Below are positions 1 to 64,000 of a stretch of 64,000 nt of DNA, one piece after another. Source of the DNA: an uncultured virus (IMG/VR IMGVR_UViG_3300030329_003231) (lineage: Duplodnaviria > Heunggongvirae > Uroviricota > Caudoviricetes); the IMG/VR virus record IMGVR_UViG_3300030329_003231. One strand, given 5' to 3'. Below the pieces are notes generated by a model. It was not told the origin of the DNA, did no database searches, and saw nothing but the letters and a program-made list of their open reading frames with translations. Numbering within the stretch: position 1 is the stretch's first letter; every line of letters starts with the position of its first letter. Made by a program: the position numbers and the translations under genes.

Positions 1-350
1 ACGGAATGTCTTGCTTCTAAACGTCCCGTAGAAATACAATCAACAGATCCTGTGACATATAAATCTCCGTCTAAGAAAACCCCACCTTGTATCCATTGTG
101 CAGTAGGAAGAGATCCTGAAATACCAAGTGATTTTTCTGGCATCTCACAATCAGGGTCATCATTAGTTAGAGATCCAACCATTAAAGTTGCACCAGCATG
201 ATCAAACTCAGAAGGTTCACCAAAAACTACTGGTCCTTCCACATGCATACTGCCACAAATTTCTTGATCACCTTCTTTAATGGCAGGACAGATAGCCCCG
301 TATCCTCCTCTAATTGATTTACCAAAAACTACTGTGTCTTTTTGATCCAT
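1..350 (-). CDS. Partial CDS (runs off the left edge), probable virion/baseplate-associated protein
   Basis: Manual translation from ATG at 350: MDQKDTVVFGKSIRGGYGAICPAIKEGDQEICGSMHVEGPVVFG..., open to position 1; co-oriented with the tail module. Confidence 0.65.
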   Translation of the reverse strand, partial: MDQKDTVVFGKSIRGGYGAICPAIKEGDQEICGSMHVEGPVVFGEPSEFDHAGATLMVGSLTNDDPDCEMPEKSLGISGSLPTAQWIQGGVFLDGDLYVTGSVDCISTGRLEARHS

Positions 351-355
351 AATTC

Positions 356-1087
356 TTATTGAAGTTGATTAGTACCTGGTACATATTGAGCAGCGGGAGC
401 TCCTCTATCTAGGGATGCTACCGTATCAGCAGAAGCACTTGGAAGATTGTTCTTCGATCTTTCACGTTGACCGCTACCATTCTTAGCAGGTTTTCCTGTT
501 ACCGAATCAGTAATAGCATTAAATAAAGCACCATAGACAGACATCACACTGTTGGCTGCCATTTCAAAGTCACCTGCACTAGCAATCTTAGCATAAGAAG
601 AAGCAGTTACCAAGAATTTTCTTTGTGCATTAATAAGAACATCCTGTCCTGCATTGATTTCTACATTACCTTGAGATCCATTACCAAAAGTAGACATCTC
701 AATATCATCTGCTTCTAATCTAATCTTACCATTGTGAGCTTTAAGAACAATATTACCATTCCATGCAGTAAGAGTCAAACTATCTATCTTATCATTATTC
801 TTCTTCCCACATTCCACCATAAAATTACCTGGACTAGTAGAAACAGTCCATCCTTCTCTTGGTCCATCAATATCTAATGATAATTGATGTTCTCCATCGG
901 GAGTATGAAGACCAATTCCTTCTGTAACATCTCCTTGCTTATGAATCTTTCCAAAAGCAATATGTCCCTTCGCATTTCCATACTGTTGAGCAGAAAAATT
1001 CTGCTTGGCAGTATCAGTTGGTGGACTAGTAGGAGGATCCTTCCTTAGTCTATCATTCTGCTGAACTATCGGAGTTCCTTTTGTCAT
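356..1087 (-). CDS. Putative baseplate spike/gp5 C-terminal-like beta-repeat structural protein
   Basis: 243 aa, repeated short beta-strand segments (GNIVLKAHNGKIRLEADDIEM); follows gp5-like genes; ATGA overlap with upstream gene. Confidence 0.5.
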   Translation of the reverse strand: MTKGTPIVQQNDRLRKDPPTSPPTDTAKQNFSAQQYGNAKGHIAFGKIHKQGDVTEGIGLHTPDGEHQLSLDIDGPREGWTVSTSPGNFMVECGKKNNDKIDSLTLTAWNGNIVLKAHNGKIRLEADDIEMSTFGNGSQGNVEINAGQDVLINAQRKFLVTASSYAKIASAGDFEMAANSVMSVYGALFNAITDSVTGKPAKNGSGQRERSKNNLPSASADTVASLDRGAPAAQYVPGTNQLQ

Positions 1088-4000
1088 ACTAGATTATCGG
1101 GAGTACCTGGAATATCCAAACGAGGATCGTCACTACTTATATCAGTACCTTGTCTGAGGATTGCTGATGGAGGTGTAGTGACCATAGCATCAATACTTTC
1201 TTGCATTGTATCATAAATCTGTACTAATTCACCAGGAGTTTCATAATATCCTGCATATCTCACACCATCTTTATAGAAAACAGCCCCAAAATATGCACGA
1301 CCATCATAATATCCTGTTTGTTTTATTCCTACAAGATCAGTCACCTGTATTAATTTATCACGATCCACTACAATAGGATCACGAACAGGTTCAAATACAG
1401 GAACCAAATCAGCATTTATTCCTGTATCAGATATAATTCTGATGTTAGGCCAGCGAGTGAATCCTAATCCTCCATCATCTACACATATTTTTTCAATAGT
1501 ACCAAAAGGACCACACTTACATATAGAAAGCTTAGCACCTCCTTCATTAGGTTCCATCACTACTTGATCTACTGCACAATTATAATTAATACCTTTATTC
1601 TTCACAATTATCTCTTTTAATTTTAATGCAACAGGATATCCTGGACCAGTAGGAGGTTTGTATCCATTTCCTGGATCAACAGGACGTACTGGATCAACCG
1701 TACCTTTTCCTCCTACTGCCTTAGGGCAAGGAGGAGGAATAAGTTTGGCAGAAACCCCAACAGGATTAACCGACCAAGGTTTAAGTATACCTGTTCCTAC
1801 TCTTACCTTTCTCGTTATAACAACAGCACCATAAGTTGGATTAGTTCTAAATGTACTTCCCAAAGGAGCTGGAATATTAGTGAGTACCATTTCTATTGTG
1901 TGTCTTCCTGCCGACATCTCAAAATTATAATTTCTTACATTCTGAAATACTTTTGCGAAACCAACTTCCCTTCCATCAATCTTAACAGTTAAAGTATCAT
2001 CTGAAAGAAGATTTATAGTATAGGTTCCACTTTCTGGAAAATTAACATTCCTCCACTTTAAATTCCAAGTCTTATCCATAATCTCTACGGGATCTGTATG
2101 GAAAGGAGTAAAAGTACGTCCTAAATCCGATCCCATATAACTTCCTAAACGAGGACCTTCATAAGTTGATCCATCCTTTACTGTTCCGCCGACCAAACTT
2201 CCTTTATCACTTACTTTTGGTGGTTTAGTAACTATAAACTTACAAGTTGCTTCATTAGGACCATTTTTAAAATCATAGAATCTTCCATCACTAACAGCAC
2301 ACTGAATATCAGTCCAATCTCCATCAGTATGATCTTCCATCTGTAAAACAGATCCTTTTGCTCTTAATCTTACTCCATGTTTTGTTTCTTTACTTGTTAC
2401 CTTTATAGTATAAACTTTATTAATCTCTACTTCTTTTACTAAAGCTTCTTTTAATTGACCTCTTTGACCTAAAAGATTTCCATCTGCATCTCTAACAGGA
2501 GTATATTCCTTAGCAAAATTAATACCTAATTCAGGAATCTCTATTCCATTAGAAAACATAGAACCTGATGTAATCTTAAATCTTACACTCTTCTTCGCCG
2601 CAGGAAGAGGAGTCTCACCTAACCAATCAGCAGTATTAAAAATCTTTTGATCTATTAATTGAGTTTCTTCAAATTTATAATTATGAACCTCAACCTTTAT
2701 GGTGGCAGATCCTTCCTTTAAAAAGAATTTACTTTCTGCACCTGATCCCTTAAAATGTCCTCCCTTTTTATTACCTTTACTCAGATCTAAAACCATATCT
2801 CCATTAATCCAAAACTTGGCTTCATCATCTACGGTTCCCTTCAACTTATAATATCCATCATAAGGAACATCAATAGTCCATTCATTAGTAAAAATTCCTC
2901 CCCCACCTGAGGTATTCCTAGTATCATAAGGAGCCACAGGAGACATGGCATACTTATTTTGAAACTTACCCCATGCCTTAGATACCACAGGATGCCACTG
3001 TTGTTTGGCAGGAAATCGGGTAGTCCAGAAAGGATTAGGAGGACACGCCCCTGTCTGTACTGGCACAGGTTGTTGAGGAATGGGAGGTGCAGGTGCTTCA
3101 ATAGTTAATGCAACCCCCATAGGATTTTCATTCCAAGACTTCTGAACTGTCCTTTCTTTCTCCGAAAATACAGTCTCAATATTAATTGCCAATGCCATAG
3201 GATTAATACCTTTAATCCCATCAAAACCAAACTTACCCCCCGGAATCTGATCTAAATCCGCCGTAATAGTATGATTTCCTTTCTTTATAGAATGAACTTG
3301 ACGATACTTTCCTGTTCCTACTGTTGTTCCTGGTTTAAATCCTTCCTTACGAATAGAAACTTGATCTCCTATCTTTAAGTTTACATTATCATCCACCTCT
3401 ATTTCAATGACATAATTTCCTGTCACAGGGAAATTAACATTACTCCAAATAATTTGATGAGTTCCTGCATATGGATTGTCATTTAAAGTAACCGTAGTAT
3501 CAAAAGGACAAATACCATACTCGTTTATAAATCCTCCTCGATTATAAACATTAGTTCTCCATAGTTTTCTATTTGCTTTCTCAATATAATCAACTGTATT
3601 AAAAACAGTGGCTACCTCTTGGGTTTCGCTAGATTTTAATCCAGTAATTGCTCCTTTAACTTCTCTTGCATCCTGTAAATTTACTGCACTTAATGTTCTT
3701 AAAGAAGCATTTACATCTGTACCATGTGTATCAAAGAAGTTTATTACTCCATACCTATTCGTCTCTGGCCCATAAGCAGTATTTTTCTTAACTAATTTGG
3801 ATCCCCCATCATTTCCAAACAATTGAATAGGTCCATATCCTTCTTCACTACGCTGAAAGACTCCCTTTGCTGAAACAGAACCCTTCCTCTTAAAAGTATC
3901 ACCACTCTTTTCTCTTTCTAAAATAAGATCAGGTCCATCAGTATTAGGAATAATAATCTTGGTGATAGCAGTGCCAGCAGTCCGTGGATTATCATTATAT

Positions 4001-5202
4001 TCCAGTTTAAGAGATACTTCGGTCTCTACATTTCCCCCTACCTTCATAAAATATCCATTACTTTTCTGGATAAAATCTACTCCTGCAACTTGAATCTCAT
4101 TTCTTACATCCTGTTGTGGTCCCGTACCTTCTTGCTGAACTTTAAACTTCTCTTTAATAGGAATATTAAACAACTCTAATCTTAACTTCTGCATTCCCTC
4201 CTTCAATACCTTTTTAATGGGGGATGGTCCCGATTTAAAAGAATCTAAATCAGAAACAAATTCATTGTTAATATATAATTTTCCTCTATTGTCTCTGGTT
4301 CCTCTAAACTTATACTCTCCATCAAATGGAACATCTAAATCCCATTCAAAAGTATACCACCTTCCTGCAAAATCAGATCCTTTTACATTCGATTTTGGTT
4401 TGGGAGAAATTGCATATGAATTTTGAAACTCACCCCATGCGGAATGATCTACTTTATAAAAATTTCTAGTAGTTTTACCATCTCCGGTCAACTTCAACGG
4501 AGGCTCTTTACGAGTAGTCCACCATGGATTCTGTACTTCCCTTAAAGTTTTAATATAATCTTCAACGGTTTCTTGAAAAGGTGTGGTAGAAGGATTAACA
4601 TATCGATTAGGATTCCATGATCCGATATTCTTCCCATCAATACTATATACACTTCCAAATCCTACTTGTTTAGGAGCACAAGTTTCTAAATCATAGACCT
4701 CAAAATCCTCTTCATCCTCATAAGTTTCAAAAACAGTTGCCGTAGTACCAATTCCTGCGATTACAACAGCACCAGCTGCCCTCCCAGATTCATCTTTTAC
4801 TTCTACAATAGGGGGATATTGATAACCAAATCCCCGATGCACCATATCAATTCCAATAAGACCACCATCTCTACCAATAATAGGATTAGCCTGAGCACCT
4901 ATTCCACCACCACCCATAAAGATTACTTTAACAGGAGCATCCTCAGACTTTTTATCCATCTGAATCCCTTTACACTCATCTACTTCTGAGGTGAGATCAT
5001 TAGGAGTTAATTTATTAACTTCATTAATGTTTAAATATCTAATTCTTTCTCGTGTTGCAAAGATGAAAGTAGTTCCTGGATTTGCTTTTGCATACACATT
5101 TGCATCATGAATACCTATACCCGCCACATATCCTCTATCGGTTGACACATAACCGACTTTAATATCACATTTCGTTGGAGGTTGAAACAGATTAAATGTC
5201 AT
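1084..5202 (-). CDS. Large virion structural protein with repeated PA14-like beta-sandwich modules
   Basis: 1372 aa; repeated motifs such as VPFDGEYKFRGTRDN / VPYDGYYKLKGTVDD and NFPVTGNY...VDD / NFPESGTY...SDD; late-promoter-like AATAAATA just upstream. Confidence 0.65.
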   Translation of the reverse strand: MTFNLFQPPTKCDIKVGYVSTDRGYVAGIGIHDANVYAKANPGTTFIFATRERIRYLNINEVNKLTPNDLTSEVDECKGIQMDKKSEDAPVKVIFMGGGGIGAQANPIIGRDGGLIGIDMVHRGFGYQYPPIVEVKDESGRAAGAVVIAGIGTTATVFETYEDEEDFEVYDLETCAPKQVGFGSVYSIDGKNIGSWNPNRYVNPSTTPFQETVEDYIKTLREVQNPWWTTRKEPPLKLTGDGKTTRNFYKVDHSAWGEFQNSYAISPKPKSNVKGSDFAGRWYTFEWDLDVPFDGEYKFRGTRDNRGKLYINNEFVSDLDSFKSGPSPIKKVLKEGMQKLRLELFNIPIKEKFKVQQEGTGPQQDVRNEIQVAGVDFIQKSNGYFMKVGGNVETEVSLKLEYNDNPRTAGTAITKIIIPNTDGPDLILEREKSGDTFKRKGSVSAKGVFQRSEEGYGPIQLFGNDGGSKLVKKNTAYGPETNRYGVINFFDTHGTDVNASLRTLSAVNLQDAREVKGAITGLKSSETQEVATVFNTVDYIEKANRKLWRTNVYNRGGFINEYGICPFDTTVTLNDNPYAGTHQIIWSNVNFPVTGNYVIEIEVDDNVNLKIGDQVSIRKEGFKPGTTVGTGKYRQVHSIKKGNHTITADLDQIPGGKFGFDGIKGINPMALAINIETVFSEKERTVQKSWNENPMGVALTIEAPAPPIPQQPVPVQTGACPPNPFWTTRFPAKQQWHPVVSKAWGKFQNKYAMSPVAPYDTRNTSGGGGIFTNEWTIDVPYDGYYKLKGTVDDEAKFWINGDMVLDLSKGNKKGGHFKGSGAESKFFLKEGSATIKVEVHNYKFEETQLIDQKIFNTADWLGETPLPAAKKSVRFKITSGSMFSNGIEIPELGINFAKEYTPVRDADGNLLGQRGQLKEALVKEVEINKVYTIKVTSKETKHGVRLRAKGSVLQMEDHTDGDWTDIQCAVSDGRFYDFKNGPNEATCKFIVTKPPKVSDKGSLVGGTVKDGSTYEGPRLGSYMGSDLGRTFTPFHTDPVEIMDKTWNLKWRNVNFPESGTYTINLLSDDTLTVKIDGREVGFAKVFQNVRNYNFEMSAGRHTIEMVLTNIPAPLGSTFRTNPTYGAVVITRKVRVGTGILKPWSVNPVGVSAKLIPPPCPKAVGGKGTVDPVRPVDPGNGYKPPTGPGYPVALKLKEIIVKNKGINYNCAVDQVVMEPNEGGAKLSICKCGPFGTIEKICVDDGGLGFTRWPNIRIISDTGINADLVPVFEPVRDPIVVDRDKLIQVTDLVGIKQTGYYDGRAYFGAVFYKDGVRYAGYYETPGELVQIYDTMQESIDAMVTTPPSAILRQGTDISSDDPRLDIPGTPDNLV

Positions 5203-5213
5203 AGGTATATTTA

Positions 5214-7427
5214 TTAGTAGATATCAAATGCTTCATCAAGTTCTTCCTGACTTGCATTCTTTGCATCATCCCAATCAGAATCCTGAATAACATCCACCGC
5301 ATCCTTAACAGGTTGAACAAATGATAATGGATTTTTAATGGGTGGTGTTGGGAATTGTTTAGCAACAGCATCACCGATTGATTTCATGCTTGGCATCTCA
5401 CCATCAGGCATGGCACCCGACCCTCTTGCCAGAGTATAGAAATCGGACATAGCAGGAACAGGAGGAAGCTCAAAGGGAAAAACATTCGATGTTATATTTT
5501 TAAAGTTCAATGCGCTAGTTAAACTTCCCCCAATATTTCCTATCTTACTCAACATACTACCCATACTCTGAGGTTTATTTTTCCCTGATTTGGGAGCTTC
5601 CATCTTAACTGGACCAGAATCAGAGACACTAGTAATAGTAAAGGTCGCATCAGGTGCAACACCAGCATAGGTTTCTCTCTCTACCGTAATTAATTCTCCT
5701 ACTTGATATCCTTGTCCCGGATTATTCACTACGATACCAGGATTAACTCCTATCATAGAGTCAATACGACCCCGTGGTTTAATAATCTCAAACGTACATC
5801 CCGATCCACCATTAGAACCCGTAACCGTCAATATATCTCCGGCTATGTAATTCGTCCCACCACTTCCTTCCGTAATAGTAACCTTGGTTCCTATCCCACC
5901 TGAATATGTAATGTTTGCTAAACATCCTGTTCCAGATCCACCCGTGGTACTTTCATTAGTATTGGTACCAGTATTACTAGGAGTTCCACCCCCAGTATTA
6001 TATCCTGATCCACCATCAAGTATTTTAATATATAACTCACCTTCTGTTGTACCCGTAGCACCACCCTTACTAACTCTAATATTTACAGTCAATCCATTAC
6101 CTGGTCCAGGAGCAGTAGATGAAACACCAACAGGTCGCACAGTTCCTGATCCAGTCACCCCAATATCATCTCCACTTATATAATAACTACCACCCTGTAT
6201 ATTTCCTCCACCTTCTTCATCACTAAATCCAAGAACCTTTCCTTCCCCACTATTATCAAATGCCTTAGGTTGCATTTTCTTATCCATTTCTTCTAACTCA
6301 GATTGCATGTCACCAATAAAAGCATTAACTCCATCGATAATATTACTAGTTGCTTGATCTATTGCTTGCTTATTAGCACCCAGTGCTTGACCAATAATAT
6401 TTTCTGCATAACAAATAGGAACCTTGGGATAAGTTCCCACATCCCCATACTTAACATCCTCACCATCACCCTCAACTAAGGAATCAAATTTTAGAGTAGT
6501 ATTTCCACTGCGTTGAGAACCATCTCTTTCAATAGGAAGAGTAGTACCAGTCCTTCCCGATTCCTCTACGGTATATACATTGTTTCTAAATCTAACTTTC
6601 TCCCCTTTGGTTACAGGCATACTAGGAATCCAATCTTTAATATTCATCAAATTACTCATAGGAGTAATAGGATTAAGTGCTTTCTGTTGTGCTTGTTGTA
6701 TCAAAGAATCTACATTAAAAGATTGCTTTAAAATACCACCCAACATTCCCTGCATACCATTGGAAATATCACCAAAAGATTGAAGACTATTTTGATTCAT
6801 TAAATTTTTCATGTCAGCAAACATTGCTCGCTTTCCTGCTGGCATAGAAGATATAGCAGCAGATAGTTCTGCATTTACTGTCTTATTAGTAAACTCCATC
6901 ATCTTATTCATGATGGTTTTCATATACTTAGAGTTAACAGATGCGGCATCTTCAATTAACTTTTCAATATCCTGTTGTCCTTGTCCCATGGATGCCATGT
7001 CTGCATAGTTTCCAAAGGATTCCATCACTTTATTAATTTGATTACTCACATTCTCAATAGTTATCTGCATTCCCTTCGTAGCAGAATCAACAGGATCTTG
7101 TACTTTACTTACAGGAGTCTTTTCTTGATACTTTTCTTCTCTTCTGACATCACCAACACTCACTACATGAATTGCTTCACTTTCAAGTGTAGCTCCTGGT
7201 TGTGCAGGACTCGTAGGCGAATCAGCATCAGCAACCCGATTCCTTAGACCATCAACAACTTTATTCTTTACAAAGCTATTAGCAAACTCTTCTATCTCAC
7301 CTGGATTAAATCCATTCGCCAACCACTGACTTTTTAAACTCTCTACATCTCCCAGAGCATTCTGAATGTCTTTTAACTCTCCTGCTGTACGAGGAAGATT
7401 TGTAGGTAATCCAAACTTATCTAACAT
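5214..7427 (-). CDS. C-terminal part of cyanophage gp5-like baseplate hub protein (coiled coil plus Gly-rich GxGY repeats)
   Basis: 737 aa directly after the gp5 OB-fold ORF; strong GGAGGAG RBS before ATG; GSGY/GTNY/GQGY repeats typical of cyanophage tail proteins. Confidence 0.6.
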   Translation of the reverse strand: MLDKFGLPTNLPRTAGELKDIQNALGDVESLKSQWLANGFNPGEIEEFANSFVKNKVVDGLRNRVADADSPTSPAQPGATLESEAIHVVSVGDVRREEKYQEKTPVSKVQDPVDSATKGMQITIENVSNQINKVMESFGNYADMASMGQGQQDIEKLIEDAASVNSKYMKTIMNKMMEFTNKTVNAELSAAISSMPAGKRAMFADMKNLMNQNSLQSFGDISNGMQGMLGGILKQSFNVDSLIQQAQQKALNPITPMSNLMNIKDWIPSMPVTKGEKVRFRNNVYTVEESGRTGTTLPIERDGSQRSGNTTLKFDSLVEGDGEDVKYGDVGTYPKVPICYAENIIGQALGANKQAIDQATSNIIDGVNAFIGDMQSELEEMDKKMQPKAFDNSGEGKVLGFSDEEGGGNIQGGSYYISGDDIGVTGSGTVRPVGVSSTAPGPGNGLTVNIRVSKGGATGTTEGELYIKILDGGSGYNTGGGTPSNTGTNTNESTTGGSGTGCLANITYSGGIGTKVTITEGSGGTNYIAGDILTVTGSNGGSGCTFEIIKPRGRIDSMIGVNPGIVVNNPGQGYQVGELITVERETYAGVAPDATFTITSVSDSGPVKMEAPKSGKNKPQSMGSMLSKIGNIGGSLTSALNFKNITSNVFPFELPPVPAMSDFYTLARGSGAMPDGEMPSMKSIGDAVAKQFPTPPIKNPLSFVQPVKDAVDVIQDSDWDDAKNASQEELDEAFDIY

Positions 7428-7439
7428 TATTCTCCTCCC

Positions 7440-8138
7440 TTAATTGTATTGGTCATCTCTTCTGAGACGAGCAGGAGTTCGACCCACTAACTCCTGTAAA
7501 CCATCCCCAATATAAGTCCTAATGGTTTTGGTTTTTGCTTGTTCTGTCAATGAATTGGTGCCACCACCACCTCCTCCGAGTCCCATCATACTCAAAGCCG
7601 ACTTCTCAATATTTTGTTCCTTAGATCCTGGTTTAGATATTGTCATATCACTATCAGGCACCTTATCTTCTGCTTCTAATTTTGGTTTTTCTGTTTCGGC
7701 ATACCCACTTACACCAGAATAAGCAAGTCCACCAGTTAATTCTGTCTTGGTTTGCAGTTTCGTTTGAAGATTATTACCCAACACTCCCATAATAACAGGC
7801 ACTTGTTCTTGTCCACCATCCATAAAAAATCCATAAACCACATTCCCTTGTCGCAGAGCAGGTGTAGCAAAGGCACCTGCTTGTCCACCCCCACCTGTAA
7901 TAGGATACATTACCGTAGCCCAAGGAAGTTCTTCGGATTCAATAACCTCCGTTGCTCGATCATGAAGACCCATAATCCTCACCTTATATCGATAACCCCA
8001 CCCAGGAATTGCTTCCCTCTCCTCAAACTTACCTGGATTAATGTTTTCTCTCCATGTAGAATCATCGGCAATCTGTCCCATCCACCAGTTGAAAGATTGC
8101 CCCAGTATACCAGAATTAAATAATGATCCTACTTCCAT
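7440..8138 (-). CDS. gp5: Baseplate hub gp5 N-terminal OB-fold protein
   Basis: FNWWMGQI...RYKVRIMGLH...ELPWA...GNVVYGFFMDGGQEQVPVIMG matches the gp5 OB-fold pattern. Confidence 0.8.
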   Translation of the reverse strand: MEVGSLFNSGILGQSFNWWMGQIADDSTWRENINPGKFEEREAIPGWGYRYKVRIMGLHDRATEVIESEELPWATVMYPITGGGGQAGAFATPALRQGNVVYGFFMDGGQEQVPVIMGVLGNNLQTKLQTKTELTGGLAYSGVSGYAETEKPKLEAEDKVPDSDMTISKPGSKEQNIEKSALSMMGLGGGGGGTNSLTEQAKTKTIRTYIGDGLQELVGRTPARLRRDDQYN

Positions 8139-8141
8139 ATC

Positions 8142-8411
8142 TTATTCATCGTATACTCGACACTCCAATGAATCGGGATGGTTGTCACAATAAACTTCAA
8201 GTTTCTTATCTTGATGTCGCTGATGCCAGTCATTAATCTGTGCATCACTCTTATCAACTTCCTCTTCACTATGAGCATGAAATGCATCATTGTGCATTTC
8301 TAAGTCAGCTTCACTATATTCTAACATACCATGATTGATATGTTCTTTATGATCCTTAGGATCTAGATAGACTTCGTGGTCTAAATCGTGCTTTGGAATT
8401 TCAGTAGTCAT
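8142..8411 (-). CDS. cp12: CP12-like Calvin-cycle inhibitor with His/acid-rich N-terminus
   Basis: C-terminal LEVYCDNHPDSLECRVYDE is the CP12 C-terminal Cys-pair motif. Confidence 0.75.
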   Translation of the reverse strand: MTTEIPKHDLDHEVYLDPKDHKEHINHGMLEYSEADLEMHNDAFHAHSEEEVDKSDAQINDWHQRHQDKKLEVYCDNHPDSLECRVYDE

Positions 8412-8432
8412 AAAATTAGTCCCTTACTTTTG

Positions 8433-8440
8433 TATTTATT
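8433..8440 (-). promoter_or_regulatory. T4-type late promoter (AATAAATA) upstream of cp12/gp5
   Basis: NATAAATA match about 20 nt upstream of the cp12 ATG. Confidence 0.55.
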
Positions 8441-8448
8441 ATACACCC

Positions 8449-10011
8449 TTACAAGGTCCCTGACCCGCGTGATGTATGGGTTCCTTTTCTACCAACAGAA
8501 TCTCTAATGAGATTCATCTTAGTATAAGTTTCTTTGGGTGAAATATAATGACATATATCAGATATAACATAGACTCCCCCACTTTCTTCATTCCAATTCT
8601 CTAATTTCTTATCTGCTTCTAACTTAGGAGCATCTATAAACACAGCATCTCCTGCATGTAAAGAGAAATCTCCTGCCACTACAACTGTACTCACCTGTCC
8701 AAACAACTGTTGATATCTCTGAATAGATTGATTAAATATATTTTCCAATTCAAAATTCTCTTCCTTAGATTTATCAATTTGTTGATCGGTTTTTCCACCA
8801 GGTAAAGTTCCCGTGTCTTTTATATTCCAAGTAGTTCGAGTAAAAGATTTATTAAGTTCTTCACTATCAAATTCCTTATTAGATTGCCAGAAATTTTTTC
8901 CTGCCAAAGTTAATTCTTCTTGATTTCCGGGAGCCTCACCAGTCAAACCACTTAAACTTGTATCAGCAGAAAGAATTTCCTCACTATATTCACAACTAAA
9001 AGGATTAAAAGAGATACAACGAGTAGAATATCCACCCATCATATGCTTACCTTGCACATTAACTGCATTATCTCTACTATATTCCAATGCTTTAAGATCA
9101 TATCCCGCAGGAATACTTTTTGTCACTCCATCTAAGGTTTCATTATAGATGATAGATTTTTTCTTTTTCTGTCCCAATAAAGTATCTAAAGATTTGAAAT
9201 GATAACCATCAGAAGTCTCATACAAAAGAAATCCTGCGGTATTTCCCTTTTTATTTTTCTTAGGAGCTGCTTTGGTCCCAAGATTATTCATACACCAAAA
9301 AGGTTTCTTATTGTTACCAATAAAATTATAATTCTTTGCGCCCGTCTCCTCAATATCTAATGACTTCGTAGTCTTTAAGTTCTCATTAAGAATTTTTTTA
9401 ATATGTTCAGATATCTTACCCTCATAAACAACCTGTACTCTACTCTGACCCTTCTCATTCATAATAAATTCTTTGGATACTAGATCTAATTGAGCAGCAG
9501 ACTTAGTAGTCTCATCATCAAGAGGAGTAACCTTATTAACATACATATCAAGATTTAAAGTCGTCCCTCTGTTATCAGTGAACTCTAAATTAACTTTCTC
9601 TTCTCCTACAATAGGTAATCCATCAATAGCACTCGTCGTATTCTTACAACTCGTCCATTGCTTTTGATTGTTTGCCGAATTTCCTGCATCGGTATAAGTG
9701 AATGTAGATCTTATACAATTAGATAAAAGACTTTCATAATACATCAAACGTATCATACCACCAGTCAGATTAACATTATCCCTATTCTTATTAGAAAAAA
9801 CAGTTACCTCTTTAACATTAGCAGGACCAGCAGGCTTACCAAACTTAGCAAGATTCTCTCTTCTTCGCTTGTTACCAAACCTTCGCGCATTTTGTCTCTC
9901 TTGGGTAGTAGGACCTCCGGGAGCAGGTCTAATAATATTTCCCGCCTCTACATTTTCCCTATTACGTTGACGTTGGGCGGTTCTTTTCTTAACAGTAGCA
10001 TTAGATGGCAT
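8449..10011 (-). CDS. Tail/baseplate hub protein (gp27-like/late control D-like fold, tentative)
   Basis: 520 aa; YYESL, GFLLYETSDGYHFKSLD, GDFSLHAGD, SGGVYVISDICH motifs typical of the T4-like hub protein; synteny. Confidence 0.6.
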   Translation of the reverse strand: MPSNATVKKRTAQRQRNRENVEAGNIIRPAPGGPTTQERQNARRFGNKRRRENLAKFGKPAGPANVKEVTVFSNKNRDNVNLTGGMIRLMYYESLLSNCIRSTFTYTDAGNSANNQKQWTSCKNTTSAIDGLPIVGEEKVNLEFTDNRGTTLNLDMYVNKVTPLDDETTKSAAQLDLVSKEFIMNEKGQSRVQVVYEGKISEHIKKILNENLKTTKSLDIEETGAKNYNFIGNNKKPFWCMNNLGTKAAPKKNKKGNTAGFLLYETSDGYHFKSLDTLLGQKKKKSIIYNETLDGVTKSIPAGYDLKALEYSRDNAVNVQGKHMMGGYSTRCISFNPFSCEYSEEILSADTSLSGLTGEAPGNQEELTLAGKNFWQSNKEFDSEELNKSFTRTTWNIKDTGTLPGGKTDQQIDKSKEENFELENIFNQSIQRYQQLFGQVSTVVVAGDFSLHAGDAVFIDAPKLEADKKLENWNEESGGVYVISDICHYISPKETYTKMNLIRDSVGRKGTHTSRGSGTL

Positions 10012-10034
10012 AGATTATCTCCTCCTAGTTCTAT

Positions 10035-11753
10035 TTAAGCCCCTTTATGAAGTATTTCAAAGGCACTACTATCTCCACGCGAAGTATTACCACCAGATAA
10101 TCCCGCTAACAGTTCAGCAGTATCCCCACTCATACCTGATGGAGAAGAAGATTCTTTCTGAGATCCACTATCATTTATTACAATCGTCACAGGTCCATCT
10201 TCCTCATAGGAAGTAGATTTACTGATGGAAGCAGACTTATCATCACCAGTAGGATCAAAATTTAATTTTCTATTAAGATCTTTTTGTCCCGCCCCTGCTC
10301 TTCCTTCCTGTCCATAGATATTTCCCCATCCACCTGTCTCATCACTCACTTTCCCTAAGAAATCAAACGCATTAAAAAGTCTACGAAACTGTTCTCTAAT
10401 TCTTCCATCAAACTTTGCCATATTCTTTCTTTGTTTGTCCTTACCTTGTTGATCAAGGAAAGGATAACGCACCAATTCTATCAAATATCTGATTGGCGTA
10501 CCAAGAATGTCGAGCAATCCAAAGAAAGCTCCAAAAACCCTATTAGCAACCTCTCCCAGTTTCCACAGCATCCATGATCCCCACCTTTTTGGATTCCACC
10601 ATTTCAATTTCTTATTCTCTTCCGCATTTTTTTCTAAACCTTTATTCCATTGTCTACCTTTTGTAGTGAGCTGTCCCCCGCCTTCTCCAACCGCAGTGAA
10701 CAACCCCATAACCGCTATAACTTTTGCTGCTGCAACAGCAGGAGCAGCAAATGTTCCTATACCAGCAGCGAAGGCTGTAGTCTTTGCTAATGCAGCTTTC
10801 CCAAATCCCAATACTGCTTTCGCTTTACCCTTACCTAATAATTTAATTAATAATCTCTTGGGAGCACGTCTCAATCCATGTTTAAGAATATTCCCTGCTA
10901 CTCTTCCCTTTCCTCCCATTGAACCATCTCTAAATCCTCTCCAATAAGCAAGACTAGTACTCTTCATCAGTACTGCTGCTGTTGTCAATGCCGCAATAGC
11001 AGCAAGATTTAATACCCACTTTAAAGTACCGCTTAACTTATCAAATATTGCCTGTCCCTTCTTCCCAAATAATTTCCCTACACCCTTTCTTAATCCTTGG
11101 AACATTTTATCACCCCAATGGACCAGCGTTACAAAAGCATTTAAAATTCTGCCACCCCATTTAACTAACCAGTTCATTACATTATTAAGGATGGTCACTA
11201 AACCTAAGAGTTTAGGAAGCTGATCAAAGAACTTCAGTGCTAGGAAACCCCAGAACATCGTAACAAAAAAATTAATTACTCTGCCAATAACACTCTTCGC
11301 CTTCTTAGGTACAAACCTTCCTAAACCCTTTCCTACACTTTTAACTTTCTCAAATTTAGTCTCTTGCTTTTTTCTCCTAGATTGCTTTGCTATTCTTCGC
11401 TTCTTAGTTGCTCTCATCTTATCTAAGGCAAGAGATCCTTTAAGTAAAGTATCAATATCAACCACACTTTTCTTTATTCTAAATGCAGTTCCCTCTAAAC
11501 TTTCACTTTCTCCACCCCCTCCTGCCTTACTAATACTTTGGGAAACATCGGGAGAATCAAAACTAATCCGTGGATTCTGAGTTTTATCTACTGTGCTTTC
11601 AGATGTTTCCTCTCCCGTTTCTTTCTGCGGTAACTCTTTCTTCTTATCATCTTTTCTTTTAAAAATCTTACGAGCCATCTTCATGCCACCACCAGCTTTT
11701 TTAGCCGCTCCTCCTAATATTTTTAATCCCCCACCAACAAGTCCTAGTGCCAT
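10035..11753 (-). CDS. Tape-measure-like/baseplate hub protein with hydrophobic segments
   Basis: 572 aa, Lys/Gly/Ala-rich helical sequence with hydrophobic stretches; next to gp51/gp26. Confidence 0.5.
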   Translation of the reverse strand: MALGLVGGGLKILGGAAKKAGGGMKMARKIFKRKDDKKKELPQKETGEETSESTVDKTQNPRISFDSPDVSQSISKAGGGGESESLEGTAFRIKKSVVDIDTLLKGSLALDKMRATKKRRIAKQSRRKKQETKFEKVKSVGKGLGRFVPKKAKSVIGRVINFFVTMFWGFLALKFFDQLPKLLGLVTILNNVMNWLVKWGGRILNAFVTLVHWGDKMFQGLRKGVGKLFGKKGQAIFDKLSGTLKWVLNLAAIAALTTAAVLMKSTSLAYWRGFRDGSMGGKGRVAGNILKHGLRRAPKRLLIKLLGKGKAKAVLGFGKAALAKTTAFAAGIGTFAAPAVAAAKVIAVMGLFTAVGEGGGQLTTKGRQWNKGLEKNAEENKKLKWWNPKRWGSWMLWKLGEVANRVFGAFFGLLDILGTPIRYLIELVRYPFLDQQGKDKQRKNMAKFDGRIREQFRRLFNAFDFLGKVSDETGGWGNIYGQEGRAGAGQKDLNRKLNFDPTGDDKSASISKSTSYEEDGPVTIVINDSGSQKESSSPSGMSGDTAELLAGLSGGNTSRGDSSAFEILHKGA

Positions 11754-11754
11754 C

Positions 11755-13395
11755 TTACAATATCATTATCCCCAAGGTTCTAATTTTAGAAGGATCTCTC
11801 ATCAATCCTGCTTCAAAAGAAGGAACTGCATTACCTGCTCCTCCACCTAATCCTGCATTACTAGCGGCATTTACTCCCTCATCTTTGGCCGCGTTATAAG
11901 CCATGACTGCATTCTTTGCCTTAGAAACGGGCTTAGATATTCCATCGGCAGATTTTGTTTTCTGATCCTTTGATAACTCTACCTCCTTAACTTTTTTATA
12001 ACCAATTATTCTTCCTCGCCTATTATAAATGGGAACCCCTTTTTCTCTATCTTCTTTTTTCTCTTTCTCTAGGTTCTTATCCATGTTCTCACCACTCTTA
12101 TCACCAACCTTCATGGGTGAACTTCCCTTACCACCCTCATCACTACCCTTCATAGAAGGATTCTCATTCTCTGGAAGAATAGACTTATTAGGATCCTGAC
12201 CTAAGATTTCAGTACCATACTGCATTAATTTTTCTTTACTAGACATATTCTGAAACTTCATATATTCATCCATTGGAACTTCTTTTTCATTAATAAATCC
12301 CTTTCCTGTGTTCATATCAAATCTAGCATTAACCTCTCCACCAGTATTATATCTACCTCCCCTTGGTCTATTAGTTCCACCTGCGGCTGCATTCATTCCT
12401 GCAAGAGTATCTACACCATACTTCTCAACGGCACCTTTAGTCATAACAAACTCACCAGCAGTTAGTTTTGCTGGAACTCTATCTCTTCCCTCCGGACCTG
12501 ATACAAAGCCACCTTCATTAAAATCTTTTCCTTTAGTACCGGCTTCTATCGGAAGGTCTTCCTTCTTATTATCACCCTCCTTTCCTTTTCCACCCATGAC
12601 CTTACTCAGAGCAAAGGCTCCACCTGCCAGTGCAGCAGCAGACAGGGCTGCCACTACGGGATTCAGTGCTATAAACTTAGCTAAGGCGGCACCTGCTGCT
12701 ATTAATGAAGGAATGGCTGCGGCGGCTGCACCAACTAACCCAGCTACCAATCCTCCAAATCCTGTACCAAATAATAAAACTGCTGCTACCAATGCAGGCC
12801 ACCAAGTACCAATGAATTTAACAAAGGAACCTATTTTCTTTTGATTATCTTTATTTGCTACCCAATCCAGTAACCCCATCAATATTTTTCCAAAGAAAAT
12901 GGTTGTAATAAAACCAAATATCTTCTCCCACAAACTCTTGACAGGTGCAATTACTTTATCCCCTATCTTCTTTAAGCCTTGAAACTTATCCTTCTCCGCA
13001 TCCTTTTCTTGTTTTAATCGGTCCTCTTCCTCTTGCTTACGTCGAGCATTCTCTTGTTGATCTTTATCAAAGTCTTCTCTTCCTATTAAAGTATCTCTAA
13101 TAGAATCTACCGTAGAAGCAATAGAGTTTAAAATACCTTCAAAGGTAGAACCTCTACCAATTTTTTTATCTACATTCCCTTTTCGTGCTTTTATAATATT
13201 TTTTAAGAGAGTAATCTTCCTCTCATTATTTGAAACTCTGTTCCCAATATTCTCACTAGATTCCTGACTGGTTCCTTTCTTAAAAGCAGCACCAGTTATA
13301 GTAGACCTCTTAGCACTCATCCCACCACCGATCCTCTCTTTTTGTCCCGATAGGAAAGAAGACTGTGATATTAAGTTCTGTCTACTATTAGGCAT
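11755..13395 (-). CDS. Tape-measure-like protein (gp29-like tail length determinant)
   Basis: 546 aa; coiled coil, Ala/Gly hydrophobic core, GGFVSGPEGRDRVPAKLTAGEFVM motif common in tape measure proteins. Confidence 0.6.
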   Translation of the reverse strand: MPNSRQNLISQSSFLSGQKERIGGGMSAKRSTITGAAFKKGTSQESSENIGNRVSNNERKITLLKNIIKARKGNVDKKIGRGSTFEGILNSIASTVDSIRDTLIGREDFDKDQQENARRKQEEEDRLKQEKDAEKDKFQGLKKIGDKVIAPVKSLWEKIFGFITTIFFGKILMGLLDWVANKDNQKKIGSFVKFIGTWWPALVAAVLLFGTGFGGLVAGLVGAAAAAIPSLIAAGAALAKFIALNPVVAALSAAALAGGAFALSKVMGGKGKEGDNKKEDLPIEAGTKGKDFNEGGFVSGPEGRDRVPAKLTAGEFVMTKGAVEKYGVDTLAGMNAAAGGTNRPRGGRYNTGGEVNARFDMNTGKGFINEKEVPMDEYMKFQNMSSKEKLMQYGTEILGQDPNKSILPENENPSMKGSDEGGKGSSPMKVGDKSGENMDKNLEKEKKEDREKGVPIYNRRGRIIGYKKVKEVELSKDQKTKSADGISKPVSKAKNAVMAYNAAKDEGVNAASNAGLGGGAGNAVPSFEAGLMRDPSKIRTLGIMIL

Positions 13396-13570
13396 TAGCT
13401 TTTTGTTGCTTTGCTTTTAGTTCTTCTTCCTCAAGATGTTGTTGAAGAAGACCCACATAGATGTCTCGTTCCCAAGGCATCATATTTTCTATCTCTGTTA
13501 AGCTATATTTATGGTACTGCATCAACGCAAAATTAAGCTTGAAATAAGAAGCCAAGCTCATATGCACCAT
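13388..13570 (-). CDS. gp51: Baseplate hub assembly protein
   Basis: LMQYHKYSLTEIENMMPWERDIYV signature; follows gp26. Confidence 0.85.
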   Translation of the reverse strand: MVHMSLASYFKLNFALMQYHKYSLTEIENMMPWERDIYVGLLQQHLEEEELKAKQQKANA

Positions 13571-13572
13571 GC

Positions 13573-14292
13573 TTACGCGAAAAAAGACGCTAAACCCTCC
13601 AGTAATACATCACTTTTTACTTTTGTCTTGGGATTAGTAACACTAATAGTATGAGATAACTTAGGCATAGTTTCAAAAAATGTTTCAATCTCTTTAAACT
13701 GGGAGGAATTCATCTGCTCTAAAAACTCATTCACTTCCTTCTTAGTACAATCAGCAGTTGCCCATACCTCTTCATCATTATAAATTTTATCAATACAAGA
13801 TGCAATCAATGCAAATGATTGATCCATTTGATTGGTTTCTTTAAAATCAAAATTATTCTTAATAAATTCATCCAATGAAGGATACTTCATCTCCATCATC
13901 AAATTATCATCAAGTTTAATTTTATTAGTATGGTCATCACTAAATTGCATTTCGATATCATCTATATTAATACTTACAGGAACCTGAGTCTTCTCATCAT
14001 CGGGACATATAATATTAACCTCAATCTCTTCTCCGACAGATTTGCCTCTAATATTAAGAAACAAGTATTCAATATCAAAAGTAGGAAGTGCTTCTACCTT
14101 CACCCCTTTGGATTGAATACACGATTTAAGTACTGCCTTAATAGCATTTGTAATTTGTTTAGTATCTTCACTTTCCAATGCAAGAACTAAAAGTTTCTCT
14201 TCCTTAACTAAAAAAGGTCTGTATTTAATAGTTTCGCCAGTGGAAGGTAACTCCAACTCATATGTTGGCGTGGCAATCTTTGGTAAAGGCAT
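13573..14292 (-). CDS. gp26: Baseplate hub subunit
   Basis: MPLPKIATPTYELELPS...YRPFLVKEEKLL...FDIEYLFLNIRGKSVGE. Confidence 0.9.
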   Translation of the reverse strand: MPLPKIATPTYELELPSTGETIKYRPFLVKEEKLLVLALESEDTKQITNAIKAVLKSCIQSKGVKVEALPTFDIEYLFLNIRGKSVGEEIEVNIICPDDEKTQVPVSINIDDIEMQFSDDHTNKIKLDDNLMMEMKYPSLDEFIKNNFDFKETNQMDQSFALIASCIDKIYNDEEVWATADCTKKEVNEFLEQMNSSQFKEIETFFETMPKLSHTISVTNPKTKVKSDVLLEGLASFFA

Positions 14293-14326
14293 AATATCCT
14301 ATAGATTATTTCAGTATGTTTATTTA

Positions 14327-15082
14327 TTAGAGAAAATTAGATAATGCTCCAACTACATTCCTTGCTCCTCTAGGTAGTGCTGCTCCAACACGATCAAGTA
14401 CAAGTCCAGCAAACCCACCCGTATTCCTATTCGCTTGATCTATTATACCAGATATCTGAGGGATAGAAGGAAAAGATTGTGGCCAATCTAAATTAGTAAC
14501 AACATATCTCATGTAAGTCATAGACACAGTACATTTTAAAAGATCAGAACCATCATATGAAACTGGCATAGAAGTTATTGCCAAAGGAAAACTTTTTACA
14601 AATTCATATTCTAATGTGCGTCTATAATCTTTTTCAAATTTAATAATTTTTAATCCTGCGGCGGTATAACTATCAGGATATCTCATTCTATAAAAATAAT
14701 TCTCCAATTTTAATTGAGTAGGATTATCTCTAGGAGAAATCTGTCTTCCATTTGATATAAATTCTAACCAGGATTCAAAGAATCTAATGGGAGTGTAGTC
14801 ACCAGAATCTACATAAAAAGTAAAATTAGTTTGCTCTTCAAAGACTCTTCTATATGCATGTTTCTCTCTTACTCCTGTAAAATCATTATTAACATCATGC
14901 GTTATCATTTGAGATCCAGGAAGATCTACCTCCGAACACAGGAGATTTAACTTACCTTGTCTACTAAAACCTAAGTAACTCCTAAGATCATCAGGAATTC
15001 CAATCTCCACTTCAAAATGAGAAGTTAAAGCAGGAGATAATAAATCGTTTTTAATTTGAGAAACTGTTTTTGGTGTAGGCAT
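14327..15082 (-). CDS. Tail tube-like protein (gp19/gp54 family, baseplate tube initiator)
   Basis: LCSEVDLPG...FFESW...FPLAITSMPVSY...VSMTY tube-fold pattern; divergent from gp4. Confidence 0.65.
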   Translation of the reverse strand: MPTPKTVSQIKNDLLSPALTSHFEVEIGIPDDLRSYLGFSRQGKLNLLCSEVDLPGSQMITHDVNNDFTGVREKHAYRRVFEEQTNFTFYVDSGDYTPIRFFESWLEFISNGRQISPRDNPTQLKLENYFYRMRYPDSYTAAGLKIIKFEKDYRRTLEYEFVKSFPLAITSMPVSYDGSDLLKCTVSMTYMRYVVTNLDWPQSFPSIPQISGIIDQANRNTGGFAGLVLDRVGAALPRGARNVVGALSNFL

Positions 15083-15083
15083 T

Positions 15084-15091
15084 TATAAATA
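15084..15091 (+). promoter_or_regulatory. T4 late promoter TATAAATA
   Basis: Perfect consensus 22 nt upstream of gp4 ATG. Confidence 0.7.
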
Positions 15092-15113
15092 TTTTATACC
15101 TTATATATTATGT

Positions 15114-15554
15114 ATGGCCGAAAGTAAGAAAAGTTTATTTAAACCCACTAAACCTAAGAAATATAAGGGTAATCCAAACAATATTATCTGTCGTAGTTCT
15201 TGGGAAAGAAAGTTCTGTAATTACTGTGACATCAATGAGAGTATCGTAGAGTGGGGAAGTGAAGAGTTCTTTATACCATACCGTGCTCCTGATGGGAAGG
15301 TTCGTCGTTACTTTCCAGACTTTATTATAAAGGTTAAAGAAAACTCAGGAGATCTTAAAACCTATGTGATTGAAGTTAAACCTAGAAAACAAACACGCCC
15401 ACCCAAACCACGCAAAAAAATAACTCAATCCTATCTCTATGAATGTAAAACATATGCAGTTAATCAAGCAAAGTGGGCAGCGGCATCTGAATGGTGTAAA
15501 GATCATAGAGTTGAATTCAAAATCATTACTGAAAGAGAACTAGGTATACAATAA
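15114..15554 (+). CDS. gp4: Head completion nuclease (TnsA-like)
   Basis: KYKGNPNNIICRSSWE...WGSEE...RYFPDF...IEVKP...NQAKW...FKIITE. Confidence 0.9.
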   Translation: MAESKKSLFKPTKPKKYKGNPNNIICRSSWERKFCNYCDINESIVEWGSEEFFIPYRAPDGKVRRYFPDFIIKVKENSGDLKTYVIEVKPRKQTRPPKPRKKITQSYLYECKTYAVNQAKWAAASEWCKDHRVEFKIITERELGIQ

Positions 15555-16012
15555 TGCCAAGGAAAACCCTCCAACAAAGAAGAGAAAGAGAACTCCAAAG
15601 ACAGAGAGAACAATCTGAGACCTTTGGGTTTGAAGGAGAACTAAAAAAATCTCCTACTGCACGGGTAGAAGAACTTAAAAGATTAGTTGAAGAAGCAAAT
15701 ACAACTGATCCAGAAGAAATAATGCTTATCATTATGGAAGTATTCAATCAAACAGTTACTCCCATACCAGATCCAGGAAATTTTTATACCTTTGTATATA
15801 ATGCCAAGACTCCTAATGAAACCTATGATCAACATCCCCTGATTGCATGTATGGAATTATTTCCATGGGGATTCAGAGGATTAAACTTTCATTGGCAAAA
15901 ATATAGGAATTATACATGGGATGAACTCGCCGGACAACTATACATAGTAGAGAATCAGGAGTTAGATGAGTTACTCTCACTACAATATGGAAAGTTCCTC
16001 CTAAATAATTAA
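15554..16012 (+). CDS. gp2: DNA end protector-like protein
   Basis: YTFVYNAKT...YDQHPLI...GFRGLNFHW; position after gp4. Confidence 0.65.
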   Translation: MPRKTLQQRRERELQRQREQSETFGFEGELKKSPTARVEELKRLVEEANTTDPEEIMLIIMEVFNQTVTPIPDPGNFYTFVYNAKTPNETYDQHPLIACMELFPWGFRGLNFHWQKYRNYTWDELAGQLYIVENQELDELLSLQYGKFLLNN

Positions 16013-16027
16013 ATAAAGAAATTATAA

Positions 16028-17431
16028 ATGACTGCGAACGTCAAAGGTTTCTACGGAGACGACAAACCAGCAAATAGATTTCTCGGTCCGAAGGGAGAAA
16101 AATATTTTACCCTAGTCAATAAAAAGACTGGGGAAGTTGAATTATGGAATGAAGAATTTGGTAAGGATAGAAGAGTAGGAGCCCTAAATGGTAAGACTAA
16201 GAAATGGAACTTTGATGAAACGGCAAGTGGAAAATCCACGACTGCCAGAGATTTTGAAGTAGAATATTTTAGTAAATCAGAAAATACCAAAGGTGTAATT
16301 AACCAAGCCCTCACAACAGTAGAGAGAGATCAACAAACGGGTTCTAATTTAGAAGATGGAGAACAAAGATTAGGAAATTCCATACAAGGTGTTGCAGAAT
16401 CTGAAAAGAATGCACGAGAATTATTAAATACTAATCAACAATCTAGTAACACAGAAGCGAATAAAGACGCACAAATGCTTTCCACAGGACTTCAAAGTCT
16501 TAAAGATGGGGTAAAAGCAAGTGCTGCTACCAGGCAAAATTTTGGAACAATGGTTTATCCTCTTGCTTTAAGAGATCAACTGCAAGATGTAATGAAATTT
16601 AGTATGCTTGAATACATGCCCAGAAAATATAAAAATATAACCCAAGATAATATGAGTGGGTTTGAACAAGGAAGAAGAGGCGGAAAAACACTAAGTGATA
16701 GAAAAATACTTGGATCTGTTACCCTTCCTATTCCAGGAGAAATTAATGATACTAATGTAGTAAGCTGGGGGGAAGATACTCAAAATCCATTGCAAGCTGC
16801 TGTTGCTAACCTTGCACTCGAAGCACTCATCAACAACAAAGTTGACATGACTAACGTGGGAGATGCAATTTCTGCTAATAAAGATAAATTAAAAGCAGCA
16901 CTAGGAACTGCTATCGTAGCCAATGCAACAGGAGTCCAGTTTAATGCAATGATAGGAAGACAAGCAGGAGCAATAATGAATCCTAATATGGAATTATTAT
17001 TCAAAAGACCTGAATTAAGACCATTTTCTTTTAGTTTTAAACTAAGCCCAAGAAGTAGAAAAGAAGCCCAAAGTGTTATTAAAATTATACGATTTTTTAA
17101 ACAAGGAATGGCTCCTCAAAGAACCGAAGGTAAATTATTCTTAAAAACTCCTAATACATTTAAAATTAACTACCTACATCGAGGTAGAGATCATCAATAC
17201 TTAAATAGATTTAAAGAATGTGCCTTACAAAATCTTACAGTTAATTATACACCTGATGGTAACTATGCAACTTATGAAGATGGTGTAATGACACAATATG
17301 TTATGACTATGCAATTCAAAGAACTTGAAGCAGTCTTTAATGATGATTATGAATTTAATGATGATCTTTCTGCTAACACTTCTACCGTTCCCTCAACAGG
17401 TGGCGGAGTACCAGCACAAATAGGTTACTAA
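16028..17431 (+). CDS. gp48: Baseplate tail tube cap
   Basis: LPIPGEINDTNVVSW...NPNMELLF...LRPFSFSFKLSPRS...CALQNLTVNYTPDG. Confidence 0.85.
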   Translation: MTANVKGFYGDDKPANRFLGPKGEKYFTLVNKKTGEVELWNEEFGKDRRVGALNGKTKKWNFDETASGKSTTARDFEVEYFSKSENTKGVINQALTTVERDQQTGSNLEDGEQRLGNSIQGVAESEKNARELLNTNQQSSNTEANKDAQMLSTGLQSLKDGVKASAATRQNFGTMVYPLALRDQLQDVMKFSMLEYMPRKYKNITQDNMSGFEQGRRGGKTLSDRKILGSVTLPIPGEINDTNVVSWGEDTQNPLQAAVANLALEALINNKVDMTNVGDAISANKDKLKAALGTAIVANATGVQFNAMIGRQAGAIMNPNMELLFKRPELRPFSFSFKLSPRSRKEAQSVIKIIRFFKQGMAPQRTEGKLFLKTPNTFKINYLHRGRDHQYLNRFKECALQNLTVNYTPDGNYATYEDGVMTQYVMTMQFKELEAVFNDDYEFNDDLSANTSTVPSTGGGVPAQIGY

Positions 17432-17432
17432 G

Positions 17433-18104
17433 ATGTCTAATTATTTCAAACAACTTCCCGACTTTGAATATGTTAGCAGACTTCCTGATGCTAAAATATC
17501 AGATTATATTACTGTCAAAAATCTTTTTAAAAGAGGACAACTAGCACCAGATATCTTTCAAAACCTAGCATTCTTCACCAAATATGAAATTGAAGGAGAC
17601 GATAGACCAGATAATGTTTCCTCTAAAGTATATGGAGATTCAGAATTAGACTGGGTAGTTCTTCTTTCTAATAATATAATTAACATTCAAAGCGAATGGC
17701 CTCTACCACAAAGAGATTTTGATAGGTATCTTCTCGATAAGTATGGAACCTATGATAAAATTAATGCAACTCACCATTACCAAACCAAAGAAGTAAAAAA
17801 TCAAGGAGGAGCAGTGATAGTTCCTGCCGAACTCCAAGTAGAATCGGACTATTCGGTTACTTATTATGATTGGTATCTTCAAAAAGAAATGATCAAAACA
17901 TCTTCAGAAATCGTAGAAGAAGTAACCAACTATGATTATGAAATAAAAATTGAAGATAAAAAAAGAAGTATATTCATCCTTAAAGCAGCTTATCTACCAG
18001 TAGTCGAAGATGATATGCAAGAAATGATGACATATAAAAAAGGTTCCACCCAATATCTGGATGAAACCCTTCAAGTTGCAGAAAATATTAGACTATATCA
18101 ATAA
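17433..18104 (+). CDS. gp53: Baseplate wedge subunit
   Basis: YFKQLPDFEY...DRPDNVSSKVYGDSELDWVVLLSNNI...EWP...HHY. Confidence 0.9.
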   Translation: MSNYFKQLPDFEYVSRLPDAKISDYITVKNLFKRGQLAPDIFQNLAFFTKYEIEGDDRPDNVSSKVYGDSELDWVVLLSNNIINIQSEWPLPQRDFDRYLLDKYGTYDKINATHHYQTKEVKNQGGAVIVPAELQVESDYSVTYYDWYLQKEMIKTSSEIVEEVTNYDYEIKIEDKKRSIFILKAAYLPVVEDDMQEMMTYKKGSTQYLDETLQVAENIRLYQ

Positions 18105-19004
18105 TTATTCCTCAGCAAGTTTCTGGAAATAACTTAGTGCATCATCCTCATCTGAACTAGCAGATGCTACTGGTGTTGACTTACTTGTTTTAAAGTCAGG
18201 AGTAAATGATCCACGACCTTCACTTTCGTCTTCTAATTCTTCATCGAATACACGACGAGTAGGTTGCTTATGTCCTAAAACATAATCAAGACGCTTCTTC
18301 AAGTCATCATAAGACTTGAACTGATCCGCAGCAGTTACAGCAGCAAGAGAATACTGCTTCTTCCACAATGCTTCTAATGCATCATCATCTTCAAGAAGAG
18401 GGGAGACTACATCGAACTCTGACTTATCATAGTTCCAGTAACCATCCTTCTTAACAATCTTCAACTTGAAGTTTGCACCTTGCCAGAAATCAAAAGGATT
18501 GATTGGAGTTTCATCCTCGAACTCTGGTTGCATTGCTTCCATAACCTTGTCAAAGATCTTCTTACCGAACTTATAAAGGAATACTCCTCCTTCATTAGAA
18601 GGATTGGCAGGATCCTTTACAACATAGATGTTTGCATAGTAAGAAAGCTTACGCTTCTGCTTACGAACAACATCCTTGTCAGATTCATTACCACTGTTCC
18701 ATAGTTCACGATTGTGTTCTGATACAGGATCTTTACCACCTGTTGTGGTCAAAGAGTTTTCAATATACCAACCACCTGGTCCTTGGAATGCATGGGAATA
18801 CATCTTTGCCCATGGAATCTCTTCGCCTTCTGGTGCTGGTAAGAAACGGATAACAGCATAACCATTACCTGTTTTATCTACTTCGGGTTTCCAGAGTCTT
18901 TCATCTGCTCCACCACTAGTAGTATTCATCTTCTCCACTTCTTTAACTAGTTTTTGAGTCAAAGATCCTAGAGAGGATTGCTTTTTTAAGTCTTTAAATG
19001 ACAT
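18105..19004 (-). CDS. gp32: Single-stranded DNA-binding protein
   Basis: DERLWKP...GNGYAVIRFLP...KRKLSYYANIYVVKDP...GANFKLKI; start moved to MSFKDLKK (19004) because the upstream extension overlaps its promoter. Confidence 0.95.
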   Translation of the reverse strand: MSFKDLKKQSSLGSLTQKLVKEVEKMNTTSGGADERLWKPEVDKTGNGYAVIRFLPAPEGEEIPWAKMYSHAFQGPGGWYIENSLTTTGGKDPVSEHNRELWNSGNESDKDVVRKQKRKLSYYANIYVVKDPANPSNEGGVFLYKFGKKIFDKVMEAMQPEFEDETPINPFDFWQGANFKLKIVKKDGYWNYDKSEFDVVSPLLEDDDALEALWKKQYSLAAVTAADQFKSYDDLKKRLDYVLGHKQPTRRVFDEELEDESEGRGSFTPDFKTSKSTPVASASSDEDDALSYFQKLAEE

Positions 19005-19050
19005 TAGATTACCTCGTATTTGTTGAGATTTGGCTTGTGTGTACCTTTCT

Positions 19051-19079
19051 ATTATAAAAGAATTAGATTCCTTTGTCAA
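19051..19079 (-). promoter_or_regulatory. Sigma70-type early promoter for gp32
   Basis: TTGACA-17 nt-TATAAT, perfect consensus. Confidence 0.85.
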
Positions 19080-19398
19080 TCTGCTGTTTCATCATCCCCA
19101 CTGCCTGACCCATTTGATTAAAAAGGGTATTCATATCAACATTCTCTGGAAGACCAAACATAGATGCAGATTCTGTAATGCGTTTTTTCATTTCTTTTGC
19201 CTGAGGATCCTCAGATAAACTCAAACGAGTATACATAACCCTTTGTTTATCCAAAAGTTTCTCTAGAATATCAACATGATATTGTTGATCTTCCTTAGAC
19301 ATGGTTGGGAATTTAAATACATTATTATAAACCTCCTCTTGGAGTTCACTAATTTCCGCCATCTCTGCACGGACTACATCAGATTGAAAAAAACTCAT
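19063..19398 (-). CDS. DUF1825-like conserved cyanophage protein
   Basis: FFQSDVVRAEM...QRVMYTRLSLSEDP. Confidence 0.65.
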   Translation of the reverse strand: MSFFQSDVVRAEMAEISELQEEVYNNVFKFPTMSKEDQQYHVDILEKLLDKQRVMYTRLSLSEDPQAKEMKKRITESASMFGLPENVDMNTLFNQMGQAVGMMKQQIDKGI

Positions 19399-19982
19399 AG
19401 AACAGTTTCCTTTAGAATCTTTTTATAACGGGGTACATCTATATTTAGGAATGGCATGTACTTTTTAATCTTCCGACTGACGGTTTCCCATACAGGATCA
19501 TTCAGTCTCTGATCAAAGTCTTTCCTATACTCAAATATTCTATCACATATTACCAACGTTTCAAGTGAGGTTTTCTTCCCCAAATAACTCTTCAAAATTA
19601 AAGGATGTCCATTAGAACAATCAAAGACTTCATCTACTTTATTATTATCAAATAAATTGTTGACTTCCTCCTTAAAAATATAAGAAAGTGATTGAGTTTT
19701 CTTTTTCCATTCCTGATATCTTCCCTCACCTTCCTTAATCATCTCACCAATCCACATGGTTCCTGGATCAGTGGAGTATATAAAATTAGATACAAAAAAA
19801 TCTACTATTTCTTTATCATCTTTCTGTCGTGCAAATTTCTCAAACCAGAATCTATCCTTTCTCTTATAGAAAGCTGCATTAGTTGCTCTAGTCTTACCAC
19901 GATACTTATGATAATCATAATGATCTTTAGTAAAGTGGTTCTTTAGAGCCAAATAACAACGGTAAGCATCAGCTGGCATCAT
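19395..19982 (-). CDS. gp59: Helicase loader
   Basis: YLALKNHFTKDHYDYHKYRGK...FYKRKDRFWFEK...SLETL. Confidence 0.85.
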   Translation of the reverse strand: MMPADAYRCYLALKNHFTKDHYDYHKYRGKTRATNAAFYKRKDRFWFEKFARQKDDKEIVDFFVSNFIYSTDPGTMWIGEMIKEGEGRYQEWKKKTQSLSYIFKEEVNNLFDNNKVDEVFDCSNGHPLILKSYLGKKTSLETLVICDRIFEYRKDFDQRLNDPVWETVSRKIKKYMPFLNIDVPRYKKILKETVL

Positions 19983-20491
19983 TATAAAAAAGATAAAACA
20001 TTACCTGCCACCACTATTCTACCATCACATTTATTTTTTGGCACATGATGAAGCAAATTACCATGAAATAATACTAGCTTCCCCTCGATTGGTTTAATTC
20101 TTTTACGACTAGTTGTAAACACTAAAGGAGAAGATCCCTTGGGAGATCTAACAAAATAAACAAAAGCAAAAGCACACCCAAAATGATCATGCGATAGAGT
20201 ATAATCTCCTTTATCATACTTTGCTCCCCAACAGTGACATACTTTATAATTATATCCAGCATAACCCCCAATCAAATTAATAACCCATTCTTTAATTAAA
20301 TTAAGAGTAGGAGTCTCAATATTATTATAAGTTTGAAGTGCTCTTACATTAGTTTTTTTTCCACTTCGATTATAAATCTCTGTTGTAAATTCCAGATCTT
20401 TAAACTCTTCTATTAGCTTTTTGTTTATAGATTCATAATAAGGATGGATCTCCGTAGTAACATAGGTTATTTCTTTGACATAATCAACCAT
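19982..20491 (-). CDS. 2OG-Fe(II) oxygenase-like protein
   Basis: HDH...FVYFV...EGKLVLFHGNLLHHV...RIVVAGN. Confidence 0.8.
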   Translation of the reverse strand: MVDYVKEITYVTTEIHPYYESINKKLIEEFKDLEFTTEIYNRSGKKTNVRALQTYNNIETPTLNLIKEWVINLIGGYAGYNYKVCHCWGAKYDKGDYTLSHDHFGCAFAFVYFVRSPKGSSPLVFTTSRKRIKPIEGKLVLFHGNLLHHVPKNKCDGRIVVAGNVLSFL

Positions 20492-21080
20492 GTGTCTCTA
20501 CAATATTAAATGCCAAAGTAATTCTTTCTTTATTAACGGTCTGGGGTTCTACATGATGTAAAACTGAACTAGGAAACATTACCATCGTTCCATCTAATCC
20601 TTCATAAGCACAATCATACTGATCAAATATAGTAGGATGATTATGATTCTTATAGTATATCACACCTGAAAGAAATCCTGCATGATTATGTTGGGGATTA
20701 TCATCTCCTTTATATGCAAAGTTAGTCCAGATATCATACCCATCAAAATGTCCGTCCCATTTCCTCAACTTAAATGATCTATTCCCCTTTTCTCTTCCCC
20801 AATACTGTGCCGCCAATCTCAATACCCATGCTAACCAGAAAGAACTATCAACTAAACTAGGAGAGATAGAACACTGATATGAATTATGTTTCTTACCATC
20901 AATAGAAAGATACCCTACATTTTCATGGGCTTTCAGTGCTGCTAATGGACTGTTCTTAAACTTCTTACTTTCTTTTACCCATACATCCAATTCCTTCTGA
21001 ATCTGTTTGGGAATCTTAGTTACCATTACAGGACAGGAAGAACCTGGAAGTAACTTATACATATGGAGGATATCATTCAT
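20484..21080 (-). CDS. 2OG-Fe(II) oxygenase-like protein
   Basis: HNH...LSGVIY...GTMVMFPSSVLHHV...RITLAFN. Confidence 0.8.
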   Translation of the reverse strand: MNDILHMYKLLPGSSCPVMVTKIPKQIQKELDVWVKESKKFKNSPLAALKAHENVGYLSIDGKKHNSYQCSISPSLVDSSFWLAWVLRLAAQYWGREKGNRSFKLRKWDGHFDGYDIWTNFAYKGDDNPQHNHAGFLSGVIYYKNHNHPTIFDQYDCAYEGLDGTMVMFPSSVLHHVEPQTVNKERITLAFNIVETHG

Positions 21081-21136
21081 GCTAAAAAGTAATAAGGGTA
21101 AAAAATTACGGGGATTTTTTTTCGACTTTTTTGGAA

Positions 21137-21397
21137 TTAAATCGGCAATTTCGCACGGGAAGTCTTCTTCATAAAGTTTAACTGCTGTGCATCATACTTT
21201 ATCTTTTCTTTTAATGGTTTAGATATAAGTTTAGGTACAGATTCGACATCAATATTATTCTGATCACAAAAAAATACAATAGCATCAATATAATTCATGT
21301 CGGCGTTATTTAAAACAAGAGTCTCAATTTCCTCAGCAAAACGAGTAGAACAAAAGAACTTGCTCTCCATTACTTTTTCTAATTCATTCTTCGGCAT
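21137..21397 (-). CDS. gp33: Late transcription co-activator
   Basis: FAEEIE...YIDAIV...VPKLISKPLKEKIKYDA...LNF; start at MPKNELE. Confidence 0.85.
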   Translation of the reverse strand: MPKNELEKVMESKFFCSTRFAEEIETLVLNNADMNYIDAIVFFCDQNNIDVESVPKLISKPLKEKIKYDAQQLNFMKKTSRAKLPI

Positions 21398-22070
21398 TCT
21401 CTGTCCTAATATTGTTAGATACAAATTCTTTAATATACCTCACTAATAATTTAATATAATCCCCTTTATTCCTTTTGTCAAATACTTTTACTTCACCACC
21501 AGGAGTTACCATGATAGTGATTAATTTCTTAACAGGGATCTCAGTTAGTTCATAATAAGCAGCAGCATAGAAGGTCTCCTGAACGAAATAATTTTCCAAC
21601 CATTTCTCAGGTTTAATCTTTTCAGATGTCTTAAAATCTATGACTGCTAGCTCTCCTTCATACTCCGCTATACAATCAACTCTACCAGCAAGACCTAGGT
21701 ACTCAGAGTATAAAGTTCTTTCTATAGCGTGTATGTTATTTATCTTATCCAGATATGGAGTAGCATGATGAAACATAAACTTAGTAGCAGGAAGGTAATC
21801 CTCCCACACCAAATCTCTATTTTCCAAATATGCTTGAGCAGCTTCGTGAAAATCTGTGCCACGGGCAGTTGCTTTTCGGGTAATGGCATTTGCTTTTTCT
21901 TCTCCGATTCTCTTTCTCCACTCAACAAAAATCTGTCGATTGTAAAAGGAAGTCACTGATGTTATGGAAGGAACCCACTGACCATCAGGAAGTTCATAAA
22001 GTCTACATCCCGGAGTATCTTTCTTTTTTAATTCAAGATCACCTAAGTGATTACAATGTTCAAAAAACAT
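21384..22070 (-). CDS. PD-(D/E)XK exonuclease (Cas4/RecB-like, conserved in T4-like cyanophages)
   Basis: PSITSV...RGTDFH...AGRVDCIA...IDFKTS...Q...YA. Confidence 0.85.
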   Translation of the reverse strand: MFFEHCNHLGDLELKKKDTPGCRLYELPDGQWVPSITSVTSFYNRQIFVEWRKRIGEEKANAITRKATARGTDFHEAAQAYLENRDLVWEDYLPATKFMFHHATPYLDKINNIHAIERTLYSEYLGLAGRVDCIAEYEGELAVIDFKTSEKIKPEKWLENYFVQETFYAAAYYELTEIPVKKLITIMVTPGGEVKVFDKRNKGDYIKLLVRYIKEFVSNNIRTENAEE

Positions 22071-22657
22071 TAATCTAAAAAGGATACTAAGGTTAATCTA
22101 GAAGTAGCAAGAGAGTTTCCAAAAAAATTCTGTGCTCTATGAAAATTATGGGTAGGAAATAATATACTTCTATTAAATTTATTAGACATTTTTATTATCG
22201 GTGTGTAATGTGAATTTAACTTCCTTCTTATTCTAGCATATCTATAACGCTTTATCAAATTATAAGGGTCAGCCAGAAATGATGTCTTTAATTTTGTACA
22301 CAACCCCGGAGTTATAGAATCGGGAACCTGATCCCCATCACATATCTCGGTACCAGAATTTAGGGGAGGATCGAGAGACAAATAAATGATCATAATATAA
22401 GTATATCTGTCCGTATGATATACCCCCTCATCAAAGCGTTTATCTATCGATTGAAAGGAACACTGTGTTATTTCTAAAGAAAAATTTTGTGTAATGTGTC
22501 TGACGTAAGCAGTAATATAATTCTTAACTCCTTCTGGAACCTCACTGGATCTTCTTCCGGGATAATTATTAGGTTCACTTGCCGCATATTTTTGTCCAAG
22601 TGCTATTCTTCTAACTTCATAACCATCTTCAAGAAAATTATCACAAACATGAATCAT
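22070..22657 (-). CDS. 2OG-Fe(II) oxygenase-like protein (DUF6445-like)
   Basis: DNFL...YPGRRS...HTD...IYL...GT...FNR...FH...FG...RLTLVSF. Confidence 0.7.
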   Translation of the reverse strand: MIHVCDNFLEDGYEVRRIALGQKYAASEPNNYPGRRSSEVPEGVKNYITAYVRHITQNFSLEITQCSFQSIDKRFDEGVYHTDRYTYIMIIYLSLDPPLNSGTEICDGDQVPDSITPGLCTKLKTSFLADPYNLIKRYRYARIRRKLNSHYTPIIKMSNKFNRSILFPTHNFHRAQNFFGNSLATSRLTLVSFLD

Positions 22658-22676
22658 AACCCAACTTCCCTAATGA

Positions 22677-23168
22677 TTACAATGCTGGAACATAATTAAA
22701 ATTAACTACCACTCTTCTTTTTTCATCAGTACAAGTCACTCCTGCATGTTCTAAATTAGAATCAAAAATAACTATTCTGTTTGCTACACTCTTTACTCTA
22801 CCATCTTTCTTAAATTTTGTCCATCCATTATTAGTATTCATATAAAAAATAGCAGTCTTCCCTACGGGTAAACCAGGAAGGTCGATATGCCAAGTAGATT
22901 TCTTATGTGAAGAAGTTCTGTGATTAAGATTGGCTTTAATTCTATATAATTCCTTTATCCCTAACTTATATAAAATATTCTCCCAAATATCAAAAAAATT
23001 ACTAGCAACCCCAGAATTAAGATGGTAGAAACCATGAATAAATTGGTACCCTCCATCATCAGAGATAACAATTTGATCCTGGAAGTACCAAGGAAAATCA
23101 TTCCCCATTATAATAGATTCCAGTTGGTTAAATTGATTCTCTTCTAAAAAATTATCAATTACTTTCAT
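22677..23168 (-). CDS. 2OG-Fe(II) oxygenase-like protein
   Basis: HID...TAIFYMNTNNGWT...NRIVIFD...H...RVVVNFN. Confidence 0.8.
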   Translation of the reverse strand: MKVIDNFLEENQFNQLESIIMGNDFPWYFQDQIVISDDGGYQFIHGFYHLNSGVASNFFDIWENILYKLGIKELYRIKANLNHRTSSHKKSTWHIDLPGLPVGKTAIFYMNTNNGWTKFKKDGRVKSVANRIVIFDSNLEHAGVTCTDEKRRVVVNFNYVPAL

Positions 23169-23171
23169 TCA

Positions 23172-23924
23172 TTATAAATTTAATTCCATTTTGGCAAGAA
23201 TGTATTCCTTACATAGTCCCGAACGAACTATATCTTCTACTCCAAATTCAATTAGATGAACCGATGGCATTAACCTAAGTACTCTCATGAAATCTACTAC
23301 CCCATTCCTTTCATTCTGTTTTACTAAATCTGATTGAGTAGCATCTCCACAGAACATAATCTTAGAATCTTCACCGATCCTTGTCATTATACTATCCAAT
23401 TCATGGAAGTTTAAGTTTTGATATTCATCTACAATCACAATTGTTCTATCAAAAGTTGTTCCACGTATGAATGAGGTGCTCCAAAAGTCAATAGTTCCTT
23501 GTGCTTTCAAATTAGAATAAAGCATTTGGAAATCTGCCTCGGTTGGCATCTCAAACATATATTTCACCATATGTTTGTAAGGGATTTGATAAAGTGAGGA
23601 CTTGTCTTCATGATCACCAGGAAGAAAACCAATTTCACGGGTAGCAACGAGAGACCTAACAATATAAATTTTTTCGTAAGGAGTTGTTTCATCTAAAACT
23701 TCTTTGAGTGCGTTGTAAAGTGTAATAAAAGTCTTACCTGTACCAGCACACCCAAATGCCACAAGATTTTTATCCTGTGCATAGGATTCAAACAAAGTTT
23801 GTTGGTTCTGAGTGAGAGGCTCAATGTCTCTCATTAAATCAGTATTAATAGGTTTCTTTCTCTTCATCTGCTTAGCCGTCATTCCAACCCCAATAGGGTC
23901 TGTAGTCTTCTTTTTACGTGGCAT
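23172..23924 (-). CDS. phoH: PhoH-family ATPase
   Basis: GCAGTGKT Walker A, IGFLPG, RGTTF, IVDEYQN, CGDATQSD, IVRSG. Confidence 0.95.
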   Translation of the reverse strand: MPRKKKTTDPIGVGMTAKQMKRKKPINTDLMRDIEPLTQNQQTLFESYAQDKNLVAFGCAGTGKTFITLYNALKEVLDETTPYEKIYIVRSLVATREIGFLPGDHEDKSSLYQIPYKHMVKYMFEMPTEADFQMLYSNLKAQGTIDFWSTSFIRGTTFDRTIVIVDEYQNLNFHELDSIMTRIGEDSKIMFCGDATQSDLVKQNERNGVVDFMRVLRLMPSVHLIEFGVEDIVRSGLCKEYILAKMELNL

Positions 23925-23926
23925 AC

Positions 23927-24169
23927 TTAAACAGGTCTTACATTAGATCCAGGAACTTTGGATGCTTTATACAACACATCGTTCCAACCTGGATGGGCTT
24001 TCTTCAACTTATCATAAGTTTCTCCCACTTCTCCAACGCCAGCAACCCCCGCTGACCAATCTTTATCCCAATCAGGATTTTCTTTTCTCCACTCATCGTA
24101 TGCCAACATTGACATAGAGAGTTCTTTCTTTTCACCAGTTTCTTTATGTTTTACAGGATATGTAGGCAT
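23927..24169 (-). CDS. Conserved cyanophage hypothetical protein
   Basis: 80 aa MPTYPV...GWNDVL...PGS; tightly packed between thyX and phoH. Confidence 0.7.
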   Translation of the reverse strand: MPTYPVKHKETGEKKELSMSMLAYDEWRKENPDWDKDWSAGVAGVGEVGETYDKLKKAHPGWNDVLYKASKVPGSNVRPV

Positions 24170-24192
24170 ATGCTAATAATGTTTACGATTAT

Positions 24193-24846
24193 TTATGAAA
24201 CCCAGTCAAGGGCTTGGGCAACAATAGGAAATTGTTCTATGAAGATCTTACGAACATTCTCTACAAGATCCATATGTTCTTTTTGTGTACCATGGGCTGA
24301 ACGTAATTCAATATAATGAATCCAAGATCGTACTGAACCAGTCATATACAATCTGGTAGGAGTAGCAAGAGGAAGCACAAACCTTGCACATTCTTTTGCT
24401 ATACCATCATGAAGCATCTCTTTATAAAGATCGATGGAGGCATCAAACTGTGCTCTCATCTTCTTATTATACTTCTCAACGATTGAAGGATCCACATCAT
24501 CAATACTATTCTGTCTATTCTTATCATCTTGACTGCGGAGTTCAGGTAAAGGTATATGCTCCCTAAGATAAGATACATCCGCATACCTTTGAGAAAACTC
24601 TTGGTATGTAAATGATCTATGTCTTAATATTTGGGCTGCAAGACCACGAGTAGTATTAATCTCTACTGTCATGTGTGCCTGTTCAAAGACACTCCAATGC
24701 CCGTGTTTAATACAATAAGATAAAAGACCAGCAACCTTAGGATTCTCCTGGTTATTAGGGTTACTCACACGAGCAACATACCCCATCGTCTTCTCAGCAT
24801 CTGGGGTTACACTTACAAGTTTAATCTGCGTATCCGTCGTCGTCAT
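24193..24846 (-). CDS. thyX: Flavin-dependent thymidylate synthase
   Basis: HWSVFE, QILRHRSFTYQEFSQRY ThyX motif; start set at MTTTDTQIK. Confidence 0.95.
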   Translation of the reverse strand: MTTTDTQIKLVSVTPDAEKTMGYVARVSNPNNQENPKVAGLLSYCIKHGHWSVFEQAHMTVEINTTRGLAAQILRHRSFTYQEFSQRYADVSYLREHIPLPELRSQDDKNRQNSIDDVDPSIVEKYNKKMRAQFDASIDLYKEMLHDGIAKECARFVLPLATPTRLYMTGSVRSWIHYIELRSAHGTQKEHMDLVENVRKIFIEQFPIVAQALDWVS

Positions 24847-24997
24847 CAAAGACCTCATCATAATCGGTAATTTTTCCAGCAAATGCTTTGGAATTTTGGT
24901 AAGCATCTACATCAGAATATACTTCTGATTCTAGTGCATCAACCAAAGACTTAAGATTTCTTACAATCAATTTAAGTCTTTCTCTGGAAGGATCCAT
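24821..24997 (-). CDS. Small acidic hypothetical protein (58 aa, below the ORF-track cutoff)
   Basis: Manual translation MDPSRERLKLIVRNLKSLVDALESEVYSDVDAY...DYDEVFDDDDGYAD; directly downstream of a promoter. Confidence 0.7.
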   Translation of the reverse strand: MDPSRERLKLIVRNLKSLVDALESEVYSDVDAYQNSKAFAGKITDYDEVFDDDDGYAD

Positions 24998-25017
24998 GGC
25001 TTTATTTTTATTTAGAT

Positions 25018-25046
25018 ATTATAAGCATAAAAAAAGAAGGGGTCAA
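25018..25046 (-). promoter_or_regulatory. Sigma70 promoter embedded in a terminator
   Basis: TTGACC-17 nt-TATAAT, with the -35 box in the hairpin loop. Confidence 0.7.
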
Positions 25047-25056
25047 GCCCCTTCTT
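25028..25056 (-). terminator. Rho-independent terminator after the DUF4278 gene
   Basis: AAGAAGGGG-CTTGA-CCCCTTCTT followed by a T-tract. Confidence 0.8.
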
Positions 25057-25077
25057 CACTTAATCCAAGTAAGTAGA

Positions 25078-25221
25078 TTAGCTCTTAGAAGCGAACTTAC
25101 GTTCGTGTCGAATACCACGATACATTAAATCGTGATTTCTTTTTTGAGCTTCTTCAGCGAGTACTTTCTTGTTGTACTCTTCGGTGTCATACTCGACACC
25201 ACGGTATGTGACTTTTGCCAT
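25078..25221 (-). CDS. DUF4278-family peptide (47 aa; family related to the glutamine synthetase inactivating factor IF17 N-terminus)
   Basis: MAKVTYRGVEYD...LMYRGIRH: two YRG(V/I) motifs; GGAG RBS; downstream of glutamine riboswitches. Confidence 0.8.
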   Translation of the reverse strand: MAKVTYRGVEYDTEEYNKKVLAEEAQKRNHDLMYRGIRHERKFASKS

Positions 25222-25253
25222 TGGCTTTCTCCAAAGGTAGGGTGGATTAAACC

Positions 25254-25296
25254 CGTTCCTTCAGTCGGCTTTTGCGTCCTCCGAAGAGGATGAACG
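25254..25296 (-). ncRNA. Glutamine riboswitch aptamer (glnA RNA motif), gene-proximal copy
   Basis: CGTTCATCCTC-TTCG-GAGGACGCAAAAGCCGACTGAAGGAACG; P1 CGTTC/GAACG and P2 stem present. Confidence 0.8.
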
Positions 25297-25299
25297 ATC

Positions 25300-25343
25300 C
25301 GTTCCGAGTCGGCTTACTTGCGTCTCCTGTTTAGAGATGAACG
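25300..25343 (-). ncRNA. Glutamine riboswitch aptamer (glnA RNA motif), 5' copy
   Basis: CGTTCATCTCT-AAAC-AGGAGACGCAAGTAAGCCGACTCGGAACG; tandem with the second copy via a 3-nt linker. Confidence 0.75.
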
Positions 25344-25366
25344 TATGGATATGCTAACATATCTGT

Positions 25367-25397
25367 ATTATATATGCAAGTTGGTATTCGTTGATAC
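25367..25397 (-). promoter_or_regulatory. -10 box (TATAAT, 25367-25372) with NtcA-type box GTA-N8-TAC (25384-25397) in the -35 position
   Basis: GTATCAACGAATAC on the - strand, 11 nt upstream of TATAAT. Confidence 0.6.
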
Positions 25398-25421
25398 CAT
25401 TTAGTATCAATGTGATACAGT

Positions 25422-25616
25422 TTATTCATAATATGTAACGTCTTCTCCTACTGTATTAGGACATAATAAAGCAGAAGCTAACTCTCTTGCATGAGGATTC
25501 GCATCACATAACTTTTTCATCCAAATTCTTTCTTCTAAGGAAACTGGTACACCATCATCTGTTATCATTCTACAACAGATATCAGTGAGTTCTAACCTGT
25601 ACTTAGTACTTAACAT
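25422..25616 (-). CDS. Conserved cyanophage hypothetical protein
   Basis: MLSTKYRLELTDICCRM...EERIWM. Confidence 0.6.
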   Translation of the reverse strand: MLSTKYRLELTDICCRMITDDGVPVSLEERIWMKKLCDANPHARELASALLCPNTVGEDVTYYE

Positions 25617-25644
25617 AGTCCAAAACCATAGTCGGTAAGTGTCT

Positions 25645-26166
25645 CTAAAATGCATTTATAACCAAGGGAAGAAGGTAATGTTCTGCCTGTTGAATTGCTC
25701 TCTGTAATGACTCCACCGTGTCACCAGGAAGAATAGGAACGGGTTGCTGTTTAATTATAGCCCCAGAATCTAGCTCTTCTGTTACAAAATGAACAGTAGC
25801 ACCCGTCTCAGTTTCACCTGCTTTCATTGCCTGTTCAATGGCATGTAACCCCTTATACTTAGGTAATAAAGATGGGTGAAGATTAATAAGTCTTCCCGCA
25901 AATGCTTCACAGAATTTCTTAGAAACCACTCTCATCCACCCGGCCATTACAATAAGATCTACTTGATGAGCCTCAAAGATCTTAATAATAAGATGCTCAT
26001 CCTTACTAGCAATACGAATAGATTTGATACCCAATCTATCTGCTCTCTTCTGAGCACCACATTTCTTTTTATTATATACCATGAGTACTACCTCATGGTC
26101 AGGACAGGAATGGACAATGTTCTCAAAGTTTGTTCCTTCTCCGGAACACATCACTCCTATTCTCAT
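25645..26166 (-). CDS. purN: Phosphoribosylglycinamide formyltransferase
   Basis: GVMCSGEGTN, LIVMAGWMR, INLHPSLLPKYKG, GATVHFVTEELDSG. Confidence 0.95.
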   Translation of the reverse strand: MRIGVMCSGEGTNFENIVHSCPDHEVVLMVYNKKKCGAQKRADRLGIKSIRIASKDEHLIIKIFEAHQVDLIVMAGWMRVVSKKFCEAFAGRLINLHPSLLPKYKGLHAIEQAMKAGETETGATVHFVTEELDSGAIIKQQPVPILPGDTVESLQRAIQQAEHYLLPLVINAF

Positions 26167-26489
26167 GGTTGACTCCAATCCTCATAAGGTGGTTCTTCTT
26201 CATCCACACGATACTTAAATTGATCAGTGTCAAAGTATGAAGATGGTAAAGGTTTCACATCATCATATGGTCCCTTCAATCTCTTTTTATACTCACGTTC
26301 ATCTAAGACTTCATTGATAAGTATCTTCATCTCCTTTACATAATCAGGAGTAAATAACCTACGAGGGGTAACCTGCATAGGTTTGTGCTTCGCATTCTTT
26401 CCACCTTTTGCTTTCCATTCTGCCAATTGTTCAGGGGTCATGGGAGTACCCATCCCCTGTGTATCAATCTTGCTTGAGCTGTCTGCCAT
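26163..26489 (-). CDS. Hypothetical protein
   Basis: ORF in packed operon; start at MADSSSK. Confidence 0.55.
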   Translation of the reverse strand: MADSSSKIDTQGMGTPMTPEQLAEWKAKGGKNAKHKPMQVTPRRLFTPDYVKEMKILINEVLDEREYKKRLKGPYDDVKPLPSSYFDTDQFKYRVDEEEPPYEDWSQP

Positions 26490-26754
26490 TTTTATCAACT
26501 AATCCCATTTGTTTTACTTGATGTAAATTAGATTTCTTCTGACGTTTCTTAATCTTCTTATATTCTTTAAGTAATCTCTCTACTTCTGTATTAGATATGT
26601 TAACTTTTAATTCATCCTCATCCTCTTTCTCAACGAAACCCAGACCACTTTTTTCAGATTCTTCTTTCTGATCTACATAATCATTAATTCCTTCTTGTAT
26701 TTCATCCCGTATTAGCTCATGAATCTGAGCTCTAATTATATCATCTTCGTTCAT
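26464..26754 (-). CDS. Hypothetical protein
   Basis: 96 aa charged ORF, ATGA overlap. Confidence 0.6.
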   Translation of the reverse strand: MNEDDIIRAQIHELIRDEIQEGINDYVDQKEESEKSGLGFVEKEDEDELKVNISNTEVERLLKEYKKIKKRQKKSNLHQVKQMGLVDKNGRQLKQD

Positions 26755-27116
26755 CCCTTTCTCCTCTTCTTTTTTTCGGGTTGTTTATATCCATATTGAC
26801 TAGGATTCACTGTACCATGACCATAATCAATCCTCTGGACTGCACCTTTCCCATATTTATCATAATAAAGATCAAAAACATTTACCATTTTACCTGACCG
26901 AGTAACATCTAAACGGGTCTCCCCTTCTACCACATAGGTAACATTAAAAGCATCACTGGGAAGTTTTCTATCATCTGCTTTTTCTTTGGTAGTTTTCTCT
27001 AAAAGAATTTCGCAAGAATAATCAGAAGGATTAATCTTGCTTTTTTCTTCTTCTTGCTTTTTCTCTGTCACTTCTTCTCCTCTCTTAACCGTCTTCCCAC
27101 CTACATTAATTCCCAT
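26751..27116 (-). CDS. Conserved cyanophage hypothetical protein
   Basis: 121 aa; FDLYYDKYG...IDYGHGTVNP. Confidence 0.65.
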   Translation of the reverse strand: MGINVGGKTVKRGEEVTEKKQEEEKSKINPSDYSCEILLEKTTKEKADDRKLPSDAFNVTYVVEGETRLDVTRSGKMVNVFDLYYDKYGKGAVQRIDYGHGTVNPSQYGYKQPEKKKRRKG

Positions 27117-27118
27117 GA

Positions 27119-27721
27119 TTACTTACTCCATGTCATCTTTGGAAAGGCTTGCTTAACCACACCCCAAGTTATCTTATATTGACTTTCCAAGTCCTTATCT
27201 TTGACTAAACAAAGAACTTCTGCTTCTCTAGGATGCAACCCACGTAGAAGATTAATAAACATCATTTCTCTACGAGTTTGTGTAAGTGTATCATTACCTC
27301 CTTTAATATAATGATAAAGATTCTTCCACTCTCTGCGTAAAGAAGTCCTTCCCCTACCATCTAAGTCCTGTCCTGTCGCTGATTGCCCTCCTGCTGCCTC
27401 TCTACGAAGATTTTCTGATAAACTACCAGCATATGCTGTTTGCTCCTCTGGCTCGGCATAGGGGACTTCTCCTGGTGGTAACAGACTTACAAGACCAGGA
27501 TCAAAATTCCATTTTAAAATAGACTTTAATGCATCATGCTCATAAGTGGTTAAAACCTGCACCTTTTTGGCATTAGATTTCTGCTTAGTTACTAAATCTA
27601 ATATTTCAAATACAAAAGGATTAGTAGGAAGACTATCTACTGCGGGTACAGGTTTAGGAAGACCTGCTTTCAAAGTTCTACTCTTTCTAGTCGTCGTCTT
27701 CTTCTTCGGTGTTGTTGTCAT
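27119..27721 (-). CDS. Conserved T4-like phage protein (DUF6433-like)
   Basis: WNFDP...LPPGEVPY...RREMMFINLLRGLHPREAEVL...KDK. Confidence 0.65.
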   Translation of the reverse strand: MTTTPKKKTTTRKSRTLKAGLPKPVPAVDSLPTNPFVFEILDLVTKQKSNAKKVQVLTTYEHDALKSILKWNFDPGLVSLLPPGEVPYAEPEEQTAYAGSLSENLRREAAGGQSATGQDLDGRGRTSLRREWKNLYHYIKGGNDTLTQTRREMMFINLLRGLHPREAEVLCLVKDKDLESQYKITWGVVKQAFPKMTWSK

Positions 27722-27923
27722 AATTGTTTTCAAATCGAACTGCTACAATTTCATCAGGAACAAGGTGTCCATTCTCATCAAACATTTCTGGATGAGTATA
27801 CACTATTTGGGGTGTAGTTTCGTAAGAATGTTGTCTTGCCATCCATCCTATCATACCTCCTACTAATAATGCAAGAAATGAAACTACGGTTGTCAAAGTT
27901 AATGTTACTATGGTCGTTTCCAT
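27687..27923 (-). CDS. Small single-pass membrane protein
   Basis: TM helix followed by HPEMFDENG. Confidence 0.65.
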   Translation of the reverse strand: METTIVTLTLTTVVSFLALLVGGMIGWMARQHSYETTPQIVYTHPEMFDENGHLVPDEIVAVRFENNYDNNTEEEDDD

Positions 27924-27939
27924 GGCATCCCCCAGAGAG

Positions 27940-28122
27940 TTATTTTTTCTTAATGTCCAAAGAAAAAGTGATCTCCCTGTTGAAGAAAGAAAACTTAACT
28001 TGGAAGGTTTTAGACTTCGGTTTCTTCCTCCTATTGCGTAACAACAATTCCACCCCTCTGTTTATTTCCAGAGGTTTGTCTTTATTTAGAGTCTTTTTTT
28101 CGTCTTCCCGGTCTGCGGTCAT
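27940..28122 (-). CDS. Small basic hypothetical protein (start uncertain)
   Basis: INRGVELLLRNRRKKP; fills the operon gap. Confidence 0.45.
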   Translation of the reverse strand: MTADREDEKKTLNKDKPLEINRGVELLLRNRRKKPKSKTFQVKFSFFNREITFSLDIKKK

Positions 28123-28441
28123 AACTATACCTCGCTGCATCTTCAAGAATGCCTCCCAAATAATTCATTATTTTTCTTGCCTGAGGTTTGGGAATATGCC
28201 CATATGCCTCACGCAATTGCTGATGATTACTATCACGACCTCCTTTAATATATTCTTTAAGTTCTAATACTTCATCAGCAAGTTCCTTAGCAGTAGAACT
28301 ATGAAGAAAAGCATCAATCTCTGTCTTTGTTGTCTTACGATACTTCAAGAACTCATAGAACTTGAGTTGCATTTTCCCCTCGAAAGCATACTCAATGGCA
28401 TGTTCTATCATATCATATACATTTTCAAAGTCGTCTTTCAT
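28082..28441 (-). CDS. Conserved cyanophage hypothetical protein
   Basis: QLREAYGHIPKPQARKI. Confidence 0.65.
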   Translation of the reverse strand: MKDDFENVYDMIEHAIEYAFEGKMQLKFYEFLKYRKTTKTEIDAFLHSSTAKELADEVLELKEYIKGGRDSNHQQLREAYGHIPKPQARKIMNYLGGILEDAARYSYDRRPGRRKKDSK

Positions 28442-28689
28442 TAGACCAAATTCTTTTCTTTAAGGTATTGTACAGTATCAGTGCAACCCCCTAGATTATC
28501 TCCATTTAAAACAACCTGAGGGAAGGTAGAACCTTCACCAAACTGTTGATAAAAACTTGGGCGATCAAAGTCCCTATCGAGTTTATATATAACATGCCTT
28601 AATTCAGCAAGCTTTAATACCTCTTCAATTTTAACACAGTAAGGGCAACCTTCACGAGAATAAACCGTAAAATTTTGAAGTTCGGACAT
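28441..28689 (-). CDS. nrdC: Glutaredoxin
   Basis: CPYC active site, TFPQV, LGG. Confidence 0.9.
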   Translation of the reverse strand: MSELQNFTVYSREGCPYCVKIEEVLKLAELRHVIYKLDRDFDRPSFYQQFGEGSTFPQVVLNGDNLGGCTDTVQYLKEKNLV

Positions 28690-28704
28690 AGTTTATTAAA
28701 AATT

Positions 28705-28950
28705 TTATTTAGTGTTAATGTCGTATTCTATAATGACTTTTTTGCTCGATCTCCCACTAGAGTCTAAAGTAATAACCTCAGACCATTCTCCTTTGAGTAA
28801 ATTTTCCATTACTCTCTTATCTAATCCACACATTTGCACACAATTCTCAACTGACTTACGAACTGAACCTAAACCATCCGGATAAACTTGAACTTTAAAT
28901 CCATGTTTATCTAACTCATTACCCTCTTCATCATAATGTTTGTCACTCAT
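28705..28950 (-). CDS. Hypothetical protein
   Basis: 81 aa ORF, TAATG coupling. Confidence 0.55.
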   Translation of the reverse strand: MSDKHYDEEGNELDKHGFKVQVYPDGLGSVRKSVENCVQMCGLDKRVMENLLKGEWSEVITLDSSGRSSKKVIIEYDINTK

Positions 28951-29120
28951 TAACGACCCTCCCTAGATTTATTACGAATAGTAATATGATTACCCTCAAT
29001 TGTAAATTCTAGATAGTCTCGATGATCCCACTCAAGTTCTGCATAAAGAGCATCTAATTTCTTCATATCATCCCACAGATCAGTTGGGGTAGGTTCACCC
29101 CAAAAAGGATTATCTTCCAT
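28950..29120 (-). CDS. Small hypothetical protein (56 aa, below cutoff)
   Basis: Manual translation MEDNPFWGEPTPTDLWDDMKKLDALYAELEWDHRD...; TAATG-coupled at both ends. Confidence 0.65.
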   Translation of the reverse strand: MEDNPFWGEPTPTDLWDDMKKLDALYAELEWDHRDYLEFTIEGNHITIRNKSREGR

Positions 29121-29527
29121 TAAGCCTCTCCATTTTTGTTATTTATTTTTCTCCTAGGTACTTGAATAGTCCAACACCCACCATCTAGATCGACCATCTC
29201 AAAATTATCTTTAAAATATTTCTCTCTTGCTTTCTTCTCTTTCTCAAAGGTAGCAGCAGGTTCATTACCCACAGTAGCTCCATACTGAGGAATCTGGAAT
29301 CCAAAAGACTGACACTCTTCTGAATCTGAGAGATCAATATTACATTCTTCTGCATAATCCCAGATAGCTCTATCTACCTGCTCAAAGAGAGAATCAAATG
29401 TCATTCTCCGTCTCAAATCATTTGAAATATTATCTACATGCTCATCCGCTAGGTCTACTCCACATGGTCTTGCTTTGACCAATTTATTAAGATCGATAAC
29501 GATCTTGCAGTCATTGTAAATCGCCAT
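29120..29527 (-). CDS. Hypothetical protein
   Basis: MAIYNDCKIVIDLN..., in operon. Confidence 0.6.
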   Translation of the reverse strand: MAIYNDCKIVIDLNKLVKARPCGVDLADEHVDNISNDLRRRMTFDSLFEQVDRAIWDYAEECNIDLSDSEECQSFGFQIPQYGATVGNEPAATFEKEKKAREKYFKDNFEMVDLDGGCWTIQVPRRKINNKNGEA

Positions 29528-29529
29528 AG

Positions 29530-30057
29530 TTAAATCCAATTTGGTTTTCTGGATGGGTCACGAAGATAATTAGATGCAACCCAAGGTTTGCTGGCAAGGT
29601 AAGTCTTGTAAGCAGTAAAAGTGTCAATGCTTGTGTTATGTTTAAACTCATTAGGCATTGCTCGTGTAAATGATTCTACCATACAATAACAAGTAATTAC
29701 CTCACCTGCCATCTGATGAAACTTTATCTTTGCATTAAACAAAGGTTTAGCACAAGCATGAACCTTACCATACCTATGCCAATACTCAAAAACTAATGCA
29801 CAACCATGCTGGATTAACCATGCAGTATTGTACATACTCTCAGCAGCCCACTTAGTACACGGATGATTACGAAATGCACCCTTTGTAGTATCGTATGGAG
29901 TCCCATCTTTTTTAAGGACTTCACCCCAATCATAGTACCACGGAGAAAACAATAGAGAAACCATCTGAGTCGTCTCTAAGGGCATCTTAACCACATGTTT
30001 GTCAGGTAATACCATAGCAGACATGTGTGGGTCAGGATGCGTGACGAAGATGTTCAT
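29530..30057 (-). CDS. Pyrimidine-dimer DNA glycosylase/endonuclease V-like protein
   Basis: MNIF...DKHVVKMPLE...HPCTKW...RYGKVH...AMP. Confidence 0.65.
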   Translation of the reverse strand: MNIFVTHPDPHMSAMVLPDKHVVKMPLETTQMVSLLFSPWYYDWGEVLKKDGTPYDTTKGAFRNHPCTKWAAESMYNTAWLIQHGCALVFEYWHRYGKVHACAKPLFNAKIKFHQMAGEVITCYCMVESFTRAMPNEFKHNTSIDTFTAYKTYLASKPWVASNYLRDPSRKPNWI

Positions 30058-30818
30058 GCGAACTGTCGTAGGTTTTGTAAAATATACTTGTATGCTTCTA
30101 CTATATCACCTTCATCCTTTCTAAACAAGTCCTTATCAAATCTTTCTCGCGTACCCTTTTTCCAGAGTCGCATGTTGTCAGGTGATAATTCATCCCCCAA
30201 GAATAAATCGCCGTGAGCATCGTAACCAAACTCCAATTTAAAATCAACAAGATCAATACCCATAAGGGTAAACAATGATTGCAACTGAAAATTAATATCC
30301 AGTGCTGCTTCCTTCATAGGTGCAGGATCAATACCCATCAATCTTACACGATCATATGTAAGTAATGGATCATCCTTTGCATCATCTTTCAGGAAGTACT
30401 CTACAATAGCAGGTTGAATGATAGTTCCTTCATTAATGTTAGTATTCTTTACAATGCTACCAGCAGCAATATTTCTGACGATGACTTCAACGGGAATAAT
30501 ATCTAACTTCTTAACCAATAAAGTATCAAGAGAAGGACAATCGATATAATGTGTCCTGATACCACAGTTCTCCAACTTCTCAAATAATAAAGCAGAGATG
30601 AGACAACATACCTTACCCTTTTCTGGTGGATACTCTACATGTTTACCATTCCAAGCAGTTACTTTATCATGAAAATGAATGTAAACCTTTCCAGGTTCAT
30701 CAGCCATTCGATAAACAGATTTTACTTTACCTTGATTCAACAAAGTTTCTGCCTGTAATACAGGAGTCATCTGGGTATAAAAAATATTTGGTTGATCTGT
30801 ACCTGGATCTCCACTCAT
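30054..30818 (-). CDS. purC: SAICAR synthetase
   Basis: GKVKSVY, IPVEVIVRNIAAGS, LVDFKLEFG, DELSPDNMRLW, DKDLFR. Confidence 0.95.
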   Translation of the reverse strand: MSGDPGTDQPNIFYTQMTPVLQAETLLNQGKVKSVYRMADEPGKVYIHFHDKVTAWNGKHVEYPPEKGKVCCLISALLFEKLENCGIRTHYIDCPSLDTLLVKKLDIIPVEVIVRNIAAGSIVKNTNINEGTIIQPAIVEYFLKDDAKDDPLLTYDRVRLMGIDPAPMKEAALDINFQLQSLFTLMGIDLVDFKLEFGYDAHGDLFLGDELSPDNMRLWKKGTRERFDKDLFRKDEGDIVEAYKYILQNLRQFA

Positions 30819-30846
30819 AGTTTTATTATTTTTTTATAGTATAGCA

Positions 30847-31077
30847 TTACCAATCAGGATATGTCCAATCTACCTTAGATTTATTATTCTTTTTTCTTCT
30901 GTCTTTTATTCTTTCAATGGTACATTCTTTACATTCATACGAATAAGAGGAACGAAGATTCATATTTTTTCGTACCCGATAGTAACTATGAAGAAGATTT
31001 TTTTGCTCACCACAGACTCTACATACTCTTTCTTCCAATAGTAAATGGGCAAGTTGAAGTTGCTCGTCTAATTCCAT
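30847..31077 (-). CDS. Small Zn-finger-like protein
   Basis: CRVC...CKEC. Confidence 0.6.
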   Translation of the reverse strand: MELDEQLQLAHLLLEERVCRVCGEQKNLLHSYYRVRKNMNLRSSYSYECKECTIERIKDRRKKNNKSKVDWTYPDW

Positions 31078-31082
31078 CCATT

Positions 31083-31113
31083 AAAAAAGACCCTAAGTTA
31101 ATTTAGGGTCTTT
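31083..31113 (-). terminator. Rho-independent terminator after psbA
   Basis: GACCCTAA-ATTAAC-TTAGGGTC-TTTTTT. Confidence 0.8.
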
Positions 31114-31131
31114 ATAATTATGGAGTTATTA

Positions 31132-32214
31132 TTAACCTATTGCAGGAGCAACAAGTGCAACTTCACTAGTCTCAGCTGCTGCCAAGTCTAATGGGAAGTT
31201 GTGAGCATTACGCTCGTGCATAACTTCCATTCCAAGGTTTGCTCTATTCAGAACGTCTGCCCAAGTAGGAACAACTTTACCGTCTGCCGATACAATCGAC
31301 TGGTTAAAGTTAAATCCATTGAGGTTAAATGCCATCGTTGAGATACCCATTGAAGTCAACCAGACGCACACCACAGGGAATACGGCAAGGAAGAAGTGCA
31401 GGGATCTGCTGTTGTTGAACGAAGCATACTGGAAGATAAGACGACCAAAGTAGCCATGAGCAGCCACAATGTTATAGGTCTCTTCTTCTTGTCCGAACTT
31501 ATATCCATAGTTAAGTGATTCTTGTTCTGTTGTTTCTCTGATTAGAGATGAAGTAACAAGTGAACCGTGCATTGCGGAGAATAATGCTCCACCAAACATA
31601 CCTGCTACACCTGCCATATGGAAGGGGTGCATGAGTATGTTGTGTTCTGCCTGGAATACGAACATGAAGTTAAACGTACCAGATATACCTAACGGCATTC
31701 CGTCAGAGAAAGATCCCTGTCCGAAAGGATAAATTAGGAACACTGCGAAAGCAGCAGATACAGGTGCAGAATATGCTACACAAATCCAAGGTCTCATACC
31801 TAAACGATATGATAACTCCCACTGTCTACCCATGTAGGCAGAAATTCCAATAAGGAAGTGGAAGATTACTAACTGATATGGACCTCCATTATACAGCCAC
31901 TCATCTAGTGAGGCGGCTTCCCATATAGGATAGAAGTGCATACCGATTGCGTTGCTTGAAGGGACAACAGCACCAGAGATGATGTTGTTACCATACAATA
32001 AAGAACCAGCAACAGGTTCTCTGATTCCGTCAATATCGACGGGAGGAGCAGCAATAAATGCAATGATGAAACAAGTAGTTGCAGCAAGTAAACATGGGAT
32101 CATTAGAACCCCGAACCAACCGACATAGATTCTATTCTCGGTTGATGTTACCCACTCGCAAAACTGTGGCCATCCTTGTAATAAAGCACTCTCTCTTTTT
32201 TGAAGAGTTGTCAT
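31132..32214 (-). CDS. psbA: Photosystem II D1 protein
   Basis: Full-length 360 aa D1 ([10 protein letters not shown]...HNFPLDLA), uninterrupted. Confidence 0.99.
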
Positions 32215-32223
32215 GAGTCCAAC

Positions 32224-32332
32224 TTTAAGTAGAGCTGATAGGGAGTCAGCGGAACTTAGGTATCCTTCAGTACCCTTTAACCTGAAGGTAGGATGAGAGA
32301 TATTATGACCCCATGATCTCGGTTAGGGGGAA
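32224..32332 (-). ncRNA. PhotoRC-II-type structured leader RNA of psbA
   Basis: Three hairpins (CCCC..GGGG, CCTTCAG..CTGAAGG, TAAGT-GCTGA..TCAGC-ACTTA) with loop complementarities GAGAT/ATCTC and AGGG/CCCT, directly 5' of psbA; family name from memory. Confidence 0.65.
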
Positions 32333-32360
32333 GTAATGATGAGCAGATACTCACCCGATT

Positions 32361-32394
32361 TATTTATTATAAAGGAATGTTAAGCAAATGGCAA
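32361..32394 (-). promoter_or_regulatory. Overlapping sigma70 (TTGCCA-17-TATAAT) and late (AATAAATA) promoters for psbA
   Basis: -35 at 32389-32394, -10 at 32366-32371, late box at 32361-32368. Confidence 0.75.
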
Positions 32395-32497
32395 GCCCCA
32401 TGTGCCACTACATGGAGTGGTATCATAACTCACCTAGTACACATATATTAACATCTGTTTTGCTAAATAACGATAGGTATATTATCTCAAATTATAA

Positions 32498-32992
32498 ATG
32501 AAAAGACTAGTTCCTTTCATTATGTTAGTGATGGCAGCTACACCCCTTGCGGCTCGTGCTGATATTACATCAAGAATGACCTCCAGTGTTCAGTTGCAAG
32601 TTAATGCTGCTGCAACACAAATGCAAAGAGTGGGAAACTCTTATAGTATCTCTGGTAATAACGTGGATACAACTGATGGAACCACTGCTAACACAGTTAG
32701 TGCTGGTGCTATAAGTAGTGGTGTCTATGGACCTGGTACTATTTCTGTTACCCAAGACGACCCCGGCGAATCATTTAGCTTTACAACTTCATTTATCCAA
32801 GGTGATGCTATTGATACAACTGGTCCGGACATCGGAGATGTTTCAGCATACTCTGATCAGTTATCTACTGCTGCTGGATCTGCTGGAAACCTAGCTGGTA
32901 CTGTCACTTCGCAAGGTGCTTTGACTGTGACAGCTGGTGGGGCTGGCACAACGGCTACAGGTCAATTCGTCACCGAGATTACCGTGGACTAA
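32498..32992 (+). CDS. Exported beta-rich protein of unknown function (cassette gene A)
   Basis: Sec signal MKRLVPFIMLVMAATPLAARA; Thr/Ser/Gly/Ala-rich mature part; CTAAATA late-type box at 32463-32469. Confidence 0.75.
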   Translation: MKRLVPFIMLVMAATPLAARADITSRMTSSVQLQVNAAATQMQRVGNSYSISGNNVDTTDGTTANTVSAGAISSGVYGPGTISVTQDDPGESFSFTTSFIQGDAIDTTGPDIGDVSAYSDQLSTAAGSAGNLAGTVTSQGALTVTAGGAGTTATGQFVTEITVD

Positions 32993-33001
32993 AATAGTGT
33001 T

Positions 33002-33475
33002 ATGAAACGCTATATACTTTTGTTGTTATTACTAGGTAGTGGTACTGCTGTGAAGGCAGTACCTGTGGTCCCTAATTTTACACAGGGATCTATGACTACC
33101 CATACGGAGACATCCTCCACCGTGACGGAGACTATTAATTCAATTGACTATAGGACAGGATGGGAATACACAGTGACCGGGGTAGGGGTAGAGAACAATG
33201 GCCAACCCATCAATCCCGACGTGAACGCCAGTTCAGTATCAATAACACCCTCAACCGGAACAACGGGTGGAAACGACGCAGTAACAGGAACTTTAACGAG
33301 CTCCTTCGACTCACTCGACATGGACAGCGCAGGAAGTTATACGATATCCGAACCTGGTGGAGCCTTTCAATTCACCCAGAGTTATCAAGGACCAGGTATG
33401 ACCAACCAGACGATCATACAAAGAGTAACCACCATAGAAAGCGTCACAGATACAACCAGCGTCTTTACCCAATAG
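33002..33475 (+). CDS. Exported beta-rich protein of unknown function (cassette gene B)
   Basis: Sec signal MKRYILLLLLLGSGTAVKA; VPVVPNFTQGSM; Thr-rich. Confidence 0.75.
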   Translation: MKRYILLLLLLGSGTAVKAVPVVPNFTQGSMTTHTETSSTVTETINSIDYRTGWEYTVTGVGVENNGQPINPDVNASSVSITPSTGTTGGNDAVTGTLTSSFDSLDMDSAGSYTISEPGGAFQFTQSYQGPGMTNQTIIQRVTTIESVTDTTSVFTQ

Positions 33476-34755
33476 CATTAGCACTACTTGGAATAGTTAA
33501 TCCTACCGCTGCACTTGCTGAAAGTGTCGGCGGTGTTTCTGCGACTGCTAATCCTATCGCCAATAGTTCTGGCTCAGTCACCAACCAGGCAATTCAAGTT
33601 TTACAAGGTCCTTATATAACTAACACTTATGGTAACCAGATAAGTTGTCAAGGTCCTACTGCTAACTTTACCCCATATATTCAGTACAGTAACTCATGGA
33701 AAGATCCATTTGAAAGACATTATATGCAACCACAATATAATAACAATGACTTTACAGGACGTACTACTACACAAACTGTCACCGTAAAGAACTATCCTTG
33801 GTATGATGGATATGCACGAGGTCCTAATAATGCTGATGGTACAATGGGTGATTACCTTTTAGATGATGATGGAAATAAAATACCCATTGAAGAAAACTGG
33901 TATAACGATGCTGTTAAAGAAGACGCAAATGGTGATCCTATCCTAGATGATGATGGCAATCCTCAAAGATACTGGGAGGATGGTGCTGATATGCAAATTG
34001 AAATGGAAGTAGATGGTCCTGATGGTGTACCTGACAATCCCGGTCAAGTTGTATGGAATAAACCAGTACGAACAGATATGAGTGCCAATAATAATTTTAA
34101 TATCGGAATTTCTGCTACTCTATCCCTACCACTGGATAGAAAATTACAAAACCTCTGTAAGCAAGCTGCCACCACTCAGATAGAACAACAGCAACAAATT
34201 ACTGCTAACAAAAGATTGGATTTTGAGATCGCACGTCTCAAAAATTGTGGTGAACTCATGCAAAAGGGCATCATGTTCCATCCACGATCTCCTTATGCTG
34301 CTATCTGTGCAGACGTAGTAGTCTCAACACCTCCAGGAACTATCATACCTCATAGTCATGACTTCCCTAGACCTACATTTAGTGAAGATACTACAACTAA
34401 TGATACAAAAGAAATACAACAGCCCCAAGCAAATGGAACTGCTGATGATTTAACACCAATGTCTATTGGTAATCCTATTTCTTCTTCTTCTCCTCCTCCT
34501 TCTTCTTCTCCTTCTTCTTCTTCTCCTTCTTCGCATGTTCCTTCGCAAAGTTTATCTCCAGTAACCCCTTCTTCTTCCGATACTCATTCGTCCGAATCTC
34601 CTGAGGAGTCATCCGATAAGGAGACTTCCCCAGTTTCGACTGGATGGTTCCGATGGCCTTTTTCACGGCAGGCTTCACCACCCGTAGAAGAAGATCAGCC
34701 AGCGGCTTTGCTAGGAGGGCCGATCCAGTTGCCACCGTCGCAATCACTGCCGTAG
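33160..34755 (+). CDS. Exported/envelope protein with long basic N-terminal extension (cassette gene C); start uncertain
   Basis: Signal-like PIALALLGIVNPTAALA at about aa 104-120; no ATG/GTG/TTG between 33160 and that segment; 4 Cys; NFNIGISATLSLPLD amphipathic strand. Confidence 0.65.
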   Translation: MGIHSDRGRGREQWPTHQSRRERQFSINNTLNRNNGWKRRSNRNFNELLRLTRHGQRRKLYDIRTWWSLSIHPELSRTRYDQPDDHTKSNHHRKRHRYNQRLYPIALALLGIVNPTAALAESVGGVSATANPIANSSGSVTNQAIQVLQGPYITNTYGNQISCQGPTANFTPYIQYSNSWKDPFERHYMQPQYNNNDFTGRTTTQTVTVKNYPWYDGYARGPNNADGTMGDYLLDDDGNKIPIEENWYNDAVKEDANGDPILDDDGNPQRYWEDGADMQIEMEVDGPDGVPDNPGQVVWNKPVRTDMSANNNFNIGISATLSLPLDRKLQNLCKQAATTQIEQQQQITANKRLDFEIARLKNCGELMQKGIMFHPRSPYAAICADVVVSTPPGTIIPHSHDFPRPTFSEDTTTNDTKEIQQPQANGTADDLTPMSIGNPISSSSPPPSSSPSSSSPSSHVPSQSLSPVTPSSSDTHSSESPEESSDKETSPVSTGWFRWPFSRQASPPVEEDQPAALLGGPIQLPPSQSLP

Positions 34756-35428
34756 TCGTAACCACTTGAGGTGTTGGAAGAAAGGCTTCTACTGCTCCAA
34801 TATCCTCATATAAAGTAACACATATCTTTTCCCCATCAGGGTTTCTAGGATCCCTTTGCAACTCAAACCCACTAACCTTCTCTTTCATATTCTGTGCTAC
34901 ATCACCTATACGAGGTGCCATAGGACCAGGACAAGGAGGGTCTTCCTTTGTCTCTGAAGGTGTTTTAGGAGGTTCAGGAGTCTGTGGAGTAGGTGTAGGA
35001 GGAGGATCACCTACATCTACCCCAGATGTTACATCAGGAGGATCTCCATAAAAAGTTTCCCACTTCAACCTATTAGATTGATAATCAAGTGCTCTAAAAC
35101 TTGGAGCTCCTGCATCACACAGTACTGTATTACCTTTAGGATCATTATCTACTAACTGCTTATTCCTATTTCTTTCTCTCGCATTCTCTTTATGAACCTC
35201 AACACAACCAGCAATATTAACAACTGGGGTTCCCACCTGTACTACCACAGGAGGATCTAACTGCGTAGCATTAGGAGGATTAACCACCCATATACGATTA
35301 TCAGCAACTCTTATTGTCTGAGGACTCCTAATACCAATCGGTTGAACATCACCAACATCAACTTGTTGAACATCACCAATACCAACGTTCCCAACGCCAA
35401 TGTTATTAATACGAATCTCAGGAATCAT
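34475..35428 (-). CDS. Cys/Pro-rich protein with C-terminal membrane anchor and basic tail (cassette gene D)
   Basis: 317 aa; 4 Cys, Pro-rich linker, TM VVTTTAVIATVATGSALLA, Lys/Glu tail. Confidence 0.7.
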   Translation of the reverse strand: MIPEIRINNIGVGNVGIGDVQQVDVGDVQPIGIRSPQTIRVADNRIWVVNPPNATQLDPPVVVQVGTPVVNIAGCVEVHKENARERNRNKQLVDNDPKGNTVLCDAGAPSFRALDYQSNRLKWETFYGDPPDVTSGVDVGDPPPTPTPQTPEPPKTPSETKEDPPCPGPMAPRIGDVAQNMKEKVSGFELQRDPRNPDGEKICVTLYEDIGAVEAFLPTPQVVTTTAVIATVATGSALLAKPLADLLLRVVKPAVKKAIGTIQSKLGKSPYRMTPQEIRTNEYRKKKGLLEINFAKEHAKKEKKKKEKKKEEEKKKK

Positions 35429-35694
35429 TATCGTTGAGGTGTAGTCTCTCTATAATCAGCATTAGGTTTTGGTTTTTCTAATCCTTTTACACCCCCAGTT
35501 TTCTCTGGCCATGCTTCCCATAATACATTTTTAAGTTCTTCTCTTACTATCATTCTTAATTCAGTTTCCTGTGCCTTGGCTCTCTTTTCAGGACCACCAG
35601 TTTGCTGATCAATGAGATGGCCACCACCCACGATACCACCGGTGCCAACAACTGCTGCTGCTGTTACACCTGTGGTGACCTTTTGTATATCCAT
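35428..35694 (-). CDS. Small membrane-anchored protein
   Basis: N-terminal Gly/Ala hydrophobic segment; TAATG coupling. Confidence 0.6.
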   Translation of the reverse strand: MDIQKVTTGVTAAAVVGTGGIVGGGHLIDQQTGGPEKRAKAQETELRMIVREELKNVLWEAWPEKTGGVKGLEKPKPNADYRETTPQR

Positions 35695-35936
35695 TATTCC
35701 TCGTCCTTTTTACTGTTGGATTTAATACCTTTCTCCGCAGCATAGAGTGCGAAACTCTTGGTTGCTAATCCTTGCATCGTTTCTTTAATTGCTTGAGTAT
35801 CTGCTTCATTACAGATGTCTTCAGCAAAACATCCAACTACAGTTCCTCCAACAATAGCAAGTTCTGCTACTACTACTGCGAATACTAAACGGAATGCCCA
35901 GAGACCACCGTTAAATCCTTTTGTTAATGCTGCCAT
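35694..35936 (-). CDS. Small membrane protein
   Basis: TM helix plus Cys pair; TAATG coupling. Confidence 0.6.
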   Translation of the reverse strand: MAALTKGFNGGLWAFRLVFAVVVAELAIVGGTVVGCFAEDICNEADTQAIKETMQGLATKSFALYAAEKGIKSNSKKDEE

Positions 35937-35940
35937 TTGT

Positions 35941-36405
35941 TTAACCTTCCATTAGTGTACCATGTGATCTACGAATCTCACGGAGTGCCTCAAGGTTCAT
36001 ATCCTTGGTTCCTCCATCATAAGGATGAGCATATCCTTGTGTAATCATTTGTTCGTTGAGAGACACTGTTTCGTCGCCCACGTATAACCACCCAAGAAGC
36101 CTACCATACTTCCCAACGCCGCCATGAAGCTCAGTACGAACAATGAGCTCGTCATCGCCAGCAAGAACATCTTCCAGTTCCTTCTTGAGCCAGTTGGTTG
36201 CATCGATTCCTAATTCCTTTTCTTCAAGGTTTCTTGTACGTTTCTCAGGGGTATCGACTCCTGCCACCCTAACTCTTTCTTTTTTATATAGATCGAAACC
36301 TAAATCAATAGTGACATCAATCGTATCGCCATCCAATACTTTGTCCACTTTTATCACTCTGAAGTTGTAGCAGCTCTTCCTGCTCGGTGGGGTCATCGCT
36401 CCCAT
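35941..36405 (-). CDS. Thermonuclease (SNase-like) endonuclease
   Basis: KVLDGDTID...RVRVAGVDTPE...GKYGRLLG...LNEQMITQGYA. Confidence 0.85.
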   Translation of the reverse strand: MGAMTPPSRKSCYNFRVIKVDKVLDGDTIDVTIDLGFDLYKKERVRVAGVDTPEKRTRNLEEKELGIDATNWLKKELEDVLAGDDELIVRTELHGGVGKYGRLLGWLYVGDETVSLNEQMITQGYAHPYDGGTKDMNLEALREIRRSHGTLMEG

Positions 36406-36748
36406 TGAAATATTCCGCAAGTGCATTATTTATATCAAAAGAAGGATCCTTCTTCTTTTGCTCCCATTCCCACTCTCTAATTTTATCGATCCACTGATTA
36501 GCCATTGAGGCACTCTCAGGTAATGATCCAGGTATTACCTGTGTACGAGGTTCCAAATACTCTGGATACGCCTCTGCTTTTGGTGCGAAATATCCTGCTC
36601 CAATAAAAGCAAGTGCTATCGATCCTAAGAGACCAATAGCAGCAACTACCTTCTCATTGGCACGAACTCTTTCAGTGAGTTCCTTCTGTTTGTCCAGCAA
36701 TCTCTCCACTTGAGATTCCAATACTGCTATCTTCACTTTGTTGCTCAT
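36317..36748 (-). CDS. Coiled-coil membrane protein, unknown function
   Basis: MSNKVKIAVLESQVERL..., followed by a TM helix. Confidence 0.55.
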   Translation of the reverse strand: MSNKVKIAVLESQVERLLDKQKELTERVRANEKVVAAIGLLGSIALAFIGAGYFAPKAEAYPEYLEPRTQVIPGSLPESASMANQWIDKIREWEWEQKKKDPSFDINNALAEYFNGSDDPTEQEELLQLQSDKSGQSIGWRYD

Positions 36749-36851
36749 TAGGATACCAAGTATCATACATGAATATGTAGTATAATACAACTCCTACAGC
36801 AACAATAAGAATAGCAATCATAATATTAACTGAGTGTACTACACTATACAT
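36672..36851 (-). CDS. Small membrane protein (59 aa, below cutoff)
   Basis: MYSVVHSVNIMIAILIVAVGVVLYYIFMYDTWYPNE... Confidence 0.45.
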   Translation of the reverse strand: MYSVVHSVNIMIAILIVAVGVVLYYIFMYDTWYPNEQQSEDSSIGISSGEIAGQTEGTH

Positions 36852-36939
36852 ATGCTTCAGCAGCCAATCTAACTGAGAGTGCTAGGGATACTCCCATGAT
36901 GGTGAGTCTACTCATCCACCACATTATTTCATGTTTCAT
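36844..36939 (-). CDS. Micro membrane peptide (31 aa)
   Basis: MKHEIMWWMSRLTIMGVSLALSVRLAAEAYV; GGAG RBS upstream. Confidence 0.5.
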   Translation of the reverse strand: MKHEIMWWMSRLTIMGVSLALSVRLAAEAYV

Positions 36940-36940
36940 T

Positions 36941-37171
36941 TTATCTCCCCATCGGTATACCAGCCATCATTAACCGAGAAATATTATCAATCTCTTTTGG
37001 ATTAAGATTGCAATAGTCAATAAAATGAGGATGCTCCCTAAGATAAGAGACATCCTCTTTACTGTGTTGTATCGCATCGTATGCACTCATTGCATACTCA
37101 CATATCTCATAATGATGATGGTGCGTGTCGTGATAACCGACTGTGTAATGCTTCTGTTGAGTCAGGGGCAT
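36941..37171 (-). CDS. Conserved cyanophage/cyanobacterial hypothetical protein
   Basis: HYTVGYHD...EICEYA...HPHFIDYC; CTAAATA box upstream. Confidence 0.6.
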   Translation of the reverse strand: MPLTQQKHYTVGYHDTHHHHYEICEYAMSAYDAIQHSKEDVSYLREHPHFIDYCNLNPKEIDNISRLMMAGIPMGR

Positions 37172-37251
37172 GATCTTTCAATCCCGTACTACCAATATTT
37201 AGTCTAAAAGTAGTAAAAAATACCTAATTAAGTGTGGACTCAAAGACAGAG

Positions 37252-37539
37252 TTAGGGTTTCCCTACCTTCTCTTCAAAGAAGACTTGATCACCATAACCT
37301 ATCATCAATTTGTTCCATTCACCATTTTCTAACTGCTGATATACCTCTCTAATAGACTCCTTACCTTCATTGGTAGTCCACGTTCTTTCATACCAATCAT
37401 TCCCACTATCATACTTATATCCTTCTGATTCCAATCTATCAGTAAAGCAATCTACTTCCACATCATCAACAGTACAAATTACTTTATCAGGATCCCACTG
37501 TGGATCTGAACTCCATAACCACTCATTCCACCAAGCCAT
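37252..37539 (-). CDS. Trp-rich hypothetical protein
   Basis: 95 aa ORF in operon. Confidence 0.55.
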   Translation of the reverse strand: MAWWNEWLWSSDPQWDPDKVICTVDDVEVDCFTDRLESEGYKYDSGNDWYERTWTTNEGKESIREVYQQLENGEWNKLMIGYGDQVFFEEKVGKP

Positions 37540-37540
37540 T

Positions 37541-37822
37541 TTAAAGTACCTGAATAACGCCTACTACATCGGGGATTTCCATCATCAACTTCTTTTCTAT
37601 CCCCTGCTTCAAAGTTACAGCACTCATTGCACAACTAGAACAAGCACCGCCTAGTCTAACCTTTACAATGCCACCTTCACCTTCCTTGACACCATAATAC
37701 ATTCTCGTCTGTTCGTCAAGGTGACGATCTATCTCAACAAATTCTAACCATCCACCATCTGCTTCAATGTATGGAAGGAGTTCATTAAGAACTTCTATTA
37801 CGTTACTCTCGTTTAGTTCCAT
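37541..37822 (-). CDS. NifU/NfuA-like Fe-S cluster scaffold domain protein
   Basis: PYIEADGG...VKVRLGGACSSCAMSAVTLKQGIE. Confidence 0.9.
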   Translation of the reverse strand: MELNESNVIEVLNELLPYIEADGGWLEFVEIDRHLDEQTRMYYGVKEGEGGIVKVRLGGACSSCAMSAVTLKQGIEKKLMMEIPDVVGVIQVL

Positions 37823-37888
37823 GAGGATTAATTAATACTTGAAGGGACAACAATCCCACTAATATAAAAATGATTTCTATAGAATGAT

Positions 37889-38053
37889 TTAACTCCATTC
37901 TCTTACCATTTGTCTTACATCGGTTACACCAAACAAAGACTTACATCTCGCCTCTGCATCTTGTTTTAAATTAGATTCACATAACCACTCCACCTTTTGC
38001 AATCTATTAGACGGTAATAAAATATAAGCAGACCATTTATATGATCTCTTCAT
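37889..38053 (-). CDS. Small hypothetical protein
   Basis: MKRSYKWSAYILLPSNRL...; start re-set to the TAATG coupling at 38053. Confidence 0.55.
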   Translation of the reverse strand: MKRSYKWSAYILLPSNRLQKVEWLCESNLKQDAEARCKSLFGVTDVRQMVREWS

Positions 38054-38211
38054 TACAACAAGATCGCGCCAATAATAAATCCCTTGGCGAATGAAATACA
38101 GACCACTTGATAGTCTGTCAATCCAAACTTTTCTTGACATTTTTTAATTAATTTCTTATCCCATTCGACTGCTTTATCGAATACTTTTTGTGCCTTGTCT
38201 GGTAGTCCCAT
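38053..38211 (-). CDS. Small membrane protein (52 aa, below cutoff)
   Basis: MGLPDKAQKVFDKAVEWDKKLIKKCQEKFGLTDYQVVCISFAKGFIIGAILL. Confidence 0.6.
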   Translation of the reverse strand: MGLPDKAQKVFDKAVEWDKKLIKKCQEKFGLTDYQVVCISFAKGFIIGAILL

Positions 38212-38264
38212 TAGTTTTCCTCCAGGGTTCTGTGTGTGATAAATCCAACCATCTTCTAATTAAC

Positions 38265-38858
38265 CTAAGAATTTTCTTCATCTATGCATCCTGCATACGT
38301 CTCTGCCATACTACCACCAATATCAGAACCAGCATCCATACCGATCATCGTAGCAGCACCTGTAAGAACCCACCCAACAAAGGGAATACCACTAAGGGAG
38401 CTACCAGCAGCAGCACCAACGCTACCCCCGACAATCTTTCCCGTGGACTTACCACCTCCTCTTGCTTCGATACAAGCGATGGTTTTATCACTGAGCTTTT
38501 TTCCTTGTGCTGACGGATCGATCCAGGTGTTATGGTTCGATACCGGTCCACCATGATGTGTCTTACTACCGACTGTGTATTGCTCTTTGGTTTTAACTGT
38601 GTTAGTACCCAATCCCAGAAAGCCACCTTTGGTTTTTACATCCCGTTCCACATGCATGATCAAGGGGTCGTTTGCACGATAGTTAATTGCATAACCATCC
38701 TTACCTGCTCTTACACTGTAAGAAGTATATTCTCCTACAGGAAGATTAAGTTGAGGAAGTTTACTCTGTCTAGAAATCATTCCTATCATACCAATATGAG
38801 ACAGTGCGAATAAACTTCCCACTGTCCCGATTGATATCCACTTCCACTTATTGTTCAT
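38265..38858 (-). CDS. Glycine-zipper membrane protein
   Basis: N-terminal TM; C-terminal GKIVGGSVGAAAG...GIPFVGWV...G...GSDIGG. Confidence 0.7.
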   Translation of the reverse strand: MNNKWKWISIGTVGSLFALSHIGMIGMISRQSKLPQLNLPVGEYTSYSVRAGKDGYAINYRANDPLIMHVERDVKTKGGFLGLGTNTVKTKEQYTVGSKTHHGGPVSNHNTWIDPSAQGKKLSDKTIACIEARGGGKSTGKIVGGSVGAAAGSSLSGIPFVGWVLTGAATMIGMDAGSDIGGSMAETYAGCIDEENS

Positions 38859-38872
38859 AACAATCTCCTCAA

Positions 38873-39352
38873 TTATACTGTTGGTGGTTTCTGTTGTTGA
38901 CCTGGATTAATTACCAAAGGTGCTTGTTCTAATCTAATAGTCTGTACGGGTGCTGCTTGAGATGCTTTCTCAATCAACTTCTCCATATCCTGTTTAGATA
39001 TTTGACCATTAGGACCACTCCCACCAGCGTTACCGTTACCATTCATCTTCATAGTACCGTCACCTTTCTTAGAAGCAGTCTGAATTCCGAAGCTAGCTAA
39101 AACTCCCGTAAAAACTGAAGCTATAAATGTCGGATCTATTTTCTGCTGTACCAATCCTGGAATTGTAACATAATTTAAAGTCAAAATTCCTCCGGACCAC
39201 ACAAGAACCCCAATTCTCACCATGGTACTGATGATTGCGGCCTGTTCCTCTGCATCAGGTAGAATGGCATCTTTTAATTTACCCAGAGCACCTTTCTTTT
39301 TTTCTTCATGGTGCTTTTCTTCTACTACTTCTTCCTTAATCTCTTCTGCCAT
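38873..39352 (-). CDS. Two-TM membrane protein
   Basis: VRIGVLVWSGGILTLNY...DPTFIASVFTGVLASFGI. Confidence 0.7.
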   Translation of the reverse strand: MAEEIKEEVVEEKHHEEKKKGALGKLKDAILPDAEEQAAIISTMVRIGVLVWSGGILTLNYVTIPGLVQQKIDPTFIASVFTGVLASFGIQTASKKGDGTMKMNGNGNAGGSGPNGQISKQDMEKLIEKASQAAPVQTIRLEQAPLVINPGQQQKPPTV

Positions 39353-39357
39353 AAAAA

Positions 39358-39388
39358 TAAGGGTGACTATTTCTATATAGCACCCTTA
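39358..39388 (-). terminator. Hairpin directly upstream of the 39352 start (terminator or RBS-occluding stem)
   Basis: TAAGGGTG...CACCCTTA followed by TTTTT. Confidence 0.45.
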
Positions 39389-39396
39389 ATGTTTAT

Positions 39397-39672
39397 TTAA
39401 AATTGAGGAGTAAGAGCAGACTCTTGTGGTGTCTTTGCTTGTGGAGCAGTAGGAGCAAGATCGTTAGTTCCTAATGGAAGAGTATCTCCACCAGGAAGAC
39501 CTCCTCCTCCTAATGGATTAGCACCACCAAGAACTGCTTCCAATGCTTTCTCTTTGACGTCTTCTATGATTGCCGTCCGATTAACATAAACGTAACCAAC
39601 ACTGCCAACAACGGCAACAGATACAGCAGCAGACGCAACAGCAAGTACATTAACTACTTTTTGACACGACAT
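39397..39672 (-). CDS. Small membrane-anchored protein
   Basis: N-terminal TM, Gly/Pro tail. Confidence 0.65.
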   Translation of the reverse strand: MSCQKVVNVLAVASAAVSVAVVGSVGYVYVNRTAIIEDVKEKALEAVLGGANPLGGGGLPGGDTLPLGTNDLAPTAPQAKTPQESALTPQF

Positions 39673-39692
39673 TGTTTTTAATATAAAAATAT

Positions 39693-39884
39693 CTATTTAT
39701 TATAGTATGCTTTATAATAACTGACAAGCCCATTCGTAGTACATTGCTTACTACACCAATCATCAGCACATTCATAGATAGACTGATTAGAATAATCCCC
39801 ATCCCCAAATGTCTTAAAGAGAAGAAGTAATACTTTTTGACGCAGTTCCAACTGCTCTTCTGTTAATGTAGAGTTTGTCATCAA
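39693..39884 (-). CDS. Hypothetical protein
   Basis: 63 aa; IYECADDW. Confidence 0.55.
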   Translation of the reverse strand: MMTNSTLTEEQLELRQKVLLLLFKTFGDGDYSNQSIYECADDWCSKQCTTNGLVSYYKAYYNK

Positions 39885-40009
39885 ATTAATCCTAAAGAAC
39901 CGGCAGTGATGCCAATAGTAACAAAGAATGCAAATTCCAGCAACCCATGAGCAGATGCTGGTGTAGAAATTAATATATTATTGAAATACGATAGAACTAA
40001 TGGGTCCAT
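39881..40009 (-). CDS. Micro membrane peptide (42 aa)
   Basis: MDPLVLSYFNNILISTPASAHGLLEFAFFVTIGITAGSLGLI. Confidence 0.45.
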   Translation of the reverse strand: MDPLVLSYFNNILISTPASAHGLLEFAFFVTIGITAGSLGLI

Positions 40010-40058
40010 TGAAATAAATGTATGCGCTTACTAGACCGAAAAATACTAATTGAGGCAT
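39978..40058 (-). CDS. Micro membrane peptide (26 aa)
   Basis: MPQLVFFGLVSAYIYFNGPISSIVFQ; first ORF after a sigma70 promoter. Confidence 0.4.
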   Translation of the reverse strand: MPQLVFFGLVSAYIYFNGPISSIVFQ

Positions 40059-40085
40059 TTGACTAGGTAAAAATACTCTACAAAT

Positions 40086-40115
40086 ATTATATAGGTATTT
40101 TTACCTTTTAGTCAA
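40086..40115 (-). promoter_or_regulatory. Sigma70-type promoter flanked by an inverted repeat
   Basis: TTGACT-18 nt-TATAAT. Confidence 0.6.
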
Positions 40116-40315
40116 GCCCCTGATGGAACTGTAACAGGAACGGGTTCCATCTGACCAATGCGAACTCCTTTTCCTCCTTGAAAATCATCATCGTCATCAT
40201 CGCTGAATGCACGAAGTAATAATTCAATTAACACCAAAGCAGCCATAGGATAAAAAACCCAGAGGACTGCTACTATTGGTGATATACTGTCTGATGCGGC
40301 TATAAAGTCGCCCAT
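40112..40315 (-). CDS. Small membrane protein with poly-Asp tract
   Basis: TM helix then SDDDDDDFQGGKG. Confidence 0.65.
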   Translation of the reverse strand: MGDFIAASDSISPIVAVLWVFYPMAALVLIELLLRAFSDDDDDDFQGGKGVRIGQMEPVPVTVPSGA

Positions 40316-40353
40316 GTTTTTGTTCGCTGATAAAGTTACGAGTAATTATTTAG

Positions 40354-40455
40354 TTATGTGAAGTACTTGACGTAAGTATAAGTACCAATGATTGCCCAAA
40401 AAGCAACCATTGCAAACCTTCCGTTTGCCTTCTGCCAGATTAATAGATCATCCAT
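40354..40455 (-). CDS. hli: High-light inducible protein (33 aa, divergent)
   Basis: WQKANGRFAMVAF; Gln replaces the Glu of the ExxNGRxAM motif. Confidence 0.7.
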   Translation of the reverse strand: MDDLLIWQKANGRFAMVAFWAIIGTYTYVKYFT

Positions 40456-40562
40456 TAGAAAATACCTGGAATGATGTTTCCGGTTACGGCATAGCTACCA
40501 AGTGCAGCGATGATACCGATCATTGCCCAACGTCCGTTGGCTAATTCTGCTTGTTCGTTCAT
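40455..40562 (-). CDS. hli: High-light inducible protein (35 aa)
   Basis: MNEQAELANGRWAMIGIIAALGSYAVTGNIIPGIF. Confidence 0.9.
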   Translation of the reverse strand: MNEQAELANGRWAMIGIIAALGSYAVTGNIIPGIF

Positions 40563-40615
40563 TGTTCTTAGATTGAATAGGGTTAGATAGAGCGATAGAA
40601 AGAGACCTTTTTATC

Positions 40616-40834
40616 TTAAAATATACCAGGAATAACTGCACCAAAAAGGATGTAGTTATGCACGGCAGCAAAGAATCCAATCATCGCTAGGCGACCATTA
40701 GTAATCTCTGCATTTTTCCAGTGACCAGGATAGGTTTCATCAACCTGTAACTGAGGTTCATGAGCAAACATATTCTGTCTGCCACCTTGCTCAGTGGTTG
40801 TGTACCTTCCCATACTAGAAGTGGAACTTGTCAT
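40616..40834 (-). CDS. hli: High-light inducible protein (72 aa)
   Basis: GRQNMFAHEP...AEITNGRLAMIGF...IPGIF. Confidence 0.9.
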   Translation of the reverse strand: MTSSTSSMGRYTTTEQGGRQNMFAHEPQLQVDETYPGHWKNAEITNGRLAMIGFFAAVHNYILFGAVIPGIF

Positions 40835-40858
40835 GCGTTTATTAAGAAACGTAACAAT

Positions 40859-40888
40859 ATTATATAGCAAACATTAATTTTCTGTCAA
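40859..40888 (-). promoter_or_regulatory. Sigma70-type promoter for the hli cluster
   Basis: TTGACA-18 nt-TATAAT. Confidence 0.7.
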
Positions 40889-40954
40889 GTACAAATACCT
40901 AGAAAACCGAACATCCAAAAGTGATTCTTATAACTTCTATAACCTTAACTTATA

Positions 40955-41140
40955 TTAGTAATCATTCTCCTTCATCTCAATATATTCCTTATTCTGTCTA
41001 CAAATTCCATGTACATCAATCTCTTGATGTAAATGTGCCATAGTATGAAGAGTTTCTATCAGCACAAGAATCAACAATATCATCATCGGCAACATCCATA
41101 AGGGATGTCCTATAACTTCTCCTGCTGTTTCTTTTTTCAT
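40955..41140 (-). CDS. Small membrane protein
   Basis: TM helix then ETLHTMAHLHQEIDVHGIC. Confidence 0.6.
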   Translation of the reverse strand: MKKETAGEVIGHPLWMLPMMILLILVLIETLHTMAHLHQEIDVHGICRQNKEYIEMKENDY

Positions 41141-41156
41141 GAGAATATTATAGCAT

Positions 41157-41184
41157 AAAAAAAGGGAACCGTTAAGGTTCCCTT
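41157..41184 (-). terminator. Rho-independent terminator after the beta-barrel gene
   Basis: AAGGGAACC-TTAAC-GGTTCCCTT-TTTTT. Confidence 0.8.
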
Positions 41185-41210
41185 CTAGTTATGTTAGTTT
41201 ACTGATTAAA

Positions 41211-41594
41211 TCAGAACTTATAAGTTACACCCAACTTACCAGAGAAGTCGATGATGTCATCGCCACTGGAATCTTCGTTAGTGATACCAGCAACTTCGCC
41301 GTATAGACTTGTAGAATCAGCAACAGCATATGATACACCAACCTTACCTGAAAGTTCAGTCTCAGTGTCATCAGTTGAATCAGTATGAACGAAAGCAGGA
41401 CCGCCTTGTACATAGTATCCAAGTTTGCCATCGTCAGAACCACCATCGAATCCGAAATGAAGATCGGTAGTTGCAGTTGAATATTCGCCATCTGGGTAGG
41501 AAGCATTAGCTTCTACGTTAACGTAAGGACCTGCAAAAGCAGAACCAGCGAATAGTGGAGCAGCAGCTAGAGCTGCTATAAGAGGTTTAAACAT
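41211..41594 (-). CDS. Small outer-membrane beta-barrel (porin-like) protein
   Basis: Signal peptide MFKPLIAALAAAPLFAGSAFA; alternating amphipathic strands; C-terminal GKLGVTYKF BAM signature. Confidence 0.75.
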   Translation of the reverse strand: MFKPLIAALAAAPLFAGSAFAGPYVNVEANASYPDGEYSTATTDLHFGFDGGSDDGKLGYYVQGGPAFVHTDSTDDTETELSGKVGVSYAVADSTSLYGEVAGITNEDSSGDDIIDFSGKLGVTYKF

Positions 41595-41708
41595 TTTTTT
41601 TAGAAAGTGTCTCGCAAGAAAAAATCCTGCGGATGTTAGCACCCCCGACAAGGGTACTGTTTACATTACACGCAGGGTTACGATTCTTTCGAGTCCTTTG
41701 TATAAGAT

Positions 41709-41716
41709 TATTTATA
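41709..41716 (-). promoter_or_regulatory. T4 late promoter TATAAATA
   Basis: Perfect consensus at the 5' end of the structured leader. Confidence 0.65.
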
Positions 41717-41745
41717 AGAACTGTCACTGTGACAGTTGTTTAATA

Positions 41746-41774
41746 ATCTTAACATACTCATATTATACTGTCAA
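41746..41774 (-). promoter_or_regulatory. Sigma70-type promoter
   Basis: TTGACA-17 nt-TAAGAT. Confidence 0.65.
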
Positions 41775-41776
41775 CA

Positions 41777-42604
41777 CTAGGTCTGGGGTGGATCTTCTTT
41801 CTTAGCACTACTCTCAGTGATTCTACTAAAATAAGGATCATAGTTCATATACTCTTGAATATTGATGGAAGAACTATTTACTTTCCACCAATTCATTAAA
41901 GCATCATGTGGTCCTTTATGAAAAATACCTATATGTTCTTGATGAATACTACTATGGAAATCCATATTATAAAGGAGAATAGGAATAGTATAAGTCTTCC
42001 CAGTTTCTAAAATAGTATCCTCAGATACTGCTCGTGGTTTAACTCCATTATCTAACTTCCATTTATCTCCACGCATATGATTCTTTAATACCTTTGCTGC
42101 ATGATGACGAGTTATCAAATAAAATGCAGCAGAAAAATCATTAACAAACTTATGATGCAATTTAATATGAATATCACCTGTACAGATAGTTGTCATCTGA
42201 ATGCAATCATAATCATATGGAACATATGAATAAAATTCTGTCCAGGTAAAGGGCCAATAATGGACTAACTCAAAACTTATATCATCCTCCGCAATAATAC
42301 AATACTCATCCTCACTATTCTCATAAAACTCTTTAATAGCTTTAAGGTGAGACATACAACATCCCAACTCACCAGGACTTACCATATCAGGTATACGTCC
42401 TTTAAGATATTCGGAGGGGTCACTATCTCTCCCATCATATCCAGAAATACGAGTATGATTCTTTATCTGCCAGTATTCAAACTGGTCTTCCATATACTCT
42501 CTCCTCTCCACATCCGCATCAAGGTTTAACCAATAGATATGAGGAAGACCTTTGAGTTTAAAGGCAGCTTTATTCTTGTCCCGCAGTAATTTTGATCCAG
42601 TCAT
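41777..42604 (-). CDS. Glycosyltransferase family 25
   Basis: IYWLNLD...RR...GELGCCMSH...IIAEDD...YLIT. Confidence 0.85.
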   Translation of the reverse strand: MTGSKLLRDKNKAAFKLKGLPHIYWLNLDADVERREYMEDQFEYWQIKNHTRISGYDGRDSDPSEYLKGRIPDMVSPGELGCCMSHLKAIKEFYENSEDEYCIIAEDDISFELVHYWPFTWTEFYSYVPYDYDCIQMTTICTGDIHIKLHHKFVNDFSAAFYLITRHHAAKVLKNHMRGDKWKLDNGVKPRAVSEDTILETGKTYTIPILLYNMDFHSSIHQEHIGIFHKGPHDALMNWWKVNSSSINIQEYMNYDPYFSRITESSAKKEDPPQT

Positions 42605-43394
42605 CAGGAATTAAATCTTTTGTATCGTGGTCTTTGGTATAACCTGTCTTCCCAAACCATTGAGAAGGTGCAATAACTTTCTTATCTTTATTAGTGGATA
42701 ACCATGCTCCCCACCAAGAGAATGATGAATTAGCAATAATAAAATCATTACATAGAGACATCAAACAAAGATCAATTCTATTGTCCTCATTCTCTGAGAT
42801 AATGAATCTATCATCACTAAAAATCTCTTGCTCCATACACCAAGCAGGTTCATCAGAAAATACAATTACATTCCTATCAGAATCAAACTGTTCTAATGCT
42901 GCCTGATAATATTCAAGAGAAAGAACATTATGATTTGCTTGGTTTCTTACATAATCAGTTCGACGAACATGTAAAGCAATAGGATTGTCTACACCTTCTA
43001 CCATCTCCTTACAAGGTTCTAAAATCTCAGACTTAAAAGTGAAATCCTTACGAATCTCATCTTCAATATGCTTAAAGTATTTCTCAGTTTGAAAATACCC
43101 TTGGAGATTTACATGATCAGGACATAATCTAAAAAGTTCTTCATCAAAATGAAAGAACCTTTCTTGTACCACAGGTGCATGTCCATTATTTAGAAGTCCC
43201 TGTTGAACTTCAAGGTCAAAAGAATCAAATAATTCCGACCTCAACATATTACCCATCCCATCATCCATCTCATCAGGCCAAAATGGGATAATAATATCTG
43301 TTCCTACATTCCTTGCAATGCCTTTAAGTGAGGCATACTGAAACATCTGATTAGCCAACCTTCCCATTCGCCCTAAGGCATTAAATCCTATCAT
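42570..43394 (-). CDS. Alpha-1,2-fucosyltransferase-like (GT11)
   Basis: GRLANQMFQYA, GYFQTEKYF, HVRRTDY, IIANSSFSWWGAWL. Confidence 0.9.
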   Translation of the reverse strand: MIGFNALGRMGRLANQMFQYASLKGIARNVGTDIIIPFWPDEMDDGMGNMLRSELFDSFDLEVQQGLLNNGHAPVVQERFFHFDEELFRLCPDHVNLQGYFQTEKYFKHIEDEIRKDFTFKSEILEPCKEMVEGVDNPIALHVRRTDYVRNQANHNVLSLEYYQAALEQFDSDRNVIVFSDEPAWCMEQEIFSDDRFIISENEDNRIDLCLMSLCNDFIIANSSFSWWGAWLSTNKDKKVIAPSQWFGKTGYTKDHDTKDLIPDDWIKITAGQE

Positions 43395-44206
43395 ACTAAC
43401 TGTTCTCTACGGGTTTTGAGGTAATCCTGTCCTTCATAATACTCCACCAACTTGTCTTTGTCAAATGTTTTTATAGTGTGCCACAGGTTCCAATTGTTAT
43501 TAAAATTGGGACTACTAAACCAAGAATTATGAGTACGCGAATGCTCTAAATGATACACATAATTATTGGTTCTACCAATACGCAGACCAAGAGTACTCAT
43601 TCTAAAATAGAATTCATCGTCTTCACATCCCCATGAAACAAAGTTCTCATTCATCATATAAGAATCAATATAAGTCTGTCTTCTGATAAACTGAGACCAA
43701 CCAATTGTAGAATTAGAGAGTTCCTTATTTTCATCTAGTACATCAGTACTAAGTGTATTAACAAATCGATTATAGATGTCCATATTATATGCTGCTTTCC
43801 ACTGATAAATGCCACACTGGTACGGATATACTACATCTAGTGTATTACCTTTAATAGACCTATATGCTTGGTGGTATGCCTCTACTGGGAGTATACAATC
43901 GGCATCATAATTAGCAACAACCTCAGTATCAGCAGCAATAATAAGATCATTTAAGACCTTACTCTTACAAAAAAGAAGTTCTTGCGTTTCTTCATACAGA
44001 TAAGTTAAGTTACGATCATCGCAATACTTTCTAATCTCTGGTATTGCCCGATGCTTAAAGGTAGGATGAGGTGCTACTTCCTTTACTATCACCTTTGCAT
44101 CCAAATGCTTCAACAAATAAGAGACCGAAGAAATAATATTTCTCAACCTATCTTCTGTCTCAATCCGTGTCGGGATTAAGAATGTAAGATCAAGCATTGG
44201 CTTCAT
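43391..44206 (-). CDS. Glycosyltransferase (GT2/GT7-like)
   Basis: DAD motif, NENFVSWGCEDDE, YHLEH. Confidence 0.8.
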   Translation of the reverse strand: MKPMLDLTFLIPTRIETEDRLRNIISSVSYLLKHLDAKVIVKEVAPHPTFKHRAIPEIRKYCDDRNLTYLYEETQELLFCKSKVLNDLIIAADTEVVANYDADCILPVEAYHQAYRSIKGNTLDVVYPYQCGIYQWKAAYNMDIYNRFVNTLSTDVLDENKELSNSTIGWSQFIRRQTYIDSYMMNENFVSWGCEDDEFYFRMSTLGLRIGRTNNYVYHLEHSRTHNSWFSSPNFNNNWNLWHTIKTFDKDKLVEYYEGQDYLKTRREQLV

Positions 44207-45081
44207 AATAATATATGATAAGGATCTATATCCTCACTCACTTCATCAACATCTCTTAGGAGATTACTAAATCTATCTTCATCCTGAGCGAGTTGTTGTT
44301 CTCCTTTGGTAGTATAATGTAACACAATAGGATTAAAGAACTCCTCGTGCTTTTGTTCTACATATCCCTGCGTAACATCTTGTACGCCAAATAACTCTCC
44401 AAAGATTCCCATCCTACTTAATATAACCCACATAGCATACTCATCTATTATCCTAGGATTGGGTACAGGATAAGGAAGTTTTCCATCCTTCAACTTAAAC
44501 ATCAACTCAACTAATTCTCCTAATCGTTCACATATATCCAAATGAACACCCCTAGTGAATAACATTACTCCCATACAATACTTGTATATGTGTCCTTCAC
44601 CACCTGCTTCTTCTATACACTGATCCACATAATCCAATGCCTTCCTTATATTCTTTCCGCCTCCTGTATTGGGGTCATGTCTAAAACCAAACTCCTCCCT
44701 ACCAAATACTTCTGCATAATTATAATGATCAAAAAGATACTGAACATCTCCATAGAAAATAGTATCTGAATCTACATAAAGAATATTTGCATCCACATAG
44801 GTTCCTTCCCCATCTTCAAAGTATTGAAGATTAAACCATCTATAAATGAAAAGCATTCCATGACTTACTTGCTCTACAAAGGGTAGAACATTTACATTGT
44901 AATGAGTACGGAAATAAAGGGGAATAAAAGCAGGGTCATCACAAAAAAGATAAACAGGTATTTCATCATTAAACTCCCTCAATGTACGGATACTGTGTTC
45001 AAACCTTTTAAGTTCATGATCATTGATGTGATCATGATTACTTTTCTTATAGGAATAGTAAACTAAATTAGTCAACTTCAT
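44203..45081 (-). CDS. GT-A fold glycosyltransferase (GT8-like)
   Basis: SIRTLR, ILYVDSDT, GVML, DEYA, VLHY. Confidence 0.65.
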   Translation of the reverse strand: MKLTNLVYYSYKKSNHDHINDHELKRFEHSIRTLREFNDEIPVYLFCDDPAFIPLYFRTHYNVNVLPFVEQVSHGMLFIYRWFNLQYFEDGEGTYVDANILYVDSDTIFYGDVQYLFDHYNYAEVFGREEFGFRHDPNTGGGKNIRKALDYVDQCIEEAGGEGHIYKYCMGVMLFTRGVHLDICERLGELVELMFKLKDGKLPYPVPNPRIIDEYAMWVILSRMGIFGELFGVQDVTQGYVEQKHEEFFNPIVLHYTTKGEQQLAQDEDRFSNLLRDVDEVSEDIDPYHILL

Positions 45082-45994
45082 TCTCCGATGCTGTATATTT
45101 TGTATCTATCATCTCATCAGGGAGGTGACCACGAATCCAATCTTCTGGATACATATCATTCAAATCTCTGAAACAATCATGCTTGGCAGTAAACTCTGGA
45201 CCAAAGTATGGATGTTGATAGACTACATTATTAGTTCTATTCTTTTGTAACCAAGCACCCCACCAACCAAAGGTACTGTTAGGAATTATACCACCATTAC
45301 AAAGAGTCATCAAACAAAGGTCAACCCATGGTAACAAACTATGTTCTTTCTTTCCTCTACCATTCCATACCAATGTCTCTGAGTATTCTCTTTGTTCTGA
45401 TAGAAGGAACCTATCTCCCTTAAACAATTCTTGTTCCTGTACCCAATCCAACTTATCAGTAAGAATAAGAACTGATAAATCCTTAGGAAAATATTCTTCT
45501 AACATCTTCTCATACCATTCAATAGATGCTACGGGATACTGATGCGGTCTACCCGTTGCATCTGCTCTTCTTACATGTAGAAACAATGGTCTGTCCCCTA
45601 GACCATCAATCATTTCCTTACATGGATTATAAATGTCATCAATAAAAGTATAATCTTCTCTTATCTCATTCTCAATATGCTTAAAGTATTTCTCTGACTG
45701 TCTAAATCCTTCTAAGTTTATATTATCAGGACAATTCTCAAAAAACTCTGGATCAAAGTCATGACAGGGTTCATCATGTACTGGCCAATCCTCAGGAACA
45801 AATCCTTTATTTTTTAGATGAGGTAACTTAAACCCATCCATAATATTATAGTCAGCCATGTTATGAGTTTCTCTATCCTCAGGAGGAATAGTCCATTCAT
45901 ACCCATGCTTTGCTGCTATACCCCTTAGAGAGGCATATTGAAACATCTGGTTAGCAAGTCTGCCATTAATCCCTAATCTGTTATACCCTATCAT
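45068..45994 (-). CDS. Second GT11 glycosyltransferase
   Basis: GRLANQMFQYA, QSEKYF, HVRR, NSTFGWWGAWL. Confidence 0.85.
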   Translation of the reverse strand: MIGYNRLGINGRLANQMFQYASLRGIAAKHGYEWTIPPEDRETHNMADYNIMDGFKLPHLKNKGFVPEDWPVHDEPCHDFDPEFFENCPDNINLEGFRQSEKYFKHIENEIREDYTFIDDIYNPCKEMIDGLGDRPLFLHVRRADATGRPHQYPVASIEWYEKMLEEYFPKDLSVLILTDKLDWVQEQELFKGDRFLLSEQREYSETLVWNGRGKKEHSLLPWVDLCLMTLCNGGIIPNSTFGWWGAWLQKNRTNNVVYQHPYFGPEFTAKHDCFRDLNDMYPEDWIRGHLPDEMIDTKYTASENEVD

Positions 45995-47021
45995 TAATTA
46001 CATCCAGTACTTTGATGATCTGTTTCTTAGATCCAATAGTTATTCTAACACAATTTTCAAGATTTTCAAAGGAACTTCTATCTCGTATAAGAATCTTATT
46101 TTCCTTTAATTTATTCAACAATTCTGCTGAGTTGGGTGTCTTTAACAATACAAAATTAGCAGAACTCTTCACAGCATCATATCCACTAGGAAGATTTCTT
46201 ATAAAAAACTTCTTAGCATCATTCATTTCTGCTATGCGCCAGTTAAGATAATCCAAATCACTTAGTGCTGCAATCCCACATGCTTGTGCTAATGCATTCA
46301 CTGCTTTACCATTCCTAATCTTCCTAAGATGTATTAATAAGTCTGGATGACCCATAACATATCCCAGTCTCATTGATGCCAATCCAAACGCCTTAGAGAA
46401 GGTTCTGGTAACGAGTAAATTCTTATATGAATAAACCATCTCGCAACAAGATTGTAAAGCAAACTCATAGTAGGCTTCATCAATAATAAAAAGAGTCTCT
46501 GGATAAGAAGAAAGTAAACCTTCAATCTCATTCGGTGGTATGAGTTTTCCCGTAGGGTTATTAGGATTAACCAGATAGACTACATCAGCATCCCTACAAT
46601 GATTAAAATCATATCTATGTTCTCCTAATGGATCTACAATATTAACCTTCTTATATTGATCTGTATTAGTAGTAATAAAAGTATTAACCTGAGTGTATGA
46701 GGGTTGATAAGAAAGAACCTTAGTGTTTCTATCAACAAAGACAGTCATTATATCCTTTAAACCATCGTCAGATCCATTATATACCTCAATAAAATTGGGT
46801 GGAAGATTAGTATACTCTCCCAGTCTATGCTTTAACTTCTTTGCTGTAATATCAGGGTATCTTTCATACCTATAAAAAGTTTGAACAACTTCAAATACCT
46901 TATTAGTAGGAGGAAATTCTGATTCATTCCAATCAAAACACTCCCAATCAGATGATAATTCAGAACGTCCACCTACATTATAAATTTGTAGTTCTTTAAT
47001 AAATTCTCTTACCTTTACCAT
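45981..47021 (-). CDS. PLP-dependent class I/II aminotransferase (HisC/CobD-like)
   Basis: NGSDD, NPNNPTG, DEAY, RTFSKAFGLASMRLGY, RITIG. Confidence 0.85.
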   Translation of the reverse strand: MVKVREFIKELQIYNVGGRSELSSDWECFDWNESEFPPTNKVFEVVQTFYRYERYPDITAKKLKHRLGEYTNLPPNFIEVYNGSDDGLKDIMTVFVDRNTKVLSYQPSYTQVNTFITTNTDQYKKVNIVDPLGEHRYDFNHCRDADVVYLVNPNNPTGKLIPPNEIEGLLSSYPETLFIIDEAYYEFALQSCCEMVYSYKNLLVTRTFSKAFGLASMRLGYVMGHPDLLIHLRKIRNGKAVNALAQACGIAALSDLDYLNWRIAEMNDAKKFFIRNLPSGYDAVKSSANFVLLKTPNSAELLNKLKENKILIRDRSSFENLENCVRITIGSKKQIIKVLDVINDRV

Positions 47022-47026
47022 TTTTA

Positions 47027-48259
47027 CTATGAAAAGATACCCCAGTTATCAACCACAGTTTTACCCTTTACATCCAGTGTAGCATACTTTCTATTCGGAT
47101 GCATGAAAACTACTACATCCGATCTCCCTACACACTCCTCTGCTGACTCACATTTTTTAATATTTTTCTCCCTTCCATTCAGATTATCATATGTCTCTTC
47201 TAATTCATCATACGTATAGACTAACCTTCCCTGTTTGAGAAGATCATGTATCAACCTCACAGAAGGAGATCCAATTGTAACAGGAGAATCAGGTTTAAAC
47301 GATACACCAATCACTCCTACTCTGGTGGCTATTCCACACTTGTTTAATATATCATGATAGAGACTTTCATTGACCTCATTGCAAAATTTAATATGCTTTG
47401 CTTCTTTACCTTGGGTCTCGGCAAACTTAATGAAAGCAGCAGTATCTCTTGGAAAACATGTACCACCAAATGGAGTACCGAATCCAAAGAAGTGAGGGGA
47501 TATTCTCTTATCGATTCCAATCGTGTCAGTGATTTTATGAACATTCACATTCTCCATATCATCACATAACTGTCCTAAGAAATTAGCAAAAGTAATCTTA
47601 CTCACAATATATGCATTGGATGCTACCTTAGCAACCTCTGCCTCCTCCAATGTAAGATACTTATGAGGGGTTGCATTCTTATGAAAATTTTCCCATATAG
47701 ACTCAGTTTGACGCTGATCCTTCTCATTATTAGCACCTATAAGGAAATATTCTGGGTTAAGGAAATCCTTAATTACATTACCAAGTTTAACAAAGTCTGG
47801 AACATAAGAGAAACCGAACCCTTCTTCAAACTTTCTACCAGAAATCTTCTCTACTAACTTAATTAAATGGGCAATCGTACCAGGAAGAACCGTAGAAGAT
47901 AAAACAATCAAATGATAATCCTTAGTACTCTTCTTTAAATTAACGGCAAGGTCAGTCAATGCAGACTCAACAAACTCTGCGGAATATCCAGTGTCTCCTA
48001 ACTGCGTATTAACTAATATGATAGACGCATCTGTCTCCTCTACTGCTCTATGATAAGAATCGGTAAACCCTATTAAATTATCATGCGGAAATATATCTGT
48101 TAATCCTGGTTCGTAAAAAGGTAATTCATTATTGTTTAACTTCTCTAATACATATTCATTCTTATCTACTCCTAATACTTTATTACCTGACTGTGCCAAG
48201 CAACATGCAAGTGGAAGTCCAAGTTTTCCCAATCCAATAAAACTTATGTTCATAATCAA
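47027..48259 (-). CDS. UDP-glucose/GDP-mannose dehydrogenase family protein
   Basis: GLGKLG, STVLPGT, AEVAKVASN, FGGTCFPRD, GVSFKP. Confidence 0.9.
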   Translation of the reverse strand: MIMNISFIGLGKLGLPLACCLAQSGNKVLGVDKNEYVLEKLNNNELPFYEPGLTDIFPHDNLIGFTDSYHRAVEETDASIILVNTQLGDTGYSAEFVESALTDLAVNLKKSTKDYHLIVLSSTVLPGTIAHLIKLVEKISGRKFEEGFGFSYVPDFVKLGNVIKDFLNPEYFLIGANNEKDQRQTESIWENFHKNATPHKYLTLEEAEVAKVASNAYIVSKITFANFLGQLCDDMENVNVHKITDTIGIDKRISPHFFGFGTPFGGTCFPRDTAAFIKFAETQGKEAKHIKFCNEVNESLYHDILNKCGIATRVGVIGVSFKPDSPVTIGSPSVRLIHDLLKQGRLVYTYDELEETYDNLNGREKNIKKCESAEECVGRSDVVVFMHPNRKYATLDVKGKTVVDNWGIFS

Positions 48260-49590
48260 GCCACCTTGTTAATAATACACTTAAATTTGTTAGTGCCTTT
48301 ATTTCTTTTAATCTCATCCACTTTATTTATTTGGTATTCCATATCCCCTAAACGAGAACCCAGACCCCTTCTAATCTCCTCTGTTATATCATCATTATAA
48401 TCAGGAGATTGAACATAGTTAAATGCAATATCCTTTGAGGAACTCTGAACTATCTGAAACATTTTAATTGCTGGCATCTTTTTATCAATCCAACTATAAA
48501 AATTAACACCAGGTAATCTACATCCATCAGCAGAAACTAATATATCACTAGTCCTACCATTCACTTCCTTCACTATACCATCCTTCAAGACGAAAGTATC
48601 CTCTGTCTTATACCTTATAAAAGGCATAAAGTGATTAATAAAACCAGTAGCAATTAATCCGTGTGTACCATCACCATTATCATAGAACTCATCAATACCA
48701 TACTCTAAATTCTGATTCATATCTCTTGACTCTTCGGTCTGGTGCATAAAAGAAACCTTTTCCATCTGACCATAATGTCCACAAGGAGTAATACCAAAGA
48801 CTTCCTTCACCTTATCATACCACTGGGGTATTAATACCTCTGATGTTGTATGAATCTTTTTAATTGTTCTTAGAGAAAGGTTCTGCTCCTCACATAAACA
48901 AGCAAAGATATAGGCAGAAGAAGGATAGGTACACATTGTCTGATAATTACCTTCATTAATCTTCTCTATGTACTGATATATCGTCTCTGAGTTGAGATGA
49001 TAGGCAGACATATACAAACGCTTCAATTCATAATCATAGTACCATAGAGGCGATTCTGGGTTGGGTGGAACATATCTTCTTAACCATACACTAGGAGTGT
49101 CATACATCTCTGCACCCTGTGCAAGGTATGCTCTCATATTAAATGCTGCTTCTTTCTTCAAGCAATCATCATCAACAAAGAAAGTTAATTTATCACCTGT
49201 CGATCCACTAGTAGAAATAGGATACCTTTTAACATGATCCATCTCTTTTACAATCAAATCATCCCTATTCTCCATTATGATCTTCTTAGTGAGAACAGGA
49301 AAATTTTCTATGTCTTTTACAGTTTTAAAATCCTCAGGAGTCCATCTATTCTTCAAAAATATTCTGGTATAATAAGGAACATTCCAAAAACAATGATAGA
49401 GTAAACTCTTCATTTCCTTGAACTGTTTAATTTCTAACTGTTCCTGTGTCCACTCACTACTTTCCATAAGAGAACGCAAGGTCTTACCATAGACCTCACC
49501 ATACCTTTTCTCAAATGGAACTAGATTATAGTAAGCCTGTTGAAGAAACGAAGGTGTCTTCTTTATTAGTTTGTTTACTACACCCATCAA
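48256..49590 (-). CDS. Phenylacetate-CoA ligase-like/CapK adenylate-forming enzyme
   Basis: VPYY, FPVLTK, STSGSTG, YGQME, MPFIRYKTED, GRTSD. Confidence 0.85.
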   Translation of the reverse strand: MMGVVNKLIKKTPSFLQQAYYNLVPFEKRYGEVYGKTLRSLMESSEWTQEQLEIKQFKEMKSLLYHCFWNVPYYTRIFLKNRWTPEDFKTVKDIENFPVLTKKIIMENRDDLIVKEMDHVKRYPISTSGSTGDKLTFFVDDDCLKKEAAFNMRAYLAQGAEMYDTPSVWLRRYVPPNPESPLWYYDYELKRLYMSAYHLNSETIYQYIEKINEGNYQTMCTYPSSAYIFACLCEEQNLSLRTIKKIHTTSEVLIPQWYDKVKEVFGITPCGHYGQMEKVSFMHQTEESRDMNQNLEYGIDEFYDNGDGTHGLIATGFINHFMPFIRYKTEDTFVLKDGIVKEVNGRTSDILVSADGCRLPGVNFYSWIDKKMPAIKMFQIVQSSSKDIAFNYVQSPDYNDDITEEIRRGLGSRLGDMEYQINKVDEIKRNKGTNKFKCIINKVA

Positions 49591-49897
49591 AAAAGTCCTC
49601 GCTGTTTACTCCTTTATCATCAATAAATAAATCTCCACCAAATTTAACACCAGTTCTTAAAGAAGTAAACTTCAATCCCCATGAACGTAACTGATTAAAA
49701 GTATCCTCATAATGATTGATCTTACTACCACATCCTCGTGCAGTTTCTATGATGATGGTGTGACCCTCCTCCCAGAGTTTATTGATCTTCTCTATTCTAT
49801 CATAGTATGGTTTAGCTTCATAGTACTTCATTCCATGACCATCAGGATTAGAGAAAGTCTCACACAGAGTACCATCTAAATCAACAACGTAAATCAT
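49526..49897 (-). CDS. Minimal HAD phosphatase (capsule biosynthesis EcbF/BcbF-like)
   Basis: DLDGT, TARG, FIDDK. Confidence 0.8.
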   Translation of the reverse strand: MIYVVDLDGTLCETFSNPDGHGMKYYEAKPYYDRIEKINKLWEEGHTIIIETARGCGSKINHYEDTFNQLRSWGLKFTSLRTGVKFGGDLFIDDKGVNSEDFFDGCSKQTNKEDTFVSSTGLL

Positions 49898-50733
49898 TTT
49901 CCAAATTGTTTATTAAGGTGATGCTTCCAAATATAATCTTCAAGAACTTCCATCTCTTTAACTCGTTCCAAATTATCCTTTACTGCATCAATCTTACTAT
50001 AATAAATTTCATCCGAAACGTCAAATTCATCTGATAACCAGATAACTCCATCCATATTAAAGTGTTCCCCAATAGTAGGATCGCCGAGATAGATAGGAAT
50101 AGTTCCAGTAGCAAAGCAATCTAATACTTTCTCAGTAAAGTATCCTGGAACCTCACAATTCTCCATAGCAATAGAGAACATATAATCACATAGACCTTCT
50201 TCCTTCCAATCAATCCAAGTATATCCATTACCAAAATGATCTACTTGTCCATCAAACTTCTCAATATAATCTAACCTTACCTGATGACCAGGACACATCA
50301 ACTTATTAGATGCAATCATAGAGATCATCTTAGTCTTATCATACATCTGTGCCTTCTGAATCCAATATCCCTGAGCAGGAACCCATTTAAACTTAGGACT
50401 GATAGACAATAAACTTTTATCAAAAACAAATATAGAATCAAACTTCTCTAAGTATGCATCCATATTATCAGTAAGATGCTGATATAATTCAGGGACAATT
50501 GCTTTTGATTCTAGAAACCATGCAAACTTTAACTCACCAGAGTCATCACTAAATGCTTCTGGAATCCTTTTATCAGTATAAAACTTACCAACTCCACTAC
50601 CATCAGTAACCCATTCAATACATGTAGATTCTTTTCCATGCACAGAGTATCCCTTATTAGGAATAGGAAGTCTTCCACCATCTAGATGACTGAACGTACT
50701 ATCAACTAGATTAAATTTAATTCGTTCACTCAT
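49894..50733 (-). CDS. Fucosyltransferase-like (GT10)
   Basis: YMFSIAMEN...GYFTEKVLDCFATGTIPIYLG. Confidence 0.85.
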   Translation of the reverse strand: MSERIKFNLVDSTFSHLDGGRLPIPNKGYSVHGKESTCIEWVTDGSGVGKFYTDKRIPEAFSDDSGELKFAWFLESKAIVPELYQHLTDNMDAYLEKFDSIFVFDKSLLSISPKFKWVPAQGYWIQKAQMYDKTKMISMIASNKLMCPGHQVRLDYIEKFDGQVDHFGNGYTWIDWKEEGLCDYMFSIAMENCEVPGYFTEKVLDCFATGTIPIYLGDPTIGEHFNMDGVIWLSDEFDVSDEIYYSKIDAVKDNLERVKEMEVLEDYIWKHHLNKQFGK

Positions 50734-50734
50734 T

Positions 50735-51091
50735 TCAATCTCCAGGAATCACCCTATTACTATCAGAATCAAAATGCTGAGTAGAGAACTCAAACAAATC
50801 ACTATCTTCTAAGGCAAACATTTGGTGCCTCAACCCACGATAAACATGGAATTTATCCCCTCTTTCCATGATCATTTCTTTTGCATTGTCACGGTCATCA
50901 TCATCTGAATATTTTACTCGAAGTCTTCCCTCTTGTAAATAGAAGGTTTCATCCTTCAGTTTATGATAATGCCATGAACATTGCTTACCTTTTATTATAT
51001 GTAAAAGTTTCCCGCAATACTCTTCTGTATTACAAATCCACTTCTCATAACCCCATCCCTTTGGGACTATCTTAATCTTTGAAGAACTCAT
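50735..51091 (-). CDS. Cupin sugar isomerase-like protein
   Basis: KGWGYE...SWHYHKLKDETF...H...EFST. Confidence 0.8.
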   Translation of the reverse strand: MSSSKIKIVPKGWGYEKWICNTEEYCGKLLHIIKGKQCSWHYHKLKDETFYLQEGRLRVKYSDDDDRDNAKEMIMERGDKFHVYRGLRHQMFALEDSDLFEFSTQHFDSDSNRVIPGD

Positions 51092-51401
51092 CTAAACTGA
51101 TCCCCTTGTCATCTATGTAGTAGTCACCTGAGGGTTTCCCAAGTATTAATTGGTGGTATTTACACCCCCATCTATCTAGCTGACTTTCTGTAAGGGTATA
51201 AAAAAATTCTATTGCTTTATCCGATCTTCCTGCAAATCGACCCATCCCTCTCGCCGTATAATACTTAATAGTATTACCTTCATCATAAAGTTTATTAATC
51301 ATCTTGATTCTTTCTGGAAAGGGATTAGACAGAGTATAGTCTCTTCCTGCTTCCCAATCACATATAGTTCCATCAATATCAACCACGTAAGTCTTTGACA
51401 T
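51072..51401 (-). CDS. Second minimal HAD phosphatase
   Basis: DIDGT, TARG, GKP, YIDDK. Confidence 0.8.
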   Translation of the reverse strand: MSKTYVVDIDGTICDWEAGRDYTLSNPFPERIKMINKLYDEGNTIKYYTARGMGRFAGRSDKAIEFFYTLTESQLDRWGCKYHQLILGKPSGDYYIDDKGISLDEFFKD

Positions 51402-52161
51402 CTTCCTCCGTTAAAACATAAGTTCCAAAATTTTGCACAGCAATTGCTGCTGCTTTATTAGCATAAGGAATTGCTTCCTCTATTCTACCATAGAAAAGAT
51501 GAAAGTAAACCAATGCAGAAAGAAATGTATCACCTGCTCCTACTACATCTACAATCTTAGTCTTTTCTCCTGGATAGTTTACTCCATCATAATCAGCACC
51601 ACCAGCACCCTTAGTAATAATTAAATTCTTATACCTCCCTTTCAGTAACTTAGATTCTAACTCATTAATTTTAAGAAAACAACCATCCTTAGGGAGTTTA
51701 GTTTTTTTACTATCAATAAAGACGGGACCTTCAAACCAATCAACCAATTCTTGTATCTTCTTAGTCGTTAAAAAACCCTTGTCATAATCTGAAATAACAA
51801 GGGCATCATACCAATCATCGGATGGTGGATCAGTATTTGATCGCTCAAGAAATGGTTGTTGATAAGGGAGGGGTTCACACTTTCCCTCATCATCTACTCT
51901 TAAAATATGTTGATTAGATTTCTCATCAATATATCTTGTCTTTATAATAGGTTCTTTATTGGTAAGTATATAAACATCTAATCCAAATGACATAAGATTC
52001 TCTCTTACGTTCCATGCCATTCCTCTTGTAGTTTCTTTTCTATTAAATTTTAAAATAGGAACTGGTGCCTCTGGATTCAACCTCTCACAGGTTCCATAGA
52101 CATATTCATCAGTACAACTATCGCCGATTAATAATATCTTGAATTGTTTTTGTTGTTGCAT
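51379..52161 (-). CDS. HldE/RfaE kinase-domain-like sugar-phosphate kinase (PfkB family)
   Basis: IGD...D.Y..G...RLNPEAPVP, ISDYDKG, DVVGAGDTF. Confidence 0.85.
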   Translation of the reverse strand: MQQQKQFKILLIGDSCTDEYVYGTCERLNPEAPVPILKFNRKETTRGMAWNVRENLMSFGLDVYILTNKEPIIKTRYIDEKSNQHILRVDDEGKCEPLPYQQPFLERSNTDPPSDDWYDALVISDYDKGFLTTKKIQELVDWFEGPVFIDSKKTKLPKDGCFLKINELESKLLKGRYKNLIITKGAGGADYDGVNYPGEKTKIVDVVGAGDTFLSALVYFHLFYGRIEEAIPYANKAAAIAVQNFGTYVLTEEDVKDLRG

Positions 52162-52534
52162 ACTCACCTATTCTATCAAAGAATATCAACTTAGCAGCCC
52201 AATAAGATCCGATAACGGATTTACCTTTCCAATCAGATCCCACAATCATTATATCAGGTTGATAGGATTTTACCAACCCCTCTAACTCTTTATCATTAGA
52301 AAAGAACCTAACTTCATCTACTGCTTTTAGACTTTCAAGAAAAAACTTTCGTTCCTCCTGGTTATGTATAGGTCTTGTAGGTCCCTTCTTCTCTCTTACC
52401 CTCTCATCCGTATCAATTCCCACACATACATGTCCTCCTTGACTCCGTGCATAATTAAGAAGTTCTAAATGACCCCTATGAAGAAGATCAAAGGTTCCAT
52501 TCACAAAGACTTTTTTATACATCACTACTTCCAT
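52118..52534 (-). CDS. HldE/RfaE domain II-like nucleotidyltransferase
   Basis: NGTFDLLHRGH, KGPTRPI, GSDW. Confidence 0.85.
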   Translation of the reverse strand: MEVVMYKKVFVNGTFDLLHRGHLELLNYARSQGGHVCVGIDTDERVREKKGPTRPIHNQEERKFFLESLKAVDEVRFFSNDKELEGLVKSYQPDIMIVGSDWKGKSVIGSYWAAKLIFFDRIGEYATTKTIQDIINRR

Positions 52535-53346
52535 TAACGCAAATATTCATATGTAGAATTAAGTTCATACTCCAATCCATTTAATTTAAGACCCAACGTA
52601 CTGAGAAGATTTCCAGATCCACAATAAGACTTCTCCATCCCTCTCTCACGAATATCTATTTCCACTGTATGGTCTGATAGATTATTAATCATTTTTCCCA
52701 CATCAGAGAGGGTCTGAGTGGTCTTATAGACTAGATTAATATCCTTAGGAAGTTCCTTTGCCTTTTCAAGATAAAGATCTAAAACTTTTTTAGTATCACT
52801 AATACCAAAGAAATCCATATACTTATCTTTAAAAATAACTATATCTTTCTTATTAATATAATTTCTAATATTCGCTGATGTAAACATATCCTCCTGACTA
52901 GTAGGTCCAAATACATTAAAGAATCGAAGAACATAAACATTACTCAATTGACGAGCACGTTGAGCAATTATATACTTAGCAAATCCATAATAATCCGTAG
53001 GAATTCTCATCCCCACCTCAGTCTCTGAAAGACCATAAATGTCTTCTTGTCTACCATATACTGCTCCACTACAAAAAGTAATTAATGGAACCCTTTGAGA
53101 GGCAAGAACCTCAAACATCCTTACATTATTATGAAAATCATCAACACTATCTTTACGTATTCTCCGACCACCCCGAATAGCAGCATGAATAATGAAATCA
53201 AACTCCCTATGACGAAAAAATTGATCTACATTTCTCTGATCACTATAATCAACATTTGAAGAAGTTACATCATGCCCCTTCTTTTCAAGATAAGGAATTA
53301 ATTCTCTTCCTAAAAATCCCCGCTGACCGGTGAAAAGAATATTCAT
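52534..53346 (-). CDS. NAD-dependent epimerase/dehydratase (SDR)
   Basis: TGQRGFLG, SGAVYG, YGFAK, LRFFNVFG. Confidence 0.85.
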   Translation of the reverse strand: MNILFTGQRGFLGRELIPYLEKKGHDVTSSNVDYSDQRNVDQFFRHREFDFIIHAAIRGGRRIRKDSVDDFHNNVRMFEVLASQRVPLITFCSGAVYGRQEDIYGLSETEVGMRIPTDYYGFAKYIIAQRARQLSNVYVLRFFNVFGPTSQEDMFTSANIRNYINKKDIVIFKDKYMDFFGISDTKKVLDLYLEKAKELPKDINLVYKTTQTLSDVGKMINNLSDHTVEIDIRERGMEKSYCGSGNLLSTLGLKLNGLEYELNSTYEYLR

Positions 53347-53819
53347 CTTTGTAAATTAATATAAGAAGGAGTAGAAGAATAAAGAAACTTCTTAATATCA
53401 ATATCATCAGGAGATTGGGGATGATGTACTTCAATGTTAGAAAATATTTTCATCACTTCCAAATCTTCACATGCATAATGAGAGAACCCACAAACACCAT
53501 AGTCTTCATTACGGCCACTCCCTACAAGTTTCACAGGAATACTCTCATGATTTAAATAGTTTCTTATAAATTCAAAAGGTCGATATAAAACAAAAGGAGT
53601 AATAGAATAACATACAGGTATCTTCCCATCCATCGCAAGACCTGCTGCCATACCCATCATCAATTGCTCTGATGCTCCCGGATTAATTACTCGACTAGGA
53701 AACTCTTCTCTTAAATGATCAAAAACTTTATATCCAACATCTCCCACCAACAGAATAATATCCTCATTCTGTTTCATTTCTTCGGTAAAAAGTTCCTTAA
53801 ATCTTTGTCGCTGGTTCAT
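53343..53819 (-). CDS. Transketolase pyrimidine-binding domain protein (no C-terminal domain)
   Basis: GASEQLMMGMAAGLA...RPFEFIR...GFSH. Confidence 0.85.
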   Translation of the reverse strand: MNQRQRFKELFTEEMKQNEDIILLVGDVGYKVFDHLREEFPSRVINPGASEQLMMGMAAGLAMDGKIPVCYSITPFVLYRPFEFIRNYLNHESIPVKLVGSGRNEDYGVCGFSHYACEDLEVMKIFSNIEVHHPQSPDDIDIKKFLYSSTPSYINLQR

Positions 53820-54433
53820 AATGATGCGAGTGCCTCCTTATACTGCTCTTCATTAAAATTAGTATAGTGAGCATGAAGTCCTTTCAATCCAAAATGTTCA
53901 ACGGTAGTACGAACATAATTTACATCCGGATGGAATGCTTTAATTCTCTTCTCTAAGTAATCTAAATCAACCGCATCATATGCAGCCCATCCATTTGCAT
54001 TTACATAGAGTTTTAAATTAGTTACTTTATTCTCATAAGCAAATCTAAGTGCTTCCCATACTGAACCTTCTGCACATTCACCATCAGATAATAAACAATA
54101 CACATCTCGATCAGGATTCGCCAGTGCTCTACCAACAGCAACCGTAACCCCCATACCCAAACTCCCTGTGGAACAATGGAGTTTATCTAATTCATTTCTC
54201 TTCGGATGATCCCCATATTTCTCATGCAATTCTACTGCATCTAAACCATAATACTTTTCAAGCACCACATAAAGAGCAACTACTGCATGACCATTAGAAA
54301 GAATAAAGATATCATCTTCATTCTTCTGAGAATAAATCTCATCTATTATTTGTAATGCCGAGAAATAACTCCCCAAATGATGAAGTTGTCTTTGATAACA
54401 AATATCTAATAATCGCTTATAAAGTTCTTTCAT
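53816..54433 (-). CDS. Transketolase N-terminal (ThDP-binding) subunit
   Basis: HLGS, FILSNGH, STGSLGMG, SDGECAEGSVWEA...N; start at the TGATG coupling. Confidence 0.85.
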   Translation of the reverse strand: MKELYKRLLDICYQRQLHHLGSYFSALQIIDEIYSQKNEDDIFILSNGHAVVALYVVLEKYYGLDAVELHEKYGDHPKRNELDKLHCSTGSLGMGVTVAVGRALANPDRDVYCLLSDGECAEGSVWEALRFAYENKVTNLKLYVNANGWAAYDAVDLDYLEKRIKAFHPDVNYVRTTVEHFGLKGLHAHYTNFNEEQYKEALASL

Positions 54434-55158
54434 CAATAAACCAACATACAATCATCTTGAAGTTTGTCTACTGTCCTTCCCCATCCCCTCATCTTATCAG
54501 AAATAGTATTAAAATTTCTTTCTACTCCACCAGCACTTACCTCAAAATCATGAACCTCTACATACAAAGCATCAATCTTTTTCATAGCATCTTCAAAAGA
54601 AGGTTCTGAAATAACTTCTGTTTCAAATCCTTCAATATCCATCTTCACGAATCCTACACGATCTACATCCAATGAATCAATAAAACTATTAAGAGTTTGA
54701 GTCTTAACTTTTATATTCTCTCCCACATGCGGATCTACTCTACAATTAACAAATGAATTCATGGTAGAATTCCTTCCATGAAGTTTAAACTCTGCCTCCC
54801 CATCTTGAAGTCCTATTGCTACTTGATGAGGGATAATATTATTCTTACCAGAGACCCCTATAATCTCCTCCATTACTTTAAAATGAGAAGGAGTAGGTTC
54901 TACTGCAAATACTTTTTCACAGACAGGTGAAACATAAATGGAAAATAATCCAATATTAGCACCTAAATCTATAAGATTTAATTCTTCTTGGTCCTTTAAA
55001 TAATAATAAAAATCATTATGAAACTGTGTAAGAATAGCATGTACGCAAGCATGTTCTGCATATGCATGACTCTTATAAATCTCAGAAGATGAAAGATCTA
55101 TTTCATTTCCTTTAATATCCGAAAAAGTAACCAGACTTATATCAGTTGGTATAGGCAT
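54433..55158 (-). CDS. FkbM-family methyltransferase
   Basis: IDLGANIG, AVEP, KMDIEGFE, VEVH. Confidence 0.85.
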   Translation of the reverse strand: MPIPTDISLVTFSDIKGNEIDLSSSEIYKSHAYAEHACVHAILTQFHNDFYYYLKDQEELNLIDLGANIGLFSIYVSPVCEKVFAVEPTPSHFKVMEEIIGVSGKNNIIPHQVAIGLQDGEAEFKLHGRNSTMNSFVNCRVDPHVGENIKVKTQTLNSFIDSLDVDRVGFVKMDIEGFETEVISEPSFEDAMKKIDALYVEVHDFEVSAGGVERNFNTISDKMRGWGRTVDKLQDDCMLVY

Positions 55159-56012
55159 TACTTCATAACCTCATTTAAATAATCATTAACTTCATCCGTT
55201 ACAACAGATGATAACCAGTTTCTAAATCCACCCGCTTCTTTATTTAACCGTGCAGCAAGACCTCCTCCCGCCTGATGAAGAACCTTAATACACATTGTCT
55301 CATTGGTTACAGGATCATCCAAATAAAGTCTATCATCTTTCACATACATTGACAACCAACTCTCCCAGTGATTATTAGGATCATTACCCCAACAACTAGA
55401 AAGACCATAAGATACTCCACTACCTTGCTCATCAACTATCTTGGAACTATATTCATCACAATGAAATAGTTGATTCAATGTATCATTTTCATCCCCAATA
55501 CCGTGTGCATAAGGATCAACCTTGGCCTTTATCTTAGCCGATTGCATATTTACATCTCCCCAATCATCCCAGAACTCTTTATTATTAACTCCCACTAACC
55601 CTGCATTGACAAACCCTTGCATAGGTATAGGAGATCCATCCCCAAAGGGTTCAATATGTCTAATGGTAATTCCATCATGTGAACCTGCTTTATTAAAACT
55701 ATTATTATTCCTTACTCCAATGACATCCTCCTCACTCTCAAACAGTTCAGTCATGGGACCAGTGACTACACAATCCCCATCAATCTGAACCACCATATCA
55801 TAATCATCCTTATAAGGAGCAGCACATGGAGGTTTCATCCAAACATTATCCAACCAAGAATCATTCTCCTTCGCCTTCTGAGTCATTGCACTATCAAAAA
55901 CAAAGAAATCTATATCAGGATGAAAATATTTGAATGAATTTTTTAACTCATCCAACCCAATGTACTCAACATAATCATCTGTTACCCAGGTAACAACAGC
56001 AATCTTCTTCAT
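55158..56012 (-). CDS. GT-A fold glycosyltransferase-like protein
   Basis: QIDGD, VNAGL, ENDTLN, VLHQAG. Confidence 0.6.
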   Translation of the reverse strand: MKKIAVVTWVTDDYVEYIGLDELKNSFKYFHPDIDFFVFDSAMTQKAKENDSWLDNVWMKPPCAAPYKDDYDMVVQIDGDCVVTGPMTELFESEEDVIGVRNNNSFNKAGSHDGITIRHIEPFGDGSPIPMQGFVNAGLVGVNNKEFWDDWGDVNMQSAKIKAKVDPYAHGIGDENDTLNQLFHCDEYSSKIVDEQGSGVSYGLSSCWGNDPNNHWESWLSMYVKDDRLYLDDPVTNETMCIKVLHQAGGGLAARLNKEAGGFRNWLSSVVTDEVNDYLNEVMK

Positions 56013-56641
56013 TCTTCCACAGATCCCACCAGAAGATTATCAGACATCTCCTTAGTTACAGGGAATAATATAATCGATCCTTGTGCATTATAAGACCGTC
56101 CAATATAATGAGTATTCTCAAACATCTCTTCAATAAATCCTATTCCATCTCCTCCATACTTCGACCTTTCATCCCAATTACCACCTTCAAAAGGACCATC
56201 CTCATAGATGCGAAGATCATCAATAACAAAAACATCATCCTTTACATCCCTACTCTGTATAATACTTTCCAATTCCCTTTTCAAGGGAAGTCTCTTGTCC
56301 ATATCTTTCTCATCACCATAAGAAGACAATCCAAAATCAGCACCAGGAAAATGAGCATCCATCCAGAATAAGGTATTCCCCTCAAAGGTAGGAAGGATTG
56401 TAGGAAGAATCTTAAAAGAAGTACCCAAATGCCAACTTACATCTTTAAGATACGAAAATTTAATTTTATTCTGATCAAATATTTCCTCAACTACTTCAAT
56501 GGTGTGAATATTTAAATCTTCATTTGCTTCATATACCGATCTCACAACCTCTGCTTGTCCAGTTCCTGTCTCTACAAAATTTTTAATGTCATAGTAATCT
56601 AAAACATTTTTAATTTTAATTGCTTGATTCAATTGACCCAT
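56009..56641 (-). CDS. Class I SAM-dependent methyltransferase-like protein
   Basis: FVETGT, HTIE, FWMDAH, VIDD. Confidence 0.65.
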   Translation of the reverse strand: MGQLNQAIKIKNVLDYYDIKNFVETGTGQAEVVRSVYEANEDLNIHTIEVVEEIFDQNKIKFSYLKDVSWHLGTSFKILPTILPTFEGNTLFWMDAHFPGADFGLSSYGDEKDMDKRLPLKRELESIIQSRDVKDDVFVIDDLRIYEDGPFEGGNWDERSKYGGDGIGFIEEMFENTHYIGRSYNAQGSIILFPVTKEMSDNLLVGSVEE

Positions 56642-57132
56642 TAGTGTTTCTCTCCAACTACAATAAAGGAATGGTTTAGATCTCTTTGACTACTAAAAAT
56701 ATTAGTATAACCGTTTTCTTTCATAAAATCAACTATTATTTCAGGAAAAAAAGCATGGCGATGCTTACGGTTATTCCATGGTCTCCAATACTTTTGATCA
56801 TGATGAGGAAGGTAAAGAAATAAAATCCCTCCATCACATAGTTTCTCAGTCCAATACAAAAGAGTACCTGCCCAATCAGGAACATGCTCTAAACAATGAC
56901 TAGAAAAAATATAATCTACCTGACCCTCCGGAAGATTATCTGCATGATATGGATCATCAAAGTCTAAATCAATAGGAGTTGAACCAGGTAATGACCACTC
57001 AGATTTCATACACCCAATATCATACCCCGTACCATTACAAAAATACTTGGCATAAGGAATAGCAAACTGAGCTGCATTACCATATGCCTGAAAGCCAGGA
57101 TACTTCTCACCTTTAAATTCTATGATCTGCAT
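56641..57132 (-). CDS. Methyltransferase (type 11-like)
   Basis: DIGC, DYIFSSHCLEH, GGILFLYLP. Confidence 0.8.
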   Translation of the reverse strand: MQIIEFKGEKYPGFQAYGNAAQFAIPYAKYFCNGTGYDIGCMKSEWSLPGSTPIDLDFDDPYHADNLPEGQVDYIFSSHCLEHVPDWAGTLLYWTEKLCDGGILFLYLPHHDQKYWRPWNNRKHRHAFFPEIIVDFMKENGYTNIFSSQRDLNHSFIVVGEKH

Positions 57133-57836
57133 AACATAGTATGGGGTTTTTTAAATAGATAATCAATCTGAGTTACATTTTCCTCGTCATGAGCATAGAT
57201 TACATACTCATCATAGGAAGTGTCAAGTACATCAATAATATAATTGATGGCAGTATTAACTGTGTAAATCTTCTTTGCCTTTTCTAATACCTTACACCAA
57301 TCAAATAGTGTAAATCCATCAAGAATTTGTAACTCGACAACTGGTAGATCAAATTGATCCTTAGAAATAAATTTACTATCCCTAATGTCAGTGTTGTAAA
57401 GATTACTGATGAAGACATACTCTGAATCATCTTTCAGTCCTAACACATTATAGTATAAATCATTCTCTTTATCAAGGTTCCTTTTAAATAAAAAGTAATC
57501 TCTCCAATCCTCATGCTCCATTCCAAGCATAGTAAGCTTAGAACTCATTGTCTTTCCATCATTATGAGTTAAATCTGCCGTTGCTGGACAAATAAAAGCA
57601 CCCTTATCCTCTATTACATATCCTGCCGCCTTATCATAGATATCTTTTCCTGGAAAGTCATCTTCTATTGTAGGAAAAGAAATACCATATCCCTTAATAT
57701 AATCACCAATCCATGCAATATCAGGTCTTAATGGCCATATAACCTCAAATCCATGATGTACCATATAGTGAGCAATCTTCTGGCAATAGAAGACATCTCC
57801 TATCCCTGCTGGTTGTTTAATTATACAAGGTTTCAT
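57120..57836 (-). CDS. Putative GT-B glycosyltransferase-like protein
   Basis: N-terminal QPAGIGD motif; island context. Confidence 0.45.
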   Translation of the reverse strand: MKPCIIKQPAGIGDVFYCQKIAHYMVHHGFEVIWPLRPDIAWIGDYIKGYGISFPTIEDDFPGKDIYDKAAGYVIEDKGAFICPATADLTHNDGKTMSSKLTMLGMEHEDWRDYFLFKRNLDKENDLYYNVLGLKDDSEYVFISNLYNTDIRDSKFISKDQFDLPVVELQILDGFTLFDWCKVLEKAKKIYTVNTAINYIIDVLDTSYDEYVIYAHDEENVTQIDYLFKKPHTMLCRS

Positions 57837-58207
57837 TGTTGATAATCAGGAAGAATCTTTTGCTCAGTGAAATTACTACCCGTATGCTTATTAATCCTTG
57901 CTTTTACATGAAATCTTTCATCGTTATTATAATAAACATCCCGTGCATGTTGAATAAACACATCATCAAACTGAGTATTCTTCTCACATAAACGAATACT
58001 ATCTTCTGTATCCCATATCTTTTGATTGACTGCTCTTAATTCATCAACCATTTCATCAGGAACATTTAATCCTTCAACTAAGGGTTTAAGATAATTAAGT
58101 TCTTTAAGAATTTGTTGTGTTTTCTCCTCACTATTAGAATTTTCTAATTTAATTTGAAGGATAGTAAGTTTATCTACTATCTCCCCGTTAGCGACTTCGA
58201 TTTTCAT
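57833..58207 (-). CDS. DUF6165-like protein
   Basis: GEIVDKLTILQIK...VNQKIWDTED...ARDVYYNNDERF...EQK. Confidence 0.7.
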   Translation of the reverse strand: MKIEVANGEIVDKLTILQIKLENSNSEEKTQQILKELNYLKPLVEGLNVPDEMVDELRAVNQKIWDTEDSIRLCEKNTQFDDVFIQHARDVYYNNDERFHVKARINKHTGSNFTEQKILPDYQQ

Positions 58208-59019
58208 AATGCAATAAATCCTGGTGTGTTATTTTGCCAATGGAATTGCTGTGATCCCATCTCCTGGTATTCACAATGCTTCTCCAAATACCCTTTACCC
58301 CAAATTTCATCTCCCATATTACCACCTTTGAACGGAGTATGTTCTTTATCCCTCCTTACAAATACCGAATCTCCTTGTCCCTCTCTCTGATAAGATGCAG
58401 ACATCTCTCTAAGAGTAAATCCTCTCTTATCCAACCATTTTACTATAGCATCATGAGTACATCCATTAAGATGCTTATCCTCAAAGGAAGTCTCCATATC
58501 AATCACATTAATATAATCAAGGTACTTTTCAAATCCCTCTAAGATATCCAACTCTGCTCCTTCGGCATCCATATTAAGAAAATCATATTCATTCATATCA
58601 ATATTATTCTCTTCTACTAAGGTAGAAAGAGATTTAGTCTTAACAGGAATAGAATTAACTTTACCAAATTCTGGTCTTCCTTGAAAGAAACTAGACCCTT
58701 CACGATCCATATAAAATTGTTTATCTTCCCCATCCGTATTAGTAATACACTCATTAAAAGCAGGAACTCCCCACTTATCTGCCATCGGTTTAGACATATA
58801 CTTATAGGTCCGTGGATCACCCTCGATTCCTATTATATTCTTACCTACTAATTTTGTGTAACAAAAAAGTTCACAGAAATCCCACAAACCAATATGTATT
58901 ACACCCTTAGGTTGAATATTAATACGTTCAAAAATACCCACATACTCTGCAGTGGGACTTATCTGAACTGCATATCCTGTCTCCGCATTATATGATGCAT
59001 AAGGTCCAAGTTGACTCAT
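58204..59019 (-). CDS. FkbM-family methyltransferase
   Basis: GVIHIG, IEG, FLNMDAEGAELDILEG. Confidence 0.8.
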   Translation of the reverse strand: MSQLGPYASYNAETGYAVQISPTAEYVGIFERINIQPKGVIHIGLWDFCELFCYTKLVGKNIIGIEGDPRTYKYMSKPMADKWGVPAFNECITNTDGEDKQFYMDREGSSFFQGRPEFGKVNSIPVKTKSLSTLVEENNIDMNEYDFLNMDAEGAELDILEGFEKYLDYINVIDMETSFEDKHLNGCTHDAIVKWLDKRGFTLREMSASYQREGQGDSVFVRRDKEHTPFKGGNMGDEIWGKGYLEKHCEYQEMGSQQFHWQNNTPGFIAL

Positions 59020-59029
59020 AATATATCTC

Positions 59030-59965
59030 CTAAGGTGTAATTAAATCTAATACTTTCACATCAAACTGTGAGATCTTAATATCTATATGATTTCTAGTGA
59101 AAGGTGTTTCACAGAGATGTGCATTGGGATACCCTGCTCTGGTTGGATCAGGCATAGTAGGATCCTCATAGTCAATAAAGAACATAACCTTTAAAAATCC
59201 AGCATATTTAAACAAATCAAATATACCAGATGCTTGTCCCATGACAACTAAATTCTTATGTCTTACTAAGTAATCCATCAAATCCTGCAATTCAAACTTA
59301 TCCAATGCTTCGGTACCTTCAAACGTCTTTTGATTCTTAAAGACATTGGTTTTCTTAGTCATATTAACAATGACTTTATAACCACGTTCCTTCATTTTAG
59401 TTACAATATTATCCCAGAAATTATCTGGTAATTGATAACTATCTCCACGTTCAGGGAATAAAATACAAGTCTTTTCTTCTATATCTTTTGTTGCTTTTAG
59501 ATCATAATCATATGCTTTTTGAAGAACTCCGGTTTGATGAATGTTACTACAAAAATCCCACATATTAAAAGACATATGAGCTACTTTTAATTTACCATAC
59601 TGATGAGCTTGTGCCATACATTTAGGATCTTGGGGGAAAAATCCATTACATGACATCACAATTTCATTTTGATCAAATGGATAACCCAGATAATCTTGAA
59701 AGTCATCAGGATAGATTACAATCTCATCACATTTAAGAGGAGAAGGACAGAAGTTATCAAGTATAAATCTAATACCATTATAGACTCTCTTCTGACACAA
59801 AATCTTATAAGGTACAGGAGAACGAGACTCTAAGAAAAGAGTAGCAGCCGTAGCATCTCCCATCCCCCATGCCATTAGATACCAATTTTCCCTCTGGTAT
59901 ACTGTCTTATCAAGAGCATGAGTTTCCTCATGATTAAGTTCTCTTACCTTTATTGACATGACCAC
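59030..59965 (-). CDS. Putative GT-B glycosyltransferase-like protein
   Basis: N-terminal GMGD motif and C-terminal SGIFDL; island context. Confidence 0.4.
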   Translation of the reverse strand: MVMSIKVRELNHEETHALDKTVYQRENWYLMAWGMGDATAATLFLESRSPVPYKILCQKRVYNGIRFILDNFCPSPLKCDEIVIYPDDFQDYLGYPFDQNEIVMSCNGFFPQDPKCMAQAHQYGKLKVAHMSFNMWDFCSNIHQTGVLQKAYDYDLKATKDIEEKTCILFPERGDSYQLPDNFWDNIVTKMKERGYKVIVNMTKKTNVFKNQKTFEGTEALDKFELQDLMDYLVRHKNLVVMGQASGIFDLFKYAGFLKVMFFIDYEDPTMPDPTRAGYPNAHLCETPFTRNHIDIKISQFDVKVLDLITP

Positions 59966-60849
59966 AAAATCTCCTCCAATTTCAAAAAGGTTTCCTGACT
60001 TACATGAGTATGTACATTAGTTGCTTTATAAAGAGTCCTATTATAAAAACATTCTAAGTCTGGTACATGAGGATTATCCTGCGTCTGAGTAATGAATGTC
60101 TTGTTCTCATTCATTACATTCTTATTCTGCATGGATATAGCCATGAAAGCACCAGAATTCCGTGCAATTATTATATCACAAAAAGTACTAAGATAGGAAT
60201 TATGAATTAAATCAGAAGGATGAGTTCCAAAGATAGAAGGGGTGTGAATGACATTATCATTCTCTACTTCTACACTTTCTTCATTCATATAATAATAATC
60301 CCACTCTGGATAGAGAGAAGATATATTAGAAATTCTATTCAACCAATCTTCATTATCAGTCTGTCCTGATCTTCCTTTTATATTAACAAAAAGAATCTTC
60401 TTCCGTGGATTATCACCAATCTTTTTAATAGAATCAATTGCTTCTTTATCTAAAAGACTCTCATAATCAAAGTCCAATCCAAGATCAGCAGGTATTTCTA
60501 TATCAAAATTATTATTCTTATAGACATGCTTCCAATAATATTTCTGAATGGAAATCATATCATAAGGATAAAATTCATCCAATGCTTCCTGTCCACCTAA
60601 ATGTAATTTTTCATAGACAGGATCACAAAAATGAGTGGGGATAATAAGATCACCACTTATTTCTTCTGTTGGAATTAAATTAGGAACTGCTTTAAGAAAA
60701 ATATCAGGATAGCGAGTCCCTTCCATCCCATGAACATATTGATAATATTCATTCTCAGGATACTTTTGAATCACCAAATTAAGAAAGGGGATTGTAATAA
60801 TAAAATCCCCTAGATGACCCTTAGTATGAAAACAAACCTTCATAATCAA
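59950..60849 (-). CDS. Putative GT-B (GT9-like) glycosyltransferase
   Basis: GHLGD motif, CDIIIARNSG. Confidence 0.45.
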   Translation of the reverse strand: MIMKVCFHTKGHLGDFIITIPFLNLVIQKYPENEYYQYVHGMEGTRYPDIFLKAVPNLIPTEEISGDLIIPTHFCDPVYEKLHLGGQEALDEFYPYDMISIQKYYWKHVYKNNNFDIEIPADLGLDFDYESLLDKEAIDSIKKIGDNPRKKILFVNIKGRSGQTDNEDWLNRISNISSLYPEWDYYYMNEESVEVENDNVIHTPSIFGTHPSDLIHNSYLSTFCDIIIARNSGAFMAISMQNKNVMNENKTFITQTQDNPHVPDLECFYNRTLYKATNVHTHVSQETFLKLEEILWSCQ

Positions 60850-61943
60850 ACAGGATGATGCATTACATTATCTGCACTTACCTGAGCATTGATCCATTCA
60901 TAGGTCTTACGAATACCTTCTTCCAAGGTCTGTGAATAATCCCATTCTAATTTCTCTCGAACTAGATCATTATTAGAATTACGTCCACGAACCCCCAAAG
61001 GACCATCTACATGTACCTTAGTGATGGGTTTACCCGCTACTCTTGCAGCAGTATCAGCAAGTTCATTAATAGTAACCATTTCCTCTGAACCAATATTAAC
61101 TGGTCCCATAAAATCACTATCCATTAAACGACGAGTTGCTTCAATACACTCATCAATGTATAAGAATGAACGAGTCTGCTCACCATCACCCCAAATCTCT
61201 ACCTCTCCACCACTAGCAGGAAGTTCCGCTACCTTACGGCACATTGCAGCAGGAGATTTTTCTCTACCACCTTTCCATGTTCCATCAGGACCAAATATAT
61301 TATGATACCTTGCAATACGAATAGGAATTCCATGGTTACGATGATAGGCAAGATAGATTCTCTCAGAAAATAATTTCTCCCAACCATATTCACTATCAGG
61401 ACCAGCAGGATATGCATCAGATTCTTTTAATCCTGGATTCTCTACCTCCATCTGAGCATACTCAGGATACATGCAAGCAGAACTAGAATAAAATATCTTA
61501 GTATGACGTTGCCTATCAACTGGAATCTGATTCCATCCATCCCCATATCTTTCTTGCAACTTCTTTAATGATTCAAGAATATTAAGATTCACACAAGCAG
61601 AGTTATGCATAATCTCTGCATCATTTTCACCAGAAAAGACAAATCCAGCACCACCCATATCCGCAGCGAACTGATAGATCTCATCAAAGGGTTCTGTATA
61701 TTGTTCTGGAACAGAATGATAAAAGTTTCCTTGATATCCAGCAAATCTAACTACTCGATCAACAAGTGTAGGATCAGTTAGATTACCCAGAATAAACTCA
61801 TCTGCTGCTGTCTCCGAATATTCAGGACTCTTAACATCCACACCCCGCACCCAATATCCATCCTTCTTTAATCTCCTAACCATATGACTGCCGATGAATC
61901 CACCAGCACCACATACAAGAGCAGTCTTTTGTCTTTCTACCAT
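60846..61943 (-). CDS. GDP-mannose 3,5-epimerase-like SDR
   Basis: GAGGFIGSH, FAADMGGAGF, SSACMYP, YGWEK, GGREKSPAA, GVRGRNS. Confidence 0.85.
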   Translation of the reverse strand: MVERQKTALVCGAGGFIGSHMVRRLKKDGYWVRGVDVKSPEYSETAADEFILGNLTDPTLVDRVVRFAGYQGNFYHSVPEQYTEPFDEIYQFAADMGGAGFVFSGENDAEIMHNSACVNLNILESLKKLQERYGDGWNQIPVDRQRHTKIFYSSSACMYPEYAQMEVENPGLKESDAYPAGPDSEYGWEKLFSERIYLAYHRNHGIPIRIARYHNIFGPDGTWKGGREKSPAAMCRKVAELPASGGEVEIWGDGEQTRSFLYIDECIEATRRLMDSDFMGPVNIGSEEMVTINELADTAARVAGKPITKVHVDGPLGVRGRNSNNDLVREKLEWDYSQTLEEGIRKTYEWINAQVSADNVMHHPV

Positions 61944-61988
61944 CTTTAATTTAACCTCAGAAAAATTTAATAAGCCTTGATATTTATA

Positions 61989-63146
61989 TTATACACCCAT
62001 AACTTCAATAAGTCTATCCACTTTCTTCTTATTAACAAACTGACTGTTACCAACATACAATCCGTTACGATGAAGAGTGCATACATTAGGATTTTCCCTC
62101 TCTGTACACAACTTATACTTATTAAATGCAGGGTGGCGAAGAAGATTGCCACTAATGATAGGACGATATTCAATTCCCTCCTCCTTTAATTTACCTTTAA
62201 GAATAGGAGTTAAACTTCCATCATGAGGAATGATAGGAAAGGAGAAACTACTATTTCCTTTTTGGAATTGAGGACAGTAATATTGATGTAAAGATGCTTT
62301 AGCCTTCACCCACCAATGAGCAAAGTTATCTCTACGAATAGCAATATTTTTATCCAATTTCTTCATCTGGGAGAGACCTAAAACCGCACATATCTCATGA
62401 TTACGAAGATTAAATCCTTCTGTCATGAATAAAAATGCGGGATCAACATCTGGATTCTCAGCAGAATACTTTTTAAATAATTCAGGAGAGGCTTCACGAG
62501 CCATACCATGACTTCTCTTCATACGCATCAACTGATATAGATCACTATTATTAGTACACACCATACCACCCTCAATAGTGGTTATATGATGCCCAAAATA
62601 GAAACTAAAAGTAGACCCAACAGAATCTCTACCTCTCTTCCCATTAGGTCCTTCTACCCCATGTGATTCACACACATCTTCCATAATAAGAGCATTAGGA
62701 AAGATCTCTTTAACCTTTTCTACATCCGATGAAAGACCAATAAGATGAGTAATAAAAACTGCTTTAATATCTGGATGCTGTTCTGCAATATATTTTAATT
62801 CTTCTTCATCGAATGAATAATTATCAAGATTAATATCACAAAAAATAGGTTCTAAATTTGCTTGAATAACAGGTGCGATATTAGTGACCCATGTACATGC
62901 AGGAACAAGAACTTTATCACCATCTTTCAACCCATAATGCTCCTTTATAGAAGAAACTAGTAATGTATTAGCAGTACTACCACTAGACACATACAACGAA
63001 TGCTTAACACCCAACCACTCTGACCATTTCTCTTCTAATTGACGAACCTTAGGACCATTAGTAAGTCTACTACTAGTCAAAATAAAGGCTGCCATCTTTA
63101 AACGGTCCTTCAAGGTAATGGTTTCTTCCATTAATGGCCAATACAT
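61989..63146 (-). CDS. DegT-family PLP enzyme of the 3-dehydratase type (ColD/E1-like)
   Basis: SSGSTAN, EDVCESHG, SFYFGHHITTIEGG (His where aminotransferases have Lys). Confidence 0.8.
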   Translation of the reverse strand: MYWPLMEETITLKDRLKMAAFILTSSRLTNGPKVRQLEEKWSEWLGVKHSLYVSSGSTANTLLVSSIKEHYGLKDGDKVLVPACTWVTNIAPVIQANLEPIFCDINLDNYSFDEEELKYIAEQHPDIKAVFITHLIGLSSDVEKVKEIFPNALIMEDVCESHGVEGPNGKRGRDSVGSTFSFYFGHHITTIEGGMVCTNNSDLYQLMRMKRSHGMAREASPELFKKYSAENPDVDPAFLFMTEGFNLRNHEICAVLGLSQMKKLDKNIAIRRDNFAHWWVKAKASLHQYYCPQFQKGNSSFSFPIIPHDGSLTPILKGKLKEEGIEYRPIISGNLLRHPAFNKYKLCTERENPNVCTLHRNGLYVGNSQFVNKKKVDRLIEVMGV

Positions 63147-64000
63147 TACTTTACCTCCAATTTGTAATAATCATAAGTGGAAGTAAGACCTTCCAACAAC
63201 CCATAAGTAGGGGTCCATCCCATGGAAAAAAGTTTTGAAGAGTCTAATAATCTCTTTGATACTCCTTCTGGTTTGGTAATATCCCATTCTATCTTACCAT
63301 CATATTCTACCACATCCGATATCATTTGTGCCACTTCTTTTATTGAATGATCCTCTCCTACCCCAATATTAATAGGTTCATTATCATTATAATTATTCAT
63401 TACAAATAATAATGCATCTGCCAGATCTTCAACATAGATAAATTCTCTTCGTGCATTTCCAGATCCCCAACAAATTACCTCAGAACTCCGAGTCTTCTTT
63501 GCTTTATGAAACTTTGTAATCAAAGCAGCCATTACATGTCCCTTAGACTCACTAAATTTATCCCTAGGACCATAAATGTTATTAGGTTGAACAGAAATAA
63601 AATTATCTCCACACTCTTTCTTATAGGCTTGACATAATTTTATCCCTGCAATCTTTGCAATACAATAAAATTCATTAGCAGGAGACAAATAATTAGAAAA
63701 TAATGATTCTTCCCTAATAGGTTGATCGCATTCCTGGGGATAGGTAGCAGCAGATCCTACAAATAAAAGTTTCTTTACCTTATAATTATGAGCATTCTTA
63801 ATAACATTACTTTGAATATCTAAATTGTCCTGTATATATCCAACAGGATTATGAATATTAGATTGAACTCCTCCACATGAAGCAGCACATAAAAAAACAT
63901 AATCAGGTCTTTCTTTTTCAAAAAAATCTTTAACCTGAGAAGAATCTCTTAAATCTACTTCACTACTTGTTTTAAGAATAAGGTTTCTATATCCTTCTTC
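63146..64000 (-). CDS. GDP-L-fucose synthase-like (Fcl/WcaG) protein, 5' end outside the window
   Basis: Open to the right edge: DLRD...PDYVFLCAA..GG..SN...YCIAK...PNNIYGP...HV...WGSGNARREF. Confidence 0.85.
   Translation of the reverse strand, partial: EEGYRNLILKTSSEVDLRDSSQVKDFFEKERPDYVFLCAASCGGVQSNIHNPVGYIQDNLDIQSNVIKNAHNYKVKKLLFVGSAATYPQECDQPIREESLFSNYLSPANEFYCIAKIAGIKLCQAYKKECGDNFISVQPNNIYGPRDKFSESKGHVMAALITKFHKAKKTRSSEVICWGSGNARREFIYVEDLADALLFVMNNYNDNEPINIGVGEDHSIKEVAQMISDVVEYDGKIEWDITKPEGVSKRLLDSSKLFSMGWTPTYGLLEGLTSTYDYYKLEVK

Follow-up and report, generated by a model that had tools for sequence, protein, structure and literature searches.

The window analysed here, a stretch of 64,000 nucleotides, comes from a T4-like cyanomyovirus whose nearest named relatives at the DNA level, 76% identical over part of the query, are the Prochlorococcus phages P-SSM2 and P-SSM5; its sequenced relatives have genomes of about 170-250 kb. 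The psbA gene (31132-32214, minus strand) precedes three plus-strand genes, here called A, B and C, which we propose to form a conserved cyanomyovirus operon for exported proteins with gene C in third position. Gene A (32498..32992) encodes an exported beta-rich protein (phrog_564, E = 1e-67). Gene B (33002..33475) encodes a protein of 157 aa with an N-terminal signal peptide, terminates at TAG 33473-33475, and belongs both to the Pfam family DUF6322 (E = 3.3e-33; 114.6 bits against a cut-off of 30.6) and to PHROG 650 (phrog_650, E = 1.4e-50). Gene A also matches the two families of gene B weakly (DUF6322, E = 0.029; phrog_650, E = 3.7e-4), and the two genes, which both carry a signal peptide, are probably old duplicates, that is distant paralogues. 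A CTAAATA motif, which we take to resemble a T4 late promoter, lies on the plus strand at 32463..32469, 35 nt 5' of the ATG of gene A, and is a candidate T4-type late promoter of the A-B-C operon. Among 91 unique related upstream regions, 52 carry (C/A)TAAATA 18-40 nt (mostly 29-35 nt) before the start of gene A. A scan of positions 32200-35000 for sigma-70 promoters and terminators found sites in numbers no higher than in shuffled sequences. Three marine RNA runs were found, each with 5% of the words and stored as contigs only; at 85% likeness these contigs gave short pieces of relatives over conserved stretches, in which no transcript ends, strand or starts were readable.

Gene C lies in the -1 frame of gene B. 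Read from the ATG at 33160-33162 it extends to 34755 on the plus strand and encodes 531 aa; its frame is open from 33154, immediately after the last -1 frame stop, a TAG at 33151..33153, and an RBS-like AGGA motif (33152-33155) stands 5' of the ATG. The overlap with gene B amounts to 316 nt, or 105 codons, and closes with an ATA (33472-33474, hereafter the junction codon) that overlaps the TAG stop of gene B. These positions agree in full with the initial annotation, which had placed gene B, TAG 33151, the AGGA motif, ATG 33160, ATA 33472 and the 316-nt overlap correctly. It had also stated that gene C has no ATG, GTG or TTG near its signal-like segment, and this holds: scanning the -1 frame from 33163 to the conserved mature part of gene C, we found none of the three codons.

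The codon choice of gene B changes over the overlap. T occupies 14% of the third positions in codons 53-157, against 45% in the long open reading frames of the window, and C occupies 35% against 8%, so the preference for C- and G-ending codons remarked on in the initial annotation is real. When the codons of gene B were resampled from the codon usage of the window with the B protein kept, a mean of 9.6 stops was expected in the -1 frame of the overlap, where there are none, and not one of 20,000 resamples was free of stops; codons 1-52, by the same procedure, contain five -1 stops against 4.7 expected. We extended the comparison to 70 unique B genes (the window, P-SSM2, P-TIM40 and contigs L003-L080) and defined as risk sites those third positions at which T would be synonymous in gene B but would make a -1 stop, the next codon starting with AA, AG or GA. 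T is found at 0 of 1199 risk sites in the overlap, compared with 40.7% of 587 risk sites in the upstream part of the gene, whereas safe sites carry T at 26% in the overlap and 36.5% upstream. As T is absent at the risk sites of the overlap and still present at a quarter of the safe ones, avoidance of stops is the main constraint on gene B. All the -1 stops of the 70 genes are confined to their first 80-278 nt, while their +1 frame has 10-23 stops spread throughout. Both frames are therefore open beyond chance, as expected of an overprinted pair, and the selection against -1 stops that had been suspected is borne out. At conserved residues of gene B, codon entropy is only slightly lower in the overlap (0.74 versus 0.83, P = 0.09).

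The same arrangement is widespread in related phages. The relatives comprised 80 loci from viral contigs retrieved with gene C as query, 55 further loci retrieved with its Syn30 homologue, and eight named isolates with a B-C pair; the podovirus SS120-1, in which C is represented only by a short relative of its helix region, was also taken in. Both B and C are present in 136 related loci, of which five are cut by contig ends, leaving 131 testable. In 125 of these 131 the -1 frame extends back without a stop to an internal ATG, a count not to be read as that many independent trials, since the loci are related by descent and were selected for their similarity to C. By the distance of the ATG from the stop of gene B they fall into a long class (more than 250 nt; 74 loci), a mid class (100-250 nt; 50 loci) and a single short locus (61 nt), from the freshwater phage DSL-LC03, with its ATG at -61. 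Gene C occupies the -1 frame of gene B wherever this was scored, in the window with 79 related loci and in 56 others. Isolates with the overlap include P-SSM2, P-HM2, S-RSM4, Syn30, S-TIM5, S-CAM1 and P-TIM40, and the identity of B within the long class falls to about 50%. The initial annotation had asked whether the -1 frame stays open in homologous loci, and in the great majority it does.

In the remaining six loci, which come from distant contigs of low GC content, genes B and C meet in a plain ATGA overlap; the signal peptide is normal (MKKYICLLLLLNNPVFA) and the -1 frame is closed, being open for just 4-49 nt upstream. Homologues with -1 stops and a normal ATG, which had been named as the observation that would speak against dual coding, hence exist, in these six distant loci only; they do not refute dual coding here, and represent an alternative, perhaps ancestral, state rather than pointing to an error in the window. 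In an unrooted tree built from 62 C sequences, two changes suffice for the three start types, the minimum possible: the long and mid classes form one group each, and the ATGA sequences form a well-supported clade on a long branch. A plausible and simplest account is that the start moved from an ATGA overlap to upstream ATGs, on a tree that, being unrooted, gives no direction. The junction codon overlaps the stop of gene B in every related locus. It is a canonical start in 11 of the 136 (six ATG, five GTG); in the window it is ATA over TAG and so differs from ATGA-type coupling, and none of the 63 loci with an ATA at this place has the TGA stop that would turn it into ATGA. The five GTG cases (L010, L045, L048, L051 and L062) have a TGA stop of gene B preceded by G, forming a GTGA junction, and keep the long open frame and the internal ATG.

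The internal ATG is embedded in the sequence ACA GGA TGG (33155..33163, plus strand), which encodes Thr52-Gly53-Trp54 of gene B: the ATG at 33160 consists of the last base of the GGA codon of Gly53 and the first two bases of the TGG codon of Trp54. A start codon of the form xTG can arise in the -1 frame only on a B codon beginning with TG, that is on Trp or Cys, and in most loci of the first set no ATG, GTG or TTG is listed for the -1 frame inside gene B apart from the Trp-derived ATG. The codon of Gly53 is GGA in 69 of the 70 unique B genes, the exception being P-TIM40, a member of the mid class, and codon 52 ends in A in all 70 (ACA in 69, GCA in one), while the codons neighbouring ACA GGA TGG use all synonymous forms. 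The start of gene C is consequently conserved at synonymous sites of its host gene, as expected of an overprinted pair, which answers in the affirmative the earlier question of whether the GGATGG start is conserved. The mid class has its own conserved ATG further down gene B, present in all 50 loci and formed on an ACA TGG pair; it lies 163-175 nt before the stop of B in most of them, and the resulting leaders begin with MDR or MDW. In most loci a -1 stop is found 2-5 codons upstream of the ATG, indicating that the frame is maintained open from the ATG onward and not before it. The 70 unique genes have no conserved Shine-Dalgarno motif ahead of this start; in 26 of them ACA is preceded by a codon ending in G (AGG in the rows listed), giving an AGGA motif of the type seen in the window.

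The RNA around the internal ATG is weakly structured. An unstructured island extends over 33125..33174 (plus strand), and we propose it as the translation initiation region of gene C. Folding energy in 40-nt windows is about -2 kcal/mol from -30 to +10 of the ATG, compared with -6 to -8 nearby, and this minimum of strength at the ATG is seen in the long class (69 unique loci) as well as in the mid class (36), despite the different positions of their ATGs. For each locus we drew 60 synonymous resamples that kept the B protein and its own codon usage and admitted no -1 stops. Relative to this null the region from -35 to +15 of the ATG is less structured (-3.85 versus -6.49; mean z = +1.2), with z above 0 in 91% of 69 loci. 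The windows at -100, -60 and +40 are more structured than the null (z = -1.4, -1.4 and -2.2), those further down are neutral, and the last 100 nt before the stop of gene B give no signal of weak structure (z = -0.35 to +0.35). This is the pattern expected of an initiation region at the internal ATG, not at the junction. The stable stretches at about 33035-33085 and 33175-33225, which exceed the null in most of the 69 loci, may be conserved RNA structures that bracket the start. A second zone of weak structure is seen in the long class about 140-160 nt before the stop of gene B (about 33315-33335 in the window), at the place of the mid-class ATG, and may be what remains of an earlier start.

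The overprinted leader of gene C (33160..33471, plus strand) comprises 104 codons in the -1 frame of gene B and is hydrophilic and basic, with 25 Lys and Arg, 9 Asp and Glu and 8 His residues in the window. Leaders of the long class measure 95-107 residues and those of the mid class 54-58; in both classes they are hydrophilic (mean hydropathy about -1.5) with no hydrophobic stretch, and their net charge ranges from +5 to +22 overall and from +7 to +22 in the long class. We compared the leader of the window with a null in which the B protein was fixed and -1 stops were forbidden. Lys plus Arg reach 25 against 18 under this null (P = 0.009), and since Asp plus Glu and His are raised likewise, the pattern is one of hydrophilicity, not of charge. 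The net charge itself, +16, lies within the null (+12.8 ± 3.5, P = 0.22), so the basicity is largely a by-product of the Thr/Gly/Asn/Asp-rich sequence of B read one base early; basicity as a selected trait was rejected for this reason. Over the overlap, the mean pairwise identity among 69 unique genes reaches 68% in B and 37% in the leader. Being hydrophilic, basic and poorly conserved, the leader looks like a spacer before the signal-peptide-like segment, and gene B is the dominant frame, with the leader as a passenger for which being readable is enough. The initial annotation had described a basic leader that possibly regulates export or binds nucleic acid: basic it is, but both roles are weakened by a charge that does not exceed the null and by the low identity.

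At the junction the leader gives way to a hydrophobic segment, IALALLGIVNPTAALA (33472..33519, plus strand, counting the ATA), which resembles the h and c regions of a signal peptide. It ends in A-L-A and is followed by E-S-V-G-G (ESVGGVSATANP); small residues at -3 and -1 before a conserved E/Q-x-V-G-G-V-S-A-T-A recur in the junction peptides, and the hydrophobic maximum over 10 residues is 1.5-2.9 (Kyte-Doolittle) in all classes. By inspection and hydropathy, basic residues precede IALALLGIVNPTAALA, forming an n-region of about 100 residues, which is atypical for a Sec signal; so many basic residues ahead of such a signal are unusual. We infer from these features a Sec-type signal whose n-region is very long and which is cleaved after ALA, the alternative being a signal anchor. 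In Syn30-type loci the peptide between the junction and the cleavage-like site is just IIALFVAAPVNA, 12 residues long, and the hydrophobic core begins within the overlap (LYAII...). The post-junction peptide of many relatives is too short to be a signal peptide alone, and their h-region then begins in the overlap. The junction peptide of P-SSM2 (IKAICLSALSVVVTAPVNA), on the other hand, looks like a complete signal peptide minus its Met, and four loci (L010, L023, L046 and L048) have longer, K/R-rich junction peptides that are likewise signal-like minus Met. Given these peptides and the five loci with GTG, a second start at the junction is conceivable.

The predicted mature part of gene C, with the stop codon, occupies 33520..34755 on the plus strand (phrog_848, 'gp165', T4-GC 235). 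Gene C is a member of PHROG 848 (E = 1.7e-121), profile positions 5-282 of 292 aligning with residues 55-423 of the long open reading frame. Since the match starts at residue 55, the profile extends about 50 residues into the leader, so the long frame was accepted by some annotators. A Pfam search with gene C gave no family. AlphaFold2 on the 62 sequences (mean pLDDT 66) predicted beta strands (51-216, numbered from the junction), one long helix with conserved cysteines (223-264) and then a disordered Ser/Pro-rich tail. No match to this model was found by Foldseek in the PDB at E <= 0.001, and in a wide VIA-align search the best Z, 4.8, concerned the long helix only, with no solved structure matching. 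The body of C is 33-78% identical over the 62 sequences. Cyanophage SS120-1 (Autographiviridae; L144, 2426-2758) has, shortly before its terminase genes, a 110-aa open reading frame that is 38% identical, across 74 residues, to the region of C with the helix and the cysteines; part of C therefore moves between cyanophage families that are not related to each other. At its 3' end, gene C overlaps a convergent minus-strand gene (34475-35428, phrog_570) tail to tail by 281 nt (34475-34755). The C-terminus of the phrog_570 protein is Lys/Glu-rich, and the overlapping end of C is Ser/Pro-rich and predicted to be disordered; in annotated relatives this second overlap measures 0-4 nt (Syn30 and P-HM2), about 100 nt (S-TIM5, S-CAM1 and P-TIM40) or 215 nt (P-SSM2).

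Several ways of expressing gene C can be weighed against this evidence. Ribosomes might end gene B at TAG 33473 and restart at ATA 33472, a termination-reinitiation that would be a degenerate form of ATGA coupling; the hydrophobic segment would in that case form the N-terminus of C, and the open frame before it would play no part. In its favour, the junction codon always overlaps the stop of gene B, true ATGA and GTGA junctions stand at exactly this point in six distant and five other loci, and some post-junction peptides look like full signal peptides that lack only Met. Nothing in it, however, would keep 55-105 codons open upstream, and it leaves unexplained both the total lack of T at risk sites and the fixed ACA GGA TGG with its unstructured island, the junction having no RNA signal of its own. 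The 12 residues that Syn30-type loci retain before the cleavage-like site also argue against it, as does the fact that ATA and GTA are very poor initiators in bacteria. We therefore give reinitiation only a slim chance, and the ATA start that the initial annotation had kept as a fallback finds no support, given the open codons upstream and the short junction peptides of many relatives. Its other fallback was a B-C fusion produced by a -1 frameshift. Whether by programmed ribosomal frameshifting or by transcriptional slippage in gene B, such a fusion would use the signal peptide of B; the constant -1 frame of C, the lack of a canonical start near its hydrophobic segment and a geometry resembling that of the phage tail chaperone genes G/GT all invite the idea. 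A slippery site was sought in the 70 unique B genes, and no heptamer of the form X XXY YYZ is conserved: any column inside the open region has at most 5 of 70, the commonest heptamer (13 of 70) lies upstream of the -1 stops, and homopolymers of at least 6 occur in 5 of 70 genes. Moreover, a late frameshift would need none of the 55-105 open codons, and the open frame sets in right at a conserved ATG, which in most loci follows a stop by 2-5 codons. Frameshifting is accordingly very improbable as the source of C, and the fusion is left unsupported.

It could also be argued that C is broken and its open frame accidental, through an assembly error, the recent loss of a start or pseudogene formation, as the normal ATG and closed -1 frame of the distant homologues might suggest. 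Yet the same architecture is found in 125 of the 131 testable loci, from isolates and metagenomes alike, the body of C is conserved, and the loci are too divergent to be copies of one misassembly; the likelihood of such an error is negligible. A further reading combines two starts in a regulatory device, with a long precursor made from the internal ATG and a minor short form made from the junction, at GTG in some phages and at a weak ATA or GTA in others. The basic leader of about 100 residues would, on this reading, delay or block export or anchor C with its N-terminus inside, and the ratio of the two forms of C would time the action of a late envelope module, which is possibly a lysis module, a logic analogous to the dual start of the lambda S holin and antiholin. 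The retained junction geometry, the signal-like sequences that start at the junction, the five GTGA loci and the relative of the C helix region near podovirus terminase genes are hints in this direction, none of them decisive, and we consider such a device unlikely.

We hold it probable, with good confidence, that gene C has a real overprinted start and begins at ATG 33160 inside gene B, in the -1 frame. The comparative data and the unstructured RNA island support the original proposal of a true dual-coding region with this start. Ribosomes would start at ATG 33160, read 104 codons of the DNA of gene B in the -1 frame, and pass the stop codon of B into IALALLGIVNPTAALA and then into the conserved body of C. 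The leader would most likely be the very long N-terminal region of a Sec-type signal peptide, or else of a signal anchor, and would be removed or become irrelevant once C is exported; these steps of initiation, export and leader removal are what the sequence features lead us to expect. Selection on the synonymous sites of gene B acts in three ways, keeping the ATG, keeping the nearby RNA unfolded and never making a -1 stop. A search of the literature for cyanophage ribosome profiling or N-terminal proteomics returned none for these phages.

When a long out-of-frame overlap is recorded in a large dsDNA genome, it is usually an annotation error. The B/C overlap is, on good evidence, a real case, and it is conserved across the marine T4-like cyanophages, a group that ranks among the ocean's most abundant viruses. 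In the literature on cyanophage overlapping genes, overprinting and DUF6322 we found no account of it, subscription papers and supplements (e.g. Sullivan et al. 2010) lying outside the scope of the search; passages of PMC2816706 mention only overlapping genes of T7 and disagreements over start codons in the annotation of P-SSM2. The GenBank records of the locus are at odds with one another: P-SSM2 and P-TIM40 have a C cut at an internal GTG, S-RSM4 lacks C and S-CAM1 lacks B, and in P-HM2 and S-CAM1 C starts from the upstream ATG. The conserved internal start of C explains this disagreement among public records, and the overlap gives a rule by which hundreds of them could be corrected. In addition, the series formed by the ATGA overlap and the overlaps of 61 nt, about 170 nt and about 310 nt is usable to study the upstream movement of a start and overprinting, and could show how overprinting constrains the codon choice of a neighbour. 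For practical work, B and C are not cleanly separable when the envelope module is expressed or knocked out.

The B/C pair shares features with several known systems and departs from each of them. With Rz/Rz1 of lambda, where the whole of Rz1, a functional lipoprotein, is contained in Rz, it has in common that one stretch of DNA of a dsDNA phage encodes two proteins in different frames of the same strand, the overlapped product being exported (presumably so for C). Unlike in that pair, only the N-terminal leader of C overlaps, it does so over the C-terminal two thirds of B, and it is weakly constrained; neither a lipobox nor a match to a spanin family was seen in C. The window is like the four-base ATGA and GTGA overlaps in that its junction codon still overlaps the stop of gene B, but this codon is ATA, and the frame is open 105 codons further upstream, to a conserved ATG. 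In phiX174 (A/B and D/E) and MS2 (L), tiny genomes under size pressure, whole functional proteins are overprinted; here, too, a second frame is open within a conserved gene and the newer frame is compositionally odd and poorly conserved, whereas the phage is a cyanomyovirus, with sequenced relatives of about 170-250 kb, and the overprint encodes a leader only. Autotransporters have an extended signal peptide region of about 25 conserved residues before a standard n-h-c signal, and C similarly has extra N-terminal residues before what may be such a signal, but its leader is 55-107 residues long, basic and unconserved in sequence, and lies in the frame of another gene. Finally, the tail assembly chaperones G/GT and dnaX are programmed -1 frameshift pairs, and like their downstream frames C is in the -1 frame without a nearby start of its own; unlike them, B/C has no conserved slippery site, and its -1 frame is open far upstream, to an ATG.
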